Assembly: GCA_026025795.1 (NCBI GenBank) | Contig: JAPEUG010000127.1 | Span: 1 to 39,905, forward strand | Source of the DNA: Thelocarpon superellum | Lineage: Eukaryota | DNA length: 39,905 nucleotides | Direction of reading: 5' to 3' | Shown here: piece after piece, positions 1-39,905 of the stretch | Numbering within the stretch: position 1 is the stretch's first letter | Layout of the letters: each line of letters opens with the position of its first letter | Position numbers and translations under genes: made by a program | Notes under the pieces: model-generated | Database searches by the model: none | Seen by the model: only the letters and a program-made list of their open reading frames with translations | Told to the model about the DNA's origin: nothing

Positions 1-149
1 AAATGATAGCTTAAGGTCTTCTCTACTTACATCTCTAAGGGTTGATAAGTAGCAGTTGTGGTGGTGGAGTTGTGGCTGATCGTGGAGGTAGGGTCGAGAG
101 AAAAGTAGCCGGTTTCTAGGTGTGGCCAGTTTCTAGGTGGATACTGTTA
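1..149 (-). mobile_element. Terminus (probable 5' end) of a Tc1/mariner pogo/Fot1-like DNA transposon, truncated by the window edge and probably degenerate
   Basis: The minus strand reads TA + ACAGTATCC + ACCTAGAAACTGGCCAC + ACCTAGAAACCGGCTAC. This is a TA target site (148-149) followed by a ~43-nt terminus with two 17-nt direct repeats (105-121, 122-138), the layout of Fot1/Pot2-type TIRs. A C/A-rich stretch and an ATG-TAA follow. The partner TIR is not in the window. Confidence 0.55.
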
Positions 150-1327
150 GTACATACCTTGAGCATGGTCGCTCTTTCAAGATTCCCTACGGATTTGTGA
201 CGTAGTTGACTCTCGCCATCAATTACGGCGACCCAGTCACACCTGTTCCACAGGTGTCACAGCTGGTGGCAACCGAGCACCGTAGCTTGCTTCCTAAGAC
301 TGGACTCAGTTTGGATCACGGACGCTTTCAATACGACAACATCTGCTGAAGTAGCTACATCCGACAAGTATCTTAGCGTTGGATTGGGTCAGGAAACTCC
401 AGGCAGCCAAGTGGCGAACGGGTCTGAAGCGAAAACTCCAAAAAGCAATAGGATAACGCAAACCAATGATGTCCTTCCAACTGCTCTCACGTGCGCTCTC
501 GTGCACGCCAGAAACGTCCACTTCCACAGCCTTGTTGGTGGGCTTCGATTTTGACAACGCAAGGTACGTCAGACTTTCCTGGTGCTTGCTTCTCCGCTGC
601 CGTCGGTGAGATGTGCTATGTCACCTGAGCCTCGCGTGTTTCGTCTCTTGTGGTGCGACGGCTCCGGCTTCCTGCTGATAGAGTCGTAGCGAGGATCTGT
701 GCTAATCCATTGACACTTGTCATAAACTTTATGCAGTTATGTCTGGGCATATATTTAGCCGGGGCCAAGTGGTGAGCCTTCCGTTAGCGAGCGGGACATC
801 CAGACTCGTGGTCGGATCTACATGCACAAACATGCCCGTAGAGGTAAAGGGAAACACCCTGATCGACGCCCGGAACGTTGGAGGTGTGCGCTCGGACTAG
901 CTCACTGGAACGGCCCTGACCACGTCGCGGTCTTAGTCTTGGGCCTAAAAACAGTCCAAGCTCTAAGCTTGTTTCGATCGTTGACGATCCTATTGGACTT
1001 CCCCAGGGACTGGAGAGTGCGATCGCTACTCGTGTCCGAGATGCCACACCGTCGGGCCCAAATGACTACCACGCGGATCACCTTGGCTACCGCGCCCTGA
1101 TACAGAGAGCACAGATCGGCCTCTGTCCGACGTTTCCTTCACACTGATGCCGGATTCCGATTGGGTATCCCACGTTGCGCTGCTACCCACCCACCTGGTG
1201 GAGCAGAAACTGCTCATAAACGACAGCTTCCCCTGATGGTGCCAACGATGGGGAACCCAATGTCATGCGTCTTTACCATCTTTTCCGATCCGGATTCTCT
1301 TGCCGTGCGGGAGTGATGTTTACAGTC

Positions 1328-2898
1328 ATGCATCTGCTATCGCGTGCATGGTTCTTTTCGCTTCTTTGCACCGTCTCTGCCGCGCCGGCCCCGGCTCCGT
1401 CTCTTGATTGTGGATGCGTCGAGATCGAGGTGGTGACGACAGTGGGGCCTCCAGCCGAAGCGCCAACTTCCGTAGTCGCGTTCTCATCGACGGGGGGCTC
1501 ATCATCAGGAACCCAGGGGGCGGTCGGTGCCAGTGACAACAGCGTCGCCTCGTCGCCAGGAGTGGTACCCGTCCTGTCGAGTCAGGGCAACTCGACCTCA
1601 CCACAGAGCTCTCCGCAATCGAACACCACTGGGGCTATCGATGCGACTACACCGCGGCAAGACTCATTGCAATCCAACGGCACGACGACGCCGGGGTCGG
1701 GAATGTCGCAACAGGCCTCGCCGACGTCGGACGCTAGTGCCAGCGGCAGCCCATCGACGACACAATCTGGGTCGACTGCAAGTGGAACTACCAGTGCCAG
1801 TGCCAGTGCCAGCGCCAGTGCCAGCGCCAGCGCCAGTGCCAGCGCCAGCGCCTCAACGAGCCGGTCCAGCGCAAGCGCAACCGCGACCGCGAAGGCTCCC
1901 AGGCTAAGTGGGGATACTTTCAATCTCTTCATGTTGTAGGTCACGCTCGCTCGACCTGGGATGATTGAATGCTGAACGACGGAAGTGGCGACTCATACAC
2001 GACGACGAATTTCAACCCCGCCGGCACTCAGCCCAGCAGCGATAATCCCCTCGGAAATGACGACTGCCGTATGATCGATCAGAATGGACATCATCCTTGG
2101 ACATAGACTGATCTGAGATAGCCCATGCCACCAATTACGTGTATGATCTGGCGACCATTTACAACTCGACCCTGACGCTGGGTTACAACTACGCCGTGAG
2201 CGGAGCCACGATCGATGCATGGGCGACGACGCAGGGAACGAACACCCTGAAAGTGCAGGTTGAACAGGACTACCGACCTCTGGTCGGCACACATCCGGCG
2301 GGGACATCATGGACGCCGTCCAATAGTCTTGTCGGACTGTTCATCGGCATCAACGAGTAAGCTCTCTCCTCCATCCACACCTGCCACTCTCCCACCTTCC
2401 CCGGGCCAGCGCTGATCCCAACGCAGCGTCGACCAACTCGCCCTCGGCACGGTCACGACCCCATTCGCCACGGAGATTGTAACGTACATGACGACGTATT
2501 TCAACATCGTAGAAGAATTGTACACGTCCGGCCAACGAAACTTCTTCTTCATCACCGTGCCGCCGCTGCAGCACTCGCCCATGATCGTCGCCAACGCCGC
2601 CGCGGCCATCCAGACGTGGACGACCGCAGGACCGGCGTACAACACGGCGCTCGCGGTGCAGGTCCAAGCCTTCGCCGCCGCGCACTCGGACGTGGTCACG
2701 CACATCTTCGACAGCGTGCCGCTGTGGACCTCCGTGCTGGGCAACCCGATCGCCTTCGGCTTCAAGGACAACATCACCATCGGCGCCTGGGACGATAAAA
2801 CCACCATCTGGACGGACACCTTTCACCCCGGCAACAGTATGAATAACATCATCGCCCAGAAGCTGTCCAAGGAGCTGCATGGCGCCTTCAACTTCTAG
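1328..2898 (+). CDS. Secreted SGNH/GDSL esterase, carbohydrate esterase family 16-like, with long Ser/Thr-rich N-terminal linker; exons 1328-1935, 1986-2068, 2122-2356, 2427-2898
   Basis: Splicing restores the SGNH blocks FGDSYT, NYAVSGAT, FIGINDV and WTDTFHP. Introns: 1936-1985 (GTAGGT..AAG), 2069-2121 (GTATGA..TAG), 2357-2426 (GTAAGC..CAG). Signal-peptide-like start MHLLSRAWFFSLLCTVSA; the ATG at 1316 is an alternative start. Confidence 0.85.
1793..1852 (+). repeat. (AGYGCC)10 coding hexanucleotide repeat encoding (Ser-Ala)10
   Basis: Directly visible tandem repeat in the esterase linker. Confidence 0.9.
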
Positions 2899-3261
2899 CG
2901 CTCTTCTCAACCCGCTCCGTACTCCTTTCATTTCTGTCATTCCCTTTGGCTCACTGGCCTGGGGCCCTTGTCTGATGTAGCATAGCGTGGCCTGGCGCAG
3001 CATGCAGGGATGTAGCATAACCTTTTGACAACAAAACAACATCAATTGTGATATCATTTCTCTGACAGTCTTCTCTTGTCAAGTGCCTCGAAGCATGCTT
3101 AGGAATGCCTTACCACATGTTGAACCACATGCTTGGGCACACGCGTAGGCAGGCGTCGTGACACAAGTGACTCGCCAGTAGCGGATGTGATCGATTGCGG
3201 AGCCTGCTTTTGGGCCCCCTCCATCGTCGCCTCCCGCTTCGGGTCTGGTGCATGGCGCCAT

Positions 3262-4032
3262 TCACCTCGTCGAGTCCTTGCGGCTGCCACTCCGAGTCTT
3301 CATCGGCGCAATCGTGTCGATAAAGGGCCGGTAGGGTGCAGCGATGACCGCGGGCGCCGCTCGGTCAGCCAGCGAGGACCGGCTCGGGTCGCGCTGGGGC
3401 TCGCCGAGATTGGGCCGGGCGATCTGCTCCGCGTGTAACTTGTCGAGCGGCTCGCCGATGATGTGGTACTTGGCCCAATTGATGGGCGGACAGCGTATCA
3501 CGTTCTGCGGGCCTGGTATCCGTCCAAACGTCGCGGATGCTTTGTCTTCGGCGCCGTCCACGTCCATCTTTGTAGGTCCGTATTCATCGTCATGACTGTC
3601 GTCTTCATCGTCATCGTCGTCCTCGTCCTCATCTTGACCATCTGCGCCATTGAGTGGGAGCAATGGGCCGCCGCCATTTCCGCCGCCCGTCTTAGTCTTG
3701 ATACGGCCGGTCTGGAGCGCGTGACGGAAATGTTCGGAGTCGGCCACGGCCTTCCGTTTCAGCCGATCTAGGGTCCGTAGGTCAGCGTGGCTTTGCTCGC
3801 GCTGCATCTGCAGGATCGACATGGCCGACCGCAGAGCGATGGCGTCCGAGTTTTGCCACTCCGAGATGGGTACGGGAGCCGACGGGGTGGGGCTATCGTT
3901 GGCCCCGTCCGACATGGGCGGATGTAAGCTGGGTCGAGGTACGGATGTACTCGTCCTCGACGCCTCGTCCGGGCTGAGCATCGACATCACACTGGCCAGG
4001 AGGTTGCGGTCGGGGAGGGTCAAGGCAGGCAT
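3262..4032 (-). CDS. Conserved fungal protein, 256 aa, resembling the ZZZ3/Ahc2 helical domain
   Basis: Single ORF with an amphipathic helix (NSDAIALRSAMSILQMQREQSHADLRTL), an acidic insert and an IPGPQNVIRCPPINWAKYHI motif. The family link is from recalled sequence similarity. Confidence 0.8.
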   Translation of the reverse strand: MPALTLPDRNLLASVMSMLSPDEASRTSTSVPRPSLHPPMSDGANDSPTPSAPVPISEWQNSDAIALRSAMSILQMQREQSHADLRTLDRLKRKAVADSEHFRHALQTGRIKTKTGGGNGGGPLLPLNGADGQDEDEDDDDDEDDSHDDEYGPTKMDVDGAEDKASATFGRIPGPQNVIRCPPINWAKYHIIGEPLDKLHAEQIARPNLGEPQRDPSRSSLADRAAPAVIAAPYRPFIDTIAPMKTRSGSRKDSTR

Positions 4033-5931
4033 GGCGGGCCGAGGAAGGAGAAAGCCGGGACTGCGGCGCGAGGTGGGCTGAAAGTGATCAGGCCGGACGA
4101 TGTGATGCGTTACTTACGACCGCTGGCTCGATGTGGCCATGGCCAAGGAGATGACCACTACGACGCTAATATTCGGATGGAAGGCCGGCCTGCTCAGGTC
4201 GTCGTGTGAGCCTCCTCATGAACCGGTGCGATGCGAGCTCGATGGGGAGGGAGCACAAAGACTGCCGTGGGGCTGCATCTAGCGACAGGCTCTGCGCTAA
4301 GAACGTGCCCCCAAACCGATACGCTGGACCGTTGTACTCGTACGCGTACTTTGTACTACACGGCTTGCGCCAAATGAAGGACTATGTTACTTCTTTGGCT
4401 GCCTTGCGTGCGCGTAGAGGTCTTTACGCTGGAGGCTCGCTTGATGATTCGCCGGGCAACGTGACGGCAGAAGTTGCGATTGGGGTTCTCCTGGGACGGA
4501 GTATGGAATGCCCGCCGTGGATTTGGCTCGGCTCTTCGCAGGGCGACGATCTGGATCAGTCACTCGGATGGCGGCGTTGTACTTTGCTGTTAGTCGCGAC
4601 CAAATTGCGCGATTCGACGTTTCGTAGCCGGCAGTCAGGCAAGACCTTCCTGCACAAAACGCCAAGCGAGCACGACTCTCGCCCTCGATGTCCGACGCCC
4701 GGTAGTGAGTCGCTAGCTGGAAGTTTGCCGGGCTGCCGCCTGTGCCAGGCGGGATGCAATGCTGAACCGACGTGGCATTTGACGCAAGATCCTCCTCGTG
4801 GCTTTTCCCCCTTTGAGAGGGCCGTGCAGGGAAGAGCACGGTCTTGTCCGACCTCGCGAAGAGCCACGAGTCTCCTCGACGCCCCGTCGTCCCTACGCGC
4901 GAGAGCACACCGGCAGAGACGGGTATCACCGCCGGCGATGCTCCAGGAAACGACGACGCGCGCGTGGTCTACGACCTGTTGCTCGCGTGCACTTGTCCGT
5001 TCTCCACTCGGACGACGCTGTGCCGTTCCCCCACGTGTAACCAGAACGTTTAGTTGGCATTCCTTCCCGAGCTTGTTAGCTAAAGCCGCACTCAACACGT
5101 CCAGCGTTGGAGCGGGCGCGAGAGATCTAACTGACCGTAGGATCTCCGCGAAGTTTCTAAGGATGCTACTTGTAGAGGATGGCTTCAGAGCTAGCCCTTA
5201 CCGTGCTCAGGGATTGATCTCGATCTCGATCCGGGACACGACTGAGAGTACTCGTCCGTCTTGCTTTTTGCGCCCTAAAGCTTCCTCCCTGGTCGTCCTA
5301 TGACGAGGCGACGTCTTAGTGACGCCCGCTACCCGTCTACAGATGAAGCCCCGGAAAATGAACGGCCCCCCCCCGGTCCATTCTCCTTAGTCACAGCTGC
5401 ACGGAGCTCGAGACATCAAGAGCGTGGCGGGCTTGGATAGACATGGGCTTACTTGGCTCCATGCGCAGAATAACCTTCTTCCACCTACCCCAGCTCTTAG
5501 CTGCGTCGCTGCGTCGCCACTGCCGCAGCGCACCTCGGCGACGTGCCTGGTCCTTGGTTTACTGTGCCACCATTGGACCAGACGAGTATGAACGTAGTTC
5601 CGCCTCCCACTCCCGCCCTGCTAGTTCCTAGGCCCCGTCACTGCGAGCTCCTCTTCCTTGATAGGACGCCTGACTTCTTGTTCCCTTCTTTCCTGTCCGT
5701 CTCGCAACACTTCCTGTCCTCGCTCTCGCCGCGTCACATCTCACATTTTCCCTCCCATTGCTGGCCTGCTACCCACACGGAGCGCTGGGCCGGACGGACA
5801 GCAGGTCAATACGGCCAGCCACGTGCGGATGTCTCCTTCTCGCTGGTAAGTCTCGTCCTCGTCTATCGACCGACCAAGTGCGCGTCTCACGCCGTGTCTA
5901 GCTCTTTTCTTTCTCTCCATCGTCTCTCACG

Positions 5932-6933
5932 ATGCCTGCCACGGAGGATTCGTACACATCCACCGCCGCTTGTGAACCCTCTCTCAGCGTGCCTGACGTC
6001 GTGGCCCCCCAACCGAGTCCGCCTCCATCGATAATCAGCACCCTCTCCGGGTCAACGTCAACCCCGGCCTGGTCCACGTCCTCGCCACCGCTCTCCTCGA
6101 CCGCAACGCCGGCTTCCAGTATGGCGCCGGTGTCGAGTCCAACCCAGTCCCATTTCAGTCTGGGATCGTCAGACCCACGAGAGAGTCGCAAGAAACGCTC
6201 CTCCATTTTGACTGGTTTCTTTACCACCCGAGAGCCGTCGACTCAAGCCTTTCGAGAATACCAAAAGGACCAGGCACGCCTAGCGGCCGAAGCCGACCAG
6301 AAGCGACCCTCACGCACGTCGGCCCGGCCTGGAGGGATTTTGGTCCGGCCACCGACATCCGGCTCCCAAGGGAGCTCTCGATGGCTTGGTGTGCCACCGT
6401 CACCCAAGCTTCCGTCGCCTGCAGGTTCCGACCCGGAAGTTCGATGCAAGTCGCGAGAGAAACTGGCGTCCATCGAGGCCACTCGACCTTATCCCAGTCA
6501 ACAGTCCGGCGCAGGGTCAGTCCACTCCAGCTCGACGCTGAACTCGAACAGCAGCTTGAGCTTTACGTCATCCAACAGCAGCAAAGAGCGGCTGGGTAGC
6601 AAGATGGCTGTTGGCCCCGACTCTCACGCACCCACACCTTCCGAGTCAGTCGCGGACGCCAAAGGCATGACCACGGCTGATGACACGAGCGTCGACTTGC
6701 CGGCGAAGCCATCCACTTCGTCCCACCCGAGCGTCCACTTGTCCGTCACGGCTGCGACGAGCATCGAGCCCAAGAGGCCTAACATGTTGACGATGAGCGT
6801 GAAGGGGGCTGGTGCGCGCGACCGAAGCATCACACCGTGGGACTTTATGGAACCGGTGGAGGAAGTCAACGTGATCACATGTAACGCCATGAAATCGGCC
6901 AATCGGTCTTCGGTCTGGTCTCGGCCGAAGTGA
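5932..6933 (+). CDS. Hypothetical Ser/Pro-rich, largely disordered protein (333 aa)
   Basis: 1-kb ORF with ATG after a pyrimidine-rich leader. It has a short ordered-looking segment RKKRSSILTGFFTTREPSTQAFREYQKDQ and a C-terminal ITPWDF. No recognisable domain. Confidence 0.65.
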   Translation: MPATEDSYTSTAACEPSLSVPDVVAPQPSPPPSIISTLSGSTSTPAWSTSSPPLSSTATPASSMAPVSSPTQSHFSLGSSDPRESRKKRSSILTGFFTTREPSTQAFREYQKDQARLAAEADQKRPSRTSARPGGILVRPPTSGSQGSSRWLGVPPSPKLPSPAGSDPEVRCKSREKLASIEATRPYPSQQSGAGSVHSSSTLNSNSSLSFTSSNSSKERLGSKMAVGPDSHAPTPSESVADAKGMTTADDTSVDLPAKPSTSSHPSVHLSVTAATSIEPKRPNMLTMSVKGAGARDRSITPWDFMEPVEEVNVITCNAMKSANRSSVWSRPK

Positions 6934-8362
6934 GCATGTTAGTGGGCCGCCATTGTCGCACGCTCTCTCCGACTGCGAATTCTGCTTGGATGCTCCATCT
7001 CTGCTGCGACGGTAGGGGTGAACGGTTGAACGACTGCGGTTTCCCGGAGAGATGCTCTGTTACGGGCTGGAGTCGGGCGAATACAATTGGGCTGTACTAC
7101 TAGATGGATGGCTGTCGGCGTTCTTTTCGGGGCGACAACAGTATGGACGACTCATACCGTGCTATCCTAACGGCAGATAGCAATAGCGAGTGGACTAGCT
7201 CGAATGAATTGCTTCTGGTCCCGTCTCCACCACGCCACACGAGCGAACGCAGTAGAAGCCTTTGGGCAGTGGTCCGCCCGCGCTGACTCTACCACTGAAT
7301 AACACATGCCCAAATGACCGCCTCAGTCATTGGGGCCCCAGCATTAGCCGTTATATGATGGGATGGTGCTGATGGAGGTCAGTGTGCGGCTTGGGTATAC
7401 GCAGGCTGCTTGTACTGTCCAGCGGTCGTCAACATTACCTGACTGATCAGGCACACCCATTGTCGGCGGAACTCGTCAGATGCGACCCCGCTGCAGGGTG
7501 CGTACGCTTGCGTGTTTGACTCCCTCTCCCTCGCGGGCAAGTTCGGAGGCGTCCACGGGCGTTGTGCCGCTAAACGGCGCCTCTAAACGTTGTATTCCGC
7601 GCGTGGCATGCCTCTGGCCAAGCCACCGTCCGTTGCCTTAGCGGGGACTGGCCGTCGAAGACTCAGGGTTAAGCGAAGAAGCCGCCAACCAGAAGCCTCG
7701 GTCCTCGAGGCACTGAGACGCAGGATGGGCGCCGCACTTCGGAACTCTGGCACCTCCTTGGCTCCTTGGCACTTTGGCGCCGGCAATACAGGCACTGGCA
7801 TTTTGGCACTTTCGCCCTGGCAGCTTAGCGTCTTCTACCACGCGCGGCACTTGCCGAGCTTCGTTCAGTGGGACCACGGACGAGGCCGGACTACGGCGAG
7901 CAGCAGTACCATGGTAGGTAAGTGAGCAACGTACAGAGGCACAGAAATGGTCGACACGGCGACCGGCGGCCAGCGACCAACGCGTCTGCCCCTCGAGTCC
8001 ATCCTCGGCGAACCGCGGTCTGAGGCGCCCCGACGACGTGGCCATCATCGTCCTGACTCCAACCCCGTGGCTGCCTGTCGGTGACTTTGCGTGCTCTCCA
8101 GCCTCGTCGGCCCTTTCGGGTTGCCCTGCTGCAGGTTGTTTTGCTTAATGCTGGCTCGTTGCACCGCATCCGTTGGATGCTTCGCTCGACTGCCTGGCTC
8201 TCTGTGTCCGCTGCTTGATGGACAGGCTCTCCGACGCGCGCACTGCCCATGAAATATCTGCGGCTCCATCGTGCGGGCGAGCATCGTGCGTGGCATCCAA
8301 ATCCAAATCCTGCTCCGGCCGTGCGTGTGGATGACCAGCAAGACCAGCGAGAGCGAGACGAG

Positions 8363-10192
8363 ATGGACGGCATGGACAGCCAACCCGCCACCCAGCCGGT
8401 CATGGACCCACGGCGGATCGGACGGAACAACTCGGGCCTGTCCGAATCCGATCTGGCCGACGTCATCTGCGTCTTCCATCCATGCACCACCAGCGCCATT
8501 CGCATCGTGGCCTGGATGGCTCGACACGCGCCCCAGCACATCTTGCAGAATGACGATCTCCTCGACGCCCTCGACGGTGGCCTCCTACAGCCTAGGGTGG
8601 CTGAGGGAAGAGACATCGCCCTGCGGATGTCGTCTTCGGTGAAGGATCCCGCCTTGGGGTTCGTCTTCGGGCGTGCCCGGCACAAGAGCGATGTTCTGCT
8701 GTGCGATGACCAGTGGAACAGCCTCATCAGCCAGCAACACTTTCGCGTCTACGTCAATACGCAAGGCTCGCTGATGCTGCAAGACATGTCCACCAACGGC
8801 ACCTGGGTCGACCAGATTGTCTTGCGCTCCCGCGCCTTTACCGCTGGCGCCCCACCGGACGCGGAGGATTGGGGCTCGCAACGGATGCTGACGGGCGGCA
8901 ACATGGTTCACGTCCTCATCTCATCGGGCGGCAGCGAAGAGGCGGCCAAGTTCATCGTCCGTATCCCTTCGCGCGATGGCTACGAAGACGCGTACTTTGA
9001 CGCGCTGGATGACTACATTGCCCGGACCGCGCGAGCTCAGCACGTCACAGCTCGTGCGGGACAGAGACGTCCTGCCGGCGGGCCGCTCTTTCCCGCCGTC
9101 GCGACTCCACCCGTCGGCCGTCTGGCGTCGCAAGCCTATCGATCGTCGGCCAGCCTGGCTCAGCTCGGCAAGGTGTGGGATGGGGGGAAGGACTACAACG
9201 TCATTGGCACGGCGGGCAAAGGCGCGTTCGCGACGGTATGGAAGATTGCGACGAAGCGAGACGGCGAGGTGTATGCGGCCAAGGAGATCAGCAAGCGGCA
9301 GTTTTTGAAGAATGGCGTCCTCGATCAGAAGCTGGACAACGAGATGCGCATCATGCGTCAGCTTCGACATGTGAGTGGCAGATAATGGCTCGACATGACG
9401 GGAGCTGACGGAGATAGCGTCATATTGTCCAATACATCTCGCATCTGGAGGAGAAAGACAGCATGTACATCATCATGGAGTTTGTTCCCGGCGGCGATCT
9501 CAGCTCGGTGATCAACGAACGGGGACCTTTACCGGAGCCCGGCGCAAAGGTGGTGGCGAGCCAAATCTTGCTGGCCTTGGAATATCTGCACGCGCGAAAG
9601 ATCACGCATCGGGACATCAAGCCCGACAATATCCTGATTGTGCGGGAGGATCCGATGGAAGTCAAACTGTCCGACTTTGGCCTGTCCAAGGTCATTGACA
9701 ATCAGGAGACGATGTTGAAGACGTTCTGCGGTACGCTGCTCTATTGCGCGCCGGAAGTCTTTAGTCGCTATCCCGACTATGTCAAGGAGTCCCGGCTCGA
9801 CCGACGCGGCAAGCGACCCCGACCCGATCGCGCGGAGTCACGCCCGCACTCGTACAACCAAGCTTGCGATATCTGGTCCTTCGCCGCGGTCATCTTCATG
9901 GCCCTCAGTGGCAAGGCGCCTTTCACGGCCGAGTCGGGCGACAAGGATTTTATGCTCGACAAGATCATGACGACGGAGCTGGACGTGGGGCCGTTGAGAC
10001 GCCGAGGCGTGTCGGAAGCAGGCATCGTCTTTCTGCGGAAGCTCCTCAACCGGCGACCCGAGCTGCGTCCGATGGAACGAGAGTGTCTGTGCGACCCCTG
10101 GTTGAAGGATGGGTCCACCTCAATGGCCACGGACGAGCACGTGGCTGGGGAGATGTTGGAACCAGGCGACGAGCCAGATGTCGATGTCGATT

Positions 10193-10234
<42 letters not shown>

Positions 10235-11889
10235 TCTTGGACACAGCATATCGAGAAGCGCGAGAATTGAAGCGGGCAAAGATTGGAGCTTTCGGGGCTT
10301 TCGGAGCTCTTGGAGCGCCTGAAATGACAGGCGCGTTTGGCCTCCGCGAAGACACTATGGCCGAGATACCTTCCAGTCCGGACGTGCAGATCCATTCGCC
10401 CACGATGGCCATGGCCGTTGGGAGAGACGGAGAAGAGACGCGTTTGTTTGGAGAGGTTGGCACCTCGGCGCTTGGAAGCTCGGGGGTTATCCCCGGGACT
10501 CATCTCAACCTGGGACTGCAAGACAGTTCGAATGATGAGAAGTCGGCGAATGACGCCGAGATGGCTGACATGGGTGAAACACTGCCAAGGCGAAATCAGC
10601 TTGAGCACCAGGCATCAGCACTGGGCAGTCTCCTGGGAACGGAAGCGTTGGTGGGCCAACTGAACGTGACTTCCCCCCAGCACTCGACGCACTCAGCACA
10701 CTCAACCCATTCGACGCCGAAATCAGCAACGACGCCAGTGACGCCCAAAACTCGGGAGCTCTCCCCGATGGGCGGGGCCACGACCATGGCGAAGGACAGG
10801 CTCACCCAAGACAGGGAGCCCTCCCCAACCCCCGCCCCGGCCCCCAAGACATTTATCCGGCGTATCAACCTGCCCATCCCCGACTCTTACTATTACGATC
10901 CATGGGACAAGTCGACGCATAACGCGGAGTATGCAGCCAAGATGCGCGCGTTGGAGCAGAAGGCAGACGGGGAGAAGTCGGAGCCGGCGCCAGGACCGGC
11001 GTCCGTCTCGATGGCCGCCGCTCCAGCCACAGACGCCGACGCCGCACGCAAGAAAGCCAACCAGACATTCAACGGGCTCTCGAGCACCGGTACGAGACAC
11101 TCCAGCACGACCGCGCCAACCACACAACCGCTCAGCAACGCCATCACCGTGCCACCACCCCGGCCTCCATTTCCACCCACGCCCGTCGTGCCCCTCCTCG
11201 GCAAGCTCAGCACCACGCCCACCTCTCTCTTCGATCTCACCATCCCGCTCACGAACCGCGAAACCTCCTGGGGCCGCGGCAGCAGCAACACGCACATCTA
11301 CTCCGACGCGGCCGAGACGCGCATCCCCAAATACGCCTTGGACATCTTGTTCTGGCGCGCGGGGCTCGCGGATGAAGTCGCCCGCGGCACGCCCTGGACC
11401 GACGTCGCCAACGTCCCCGCCCTGATCAAGACCCGCACCTCGCGCCGCATCCTCGTCAATGGCGTCAAGCTCTTCCGAGAGACGGACAAGGGCAATCCGT
11501 TCGGCAGACTGTATTCTGGTGACGTCGTTACGATCTTCAGGGAGGGTGAGGGGCGGAGGGATGATGCGGAAGGAAACGGAGCTGGGAACGGGAGCGGGAA
11601 TGGGAATGCAGATGTGGAGGCGCAGCACGCGGAAGACATGGTAGATGGGAGAGGAGGGAGAGAAGGAAAGGGAGGCGAAGGCGAAGGCTCACTGGAGTTC
11701 ATCTGCGAGTTCTACCACGGGGCCTCGGCGCGACCGAGACCACCGGCCGAGACGCCCTTCGTGATGGACTACGCGTTGTTTGGGGACGGTGCGGGTGCGG
11801 GTGCGGGTGCGGGTGCTGCCACTGGCACAGCCACTACCACAGCTTCTACTACCGCTATCGCCACTGCTTCTACTACCATCACTGACTAG
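8363..11889 (+). CDS. RAD53: Checkpoint kinase Rad53/Chk2 (FHA1-kinase-FHA2); exons 8363-9370, 9418-11889
   Basis: N-terminal SQ/TQ (DSQPATQP). FHA1 motifs GFVFGR..SQQHF..STNGTWV. Kinase motifs GKGAFATV, AAK, HRDIKPDN, DFG, TFCGTLLYCAPE. C-terminal FHA2 (TSWGR..RIPKYAL..VNGVKL). Intron 9371-9417 GTGAGT..GCTGAC..TAG. Start is uncertain (8249, 8363 or 8372). Confidence 0.9.
10195..10233 (+). repeat. (GACGAG)n coding repeat encoding poly(Asp-Glu) in RAD53
   Basis: Directly visible tandem hexamer. Confidence 0.9.
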
Positions 11890-12163
11890 ATGGTCGTAAG
11901 GAAGTGGGGTGATGGCTGAGAACAAATCCGGTGGGTGGGATGAGACTTGATGTATTCGAAAATAGAGAATGTATCTGTAGATGAGGGCAGGTCGGTTGAG
12001 ATTACAGTATGTCCGCGGGAAGGCGAACAGGTTGGGTAGGTATCAAAGATGTAAATACAACAGTCCCATCCTCCCGCGTGGTATGCAACATCCAAACACC
12101 CGGCCCAATCGACCCCACAAGTACTCAGAGAAGATCAAGGCCCACGCGCAGCCACGGAGGGAA

Positions 12164-13702
12164 TCACCTCGGCTGGAAATCCTCCTTCCACCCCGCCACG
12201 TCAAACGCGTGATCAACACGCCGAGCCTCCCGCAACAAGGCCTCCATGACGGAGTCCATGCCCGATTCACTCAATGGCACGGGCGCCGCGCCATCCAGAC
12301 ACCAGCGTGGTTCGTCGTGCCTGGTCCACGAGCCGTTGCCAGGAAACGAGACCATGCCGTGCTGCCAGTGCGTGAAGACGCCCAGTTCACGGCTGATGTA
12401 CTGGTCTCTACGCAGGCTGTTGCTCAGCCAGAACAGAGCTCCCGTGCTGTCTGTATGCGCCGCTTGCGCGCCGCAGATCGACCGGGCGCTGCTCGGGGTC
12501 CCAATCGTTCCAGCGTACTCGCTTTGGAAGTGGTAGGGCGTTGATGTCAGTTCTGTGGCGATCCAGTACGTTTCTTTGTCGCCTGTAGCGATGTTGGTAT
12601 GAAGCGATGGGGTGCAGGATGCAGGAAAGGAGGACGACGTACCCCATACTTGATCATACGGATCGGGTCGGATGTCACCCGAGTTCATCCAGGCCGCCAG
12701 TACGGCACTGAGGAAAATGCCGGGTCGTCCCTTGTCCATACACACGACCCCCGATTCCATTTCCATCCGTGCGTTCTCCTTCCACATTAGGCTTTGCTGC
12801 AGCATCGCGCTAGGTTTCCGATCGCCCATTACGGGCTGGAGCCAGTCGCGGATACTATCCGTCAGGAAATCGATGGCACGGTCATGCCAGAACAGCGTGC
12901 CCGTCTCCACCAGTCCGGGCTGAGTCTCAAATACCTCGTCTGGGTTTCGCATGAAGATCACGTCCGCATCCACGAGGATCACCCGCTGGAATCGACTAGC
13001 CAGCAAGGAAAAGGGTTTCAAAGCACACCCCTTATCGAGACGTAGGTCAGGGTCCGGGAAGACTTTGGACACGTCCAGCGGCGTGATGTTCTCCGTCAAC
13101 GCCATCAGCGACTCTTGCCCTTCCTGCGAGAGGTCCTTGTCCCCGTAAAAGGCCAATTCGATGGGGAGCGTTGATTTGAGCACGTGGCGCAGCGTGCGGA
13201 TCAGATGGCCGGCGACGAGCACATTGTTATCCCCCACCGAAATCACGATCCCTGTTGTCTCAGCGTCTGTTCCCTCCGCTTGCTGTGCTGGGTGCCGCCG
13301 CGTCCAGGGCGTATATTTGAGTTTTGTCGCATCCAGCCACGGGAACTGCCAACGGAGGAGATTCTCGAGCGGGCCAGCATCCAGCAACGGTTCAATTTGC
13401 GTGGCCGTTGCCAACTTGATAAAGGCTTTCATCCGCTCAGCCAAGTCGGGCAAGTTGAAGAACTCGACCGGCTCGATCGTCTCCTCCAATTCTCTTCGGG
13501 CCGTCCCCGCCTGTTGTTTGATCATCGGATCGGGAATGCCCGACGCAGTGCGGAAGGGCGCCACGACGCCATAGCCATAAGAGACCACCAAGGACGAGGG
13601 GGTGGCTGGAAATGCCGGGCAGAGGATGAACAGGTACAGGATCGTGAGATATACGGCGACGCTGTAACAGAGCCGGGGAAAGCTCAAAGTGCCTAACAAC
13701 AT
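12164..13702 (-). CDS. Golgi alpha-1,3-mannosyltransferase, GT71 (MNN1/MNT family); exons 13702-12643, 12582-12164
   Basis: Type II N-terminal TM segment. Motifs GIVISVG, LPIELAF, KPFSLLAS, LVDADVIF (DxD), TGTLFWHDR, MESGVVCMDK. Removing the 60-nt intron 12642-12583 (GTACGT..CAG) restores WGDKETYW. Confidence 0.9.
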   Translation of the reverse strand: MLLGTLSFPRLCYSVAVYLTILYLFILCPAFPATPSSLVVSYGYGVVAPFRTASGIPDPMIKQQAGTARRELEETIEPVEFFNLPDLAERMKAFIKLATATQIEPLLDAGPLENLLRWQFPWLDATKLKYTPWTRRHPAQQAEGTDAETTGIVISVGDNNVLVAGHLIRTLRHVLKSTLPIELAFYGDKDLSQEGQESLMALTENITPLDVSKVFPDPDLRLDKGCALKPFSLLASRFQRVILVDADVIFMRNPDEVFETQPGLVETGTLFWHDRAIDFLTDSIRDWLQPVMGDRKPSAMLQQSLMWKENARMEMESGVVCMDKGRPGIFLSAVLAAWMNSGDIRPDPYDQVWGTSSSFPASCTPSLHTNIATGDKETYWIATELTSTPYHFQSEYAGTIGTPSSARSICGAQAAHTDSTGALFWLSNSLRRDQYISRELGVFTHWQHGMVSFPGNGSWTRHDEPRWCLDGAAPVPLSESGMDSVMEALLREARRVDHAFDVAGWKEDFQPR

Positions 13703-15656
13703 CGTAGCCTGGGTCAGTGATCCACGGTGCCTCGACCGGCCACGGTCATATGGTCTTTACCTGAACCTTGCTGCGGTCGGCACGGGGGGGCGCTCCATGA
13801 TATAAGAAACAACGCCACCCCGTCATGGTAGGTCACCGTCGTCTCCTGGGGTGGCGAGCATGAAATCGAGCATTTCCAGTGGGCGAGAGGAGGACCCAAT
13901 GCAAAGGCAGCTAAAAGCTTGGTCTAGCATGCATAAGGAGGAAGGATGCATCTTCATGCCTAGGATCAACGCTGTCGTAGTGCGAACACGTTCTCCCTCC
14001 CCATCCTTCCGGCAATTCAACAAAGGGTGAGTGGCAAAGAGATGAAGCTATGCTACGAACGGCGCGTGTCAGATAGGAGACGATGCGGGGAATCCCGCTC
14101 GACGCACGGCCTGTTCGTATCGTGGATCAGGAGGCGAGACGTGGACAAGAGACCTCGAGCAGTTTGCCAGGCCTGTCTTGTGCCAAGGAATGTGCACATG
14201 GACCAGGCACAATCCGTACGTAATCTGCGTGTCTGCGGTCTGATGAGCGATCACGGTGGAGCTGGCTCGAGAACAACAGCCGCTCTCGGCCTGTATGTAT
14301 TGTGTGGGAGGCTCTCGGAACGTAGGGCTGTCTTGCACAGGAACAAGTACGAGGTGCTCCTAACGACTGACTACTAGCCATAACTTGTCCTGACTAGCAG
14401 TCACTCGTTGTGCGATTAAATGCCGAGCTTGGTCATCGGATAGCAGCAACTGCGGGGACCTGAGAGCCACCAGTACTCATGGGCGCTCATCCATGACCAG
14501 TTCCGCTGCTGTTGGTGGGGTCAGCTTGCGGCCCGCCCTCGGTGGGACCCATCGTGGCTCTCGAAGAGCGCTGACCCGTCCACGCCATAGACGCCTTCGT
14601 ATCACTACCTGTACCTGACAGAGCCGCTCGCGTTGTGGCTGTCGAGAGCCAGCTTACGTCCCCGCCACGCGAAGACCACAGTTGTCATGGTGGCCAATCT
14701 CGAAGCCGGTTATGATCATCTATGCCATTGCATCCCACATAGTGTCAATGCTGATTTGGTGCAAGCGCAGTACATACAGACTCTACGCACGACCGCTCTC
14801 CCTCATGGCTCTCCATAATCAACCGTGTTCTAAACTCTGCAAAACTCTTCCTGATACCGCGGTCATCACATACCGCAGGACTCCTCAGGCAAACCAGGGG
14901 GGCTGAAAATAGGGAACGATAATCGCGATACGACCAAGATGACATGGTTCAATGCTGATTCTTCGTCTTCTGTCTAACTGGGTTGTTGTTCCGTATGCTC
15001 CACATGCTCTATACCCCTTCAAGCACCGGCAGAGGGCCGGTCATACCTCATCTTGCCGGTACAGCTCCTGTGACTGGTCCTGGTGGTAGTGATCAGGCTT
15101 GGGCAACCGGCAGTCTGCATTCTCGATGCACGATTCCTAGGCAACCGAAATGGTTTGGAGTGTAGCTAGCTCTAGCTCTAGCAAGGCGCACCGAGCATCG
15201 ATCGCCTAGTCTCCTTGGCCCTTTCGTCGTTGGAACGGACAACAGAGATAGCTGTAAGCCACAGCAGATAGAGGCCAATCAAGACAACGCAAGCGAATCG
15301 AGGTGAACCCTGTGAGCACCCGTGCGAGCGACCTAGGTGCCCACATGCAGACACCGAACACCGTGCCCCATTTGTGACCCTCTGATCTTCCGCCCGCATT
15401 CATGCTTGCTGATCATAGGTAGGCTCCGAGCACGGTTGCCAGAGAACCTCGTTGCATGAGACGGCTAGAAAGGCCAGCCAGAAAACAGGGAATGGACCAC
15501 GTCCAGCATCGTTGTGGGAGGAAAGGCCGACCAGACGCCACGCCAATAGCAAAAGAAGGACCCCGTCATCGCAGCCGTAACATACGCAATACACAGGGAA
15601 AAGGAATCGTCACGTGTTGAGCCACCAGTGACACGCATGGATTCTCACATCAAGGC

Positions 15657-18600
15657 TCACGGTGTCGCGTCGTCGCTGTGCATGCTGCCCAACTTCGGCG
15701 CTTTGGGCGTGGCGTCGATGTCCATCGCCACGTCGGCCACAGTATCGCCAGGCGCACGAGGGAAGATCTCCGGAGGCGTGATGGTCGCACAGAGCTCCCT
15801 CTCCTCCTCGTCCGCCTTGGTCCGGTCGGGGGCCGGGAGTGAGACGTCCGAGGTAGAGACGACACTGCCACGACTGTTGGTCCGCATCATCTCCACCCCC
15901 AGTCTCGAGCTACGCTGCGCCCGACTATGCGGACTGCGCGACCGCACGTTACCCAGCTCTTCGTCCTCGTCGTCGCCCGATTCGCCACCTTGGAATCGCT
16001 TCAAGTGCACGCCGTCGCGCTTGGTCCTAATTTTCTCCGTCGACCGTTGACGCTCCAACGGCTTGGACGGCAGCGCGGCCGGTGCCGATTGCTGCTGCAC
16101 CAGGTGCGGCGGCGCCTTGGTCTCCGTCAACGCCTCCTCTGAGATGCCCAGTCCCGTTTCGGCCCAGTCGTCGGGGTGTCGGTTGATGATGACCGGCATT
16201 TCTTCCGCCACGATGGAGTCGGCGTCGCCGAAGAAGCTTGAGCTGATAGAATCCTCGCGCGACGAGCCTCGGAAGGTGGTGCCGGGCATGTGGGCGAAGC
16301 CCGACGAGGCCGAGCTGGGACTGTCCTCAGACCGCACCGACTCTTGCCGCAGGCCCGACCCCGGCACGCCCGTCGGATACGTCGGGTAGACCCCAGGTGG
16401 GAGCGGCTTCCAATGGCACAGCCGCGACATGACCTCCGTCAGCTTACCCACCGTTGGCGGCTTCTCGATCATGGCGTCGAAGTGGTGCGGTGCCTGCAAC
16501 TCTTTCAGGTAGCCCGTCACCGCCACAATGGGCGTCTGCGAGTTGACGTTCTTTGTGTCACGGATCATGCGGGCCACATCGGCCCCGTTGATCCGCGGCA
16601 GCTTAAACTCCATCATGATGATGTCAAACTTGACGTCGCTCATCGCGAACCGCGTCGCCTCGTCGCCGTTGCCCACGGTAATGGTCCGACATCGCAACTT
16701 CTCCAGCAGCGCCTCCATGACCAGGCGCGAGACCGGATGGTCCTCGCAGATGAGCACATCCAATGGACGGAAGATGGGCCCTTCGTTGACGTTGATCTGC
16801 GAGAGGCGCCGCGAGCTCTGCCGCCGTCGTTGCACGCGGAGTAAGGCGTTGGTGCGCGTATCCTCATTGTCTGAGGACGACGGAGACATGTCGAAGACGC
16901 CGCTGCGTCGTTTCTGATCGACGAATCGTTCCTTGGCCGGACTCTCGCCATCCTGCGATCCGACGGTGTGAGAGCGCGCGCGCGACACCGGCCCGCTGCG
17001 GGGGGGAAGCGCTTTCTGCGGAGAAGTGATGAGGGGAACCGTCGCGCGCCCCTGTTTGATGGGCGATGTTGCCAGGCCCGCCATCTTGGAGCCGGACGTG
17101 AGGCGTGGCGCCTCGAAGAGGCTACCTGGCTGCAGAGAGGACGTGCTCGACGTCTTCCGGCGTTCGCCCGTCGGGCCCGAAGTGAAGGTGATCAGGAGGG
17201 GCGACGACGGTTGCGACACTCGGCTCGGCGACGAGCCAGCTTGACTCATGGCCGACGGCGAGGCCGGCCTATTGTTGCTCTTCGACGTCGAGATCTGCCG
17301 CTTGAGCGTCATCGGGAGGACCGGGCTGTTCTCAAGCGACGGCGCCGGCGACGGACCGGCCGAGGTCGTACCTGTCGGCAGGTTCTTGACTTGGGCCTGC
17401 ATCGCCTCGGCTCGGAGCTTCTGAATCACGTCTTTGTTCGCCTTCTCCAGCACCGGCAGGTTCTTGAAGGCGAACGAGCCAAAGTCGTCGGCGCCTACTG
17501 GCTCGCTGAGCCGGCGACTGCGGCTCTCTCGCACATGCGACGGGATGTGCAGCGGCATCAATGTGCGCTTGATCGAGTTGACGTGGGTGCGCACTTTGGA
17601 TAGGACATCGTGTGGTCGCGTGGGCATCTCTGCGCCCGGCGTGTCGGCGGGCGACGACGTCGCCTCTTCCTCGGCGAAGGCTTGGAGAGTGGCGCCCCGC
17701 GCGTCAAAGTACTCCGTATTCTCTGGATCGTCCGAGGCTGGCACAAACTGCGCCTCGTCCTGCAGCAGCGTATCCCAGTTAATGTCGTGGAACCACGGAT
17801 GTCGCTGGACCTCTTCGCCACCACATGAGAAGCGGTCGTGAGCGTTAGCGCCCAGGCGCTCCTGCGGGTTGAGGCACATGAGCCGGTTCATCAAGTCTTT
17901 CGCCTCGGCCGAGACCGGCATCGCGTCTTCCTCGGGCCAGTCGATCTTGCGTTCGAGGATGTTGGAGAAGACCTGCTCTGGTGTGTTGGCATGGAAGGGC
18001 GGGTAGCCGTACAGAAACTCGAACAAGATGCAGCCGAGGGACCACCAATCACTCATCTCATCCTGGCCCACGCCGTTGATGGTCTCGGGCGCTAGGTAGT
18101 CGGGGGTTCCCACGAATCGTCGCGTGCTGTCTTCGGGGTCAAACAGCGCCATGGGCGGTGGCATCATGCTCGGCGTCGCAGCCGACGTCGGCGGAGCTAC
18201 GTCGAGCGTGACGCTTGTGTGGCTATGGGCGTGATGCAGAGACCACGTCTCGGGCGAGCCGCTCCCGTCGCTGTACGGCTGGGACTCCTCTTCCGACGCA
18301 CTCCGTCGCGGCGGGCCCGCAGGTGCCGGAATAGGATCGCTGAGGGTGAAGTTACCCAACATCGCGTGGAGAGACTCACTGCCACCGCTGTCGCTGCGGT
18401 GTCCCGACGCGTGACCTGAGTGTTCGCGTCCCACGGACTTTTCGCGGCCCAGGGTAAAGTAGGAAGGGAAGCCGCCGCGACCGAGGTCGGGCGTCATCTG
18501 CGGCGTCGAGACGGGCGACGGATGGCCCTGCATGTCGAAGGATGTCGAGCGAGAGGAGGCCACAGAGGCGGGGGGAACGGCGAACGGGCCTTGTTTGAGG

Positions 18601-21370
18601 AGGTCCGGCGCCGAGTCATTGGCCTGATTCTCGAGCACGCGCTTCTGGCGCCCAATCAGGCCCATGCGTGACAGGCCAAAGTCGGTGAGTTTGAGGTGCC
18701 CGGTCTGGTCGATGAGGAGATTGTCGGGTTTGAGGTCACGGTGCACGATGCCTCGACCGTGCAGATGCTCCAGGCCAAGCACAACCTCGGCGAGGTACTT
18801 CTTGGCCCAGTGCTCAGGCAGGCCGCCCAAGACTTTGGTGAGCGAGGCACAGTCGCCGCCATTCAGATACTCCATGACAAGGTAGAGGTACTCCTTGCTG
18901 GAGAAAGTCCAGTACAGCTTGGCGACGAAGTCGCTCTCGCCCTGCCACATCATGATGGCACGCTCCGCTTTGACGTTGGTCACCTGATTCTTGGCCACCA
19001 TGTCGGCCTTCTTGAGCACCTTGATGGCAAAATAGTCGCCCGTCGATTTCTTCTTGGAGAGGTAGACGCTACCAAAGGCGCCCTTGCTGATGGGTTTGAT
19101 GATCTCAAAGTCCTTGATGGACGGCGCCACCGCCTTGGCCTGCGGCTGGCTCGTCATGAGCCGCGGCGAGAGCGGCGGCCGCACGTCGGTGGATGCCGAC
19201 GTCGTCGTGGACGATTGTCGCTTGTGGTGCAACACGAGGCCGGCGGGAGACGCGAGCTCGCTGCCCAAGACGGGCGAGGTCAGCGGTGAGTGGATGGCGT
19301 CGAGCACCTCGCCGAACGGTGGCTTGCCCATGCGCAGCGGAGACGGCGGTGGCATAACGCGACCCGGCGATTGTTGTCGGTGCGGAGACGAGGTGCCGGA
19401 CAAGGCGATGCTGCGGCGATGGCGGTCGCGGGTGCTCGTCGCCCGGCGGATGGTTGCATCGGGCCGGGGAGATTCTGTGCGGCGCGAGTCGAACATGATG
19501 GGTGACCGTACGCTGCCGTCACTGTCGCCCGCATCGCTCTCGAAGTACATGGATGATCGTTTCGAGCGGAGTGAGGGGTGCCCGGCCTGGTGGATGGAGA
19601 TGGAATCACGCAGCGAGCGCGGTGTAGCCGATTCTCGAGGGCTGCTGGAGCGGGCCGAGGGACTCGCAGACGGTCGACGACCCCCACGCACGCTCAGGGA
19701 GGATTCGGACACTTGACGCAAGGCCCGCGCTAACGAGGAGGAGCCGTCAAAGGATCCTGCAAACATGGCGGGTTCCTCGTGATTCACACTCCCGCCGTCC
19801 TCCGCCTCGTCGTCTTCCTCCTCCTCCGCTTCCTCCGTGTCCTCGTCCTCTTCGCGATCGCGCTCAGCCTCGTGTGCGTCTCCCTGGATCTCCGAGGCTT
19901 TGTGCATAGCCTCGTCAATGAGCTCTTGCACAAGGAGACTGAACTCGACGCGGATGCGTTCCGAATACTCGAGGATGCGTCGATGGCGCAGGACAGCATC
20001 GATCTTGGCGCGGGTGGCGGCCTCAGTGTCCGCACAGAGGGCGGCCAGGCCGGGCTCTTGGTCCAGCGTTGCCGTGCTAGGTTTCTGCCACGTGAGCACT
20101 TGCGAGACATTCGCCTCGGACGTCGGCGATTGGGTGCGAATGGCTTCCGCTGGGTCTTGCGTATCCTTGATGGCGGGTGTGTTGACCTCGATCGCGGTGT
20201 CGCAGAGATCGAGGACGATCTCAACGACCCGGGACAGGGGGCGACGAAGGGCGATAGAACGCGCGCGAGTATGCCCAAGCGGCGAGGGAGACTTGTCGCG
20301 CGAGCGTGCCCGGGAGGCCAGCGGTGACGCCGTGCCGGAGGTGTTGGATGACTGGTTGGTGGAGGAGCCAATGGGCATCCCCTTGTATTCGGGCTGGGGT
20401 GCGACCATGACTGCAATCTCTCCGGACGTAGGGCGACCGGTGCGGGCCTCGAGGCCCTCTAAGACCTTGACGATGAGGTTGCGGTGCTCGGTGAGAGCCT
20501 CGTGGGCCAACTGCACCTCCATCTCGGCGCGGTGCTCTTGCATGCATAGTTCCGTGTGCTTCTCGAACCACCACGGCGGGACATGGCGCTCGCAGATTCG
20601 GCATAAGACGGGGGCCGGTGGGGTGACGTTGGCGGGACCCTGATCCTCGGGCCCGGGCTCGGTCAAGGCGGTGAGATAACCGGCCAGGACTTCAGCGCCG
20701 ACGCCAAGCGACTCGACGAGGAGCGATGGGAGGTCCATGGTGACTTCACGCGGCTCTACCGAGGGCCGTAGCATCCACATGGTCTGTGAGGCATCAGCCA
20801 GCAGTCGTAGAAGATAGGAGCACGTGGCGAGGGCTTGCGGGAAATTTGACTTACGTGACTCTCGGCGCCTGTCTCACGATCGTAGACCATGATGCCCTGG
20901 CCTTCAAGAATGAGGGTGTCGGCCTCTCCCATCTGCTCGGCGCCTTGATCCTCTGGTGCCTCTCTCGGGGTGGTCGGGTCGAGGGGTTCGGGGGCCAACT
21001 TCGAGGCGGGGCCCATGAGGACCGAGACGCGTAGGCGCTGACTCCGGGAGCCATCCTGCTTCATGGACTCGACGGCTTCGGTGAAGGCGGTCTTGTGATC
21101 GAGGACGAGGTCGGCGATGAGTCGGCCACGGACAAGCTCGGGGGGCGTTCCCACCACCTCCTCCCACGACGGGCTGACCCAGCGGACGACGCCATCTAGG
21201 CTGACGTCGAGGATGACGTTCAGATTCTGTTCTGCGGCTTCCTTGAGGTCTTCTCGCTCCTCCTGGATATCTTGGCTCATGGTACGCTCCATCTGGCCCT
21301 GGATTGGTGGAGCATTCTGGCTTGCTTCTTCCTTTAGCGCCGTCACGGCGGGAGGGGCGAGGGCATCCAT
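15657..21370 (-). CDS. RIM15: Rim15/Cek1 (Greatwall-like) Ser/Thr kinase with PAS, C2HC zinc finger, split kinase and receiver domains; exons 21370-20855, 20783-15657
   Basis: PAS-like region (VRWVSPSWEEVVG). Zinc finger CRICER..HTELC. Kinase motifs SKGAFGSV, HRDLKPDN, DFGLS, then a long insert before FVGTPDYLAPE. C-terminal REC domain (LICEDHPVS..DIIMME..IVAVTG..KP). Intron 20854-20784 GTAAGT..CAG. Confidence 0.95.
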
Positions 21371-23470
21371 GCTTGTCCCTCACGACAGGCGGGGCGCGTT
21401 CACGTCGAGGACGTCCAGACGGCAGCCTGGATGATCGTGTCCGGCTACGGTCATGGGTTCGAGGGCCCAAATATTTGGTGTTTGAGTTGGTGCTGGATGT
21501 TGCCGTCTCGGGGGGAGGCCGAGCACCGTCCCGGGTCAGCGACGGGGTCGTCGCGGGTCCATCCTCGTGGCGGTTGGAGGTGACGGCAGTGGCCCAGCGT
21601 GACGAGGAATGTGCGAGGTGACGCAAGGACGCGGGTGAGTGCTTCGGGTGTTCTTGTGGGTGTGTCGCTCAGTACCAATGCGTCCGATCAACACCACGAT
21701 GGCAGTGGTGGAGGGGCAGGCGTGGAGGGTGGAGAGACGACGGATGGGGAACGAGAGGTGCGGCACCCCAGGGGTGAATGAGTGTATGGGCCGATGGGTG
21801 GAGAATGGGAGGCCGGCGATGGGCGGTGCGTGCCGGAAGAAGGGAGTTACGACGACAATGACGATGATAGCGAGCACTCGCGGTCGATCACTCCGCCGCG
21901 GCGTCGGCTGAGATTGGGGTGGGGAGAGACGAAGGAATGGAATCTTTCTGCAGTGGCGCGTGTGCACTGCGCGGACTGGCAAAGTTGGCGGTAGCGCGAC
22001 GAGAGTCGTGGAGGGGTAAACTCTGGGACTATGCCGGAGCCAGCAACGGCACCAGCCCAGCGTCAGTCCAGCGGCCCCAGCGTCACTCAGCACTCCAGCA
22101 AATCCCAGCACACTCGGCCCTAACCTCCGCCGGAATATGGCATAGCACTCCCAGCAGATGGTGAAGTGAGCTGCGGCAGTGAGGTCCGGGTGGCATCGCT
22201 ACCAGCACTCCGCCTCCGTTCCTCCTTCCTACGCGTTCGCTATCTACCACGAGTGTGTACTCGTACCGGCCTGCCTCTCGTCGTCCAGTCTCGCGCCTAG
22301 CCCTGCTCCCCTCTAACTTAGTTCCTTGGTAGTTCCACGTCCCTTAGTTCTAAGTGGGGACCAGTCCTCACGCGGAGGACGACGCAGTCGGTGGAGCAGA
22401 CAAGCCACCAATGGTAAGAGGCGGCCCAAGATAGAGCAACAACCAGGACACCCGGGCTTGGCGCAAAGTGGCAGTGCGCGACGACGCTCGTCTCGACGAG
22501 CCCGGCGGACGCTGGGCGCTCGCTCAGCAACTCGTACCGCATGGGTCATGGTAACCGCTGACGAAGCGAGCAAAGCGAGAAGCGAACAGTCGGACGAGCC
22601 CTCGAAGGGAGTAGCTCGCCGAAGCGACTTCCCCCCCTCCTTGTCATCCCCACCATCATCGTCGCGACGACACTTGCGCCGACGGTCCGGCGCCGACGTT
22701 GGCGAGGATGGGCAAGCGAAGACGCCCTAGACACGTTGGCTCCAGCCCGCTCAAATGCTCATTCATCATCCATCATTTCGCAGCGCTCCCACCCACCCAC
22801 CCACACCGGCACCCATGCGTCCTCATCCGGTCGACGTACCACCCTCTGGCTCGCATCGTACAACGCTCTTCTTGCGTTTGCGTGTGCGTGTACTTGTAAA
22901 CTTGCGTCTCAAGCCTAGTCGTAGGCACGTCCGCGTCCTGCTCTTTCCCAAAGAGTTCCAACGGCAGACGCACGAAACATACATTGTGATGGCAATGCCC
23001 ATGATTTCGCTTGTCAAAACGTCCCCAACCGCGTGACCATGACTGAGAAGATGTAATAGCCCGACCAGCTGTGATGCAAGTAGTCCTCACGGGCAGGAGC
23101 AGAGACGATTGTCCGGCGTCCAGGGACGAGTAGAAACACCAACACCCTTGCATGGGCGCGACAAGACTGCGCTGGCGACCTTGTTTCACCATGGTGGCGG
23201 AGCTCGCCGCGCTCGGCGTATGGTAAGCAGTCCCAGTGGCACATTACCTGGGGACCATGATGGCTTTGTCCCCCACCAGGCCGGGCCGGGCACCGCGTTC
23301 CTCGTCTGCACGAATGCATCATGTCCTTCCCGGCGGTGACACGACGACGACGTCTGCCACCTCCTATTCGTCGCGAGATCCTTCGGGTACGCGTCAGATG
23401 ACGGCATGCGGTATGTGCTCGTACGAACACCTGAGTAGGAGAGCGGATCCAGGGTCTATCGCCGCCTGAA

Positions 23471-23512
23471 TCGGCATCGGCATGGCATCGGCATGGCATC
23501 GGCATCGGCATC
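23471..23512. repeat. Imperfect (GGCATC/GGCAT)n microsatellite
   Basis: tcggcatcggcatggcatcggcatggcatcggcatcggcatc. Confidence 0.85.
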
Positions 23513-24086
23513 GAGTGAGGCAACCCAACGGCAGGCGAGCATGACCGATGCGCGCACAGGACGTGGCATGTTTTCCAAGCTTCCCTCGTAGGAGGATCTC
23601 ACCGTCGGATCAGTAGTCTGTCATCGTTCTGTTCGTGGCGTCTATCCTTGTACAGGCGTGGCGGGTCATCTCTTGCCGCCAAGCCCGTGGAATGCATCAG
23701 GGTCCAGGGCGCATTCGCTTGCGGTCGCAGCATGAAGGTGCACCCGAGACGCTTGTTGACCCACCGCCGATCCAACATCCCTCGATGAAGTACGGGCCCG
23801 CCGTCACCTGAAAATGCTGGGAATCAATGGGAATGCGTGCAAGCAGCGCTGCAATACCGACCGTGCTGCGTCACCTACGATCCCCGCTCGCATTCCATCC
23901 CCCGTTCATCCCCACCTGACCACCCATCTATCTTCCATATGCGCATACCAACGCGTCAGCGATCATTCTGCCCCGCGCCCAGGAATCATCCACACGCGCT
24001 GACAGGAAGTGCGGGCTAGCGCGCCGGTGCATCGCCATCTGGACCGCGATACTTCCCCCCATCTGTGTCAAGCCTGACGCAGAATT

Positions 24087-24100
24087 GGGGGGGGGGGGGG
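24087..24100 (+). repeat. Poly-G tract (14 nt)
   Basis: Directly visible; further G runs follow. Confidence 0.9.
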
Positions 24101-24966
24101 TCGAAGGGGGACGGATAGGAAAAGGTTGGGGCACACGCTACTCTGCCGAGCGCAGCCAATGTTCTTCGGGGCGAACAGCTAAGGCCCGGTCATGCCTTGT
24201 TAGTGCTCCTAGTGCCGTCGGCTGCGTCGATTTGTGGGGTAGGTGCCTTAGGCAAAGGTCTCGTGACGGACTGGCGGAAAAAAGCATCCCATCACCTGCC
24301 CGGGTTTGCAGTCCCGCGGTACGGTTGTGCTGGACGAGTACCTCGCCCGGGTCAACTCTACTCGAGTACTTCCAGCGCACGCGTCCCTTCCTGAAGACCT
24401 AGCTAGGGTAGAATCTATCTAGGTAGGGGTAGGAGTCCCCCCGTCGTACCTTGTTTCTCCGGGCAATAGGGCCGGGACCGTCCGTTGGCGCTCTTCCTGT
24501 TCGTTTTCGCGACCACAATAATCATTTGAGAAAGCTTCCCGTTACCATCCCTCCTTTTTGTCAACCCACGCGCTCGTCCTCCCTGCTTCCATCTCTTCCC
24601 TCGTCTGCGCACGAGTCTGTCTCGCCCCTGTGTACCTATTCGTAGATGAATGAACGCCAAGCGATGCCTATCCATGCCACGCCTGCGGCGTCGCGGCGTC
24701 TGATGTCTGACGGCTGCATCACCACCCGACCATCGCAAACTAGCGCAGACCTGCTCGCCCACGAGGACATCCGGAACCACTACTCCCTTGTCGTTAGCAT
24801 TACCGCCTATGTTACCTAACACAGCTGCTCCTAGCGCGAGCTCTGGAGTAGCATCTCGTCACTGTTACTCATAGTCCGAGATCTGGAACAGCGCCTACTT
24901 TTCTTAGTCGCAGGACCTTCAATCGGACGATGGGTTGCCAATGGAAATGGCAAGAGTTGTGGTAAT

Positions 24967-24990
24967 GGCAACGGCAACGGCAACGGCAAC
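24967..24990. repeat. (GGCAAC)4 microsatellite
   Basis: Directly visible. Confidence 0.85.
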
Positions 24991-25350
24991 GGCAGCGAAC
25001 ATTCCCCGCTGGCGTCAGTTAGAGAGGCTTCTCTCCTTGTTGGAGCGAAGCAGTCACACTAAGTCTGCCATGCCGCCTATGTCATCCATATACCAGCCCC
25101 TCGCTTCTACCGCGGTCCGTGAATGCTCGAGGAGCGATGGTGCTATGCTCGCTCGTGCGTGATGTACCTTGGATAAAATCCTGAGAAAGGTCGGGATTCG
25201 AGCTTGCACGTACAGCGCACTCTCACACCGAGCGATCGGCCACCAGTTACATCTTCCCTGCGTAATCTACAGGAGACAGCACAGGTGAAGAAGCAACGGC
25301 GGTATACAAGATGCAATTTACGTTAGCCGTCTAGCTAGAACCCACCCCCC

Positions 25351-26147
25351 TCATCTCATGCCCTTCAAGAAGTTCGCTTCTTTGATAGAAGCGCGTCTCT
25401 TCTGGCGTAACCGACTCGTGATATCCTCTCTAGCTACTGTAGCCGCCAAGGCACCCTCGAGGTTGCCCGTCTCGTTGGCAGGCAGATCCACGCTTTGTTC
25501 CTCCGGAGGGATCTTGGGCAGCAACAACTCCGGATGCAGCGACGCGGCTTTACGCTGACGCTTCGCCGCCAGCCGGCGTTGTTTCTTGGATTTCGCTACG
25601 CGGGCAGCACGTCAGCACGCTTCATTGCAAGGTATACCTTTTTTGGATGCAACATTTGCGCGACGGACAAACGTCACTCACAAAATAAGTCTCCCTCGCC
25701 CGCGCCAGAGCCATCCGCCGCCACCAGACCTCCTTTGGCGTCCGCACTGCCTTCTGGCTCAAGGCATCGCCACAGCCAAGCGGGGTAGGCGCTCTCCTCT
25801 TCCGCGACCGGATCCGGCTTGTTCTTCAGGTATGACAGGCCTTTCAATGGGACACCGGCCGGGACGGAGCTAATCGGGAGGGGCGGTGCGTGGCTCTTGG
25901 AAACTTTGTGGATTTGCGGAGGGTCTGGAGAAGGTGTCAGAGGGGTCGAGAAGGGCTGGGCGGCACTGGTCGACGTCGCGGCTGGAGGCGGTGCGTCTGC
26001 CGCCGTAGAGGCCTTTCGTATCCTGGTGTTTCCAAGTCGAACGTTGTGGTTGTGGATGGTCGTGCTGGACAGTGGAAAGCGGCGGGGGATGAGGAGTGTG
26101 GGACCCGGCTGTAGGGTCTGCCGTTGCAGGCAGCGTTGGCAGATCAT
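25351..26147 (-). CDS. MRPL37: Mitochondrial large-subunit ribosomal protein mL54 (MRPL37 family); exons 26147-25682, 25595-25351
   Basis: Presequence-like start MICQRCLQR. Family motif SSVPAGVPLKGLSYLKNKPDPVA..YPAWLW. C-terminal RQKRRASIKEANFLKGMR after intron 25681-25596 (GTGAGT..GCTGAC..TAG). Confidence 0.9.
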
Positions 26148-26559
26148 GATATACGCGGATGGGGTGAGCCGTTTACACTTCGTCTTAGTGAGGCTCGTCA
26201 GCGATGCAGAAATGTTGTTGGTCCGTGATGTTGCGGCTGGAGCTAATGCCGCCGCCCGTAGACCGCGCCAGTCCCTTCGACTCAGAGACAGCACCAACAA
26301 TACGATGATTGAGTTGAAGGCATGGTTTGCACCCTTAGGATGTAGCTGCGAACATTTGCCCTTGTAGATCCATAACTTGCAAGGGATAACACCCGCGATG
26401 ACAGATTCTCTATCAATCAACAGGAAGCCTTGCAGACTCTCGCGCTTGTATGTCACCTGGAAATCTCAGTCGAGAAGCCCATATTATGGCCCCCTTCATG
26501 ACCCAGCCCTTCACGACACAACGCCATTGCAACCGGCCACCATCCGGCCCCGTCCATCA

Positions 26560-27834
26560 TCATACGCTGACGCTCGAAGCTCCACTGGTACTCCATCGAA
26601 ATTTGCGCAAGCCCCGAAACGCTTCCCTTCCGCAGTCTCCCCCATCGGTCGTGTTGGTGAAGCCGACTTCGGCCAAACCCGCTTCGCGGCCCATGGCGTA
26701 GCCGGCCGAGAAGCCGATGGCCGACACGATGACCACCACACCGGCTGAGACGACCCAGGTCAGTAACGTGGGTGAAATTGTATCTTCCACGCCCCGCCGT
26801 GTTTTCTTCGTCGCTCGTTCCTTGCCGCTCTTACCAGGATACGAGCCGGACTTCCGCTTTCCTTTCTCCAACACCAGATCGCTCGACGATGACGACGAGG
26901 ACGGCTTCCGAGCGCATGCTTCCTCTATCAGGCCCCGATCGTCTCCATCGTTGGCCCCGTCGACAACCGACTCGGGCACGATCCGGAAGGCGCTTGGTCG
27001 GCTACTGGAGGGGACGGATCGCGCCGCTGCGCCGGCAGCTGGCGTCGCCTTAGAGAGCCCTCGTGCTGCGGCAGCGCACGATAGCAGGGTCGAGAGACTG
27101 GCTCGCAGTGCGGCATCATGGTCGGCTTGGTATGATGGCGAGATGAAATTGTAGGGCGTGTGCTGTGGCGTGCGCCGGCTGGGATATGAATTTCGATGGG
27201 GGCGGCCAGAACCATTCTGCCGTGGGAAATATGAGCCAGGTACAGCTTCCGCGTTGGGCTGGGACGATGGTGGATGGGAGAAGGCGTTGGGCTGGGGGGT
27301 GAAGACGGTGTTGGTGCGGGTGCCTAAGGCGGTGGTGTTCTCGTCATTATCGTCTTCGTCGAACGTGGACTCATAGGTAGCCGGCAAGGGCGGGCTGACG
27401 CCCAGATGTGACGACTGCGGGAGGGCGGGTTCGTCCTCGTCGCTCTCGCTGTCCTCATATTCTTCTTGGCTACTCCCGGCGCTCGACGAGTTCGCTAGGA
27501 GGCTCGGCTGCGACGGCCCTCGTAGTTCCAGGCGACGGCTCCGTCGAATATTGGAGTGCCGTCGGACGCGTAGACCCGTGGTTACGATCTCGTCTGCGGC
27601 CGCAGACGAGGAAAGCGATGAAGAAGACGGCTGCGAAGCGATTTCCACCCACGATTCTGCCCGGCCCTGGTTAGCTCGCAGAAGCACGAGGAACGGCGTC
27701 ATCCACCACTTACCATCGGATCGCGGTCGCGCACTATCGCTCACAGACCGTCCGATGCCTTGGACAGGTTGAGCCTGTCGCTGTGCCGATTCACTCGGCA
27801 TCAGCTCGGCCGGTCGCGGACTCGAATGCTGCAT
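26560..27834 (-). CDS. Uncharacterised tail-anchored membrane protein with N-terminal SWVEI motif; exons 27834-27714, 27656-26560
   Basis: Long ORF with a 57-nt intron 27713-27657 (GTAAGT..GCTAAC..CAG). Disordered Ser-rich body, helix DHDAALRASLSTLLSCAAAARGL, and a C-terminal hydrophobic segment LLTWVVSAGVVVIVSAIGFSAGYAMG flanked by basic residues. Confidence 0.85.
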   Translation of the reverse strand: MQHSSPRPAELMPSESAQRQAQPVQGIGRSVSDSARPRSDGKWWMTPFLVLLRANQGRAESWVEIASQPSSSSLSSSAAADEIVTTGLRVRRHSNIRRSRRLELRGPSQPSLLANSSSAGSSQEEYEDSESDEDEPALPQSSHLGVSPPLPATYESTFDEDDNDENTTALGTRTNTVFTPQPNAFSHPPSSQPNAEAVPGSYFPRQNGSGRPHRNSYPSRRTPQHTPYNFISPSYQADHDAALRASLSTLLSCAAAARGLSKATPAAGAAARSVPSSSRPSAFRIVPESVVDGANDGDDRGLIEEACARKPSSSSSSSDLVLEKGKRKSGSYPGKSGKERATKKTRRGVEDTISPTLLTWVVSAGVVVIVSAIGFSAGYAMGREAGLAEVGFTNTTDGGDCGREAFRGLRKFRWSTSGASSVSV

Positions 27835-29113
27835 GCCGTCGACCGGGCGAGCGTGGATCGATCGCTCGACCGAGCCCACGTTGCGATAGGGTCAGCGGTG
27901 CTCGAAGTCTCCGAGGATGGCGTGTTGCGTGGGGAGAGGTTCGAACGCGATCTCGATGACGTCGGCGGAAGCGGGGGGTCGTGGTTGGGAATGTCGTGGC
28001 ACCAGGCCGCGGTGAGAGGGTGGGCGATGAGGTCCCGGAGCGGGTCGATGCCGATACAACTGGCCAGGCGATAATCAGACGGACGACGTAGATGCGATGA
28101 ATGAGTCTCGGATGCAATCCGGCGCAGAGGCAACCGCGAGACGTGCAATAGACGTGGACGTGGATGGTGTCAGATGGTCACCGGTCACGTTCCTTGACCG
28201 GTTGCGCGTCTGAACGAGGGGCGCGATCGACAGAGGGGGAGAGGCACCGAAGCGGGCGAACGAAAGCCGCGGTGAAACGCTAGCCGGGCACGGGCGCACC
28301 GACACAGGGAGCACTGCTGCACGTATCGATAAGGATGAACGAGGGACCCAACCAGGATGTCGATTGATCCAGGTCGCCCGCGCAGAAAATGGGATATCTC
28401 AAGGATGAAGCTGAGACTGCTCGTCCAGGTGGAGACGGGCGTCAGGGTCGTCGTGACCACTTGACCGATCAGAAGGTGGGTGAAGGCACCGGGCCTAGCC
28501 ACGTGGGAAGCAACGCAAGTACTCGTACTTCAACAGTACTCGGTCCTGGAGGGGCACGAGTAGACTGGGCGACCGTGGGCGACGTCTCCAGGTGCAGGCG
28601 CCCCAGCGCGAATGCACCGCTACCCGTACCAGGACGGCGCCTGCAGTGGGCCAGACACCGTCTTGGCTCGGGCGACGCAATGTGCAGGTTGATTGGCAGG
28701 CTGCTTTGTCCGTACAGATGTATATGTAGCTACTGAACCTTCCGCCCAGCATCATTGGCCGCCATGCCCCACACCCACCATGACCGCGGCTGAGCTGCAT
28801 TGGCAGCCTCTCATTCGTTGACGGTGATGTCAGAGAACAGTACCATTACTCGGAGTGGAAGCAAAAGGTCGACGGACATGCGTGCTCCATTACTACACTA
28901 CCCTCTCAACAGGCCCCAGTGACGAGGTCAGAGAGGACTTTGGACAGAGACACAGCAGAGAGAGGGCCGCAAAGATTACTTTTTCTTTGGAAACCAGCAG
29001 GGGTGAGACAGGAGGCATGGGAAGTGAAGTAGTGGGGGAACAGGCAGGACGAATTTTCCAACGCGCGCGGTCTGGAAGCCATCATACACCACCGCCGGCG
29101 ACGAGAGATTGCA

Positions 29114-30878
29114 TCACTCAAACGTCTTCTTCTGACCCTTGAAGTCACCGAAACCGCCACGGTTCGTGCTGCTCCCACGCGAGCCGCCACGGCCTCCACG
29201 GCCACTACGATCACCGAAGCCGCCTCGACCGCCACGATCCCCGAAGCCACCGCGGCCGCGGCCACCGAATCCACCACGGCCGCCACGGTCTCCAAAGCCT
29301 CCACGGCCGCCACGACCGCGAGGAGATCCGTCGTTGGGCTGCCGCGGGGTAGAGAAGTCTAGGCGGATGGGACGACCACAGATGGCGGCACCTTTCATGC
29401 CCTCGAGCGCCGTCTTGGCTTCCTCGACGCTGGCGAACTGCACGTACCCGAAACCCTTGGGATTGCCCGATTCCCTGCGCATCGGGTCAGCCTAGATCTT
29501 CGCGAGCCCAGGTGCAGCAGGCAACTCACATATCGGTGGGCAGCCGGACGTGCGTCACCGTCCCGTGCTTGCCGAACTCCTCGCCGATGAGATCCTCGTT
29601 GGCCTCGAACGAGATATTGCCGATGAACAAGGTATCACTCTCCGCACTGGGCGTGTCACCGTAGCTCTGCGACCGGAAGTTGGATTTTTCGCGAAAGTTC
29701 CCACCCTGCGCACCGTCGGTGGTTCGAGGTGTCGAGAAGTCAACGTTGGCCTCGCGGTTGTCGATGAGAGAGCCCTTCTTGGCTTCCAGGGCCTTGGCGG
29801 CGTCGTCGGCGTTGACAAATTCCACGTAGCCAAATCTACTCCGTGTAAGCATGCGATGCAGGGGCAAGATGGGGACGTAGTGGTCTGTCACCCACCCCTT
29901 CGATCGACCGGTGTTCCGGTCACTGATGATGCGCGTGCCCTTGAGCTCGCCAAATTCCTCGAATTCGCGCGCGAGCCACTCCTCATCCACGTTCCAGCTC
30001 AGGTTGCCCACGAATAGATTGCCCGTGGGTGCGGACGTGCCGTTCGTGGCGCCGCTGGCGTCGGTCTTTGACTTCTTGGTAGCGGCGACGGCGCTGTCGT
30101 CGGCCTTGCGCTTCTTGGGCGCCACATCGGCCTTCGTGTCGTCGTCGCTGCTGTCGTCTTCTGAATCATCTTCGGAGTCGTCCTCGGACTCATCGTCTTC
30201 ATCGTCGTCTTCCGAATCCTCATCATCATCCTCGGAGTCGTCCTCATCCGACGGAGTCTACGAGAGCTGATCAGTCGCTAGCTTCACCGATGACAGAAAA
30301 GGTATGCCTACCTCAGTCTTGGTCACTTTCTTGGACACTCCATTGGTCGCAGCTGCCTTTTGGGCCGGCTTCGAGCTCTCTTCACTCGAGTCGCTATCGT
30401 CGGAGCCGGATTCCGAGTCGGACGCAGCAGCCTTGGCCTTGATCGCGGTGGGTGCGTCATCCTCATCCTCATCCTCATCCTCGTCATCATCACCAGACGA
30501 GTCAGAGGAGTCCGAGGTTTCGGCCTCCTTCTTGGCCTTGCTAGCGCCATTGACTGCGGGGGTGATAGGCTTGTCCATGTCGACGTCGGAACCGCTGTCG
30601 CTCGCGCTGGCACTCTCGTCAGAGTCGCTCGCATCTTCGTCATCGTCGCCACTGCTCTCCGGCTCTGGCGTCGGCTCCTTCTTGGCCTTGGAGGACTTGG
30701 ATCCCTTGACCTTGCTGGCGATCTGCTTGGCCAGATCTTTGCTCTTGGATTTGGGCGTCTGCGACGGCTTGGTGACGCTGCCAGTCATGACCGCCTTGAG
30801 CGCCTTGGCTTTCGCACGCTGCGCCTCCATGGCCTCTTTCATTCCGTTCGACTTGCTGCTCTCTTTGGTCTTTCCCAT
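29114..30878 (-). CDS. NSR1: Nucleolin-like protein Nsr1/Gar2; exons 30878-30312, 30257-29896, 29835-29530, 29474-29114
   Basis: Lys-rich and acidic/Ser-rich N-terminus, NLS PKKRKA, two RRMs (LFVGNL..KGFGYVEF; LFIGNI..KGFGYVQF), RGG/GAR tail. Introns 30311-30258, 29895-29836 and 29529-29475 all have GT..AG ends. Confidence 0.95.
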
Positions 30879-30914
30879 TGCAACGACACCGATGCCGATG
30901 ATGGCGATAATCTA

Positions 30915-31340
30915 CTACAGGCGTCAGTACCAGGGGGTTGCCGTTCAGGTTGGTACCGGTAGCCAAAGGTGCAATGTGCCCACGGAGCTCGGAAGTTGAA
31001 CGAACTCTCGGAAATATTCTCGGTGATGCCCACAGTCCACACGATGATGTGCAACGATCCCACAAGTGACGAGCCGCACGGAAGATGGTGAGATCTTCGA
31101 CGGCGTCACGAAGAGTGCGGCGAAATCCCTCAAAGCCCACAAGAGAATGGAGGAAGGTGCCGAAACACAATCACTCGTCAACCCACACGAGACGTCCCAC
31201 GATGATTGCCCACAGAGCCCACTGGTGCTGCCGCCGCCCGGTGCGAGGTGCGAGATGGCAGATTGTCTGACCCACGTCGTATCACACTCTCTCTGATGTC
31301 AAGCCCACTGTCTTGCCGCGATGGAGCCTTCAGATCTCAC
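30915..31340 (-). other. Predicted long 5'-UTR intron of NSR1 (426 nt)
   Basis: Minus-strand branch point and acceptor TACTGACGCCTGTAG|TAG (tandem NAGNAG) lie about 35 nt before the ATG. The best donor is GTGAGA at 31340; this assignment is tentative. Confidence 0.55.
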
Positions 31341-31447
31341 TAGAGTGGCCTCAGATCGAATCAACGAGGTCTGAAAAGGATGCACGAACAAATGCGCGAT
31401 GGTGAAGAGTGTTATGGAGCAGCTTGGGTTTTCGCCCGAGAGCGTTT

Positions 31448-31458
31448 GTAAATTTTCC
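31448..31458 (-). promoter_or_regulatory. RRPE-like element (GGAAAATTTAC) upstream of NSR1
   Basis: Resembles the GAAAWWTT rRNA-processing element typical of ribosome-biogenesis promoters. It lies just upstream of the pyrimidine-rich putative first exon. Confidence 0.35.
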
Positions 31459-31841
31459 CAGGCCCGATTATCTCTGGGAAGCGGGATGGCGGGACCCGGA
31501 CGGCCCTGCAGTGCGTTCGGTTAGCAAGTGGGCCACTCACCGCCCAACAGTCTGCCCGCTCTCTCCTCACCGCTCAGGAGGCGCTAACCGAATTGGCCGT
31601 AGCGCGCTGGATGCACCAGTCGGCAGTTCAGACCAGTCATGCAGGAGCGAACTGGAAGACTAGACGCGATGAATGCTGATGAATACTGAGTTCGGATAGC
31701 TGTCGATCTTTCACGCCAGCCGGTCCAAAGCTACGGATACCGTCCTCAATCCCTTTGTGCTGATCTGTCGTCAACACGACTTGGCTAGTGAGCTGCGTGA
31801 GACTATGACACCGTCACAGTAAAGATGCAGCAGTCGCAAGC

Positions 31842-33745
31842 ATGGCATCCACCTCCACATTCCACAAGCCTCGAACCGGGACCAAACGTTCCAGGTCCCC
31901 TACAGCCCCGGTGACAGCATCTGCATCGGGCTCTCTGAAGCCGGGCTTCGCTTTGCTCGCCTTCCTGTGGCCGACGAGAACGATCACATCGCAATGGGTG
32001 GTCCTTCCGGCCATTCTCATGATTGTGGCCCTATTTCGGTGGGCGACGGCACTCTGGCCATACTCTGGTACCGGGACCTTCTCCCTCTTCATCGTTCTTG
32101 GATTGGCGCTGACGGCGACCTACGCTCCCAGGCTACCAGTCACCCCCCATGCACGGGGATTTTGAAGCGCAGCGACACTGGATGGAGATCACCACCCAAG
32201 TGCCCATGACCGAATGGTACTTTCATGACCTTGATTGGTGGGGCCTAGACTACCCTCCTCTTACCGCTTACCACAGCTGGGTACTCGGGTTGATGTACGT
32301 GACATGTCCCAGCCAACGATGAAGGTCGCCCGCGTAATTGACGCTGGGTCCGGTGCAGTGGCTCCTTCATTGATTCCACCTGGTTTGCGCTGTACACCTC
32401 TCGAGGCTTGGACGACCCGTCGCTAAAGATCTACATGCGTGCCACCGTGCTGCTCTCGGAATACCTCGTCTATGTGCCTGCCGCGGTGCTGTTCGTGCGA
32501 GGTGCCGTTCGATCGCAGGGCTTGCGGACATGGGAGGGCAATGCGGCGCTAACAGCGCTGCTGATGCAGCCGGCGCTCATGCTGGTCGACCATGGTCATT
32601 TTCAATACAACGCCGTCATGCTCGGATTCGTGCTGGCCACGGTGGTTTCCCTTCAAGCACAGCGATGGCGTTGGGCCTGCGTCTTCTTTGTGGCCGCACT
32701 GGGCTTCAAGCAGATGGCTCTGTACTACGCGCCCGCCGTCTTTGCCGCACTCCTCGCGGCATGCTTGACGCCGCAGATCCGACCTGGTCGATTTCTTAGC
32801 ATCGCCCTGGTGACTGCGATCTCGTTTGCCGCGCTCTTCGCCCCGCTACTTGTCGCCGCACTGTGGAACGGGCCAGTGGCAGGCCCGAACGAGCAGGTGG
32901 ACTCCGTCGTCCTCCCCATCGTCTCCTCGGTTCCACTCATCTCGGCTCTCTCGGCCCAAAAAACGGCGTGGTATTTTCCCCCGTTGCAACAGCTGGCCCA
33001 GTCAATTCACCGCATCTTTCCGTTTGCACGGGGCATCTTCGAGGACAAGGTGGCCAACGTTTGGTGCACGCTCAATATCTTCATCAAGCTGCGCCAGTTT
33101 CCTCCAGCCCTCCTGCAGCGCGCCTCGTTGCTCTCGACGCTTGCCGCTATCACCCCCCCGTGTGTCTTGATCTTATTCCGACCGCGACACGGCACGCTCC
33201 TCTACTCCTTAGCCGGCACGGCGTGGGGCTTCTTCCTTTTCAGCTTCCAGGTACACGAGAAGTCCGTCCTGCTCCCTCTGCTGCCCATGACGCTGCTCCT
33301 CGCGCATCGCGGTGGCTTTTCCCCCGCGATTCGCGCGTGGGTCGGATGGGCCAACGTCTTGGGCGTCTGGACAATGTATCCGCTGCTGAAGCGGGACCAG
33401 CTTCAGGTGCCTTACGTCGTTCACACGCTGCTCTGGGCATACCTTCTCGGTCTTCCCGCCGGTAGCGGCAGCCAAGAGCCGAAAGGAGGGGTCACCCTCG
33501 GCACGCGAATGCTGCATCTGAGCTTCTACGCCCTCATGATCCTGTGGCACATTGCCGAAGCATTCCTGCCGCCACCGGACGGCAAACCAGATCTCTGGGT
33601 GGTTCTAAACGCTGGACTTGGCGCGGCTGGGTTCGGGATCTGTTATATGTGGTGCCTCTGGCAGAGTCTGCGTGTGAGTGGACTCTTCCCCGCTCGCTTT
33701 GCGGGCCAGGGCTCGGCGGATACGGCGAAGGCCAAGCGAATCTAG
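31842..33745 (+). CDS. ALG6: Dol-P-Glc:Man9GlcNAc2-PP-Dol alpha-1,3-glucosyltransferase Alg6; exons 31842-32067, 32132-32294, 32359-33745
   Basis: Spliced motifs [71 protein letters not shown]; multiple TM segments. Introns 32068-32131 and 32295-32358. Confidence 0.95.
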
Positions 33746-34552
33746 CTCTCCTTCTGTGCTGCTCCCAGACTCGAATCAGCGCCGCGCAACAGCGCCGCGT
33801 TGCGATGGATGGAGGTAGAAGTAGAGCGGGCCTGTATTGATCTGTTGTACACTAATGTCGATGTTTTGGCTCTTCATCGTCGCGCCAATGAAGGAGGTCA
33901 GTCGATCTAGGAAGGACCAAATGACACGCTTAAACGCCACCGTGGATGCCGGATGTCCGGGTCCAAACAGATCCTTGGTCTACCGTTCCACGAGCCTTGG
34001 GTTATGCAGGGAGAGTAAATCCATACCCCGCCATGCATGACCGATACTTCTGGATGGTGGACTTGCAGCTTTCCTGCGCGTCACCGGTCGAGAACAACAT
34101 GCATTCATCGCGGGCGGCCTTTTCGTCCTTGCACACGCAACACGGCTGCGGACTTGGTCAGCGTCAGTCGTTGTAACCGACGTCACTAGGTAGACTCCGT
34201 ACCTTAACTTTAGCTGAGGCTTGACCGGTTGGCTTGAGTTCCTGGCTCAGGTTGGTGGCAGTGGCGGGAGCAGGCCCTAGGCAGGTGGATTAGGAAGGAG
34301 ATGTTTGGACTTGAGAGAAACTTACCCGCGATGCCGGAGGCTGCGCCTTGTGCTGACATGCCGGAGATATATGGCAATCGGAGCGGATGGATAGCTTTCG
34401 TTTCAGTTTGGTTGGCTGGATAATTGCAGTCAAGCGGTCCAGAGGGTGTTGTATTTGGGCTGAACAATGTCGATCCTCGTAGCCCTCGAGTAATGGACTA
34501 CGAGCTCGATCGCTTACATGACGTATCGTCACGTGCAGCGCTGGTGAGAAGC

Positions 34553-34666
34553 GTAGTACCAGTACTACTGGTAGTACTACTATAGTGTAGTGGTATCAGT
34601 GCCCGCGCTTAATAGTACTACTAGTAGTATGTTAGTAATAGTAGTAACATAGTAGTAGTAACAAGT
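34553..34666. repeat. AT-rich TAG/TAC low-complexity patch containing short palindromes
   Basis: Repeated TAGTA/TACTA; palindromes at 34557-34573, 34571-34580 and 34616-34629. Confidence 0.7.
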
Positions 34667-34722
34667 GAGGAATCAGAGCTGCATTGCTAATCTACGCGTA
34701 GTCGGGATAGTGATAGGAGTGA

Positions 34723-34742
34723 GCACGTGACAGATCACGTGC
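34723..34742. promoter_or_regulatory. Paired inverted E-boxes GCACGTGA-CAGA-TCACGTGC upstream of RNA1
   Basis: Two TCACGTG sites 4 nt apart, about 200 nt before the ATG. A third site, GTCACGTG, is at 34528-34535. These match bHLH (Cbf1-type) sites. Confidence 0.5.
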
Positions 34743-34942
34743 GCGCTCCTACACAAGTACTATTTGTTAGTCGTAGCGGGAATCATGACTTTGTTGTCCC
34801 ATCACCGACGGACACATCCCCCTCCACCCCACATCAAAACACCGCGGTAGAAAAAAGCGCATAAGGCTTGCTCGATTCCTGGCTCACGGAACCTATCTCC
34901 TTTCCACGATTTGTTTCTCCTGCACCCTTTGCATGCTGCATC

Positions 34943-36281
34943 ATGGCGTCGACCACCGTCTTCTCTCTGGACGGCCAAGGACTCAAACTCGACACGGCCG
35001 CAGATGTGGAGCCCCACATTAAATCGCTCCGGGAAAGTTCCACGGTAGAGGAGATCCGTCTCGGCGGGAACACCCTCGGTCCTGAGGCATGTGGTGCGCT
35101 AGCACAGGTGCTGGAGCACAAAACAACATTACGGGTGTGGCTTGTCTGTTGTTCAACTCCGCCGTTCCTACGCTGACGGCCTCGAGGTGGCCAACTTGGC
35201 CGACATCTTCACCTCGCGACTACTGTCCGAGATCCCTCCTGCCCTGTCTTTCCTCCTTACCGCCCTTCTCAAGCTTCCATTGCTGCACACGATCAACCTC
35301 TCGGACAATGCGTTCGGTCTCAACACTCAAGCTCCTCTCGTGGAATTTCTCTCCAAACATGTTCCACTTCGCCACTTGATCCTGAACAACAACGGCTTAG
35401 GCCCTCACGCAGGAGTCTTGATCGCTGATGCCCTGTCTTCGCTACACACCAAGAAGGAAGCTGCGCGAGCAGCAGGTCAGACCGTACCCGATCTGGAGAC
35501 GGTGGTGTGCGGACGGAATCGACTGGAGAATGGGAGCATGCAAGCGTGGGCCAAGGCATTTGTGGCGCATAACGGACTGCGAGAAGTGAAGATGGTACAG
35601 AACGGCATTCGACAAGAAGGCATCTCGCACCTCCTCCGGGAAGGTCTCGCGCATGCCACCGCGCTCCGGCTACTAGATCTACAAGACAACACCTTTACGA
35701 TGCTCGGCTCGCGCGCTCTTGCCGAAGTTGCCCCTCGGTGGACTCAGCTGCGTGAGCTAGGCGTAGGCGATGGGCTCCTGTCAACACGAGGCGGTATCGT
35801 CGTCGCAGAAGCCCTTGGCCAGGGCAAGAACGTGCACCTCGAGACCCTCCGACTTCAATACAACGACATCGACAGCAAAGGACTTGCAGGCTTCACGCAT
35901 GCAGTCAAGAATGCACTTCCGGCACTGAAGCGGATTGAGCTCAACGGCAACAAATTCGCCGAAGAGGATCCCAGTCTCGACACGCTCCGTGACATCCTCG
36001 AACAGCGTCGTTCCGCCGCCACTGGTCAAGATCGGGGGGCGAACAGCGGAGAGGACGAAGGAGAGGGCGAGGGGGAATGGGGAATCGACTCTCTCAGCGA
36101 CCTGGAAGAGGATGACGAAGACGAAGAGGGCGAAGAAGAGGAAGAGGAGGAGGAGAAGGAAGAGAAAGCAGACAAAATCCTACAAGAAGCCGACGCAGCC
36201 GAGGCCGAGAACGTGCCGCAGCAGAAAGACAAGGCGGTGGACGCGTTGGCCTCGGAGCTGGATCGTGCAGAGCTGAAGTGA
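34943..36281 (+). CDS. RNA1: Ran GTPase-activating protein Rna1; exons 34943-35134, 35187-36281
   Basis: LRR repeats with GNTLG, ADIFTSRL, NLSDNAFG, NNNGLGP, CGRNRLENGS, QNGIR, LDLQDNTFT, LQYNDI, ELNGNKF; acidic tail. Intron 35135-35186. Confidence 0.95.
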
Positions 36282-36733
36282 GGGATCACACTACTCCTAT
36301 CTTCGCTTCTGTTCCCTTTTCGTGTCTGCCTCGTTGGATGCGTGCAAATGCCTACATAGGAGTGCCTACCGCTAGTGCTGTGCGAGGCAGAGCAGGGCAG
36401 CCCACCGTGGATAGATCTAGTCCATTTCTCTCCTGCTCGTCTGTCCATCTCTGCGCCGTGTAATCCAGATGGACAAGAACGAAATAGAATAGCTGTTGGA
36501 TATGCTATAGAGTGGCATTACTAATCTATTCTATGACCTATGACCTGTTGCCGCCTGGACGCTTGACCGCCTGACTACTCCACCCGACTCGCTCCCGCCA
36601 ATTGGATAGACCGGCTTTTGGCCGCCGTCTACTCTAGTAATATTTCTACCTTCTTACCCGCCATTTTCTATCCCGTCCCTCTACTTCTCCACGGGTCGTC
36701 TGCGTTGCCACGACCGCCTCGTCTCCAAGTTCA

Positions 36734-37779
36734 TCACCGCCCAAATCGCATCTGTACCTTGGCGTAGCGGTGTAGCGCGCGCAGAAAGACCTGGTATCCA
36801 ACTCCCTGATTGTCTGGGACGTGGCTGCCCAAGAAATATGATCAGTACTCATGAGCCAGGAGAGATGAAAGGGGGCATGAGCGTACAATATTTCCGTCAG
36901 ACGAATCTGCCAGGGTGGATAACCTTGCAGCACGAGAGTGGAGCCGAAAAGCACGAGGAGGTCCGGCTCGCCCATGACGCTCTCGCTGACTTCCGTGTCG
37001 ATCAAGTCCGGTGTGATGTCGCTCATGGAGAGCTTGGATCGCTGGCACATCTCCGTCAGGGTCTTGGTCAGGTCGACGAGCGAGTCGCGGCTGTCTTCCG
37101 ACGAGAGCAGGAGGAGCGACAGGTGACTGCGTGGCGTGGACGATGGCGGTGGGCTTTGGTTGGCCGGGTCATCTTTGGTAAACGCAGGCATGTGGGGCGC
37201 GCGGACTTGGAGCGTGGGCCGCGCTCGTCCGAAGTACGCGTGCATTTTGGATGCCACCGCTTGGTGCGTGGCGGGGATATGGCTCTTGAGCGCGCCCGTC
37301 CGTTCGTAGACGGACAAGATCGGGATCTTGGCGCACGCACACCAGGCTGCGATCTCCGATAGGTCGTCGACCAGGCCTGACAAGCCGCGGCCACCATCAC
37401 GCCGGTCCTCCAGTTCCAGCACGACGCTGAGATGGTTGGGCAGCCGACTCAACCCTCTCACGTCTCGCTCAATAAGCGCCGGGGTGCGATGGTGGTAGTA
37501 GAGCACGGAGAGTGCCCGGTCGCCGAGGGCGTGGTAGGCCTGGCGAAGGTGGATGTAGATGGAGAAGAAGAGGTGGATCACCGTGTAGACGAAGAGGTAG
37601 AGCTGGCTCCGAAGAAAGGAGGTCGACAGCTGAACCGTACCCTCTCTTCGCGTTTCCGGAGGCTTTTTGGCATCACGACTTGGTAGGTATGGAGTCACCA
37701 GCCGTACCCGCTCCTGAGCCGTCAGCGTCCGGCCATGGCCAGTTCGCCGGTAGAGCTCGACTTCACGAGCGCCGACCAT
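36734..37779 (-). CDS. NUS1: Dehydrodolichyl diphosphate synthase (cis-prenyltransferase) subunit Nus1/NgBR; exons 37779-36887, 36824-36734
   Basis: N-terminal TM. Motifs YYHHRTPALI, RLPNHLSVVL, AAWCACAKIPILSVYERTG, EPDLLVLF, LQGYPPWQIRLTEIF. Removing intron 36886-36825 (GTACGC..CAG) gives the C-terminal RxG motif QMRFGR*. Confidence 0.93.
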
Positions 37780-38481
37780 GGTGGACGGTCGTCCTCAGCA
37801 TACGCCCAGGTACGAAGCTAAGGAGAGCATGGAGCAGGAGTGAGATTTTGTGTCCGGTGGGGAATTCGGGTGAAGTGGGTGAGTTGCGTTGGAAGCGTAC
37901 ATGTGGAACGTTGCGGACGTGTGGATTTCCCTCATTCGTGATTCCCGTTGGGTCCAACACGAGATGGCGACCTCTCCGGACACGTGACACTCAACAAGTC
38001 GTGGCCATGGCGCATGCGTACAACGATGCCGAAAAGGAAGGTTCAGGTCGGCATTTCGTCTCTACCCAGTGTCTCATGCTGCATCAGGATGAGATACACG
38101 ATTACGCTGGAAGGCGTACGAGTAGCAGGATCTTGGTCGAGACCTTGAAGAATGGACCGGCTTCCCCAGACGAACCAAGTCGCTGGAAGAGCTGCGCGGA
38201 CCCGGCGGAAATATTAACCGGCCGGCGCCGACTCTGGTGCCCTGACGAGTATTCCTTGGCCGCCTAATAAATTGTCTTGGCGACAGCCACCTTTCGCGAG
38301 GTTTGGCGGAGGCCTGGGGCTTTCTCGGGGCCGAGGGGGTTGCCTCGTCAGAAACTTCGGCTCCGAGAATCGTCTGACCGCGGCGGTGCTGACTCGGTTA
38401 CGTTCCGATTGACAACCCCCGGGCATGAGGACTTCAGTCCGAGCGCCCGAGCTCCCAAGCTCCGCCGTGCTCTTGAAGTAA

Positions 38482-38488
38482 TATAAAA
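38482..38488 (+). promoter_or_regulatory. TATA box (TATAAAA) of the FMN reductase gene
   Basis: Canonical TATAAAA about 105 nt upstream of ATG 38592, in a GC-rich context. Confidence 0.55.
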
Positions 38489-38591
38489 AGCACCTACATC
38501 ATTGCGTTCCACCTTTCCATGCCAAACATCAGGCGCATCTTAGATTACCATTGAGCTTCTACTATCCTCGTCGTCAGCCAACCATCTCAAA

Positions 38592-39200
38592 ATGGCAAGC
38601 ACAGCACCACCGAAAGTGGGATTGATCATCGGCAGCCAGCGTGTCCCCCGAGCTGGCCTCCAAATTAGCGAGTTCGTCTTCCAGACCATCCAGCGTACCA
38701 ATCCATCCGTCACCCTCTCTGTCATCGATCTCGCGACCTGGAATCTCCCCATATGCAACGAGCCTGGGGTGCCCCAGCAGATCACAGACCCCGAGCTATA
38801 CACACACGACCACACCAAGCGCTGGTCCGCCGAAATCTCCTCCTGTTCCGCCTTTGTCTTTGTCACCCCGCAATACAATTGGGGCTACCCGGCCAGTCTC
38901 AAGAACGCCATCGACTACCTCTTTCATGAATGGAAAGGGAAGCCAGGCATGATCGTCGGCTATGGCGGACATGGGGGCGTGAAGGCGGTGGCGCAGCTCA
39001 AGGAAGTACTGGGGGGACTGAGGATGCGACCGGTGGAGAAGACGGTGGGCTTGGCCTTTCCAGATAGGGGGTATATGGGCAAGGCCGCGTCCGGGGCGGA
39101 TTTGGAATTGAGTGCTGAGAGCGACGAGGGAGTATGGGCCAAGGAGCGGGGAGAGATCGTGCAAGCATTTGAGGAGTTGGTGGGTCTGATGAAGGCATGA
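38592..39200 (+). CDS. NAD(P)H-dependent FMN/quinone reductase (flavodoxin-like, Lot6 family)
   Basis: Motifs IIGSQR, FVFVTPQYNWGYPASLKNAIDYL, EWKGKP, YGGHGG. Intronless 202-aa ORF with good start context (CAAAATGG). Confidence 0.92.
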   Translation: MASTAPPKVGLIIGSQRVPRAGLQISEFVFQTIQRTNPSVTLSVIDLATWNLPICNEPGVPQQITDPELYTHDHTKRWSAEISSCSAFVFVTPQYNWGYPASLKNAIDYLFHEWKGKPGMIVGYGGHGGVKAVAQLKEVLGGLRMRPVEKTVGLAFPDRGYMGKAASGADLELSAESDEGVWAKERGEIVQAFEELVGLMKA

Positions 39201-39905
39201 AAAGGTAGATGGGACCACTGAACACGGAAAGCGGTCTATATGTCGCGGCACATGATGAACGTGCGTCACTTGTAGCACAGCCGTCTCCTGTGATGCTCGG
39301 TTGGATACATAGAGCGGGTCGAAGTGATCCAGCCTCGTCAGGCATCAGTAGGCACATCTGAACATTGCTTCTGTCCAGCTCGAACAAGCTCGCATGAGAT
39401 TGTTTCCCGGCGGGCTACAGCTTGCCAACGATGTCAAGCGATGCGATGATGTTGGAGACGAGAGAGGAAGCTGTGGAAAGGTGAAGGAAGGATGGAAGTT
39501 GAGCTGTTGTGACGGTGCGTCAACGTGTAGCGGCGTGGGGTGATCCTACGCAGAGGCGAAGTCCTGTCAAACCGTTTGGGGCGTGCAAGTCGCGAGGGGA
39601 GGTTGCCGCTTTCAGTTGGTTTGGCGTTCTCCCTCAGCTCTAGCTTCCACGGCACGGATTGTTTAGTAGATGATGCAGCGTACCGGAGTCATCTAGCCTA
39701 AGCTCAAGCCGAATTTCCAGACCATGACGATGAATGTCGGGCATCGCATGTTCACCCAAGGACTCTAAGCACCATCCCGGTCGATCTGGATGGTGCACGG
39801 GTGAGCGGAGGAGATTCCCGGCCGGCGATCTATCTGCGTGCGAGCGTGTCGACCTGAGGGAGACTGATGTCCGCTTCAGCTCATCGTCCTCGAGACGCCT
39901 GAGCC

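Follow-up and report, generated by a model that had tools for sequence, protein, structure and literature searches.

Does this locus encode a receptor that brings the autophagy machinery to an organelle, and if so, to which one? Most plant-pathogenic, industrial and lichen-forming fungi are filamentous ascomycetes, a group that performs Atg11-dependent selective autophagy and in which we know of no integral-membrane receptor of the Atg32 type. A sequence-only reading of the window, which is the whole stretch of 39,905 nucleotides analysed here (Thelocarpon superellum, contig JAPEUG010000127.1), had proposed a mitophagy receptor resembling BNIP3, NIX and Atg32. Our work divides this proposal: the conserved W motif, the acidic serine cluster, the transmembrane (TM) helix and the receptor layout stand, and the kinship with BNIP3 and NIX finds no support. 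It is plausible, though unproven, and in our judgment evenly balanced for and against, that the gene product is a membrane-anchored selective-autophagy receptor belonging to a family with no members seen so far outside the filamentous ascomycetes.

Kuck and Stein stated in 2021 that an Atg32 homologue had not been detected in filamentous euascomycetes (PMC8226480). In its available part, a November 2026 review of mitophagy in plant-pathogenic fungi names only Atg24, SUN-family proteins and prohibitins (PMC13757524), and a May 2026 review describes the nucleophagy factors beyond budding yeast as still largely unknown (PMC13208281); neither available part names an Atg32-type integral-membrane receptor for filamentous ascomycetes. 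Our literature search, supplements of other papers aside, turned up no account of such a receptor in filamentous fungi, and the string 'SWVEI' occurred in no fungal paper of the full-text literature, a search that does not extend to supplements.

Gene model

The gene lies on the minus strand, and homology supports a model with two exons.

26560 to 27834, minus strand: two-exon gene, from the ATG at 27834 to the stop at 26560; the spliced product has 405 aa
27714 to 27834, minus strand: exon 1, 40 codons and the first base of the next; encodes a disordered N-terminus ending in ...RPRSD
27657 to 27713, minus strand: predicted intron of 57 nt, GTAAGT ... GCTAAC branch site ... CAG, in frame and stop-free
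26560 to 27656, minus strand: exon 2, including the stop TGA at 26562-26560

Exon 1 aligns with the N-terminus of the closest homologue (P0003, alignment A1). At the position of the intron there are no residues in P0003 and in most of the 24 other homologue rows of the same alignment, and the 19 residues that the intron would encode are absent from P0003. Splicing of the 57-nt intron is predicted from this homology only; the junction would yield ...RPRSD-ESWVEIASQPSSSSLSS. A possible second intron (26834-26745, 90 nt; GTAAGA ... CTGAC ... CAG; in frame) was rejected because the homologues keep the residues that it would delete, including an invariant S-P-T-L-L-T-W at the start of the TM helix.

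Motifs of the N-terminal arm

The sequence-only reading had claimed a spliced N-terminal W motif and an acidic serine cluster. Both are where it had placed them, the W motif at 27654-27640, preceded by SDE after splicing, and the cluster at 27486-27430.

27640 to 27654, minus strand: SWVEI, candidate Atg8-interacting motif (AIM/LIR), with D-E directly before it
27604 to 27636, minus strand: serine tract SQPSSSSLSSS, straight after the W motif; column conservation >90% in alignment A4
27571 to 27594, minus strand: DEIVTTGL, a di-aliphatic motif flanked by acidic residues and Thr; candidate region 1 for Atg11 binding (FIR-like); column conservation 60-80%
27532 to 27546, minus strand: basic run RRSRR (consensus RRRRR in the family alignments)
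27430 to 27486, minus strand: acidic serine cluster SSAGSSQEEYEDSESDEDE, which contains CK2-type S-x-x-[DE] sites

Among the homologues that retain the N-terminal region, 374 of 376 carry [ST]-W-[VIF]-[EDGQ]-[ILV], summarised as S-W-[VI]-[ED]-[ILV], and shuffled N-terminal segments contain the motif in 0.5 of 376 cases. Because the homologues are related, these motif counts and those below measure conservation and are not independent events. The W motif is among the most conserved features of the predicted cytosolic arm, and the disordered region around it is otherwise poorly conserved. Motifs of the W/F/Y-x-x-L/I/V type occur widely, and many of those that are predicted fail to bind Atg8. When we predicted a complex of a Pezizomycotina-type Atg8 (residues 1-116, from the metagenome locus L025) with the 80 residues of the window protein that start at ESWVEI, the median score was 0.32, below the mark of 0.34, and the controls gave 0.00-0.01; this outcome weighs neither for nor against binding.

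Does the arm also carry motifs for Atg11? Using the definition of Atg11-binding regions (Atg11BR) and FIRs given in PMC6971691, we found the first di-aliphatic motif in 264 of the 376 homologues (2.1 in shuffled segments), at a median of 17 residues past the W. It is missing from the other 112, for example from several divergent members whose close relatives are named Chaetothyriales. Most relatives have a second di-aliphatic motif after the acidic cluster, with the near-invariant consensus R-V/I-M/L-T-S-S-N-E (331 of 376; shuffled, 1.9); unlike them, the window protein lacks this block of a hydrophobic pair and serines. At least one di-aliphatic motif rich in Ser, Thr and acidic residues, of the Atg11-binding or FIR type, is present in 371 of the 376. 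The order that characterizes the Atg32 family, an AIM and then an Atg11-binding-type region with phosphorylatable serines, is found here at the level of motifs only.

Body, membrane anchor and tail

From the letters of the sequence, the remainder had been expected to comprise a disordered body with one short helix and, at the C-terminus, one TM helix bearing small-xxx-small motifs, with basic flanks and a short tail. AlphaFold2 agrees with this picture (69-row alignment; mean pLDDT 50.3): it predicts disorder except for two real helices, one at residues 177-197 and one at 295-319 in the numbering of the exon-2 protein, the second being the TM helix TLLTWVVSAGVVVIVSAIGFSAGYAMG, which is followed by the tail of 42 aa. 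In the model, the cytosolic part has no folded domain of the kind found in Atg32, and its one predicted helix has 21 residues.

27268 to 27306, minus strand: VFTPQPNAFSHPP, highly conserved linear motif; column conservation ~90% or higher
27049 to 27162, minus strand: HTPYNFISPSYQADHDAALRASLSTLLSCAAAARGLSK, top-conserved block with invariant or near-invariant columns, which houses the sole predicted cytosolic helix
26794 to 26865, minus strand: basic region KGKRK ... KKTRR, immediately upstream of the TM helix
26689 to 26769, minus strand: TM helix TLLTWVVSAGVVVIVSAIGFSAGYAMG, ending in G-x-x-x-G-x-x-x-G (family [S/G]xxxGxxxG); AlphaFold2 helix 295-319
26563 to 26688, minus strand: C-terminal tail of 42 aa; carries a conserved Cys (CGRE) and LRKFRW, a basic block

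Helix 177-197 of the HTPYNFISPSYQADHDAALRASLSTLLSCAAAARGLSK block has a pLDDT of about 76. The family has at least eight separate conserved linear motifs, among them VFTPQPNAFSHPP, SYFP, the DHDAALRASL helix, IVPES, KGKRK and the LRRLRW tail. In the TM helix, the W, G and G columns are invariant in alignment A4, and G-[YF]-x-x-G closes the helix in 353 of 359 members. Across these 359 members, the best 19-residue window of the TM helix has a median hydropathy of 2.27, and the 30 residues upstream of it have a median net charge of +6. For the tail, the medians are 48 aa in length and +4 in net charge; 290 members have exactly one Cys in it, and 181 an N-x-S/T sequon. With 42 aa in the window protein, the tail is not an extensive lumenal C-terminal region like those of Atg39 and CCPG1; typical tail-anchored proteins have tails shorter than 42-48 aa.

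The basic clusters beside the TM helix resemble a bipartite nuclear signal.

A family of filamentous ascomycetes

The relatives form a compact, unnamed family with 282 representatives at E<=1e-3. The source names seen are those of filamentous ascomycetes throughout (among them Lecanoromycetes, Sordariomycetes, Leotiomycetes, Dothideomycetes, Xylonomycetes and Chaetothyriales), and every annotation reads "hypothetical." Conservation of SWVEI, the acidic cluster and the TM helix had been put forward as a check on the receptor idea, and these features are kept across all filamentous-ascomycete classes seen.

The supposed kinship with BNIP3 and NIX gained no support from Pfam searches with the window protein and 114 members or from a PDB search with the family profile. 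A Pfam-A hmmscan of the window protein returned 0 families at E<=10, the BNIP3 Pfam family matched none of the 114 members scanned at E<=1, and the family profile matched no PDB chain at E<=10. The commonest Pfam match among the 114 members, Herpes_pp38 (16/114; best E-value, 0.0093), is taken as noise. Searching a protein atlas, both all clusters and the named ones, gave no named cluster matching the family.

A candidate already listed in Sordaria macrospora

Has this protein been seen before? In Table S1 of Kuck and Stein, S. macrospora SMAC_02823 is among 27 motif-based Atg32-like candidates; the table gives it the LIR 'SWVEI', the acidic clusters EED and DDD, a C-terminal TM, a CK2 site, an occurrence exclusively in euascomycetes and the WoLF PSORT result 'nucl 14, mito 3' (PMC8226480). 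That study favours another protein, SMAC_04227, and leaves SMAC_02823 unpursued (PMC8226480). Because the Sordaria brevicollis member of our family (P0376) shows the motifs listed for SMAC_02823, the latter is very probably an orthologue, as judged from the features in Table S1. The candidate has been in print since that motif-based list of 2021 (PMC8226480), and the motifs of the Atg11BR/FIR type are what we add here. The identifier SMAC_02823 had no match in 12 small files searched for phosphoproteomic evidence or in the part covered of a proteome spreadsheet.

MoAti1 of Magnaporthe oryzae was ruled out as the same protein, being a SUN-domain protein without a TM helix (PMC10938464).

A candidate receptor and its rivals

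How might such a receptor work? We hypothesize that the protein is held in an organelle membrane by its C-terminal TM helix, with ~295 disordered residues on the cytosolic side, and that TM helices may pair via their [S/G]xxxGxxxG face. Acidophilic kinases of the CK2 or Hrr25 type would phosphorylate the acidic cluster's serines and those near the W motif, and E-S-W-V-E-I would then dock onto Atg8. DEIVTTGL would bind the C-terminal domain of Atg11, as would the second motif past the acidic cluster in most relatives. Together, the contacts with Atg8 and Atg11 would bring the phagophore to the organelle.

Which organelle would this be? The features fit mitochondria, the peroxisome or the ER/nuclear envelope, and basic flanks and hydropathy do not separate mitochondria from the peroxisome or the ER. 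Our first guess is mitochondria, given the strong basicity of the two TM flanks and the mitochondrial location of most known receptors with such a layout; within the reading as a receptor for any organelle, a mitophagy receptor is possible but doubtful. Since several organelles fit, the label 'mitophagy' is a guess within the reasonable hypothesis of a selective-autophagy receptor.

Several points speak against a receptor of any kind. Pfam, PDB and protein atlas searches found no homology to any known receptor, the window copy lacks motif 2, and motif 1 is missing in 112 of the 376 homologues. The basic clusters near the TM helix are nuclear-signal-like, SMAC_02823 has a 'nucl' call, and the tail exceeds the length typical of tail-anchored proteins. 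Kuck and Stein preferred SMAC_04227 to SMAC_02823 (PMC8226480). Moreover, other mitophagy factors have already been described in filamentous fungi (PMC10938464, PMC13757524). The protein could instead play no part as an autophagy receptor and act as a scaffold or regulator that is membrane-anchored and phospho-regulated, for example an organelle tether, a docking platform for kinases or phosphatases or a nuclear-envelope protein; its motifs would then serve other partners. We regard this as a serious contender that falls somewhat short of an even chance: most of the at least eight conserved linear motifs have no known autophagy meaning, no autophagy protein in Pfam or the PDB shows homology, and the prediction listed for SMAC_02823 is nuclear (PMC8226480). 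However, the pairing and order of the motifs are exactly receptor-like, with an acid/Ser-flanked W-x-x-[ILV], a di-aliphatic Ser/Thr/acid motif within a median of 17 residues, a disordered arm and a TM anchor (PMC6971691), and the high conservation of the W motif within the cytosolic arm likewise argues for a receptor.

Cargo alone would differ if the protein served the ER/nuclear envelope, like Atg39 or CCPG1, or peroxisomes rather than mitochondria, a sub-case of the receptor reading that we consider unlikely. Atg39 and CCPG1 share the plan, with a single-pass TM and a lumenal C-terminus (PMC6971691), bipartite basic clusters adjoin the TM helix of the family, its hydropathy is fairly high (median, 2.27), the single conserved tail Cys (290/359) would suit an oxidising lumen, and nucleophagy factors outside budding yeast are largely unknown (PMC13208281). 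On the other hand, the tail has only ~48 aa, whereas Atg39 and CCPG1 have long lumenal parts (protein sizes and TM placement in Table 1 of PMC6971691), and pexophagy in Beauveria bassiana has already been ascribed to Pex14-Nbr1 (PMC12042473). An N-x-S/T sequon, moreover, occurs in just 181 of the 359 tails. Under the charge rules for tail-anchored proteins, basic flanks favour mitochondria or peroxisomes over the ER, and both flanks here are basic, with median net charges of +4 for the tail and +6 upstream. That the family descends from a common ancestor with yeast Atg32 or animal BNIP3/NIX, as a true but very diverged orthologue, is highly improbable. The W-V-E-[ILV] core is identical to the BNIP3/NIX motif, a small-xxx-small TM motif occurs in both, and AIM, Atg11BR and TM are ordered as in Atg32, but short motifs of such a kind arise convergently. 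No Pfam family, BNIP3 included, matches the window protein or the 114 members at E<=1 (Herpes_pp38 noise apart), the family profile has no PDB match at E<=10, and no folded domain is predicted where Atg32 carries one.

Within the reading as a receptor, we tentatively propose, as a bold version with the weight of evidence still against it, that filamentous ascomycetes have in this family their missing equivalent of Atg32, a mitophagy receptor of the outer mitochondrial membrane that would have originated independently of Atg32 and BNIP3/NIX and converged on the same grammar (Ser-flanked W-V-E-[ILV], one or two Atg11-binding motifs under phospho-regulation, and a TM helix of the glycine-zipper kind). 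If the receptor reading is confirmed, the family would represent a third time that the design 'W motif plus TM anchor' arose independently and would open the study of how filamentous ascomycetes remove organelles during development and infection. The family looks single-copy, spans classes and has the full receptor motif grammar, and it offers a concrete gene for deletion, tagging and mutation. Even if it is no receptor, it is a membrane protein that is deeply conserved and wholly uncharacterised, and its conserved linear motifs number at least eight.

Comparison with known receptors

BNIP3 and NIX resemble the family in an N-terminal, Ser-flanked W-V-E-[L/I] motif of the Atg8/LC3-binding type, which is present here as a predicted motif, and in a mostly disordered cytosolic part followed by a single C-terminal TM helix. 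The TM helix of BNIP3 has a small-xxx-G-xxx-G dimerisation face and a very short tail behind it. Unlike BNIP3 and NIX, with which it has no detectable sequence homology, the window protein is ~2 times as long, the family's tail has 42-48 aa, and motifs like Atg11BR and FIR are present; a BH3 region as in BNIP3/NIX is not recognisable by eye in the window protein.

Atg32 has a folded cytosolic (pseudo-receiver) domain, and its part in the intermembrane space is much longer than the tail of the family. For the window protein, in contrast, no folded cytosolic domain is predicted. [quoted passage not shown]

Atg39, the yeast nucleophagy receptor, and CCPG1, the vertebrate ER-phagy receptor, are located at the ER/nuclear envelope and have long lumenal parts compared to the family's tail of ~48 aa (PMC6971691). 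They show no sequence homology with the family. At the level of prediction and motifs, the family shares their single-pass TM helix and disordered cytosolic N-terminus with an AIM/LIR followed by an Atg11BR/FIR (PMC6971691). Atg39 combines the AIM WNLV with the Atg11BR DVLSNTSS, and CCPG1 combines the LIR WTVI with the FIR SDDSDIVTLE, to which DEIVTTGL of the window protein is comparable; CCPG1 has two FIRs (PMC6971691), and most members of the family have two di-aliphatic motifs.

Gene model and predicted protein

The candidate receptor is encoded by a single gene on the minus strand, running from 27834 to 26560:

27834 (ATG) to 27714, minus strand, exon 1
27713-27657, minus strand, 57-nt intron with canonical fungal GTAAGT, GCTAAC branch site and CAG
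27656 to 26560 (end of TGA), minus strand, exon 2
27486-27430, minus strand, acidic serine cluster

The intron is in frame and stop-free. We predict that it is spliced out because P0003, the closest relative (64% identical), aligns with exon 1 but has no counterpart of the 19 residues that the intron would encode. The spliced protein has 405 residues with the junction ...RPRSD-ESWVEIASQPSSSSLSS..., and its frame encodes SWVEI at 27654-27640, where the sequence-only reading had placed this candidate Atg8-interacting motif (AIM/LIR; the W motif). A 90-nt in-frame stretch inside exon 2 (26834-26745, minus strand) also carries intron-like signals (GTAAGA ... TTACTGAC ... CAG); it is most likely not spliced, since homologues conserve the residues that would be removed. 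The gene models of homologues P0035, P0037, P0040, P0052, P0068, P0072, P0084 and P0109 begin about 12 residues ahead of the W motif, and many Lecanoromycete models start with M-x-x-x-Y-S-F-[DN]-Y-[YF]-T-E-S-W. These late Lecanoromycete starts reflect either a truly short N-terminus or start codons called inside the intron preceding the W motif.

Each of the four features behind the original proposal of a mitophagy receptor is present: the W motif, an acidic cluster of serines, a body that is disordered except for one helix and, at the C-terminus, a transmembrane (TM) helix with small-xxx-small spacing. AlphaFold2 (69-row alignment; mean pLDDT, 50.3) predicted no substantial helices in the exon-2 protein beyond two, at residues 177-197 (block pLDDT, about 76) and 295-319.

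The genes around the candidate are of ordinary fungal kinds, and none is evidently linked to it. A long minus-strand ORF (15660-20873; 1738 codons stop to stop) combines protein kinase and response-regulator receiver domains, which we take to be a Rim15-like architecture. Two adjoining plus-strand ORFs (8219-11886) with an FHA domain and a split protein kinase domain are probably one intron-containing checkpoint-kinase-like gene. The gene directly downstream (25677-26465, minus strand) encodes a mitochondrial ribosomal protein L37 domain; in a fungal genome this adjacency carries no functional weight.

A compact family in filamentous ascomycetes

A word-indexed search returned 1882 proteins at an E-value of ≤1e-3 among 8000 scored candidates. 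When 1.84 billion cluster representatives were searched exhaustively with a profile, 282 matched at ≤1e-3, 263 at ≤1e-10 and 206 at ≤1e-30, so the family is compact with few marginal matches. Among the matches listed, the named organisms were filamentous ascomycetes only, and none from outside this group was seen among the best; they include lichen-forming and allied lineages, Xylona, Leotiomycetes, one dothideomycete, Chaetothyriales, Verrucariales and many Sordariomycetes (Colletotrichum, Trichoderma, Podospora, Sordaria brevicollis, Fusarium and Verticillium). Source names in the same list read "hypothetical" or "uncharacterized," save a few automatic labels ("REJ domain-containing," "Transmembrane protein"). 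No Pfam family matched the window protein at an E-value of ≤10, none credibly matched any of 114 family members scanned, no PDB chain was found with the family profile at ≤10, and the protein atlas held unnamed Ascomycota clusters only. In one homologue, P0255 (1101 aa), the first two-thirds of the family sequence follow an N-terminal part that is zinc-finger-like and contains a TM; this is probably a merged gene model. On the Atg8 side, a Pezizomycotina-type core is nearly identical in dozens of loci, and some "metagenome" contigs (loci L017, L025 and L079) with full-length, intron-less fungal Atg8 ORFs look like transcripts.

The relevant passages of Kuck & Stein 2021 (PMC8226480) report that no Atg32 homologue was detected in filamentous euascomycetes. 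Among the 27 candidates in their Table S1 is the Sordaria macrospora protein SMAC_02823, listed with the LIR "SWVEI," clusters EED and DDD, and "exclusively in euascomycetes: yes"; the authors preferred SMAC_04227. Because the S. brevicollis member P0376 carries SWVEI, S-E-E-D and S-D-D-D-E-N, SMAC_02823 is very probably the orthologue, as judged from P0376 and the listed motifs. Going by that table, the receptor idea for this family is not wholly new. We found no follow-up on it, no further fungal paper for SMAC_04227 or SWVEI, and no SMAC_02823 in part of the supplements of a STRIPAK proteomics paper. The pertinent section of a 2026 review ties mitophagy in plant-pathogenic fungi only to Atg24, SUN-family proteins and prohibitins (PMC13757524), and that of a second 2026 review covers yeast receptors only (PMC13208281). 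MoAti1 is a SUN-domain protein and unrelated (PMC10938464).

Conserved motifs and the window copy

In alignments of the window protein with homologues (A1, A2 and A4), short blocks of strong conservation alternate with variable, disordered sequence.

Conserved blocks of the family, from N- to C-terminus
Block 1: E-S-W-[VI]-E-[IV], then S-Q-P-S-S-S-S-L-S-S
Block 2: D-E-I-V-T-T-G-L
Block 3: basic run RRRRR
Block 4: S-S-Q-E-E-Y-E-E-S-E-S-E-S-D; in most members then R-[VI]-[ML]-[TS]-S-S-N-E
Block 5: D-D-D-D-E-N-x-T-A-L-G
Block 6: V-F-T-P-Q-P-N-A-F-S-H-P-P
Block 7: S-Y-F-P
Block 8: H-T-P-Y-N-x-I-S-P-S-x-Q-A-D-H-D-A-A-L-R-A-S-L-S-T-L-L-S-C-A-A-A-A-R-G-L-P-K; highest conservation of all, sole predicted cytosolic helix
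Block 9: V-P-E-S
Block 10: K-G-K-R-K and K-K-x-R-R
Block 11: TM helix
Block 12: tail with C-G-K-E and L-R-R-L-R-W

A motif census covered those 376 of 488 homologues in which at least 55 residues precede the acidic block; of the 112 left out, the ones inspected were for the most part fragments or gene models truncated at the N-terminus, many of them beginning at the internal Met of block 4. The W motif, as [ST]-W-[VIF]-[EDGQ]-[ILV], occurs in 374/376 (shuffled segments, 0.5/376). Motif 1 (DEIVTTGL type) occurs in 264 (shuffled, 2.1) and motif 2, a hydrophobic pair plus Ser/Thr run after the acidic block, in 331 (shuffled, 1.9); 224 homologues have both, 107 motif 2 alone, 40 motif 1 alone and 5 neither. 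As the sequences share ancestry, these counts measure conservation, not independent events. In an earlier census (n = 274), only P0005 and P0233 lacked W-x-x-[ILV] at this site, in what look like splice-site or gene-model errors; we assume that they also account for the two homologues without the W motif among the 376.

The window protein has motif 1 only. After the acidic cluster, the two closest relatives, P0003 and P0004, read ...E-[QR]-I-M-T-S-S-N-E..., whereas the window protein reads ...D-E-P-A-L-P-Q-S-S-H-L. The block R-V/I-M/L-T-S-S-N-E, whose S-S-x-E positions are about 90% conserved in the family, is absent directly past the cluster (27428-27432, minus strand), apparently through a loss of about 8 codons, in frame and specific to this lineage.

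Membrane anchor and possible cargo

Over the 359 members that have a recognizable anchor and at least 15 tail residues, median values are 27 residues for the uncharged stretch and 2.27 for the best 19-residue hydropathy. The helix is closed by G-[YF]-x-x-G in 353, which in the window protein forms part of G-x-x-x-G-x-x-x-G. Median net charge is +6 over the 30 residues upstream and +4 over the tail (median, 48 aa); 290 tails have exactly one Cys and 181 an N-x-S/T sequon.

By the rules for tail-anchored proteins, the strongly basic sequence flanking the TM on either side favors mitochondria or peroxisomes. Of the receptors known with this shape, most are mitochondrial, and we consider mitophagy a possible but rather doubtful function. 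The same flanks would suit peroxisomes; against these, work on Beauveria bassiana attributes pexophagy to Pex14-Nbr1 (PMC12042473). The Atg39/CCPG1-like plan, bipartite basic clusters, fairly hydrophobic helix, single conserved tail Cys and WoLF PSORT "nucl" call for SMAC_02823 would instead favor the ER or nuclear envelope.

Comparison with known receptors

Blocks 1 and 2 follow the grammar of selective-autophagy receptors. The Ser ahead of the W lies, by inspection, in an S-x-x-E context, so phospho-enhancement is possible, of the kind cited for BNIP3 and NIX in the sequence-only reading. Motif grammar and architecture make an autophagy receptor a reasonable hypothesis; that the protein is a membrane-anchored receptor that would bind Atg8 and Atg11 in a phosphorylation-dependent manner, each binding step being our extrapolation, we rate at about even chances. 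The comparison with BNIP3, NIX and Atg32 holds for the way the protein may work, not as a claim of family membership.

According to the relevant part of PMC6971691, Atg11-binding regions consist of a di-aliphatic sequence set in a Ser/Thr/Asp/Glu-rich stretch. CCPG1 (LIR, WTVI; FIRs, SHEGSDIEMLNS and SDDSDIVTLE) and Atg39 (AIM, WNLV; Atg11BR, DVLSNTSS) both span the membrane once and have a disordered N-terminus in the cytosol (PMC6971691). Like them, the window-protein family has a Ser/acid-flanked W-x-x-[ILV] followed, at a median distance of 17 residues, by D-E-I-V-T-T; most members also have a second motif, [VI]-[ML]-[TS]-S-S, right behind a CK2-type acidic cluster.

Follow-up and report, generated by a model that had tools for sequence, protein, structure and literature searches.

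The window, by which we mean the whole 39,905-nt stretch of DNA analysed in this work, carries on its minus strand an NSR1/nucleolin-like gene. It runs from an ATG at 30878-30876 through an acidic-serine N-terminal part, two RRMs and an RGG tail to a stop codon at 29114-29116, and is interrupted by short introns. The relatives of its product are Pezizomycotina proteins labelled nucleolin by their sources, the nearest named one being from Candelina (78% over 185 columns). A glycosyltransferase gene of the Alg6/Alg8 family diverges from NSR1 on the plus strand, and the region between the two genes contains AAATTTT and GCGATG boxes, which we take to be similar to two elements of ribosome-biogenesis promoters, the RRPE and PAC boxes. 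These boxes would fit a transcription start site upstream of an array of short motifs that lies in front of NSR1. The features of the region are listed below, the short elements having been recognised in the sequence itself.

29114..30878, minus strand: NSR1/nucleolin-like gene (RRM_1 match, 2.6e-12)
31843-33745, plus strand: divergent neighbour, glycosyltransferase of the Alg6/Alg8 family (Pfam, 2.9e-92)
31450..31456, no strand assigned: AAATTTT in the divergent promoter
31318, 31396 and 31666, no strand assigned: three GCGATG in the NSR1/ALG divergent intergenic region
30979..31308, minus strand: GUGGG array of ten copies, representing the conserved NSR1 UTR module in the window
31127-31131, minus strand: one variant copy, sense GAGGG, within the array
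31115..31121, minus strand: single GCCGCAC element inside the array
31073..31079, minus strand: GUGCGGC, the perfect complement of GCCGCAC

An ORF with the same conserved Alg6/Alg8-family peptide stretch was also seen near NSR1 at one of the orthologous loci (L020, 8648-9289), in a different arrangement.

The array occupies positions 105-430 nt upstream of the NSR1 ATG, where CCCAC is read on the plus strand at 30979, 31029, 31059, 31136, 31182, 31196, 31209, 31218, 31271 and 31304, corresponding to ten sense GUGGG. With 60 CCCAC on the plus strand of the 39,905 nt, 0.50 copies are expected per 330 nt and the Poisson tail for ten is 1.6e-10; no minus-strand CCCAC occurs between 30452 and 31528. 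When all 5-mers of the window are ranked by the strength of their clustering in 330 nt, CCCAC comes sixth. Judged from coordinates, the stronger clusters of TCATC (30166-30487) and GGGGG (24087-24106) correspond to the acidic coding part of NSR1 and to a G run, and those of TAGTA, GTAGT and GCCAG (34553-34698 and 1529-1844) lie at or beside repeats found by TRF (34622-34660 and 1791-1852). A tandem repeat or microsatellite was considered for the array itself and rejected: none of the 16 TRF rows of the window overlaps the array region, and a repeat search returned just families of 9-16 nt, all centred on the motif, so that the spacers are unrelated. The initial description of the array (ten copies at these positions against roughly 0.5 expected, none in the opposite orientation, unrelated spacers and no tandem repeat) was therefore reproduced in every respect.

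Several minor elements accompany the array. In the RNA, GUGCGGC lies about 35 nt downstream of GCCGCAC, with which it may form a 7-bp stem; such a stem would surround a smaller CUUCG/CGAAG hairpin. This antisense copy of GCCGCAC is found in the window alone among 13 modules of the same type (5' type, see below). A perfect 9-nt inverted repeat, GTGAGATCT / AGATCTCAC (31088-31096 and 31332-31340), would enclose seven motifs and takes in a putative 5' splice site discussed below; we set it aside as a structural element, about two such pairs being expected by chance in 971 nt. Elsewhere in the window, hexamer tandem repeats (CCAGCG, GGACGA, ATCGGC and GGAAGA; 1791-1852, 10194-10234, 23470-23513 and 36104-36168) and a CCCA tetramer run with four overlapping CCCAC matches (22788-22804) are unrelated to the NSR1 array.

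Orthologous loci were collected from metagenome contigs scanned with an alignment of the RRM regions, which gave 303 pattern matches and 181 confirmed relatives, the best 80 of these 181 being kept. Start and stop codons of the orthologues could be placed by means of their conserved termini, MAKTKE...VTKPSQTPKSKSKE at the N-terminal and GDFKGKKQTF* at the C-terminal end. Together with the window, this set of the best 80 of 181 provided 34 rows with at least 700 nt before the ATG, forming 20 non-redundant groups; counts are given per row, or per non-redundant group where these were formed, and related loci are not independent. In the zone from -700 to -1, sense GTGGG is present ten times in the window and L001, nine times in L025 and L061, eight in L006, L071 and L074, seven in L035, six in L059, five in L070, three in L037, twice in L029, L036 and L054, once in L045 and L052, and is missing from L011, L018, L020 and L021. 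Antisense CCCAC stays at 0-2 per zone counted throughout, in leaders as in 3' zones. The enrichment foreseen for orthologous leaders thus holds in many groups and fails in others, several of the 20 having only 0-2 copies.

Longer words delineate the motif more sharply. In the 11 array-bearing leaders, GTGGGCT was seen 42 times against 0.22 expected from the loci flanks and GTGGGCTT 27 times against 0.03; TGTGGGC and the variants TGAGGGC and GAGGGCTT are enriched as well, and the reverse complements of the enriched words do not occur at all in these leaders. A position table built from 151 5' and 105 3' instances gives Y-U-G-[U/A]-G-G-G-C-U-U as the full motif, present in 7-18 sense-strand copies per module in the sampled loci. 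A G beside the core is nearly excluded (1/152 before, 3/152 after), and GAGGGC accounts for 36% of the 5' instances. The real motif is thus longer than the GUGGG from which the analysis started, and GAGGGC is an equivalent variant. In the window the copies are somewhat degenerate, with a C following in 6 of 11 instances. A single sense GCCGCAC stands beside the array in 8 of 13 5' modules and 17 of 20 3' modules. The distant, long-branch orthologue L078 has a genuine 5' module (2450-2900) with seven GAGGG and one GUGGG, which opens with GCCGCACA as does the 3' form.

The specificity of the array to NSR1 rests on the window (about 40 kb) and on up to 9.4 kb around each locus, and a second full-motif array was found in neither. 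Two G-rich stretches (L059, minus strand, 5528-5735, and L037, 7184-7386) were considered and rejected, being coding or unspecific G-rich sequence in which the GGGCUU context is missing.

Such G-rich, clustered motifs could in principle work as DNA, either through non-template G runs that form G-quadruplexes (G4) or R-loops or as a cluster of transcription-factor sites, an explanation that we regard as very unlikely. Each module holds 9-18 GGG tracts against 1-6 CCC tracts, and yeast Nsr1 has been found to bind G runs and co-transcriptionally formed G4 DNA through its RGG tail (PMC7768239). However, the canonical G4 arrangement (four G3 with loops of at most 7 nt) is found in 1 of 13 5' modules and 0 of 16 3' modules and is not conserved, a fourth G after the core is seen in just 3 of 152 instances, and the flanks of the motif are sequence-specific. 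When loops of up to 12 nt are admitted, 7 of 13 5' modules and 1 of 16 3' modules qualify, and long-loop or intermolecular G4 forms are possible. Sites for a transcription factor would not be expected to show full strand exclusivity despite the turnover of individual sites, nor the AUG depletion described below. A promoter cluster was accordingly rejected on the 42 sense copies against no reverse complement of the 7-mers and on the same strand being kept at the 3' end, and CreA/Mig1-type sites, which we take to be GTGGGG, on the rarity of the fourth G. It is highly probable, in our opinion, that the module is an RNA-level cis element of the NSR1 mRNA.

The placement of the array relative to NSR1 was scored in fixed zones, one before RRM1 and one after RRM2, for 81 rows (the best 80 of 181 loci and the window), 18 of which were too short. 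Among the 63 scorable rows, 30 are of 5' type and 31 of 3' type, none has both and two have neither. With sense arrays in 61 of 63 rows, the view that the array is strand-specific, linked to NSR1 and kept in orthologous loci is upheld, and the outcome by which the earlier note would have been refuted, a lack of enrichment at the orthologues, was not observed. The assignment of the array to the NSR1 5' leader is probably right for the window and the other 5'-type loci, but in one clade the array lies behind the stop codon. There, the same motif on the same strand is preceded by GCCGCAC, starts 12-44 nt after the stop codon, extends over about 400 nt and provides 5-12 GTGGG within the first 600 nt.

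In a tree built from 189 RRM columns (IQ-TREE quick, LG+G4; 88 rows, 56 distinct), all 31 3'-type rows form one clade (SH-aLRT 100), and the three placement states of the 63 scored rows require two changes, which is the minimum. An extended tree with 12 named anchors (67 distinct rows; Rhexocercosporidium is not in the tree) recovers this clade with a support of 99 and shows that it holds Leotiomycetes proteins, including those of Pseudogymnoascus, Cadophora and Coleophoma; the nearest named proteins to the 3'-type L011 are from Helotiales (83-85%). The 5' type is found with Aspergillus and Penicilliopsis (L025 group, support 100), with Usnea and Cornicularia (L035, L037, L062 and L068, support 95), with Coniosporium (L056-L080) and with Candelina and Sarcosagium (the window, L001 and L006). 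Finally, the clade L007-L017 (L007-L010, L012, L014 and L017) has an intronless NSR1 in a single ORF of 487-493 aa (e.g., L009, 3820-5280) and the module at neither end of the gene. The RNP residues of both RRMs are unchanged in this clade, which has lost the module, and the module is therefore dispensable there. Most simply, the module would have been at the 5' end in the ancestor, moved to the 3' end once and been lost once.

Whether the 5' form belongs to the mature leader or to an intron bears directly on its possible function. The features of the window that matter in this respect are the following.

30879..31637, minus strand: AUG-free stretch before the NSR1 start (0 sense ATG against 20 on the opposite strand)
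30923-30929, minus strand: branch-point-like TACTGAC
30915..30929 region, minus strand: putative 3' splice site CTGTAG, whose last letter is 30915 and which precedes the ATG by 36 nt
31335..31340, minus strand: GUGAGA, the 5' splice site chosen by the earlier note for a 426-nt intron (31340 to 30915)
30978..30983, minus strand: GUGGGC, the last motif copy, 5'-splice-site-like, which would give a 69-nt intron (30983 to 30915)

The 5' modules of 11 leaders contain 2 ATG in 4,256 nt versus 67 expected from shuffles, and other triplets are frequent in the same modules (82 CAT, 55 AGT and 47 GAT). No depletion is seen in a far-upstream control (750-1,400 nt upstream; 127 ATG and 125 CAT) or in 20 3' modules (150 ATG seen versus 164 expected). 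Selection against upstream AUGs is what marks a leader that ribosomes scan, and the array therefore probably lies in the mature leader. Downstream of the module, in the remaining stretch up to the start codon, ATG is back in 7 of 11 lineages. In the window, the AUG-free stretch would comprise a long 5' leader and a promoter-proximal part. A branch-point-like motif followed by YAG 10-55 nt before the ATG was detected by regular expression in 11 of 14 5'-type versus 0 of 9 3'-type leaders, and a strict 5' splice site fitting a short intron after the array is found in 6 of 13 lineages (L001, L025, L035, L037, L061 and L070).

The earlier note had put the array inside the 426-nt 5'-UTR intron, in which case it might control the splicing or retention of that intron. 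The putative borders, GTGAGA at 31340 and a CTGTAG whose last letter is 30915, do exist in the sequence, with a good branch point and AG at 30915-30929. Moreover, L001 has an AAG|GUACGU about 55 nt before its array, and no strict 5' splice site follows the array in the window, L059, L071 and L080, the lone one of L074 being too near the branch point. In the window, the GUGGGC at 30978..30983 is the sole 5'-splice-site-like sequence between the array and the branch point. On the other hand, AUG depletion is unexpected for a constitutively removed intron, ATGs return after the module, and the short-intron 5' splice sites lie after the array in the six lineages named above. The upstream site of L001 is missing from its closest relative, L006, and the module of the Leotiomycetes-type clade is outside any 5' intron. 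The location of the array in a 426-nt intron thus appears improbable, and the AUG-poor 5' modules and the post-array splice sites argue that it is exonic. Most likely, a leader of about 450-550 nt that includes the array is followed by a short intron; possibly, the long intron is used in part of the transcripts. A reading of the motif copies as U1-binding or decoy 5' splice sites was disfavoured because the GAGGGC variant (36% of the 5' instances) cannot mimic a GU site. In most sampled Pezizomycotina lineages, including the window, the module would accordingly fill a long 5' leader devoid of AUG and bounded at its end by a short pre-ATG intron, the transcription start site, the intron borders and the poly(A) site being those predicted from sequence.

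The 3' modules lend themselves to comparative folding. Aligned from 21 loci, they are strongly conserved over about 480 nt after the stop codon, and RNAalifold proposes 36 pairs, 15 of them with compensatory changes, which belong chiefly to one long and one small hairpin. GCCGCACA is predicted to pair with one UGUGGGC of the 3' modules, a pair on which covariation is silent because both partners are invariant. The motif copies are separated by unrelated spacers or small hairpins. In single-sequence folds with ViennaRNA, the motif is unpaired with a probability of 0.20-0.25 versus 0.19-0.23 for other G residues and is not distinguished from them. The 3' module is closed, about 415-525 nt after the stop codon, by an invariant GGU[AG]AGU resembling a 5' splice site (21 of 21 aligned rows), of which four examples are given.

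L011, 3455-3461: GGU[AG]AGU in the alignment of 21 rows
L018, 5778: the same element
L045, 5687: the same element
L054, 5825: the same element

No conserved branch point or 3' splice site follows this element in the 21 3' loci, and the downstream genes differ. Three readings are conceivable: a remnant left by the relocation, a 5' splice site used by an intron of the 3' UTR, or a site for U1 binding. This orphan GGU[AG]AGU parallels the splice site found after the 5' module, and a joint move of module and splice site is thereby suggested, e.g., through a tandem duplication after which the redundant parts were lost.

The covarying hairpins, the strong conservation over about 480 nt in 21 loci and an invariant terminal element without conserved 3' splice site would also suit a hosted non-coding RNA, processed from the NSR1 transcript to a stable structured RNA such as a nucleolar scaffold; hosted RNAs do move between host positions. 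We judge this quite improbable, given that the AUG depletion of the 5' form speaks for selection as part of a translated mRNA and that neither Rfam nor inspection by eye for snoRNA box architecture revealed a known type of RNA. The Rfam/snoRNA scan proposed by the earlier note was run with Rfam 15: its two matches (E = 3 and 9.7) are both outside the array, in which no Rfam family is thus recognised, and 16 loci (128,472 nt) gave no match at the gathering score.

Which protein might read the module can be approached through the motif itself. A single-strand motif of 9-10 nt with G excluded on both flanks would suit tandem RRMs, and yeast Nsr1 reportedly binds single-strand TG1-3 DNA. After GGG, the second and third positions of the 5' instances are A in 21% and 16% and U in 68% and 50% of cases, and G occupies the fifth position in 10% of the 5' and 33% of the 3' instances. 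By comparison, the motif selected in vitro (SELEX) by S. cerevisiae Nsr1 is GGGNAANG, which matches the motif predicted from its mRNA targets in vivo (PMC3045596), and 703 mRNAs were tagged in vivo by the S. cerevisiae protein (PMC11571813). The yeast element resembles the module in its GGG core, in being a short (about 8 nt) single-strand motif and in its reader, an orthologous mRNA-binding protein. The two differ beyond GGG, where the module has C-U-U(-U) and the yeast element N-A-A-N-G (PMC3045596), that is U-U in place of A-A; the SELEX pattern is not matched by the module motif and only the GGG core is common to both. The available part of PMC3045596 reports no such array in the S. cerevisiae NSR1 mRNA.

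On this basis, we tentatively propose Nsr1 as the binder of the module, an identification that we hold with somewhat less than even confidence. In its favour are the exclusive and persistent link of the module to NSR1, the length of the motif and the published data on yeast Nsr1; against it are the GGG-only match to the SELEX motif and the RNP residues unchanged in the module-less clade. The same two observations would suit a different trans-factor reading the same platform, e.g., a growth-regulated RNA-binding protein of several ribosome-biogenesis mRNAs of which NSR1 is the most conspicuous target, and other genes were sampled only in the window and the loci flanks. That sampled sequence nonetheless yielded no second array, and the link to NSR1 survives the 5'-to-3' relocation (61 of 63 scorable rows), which makes a factor other than Nsr1 possible but doubtful in our view. 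Binding of Nsr1 may be compared on (UGUGGGCUU)n, UGAGGGCUU and core-mutated RNAs.

The array is a sense-only cluster of one short motif in the transcript of a gene for an RNA-binding protein, its location within the transcript being deduced from the AUG depletion. The explanation that we favour, while giving it slightly less than an even chance, is that it represents the window's copy of a conserved cis-acting module of the NSR1 mRNA that serves as a multivalent platform for an RNA-binding protein and sets NSR1 output. In the mature mRNA, the platform would be occupied by a sequence-specific single-strand RNA-binding protein, and the bound platform would act on translation, on stability or on the use of the adjoining splice site. 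Nsr1, with its two RRMs and RGG tail, would be the most economical candidate and would thereby establish a negative feedback. A platform in the leader would block scanning, and one in the 3' UTR would recruit repression or decay; a difficulty for this explanation is that action from either UTR needs a position-independent mechanism. Alternatively, the platform might control the adjoining 5' splice site at both ends. Retention of the short intron would bring in upstream AUGs in the 5' form; in the 3' form, an intron spliced out of the 3' UTR would make the mRNA a target of NMD, as reported from work in Neurospora for mRNAs with such introns. We rank this version lower because its 5' and 3' outcomes have opposite signs.

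A more specific version of feedback by Nsr1, which we consider rather unlikely, would make the array a portable sensor of free Nsr1, i.e., a multivalent mimic on the NSR1 mRNA of the pre-rRNA sites of Nsr1. A shortage of nascent pre-rRNA would leave Nsr1 unoccupied, and the free protein would then cover and silence the mRNA that encodes it. Its occurrence in Eurotiales-, Lecanoromycetes-, Candelina- and Coniosporium-related lineages would make such a sensor old, and the sensor would work on after its move, with the adjoining 5' splice site, from leader to 3' UTR in Leotiomycetes. Vertebrate nucleolin recognises on pre-rRNA the NRE stem-loop and the 11-nt single-strand ECM (10.1101/2021.06.09.447752); like the module, these are short specific RNA sites, and they raise the idea of pre-rRNA mimicry.

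Clusters through which RNA-binding proteins regulate their own genes are known from the A-rich element in the 5' UTR of the poly(A)-binding protein mRNA, the A-tract in the NAB2 3' UTR and the Nrd1/Nab3 sites in NRD1. The NSR1 module shares with them the many copies of a short single-strand motif, on the sense strand only, in a UTR of the gene of an RNA-binding protein; it differs by its new motif, by a binder that is a candidate and by having moved between UTRs yet stayed with the gene. A closer parallel for portability is the DSR of S. pombe meiotic mRNAs, bound by Mmi1, whose hexanucleotide clusters are active anywhere in the transcript. Both are multivalent arrays of short motifs, with position-independent action established for the DSR and required of the module; unlike the module, found at NSR1 only in the sampled sequence, the DSR has another motif and reader and occurs on many genes. 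In the same vein, clusters of the Ssd1 motif are found in the 5' UTRs of cell-wall mRNAs (PMC2573929), with a short motif in variable numbers and positions as in the NSR1 module, but they define a regulon of dozens of genes, have a different motif and have no known 3' relocation. No description of the NSR1 motif module was found in the literature searched, which was a limited library and not all that is in print.

Nsr1/nucleolin is a central and abundant factor of small-subunit ribosome assembly. To our knowledge, how fungi set its level has not been described, nor did we find it in the literature searched. A UTR module of 300-500 nt with up to 18 motif copies, kept across several fungal classes and despite its transfer between the two ends of the mRNA, constitutes strong comparative evidence that NSR1 is under post-transcriptional control and points to an as yet undescribed control at the RNA level. 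Should Nsr1 be the reader, ribosome biogenesis would gain an autoregulatory loop that is new, and the module would be a clear-cut example of regulatory RNA working from either UTR. Besides, the module offers a defined sequence for mutation, in which the GGG cores and GCCGCAC are the obvious targets, and its 5' and 3' forms are two natural configurations that can be compared in tractable fungi. Since L025 groups with the proteins of Aspergillus and Penicilliopsis, Aspergillus-type genomes are predicted to carry the 5' form, and the 3' form is predicted in Helotiales such as Botrytis or Sclerotinia.
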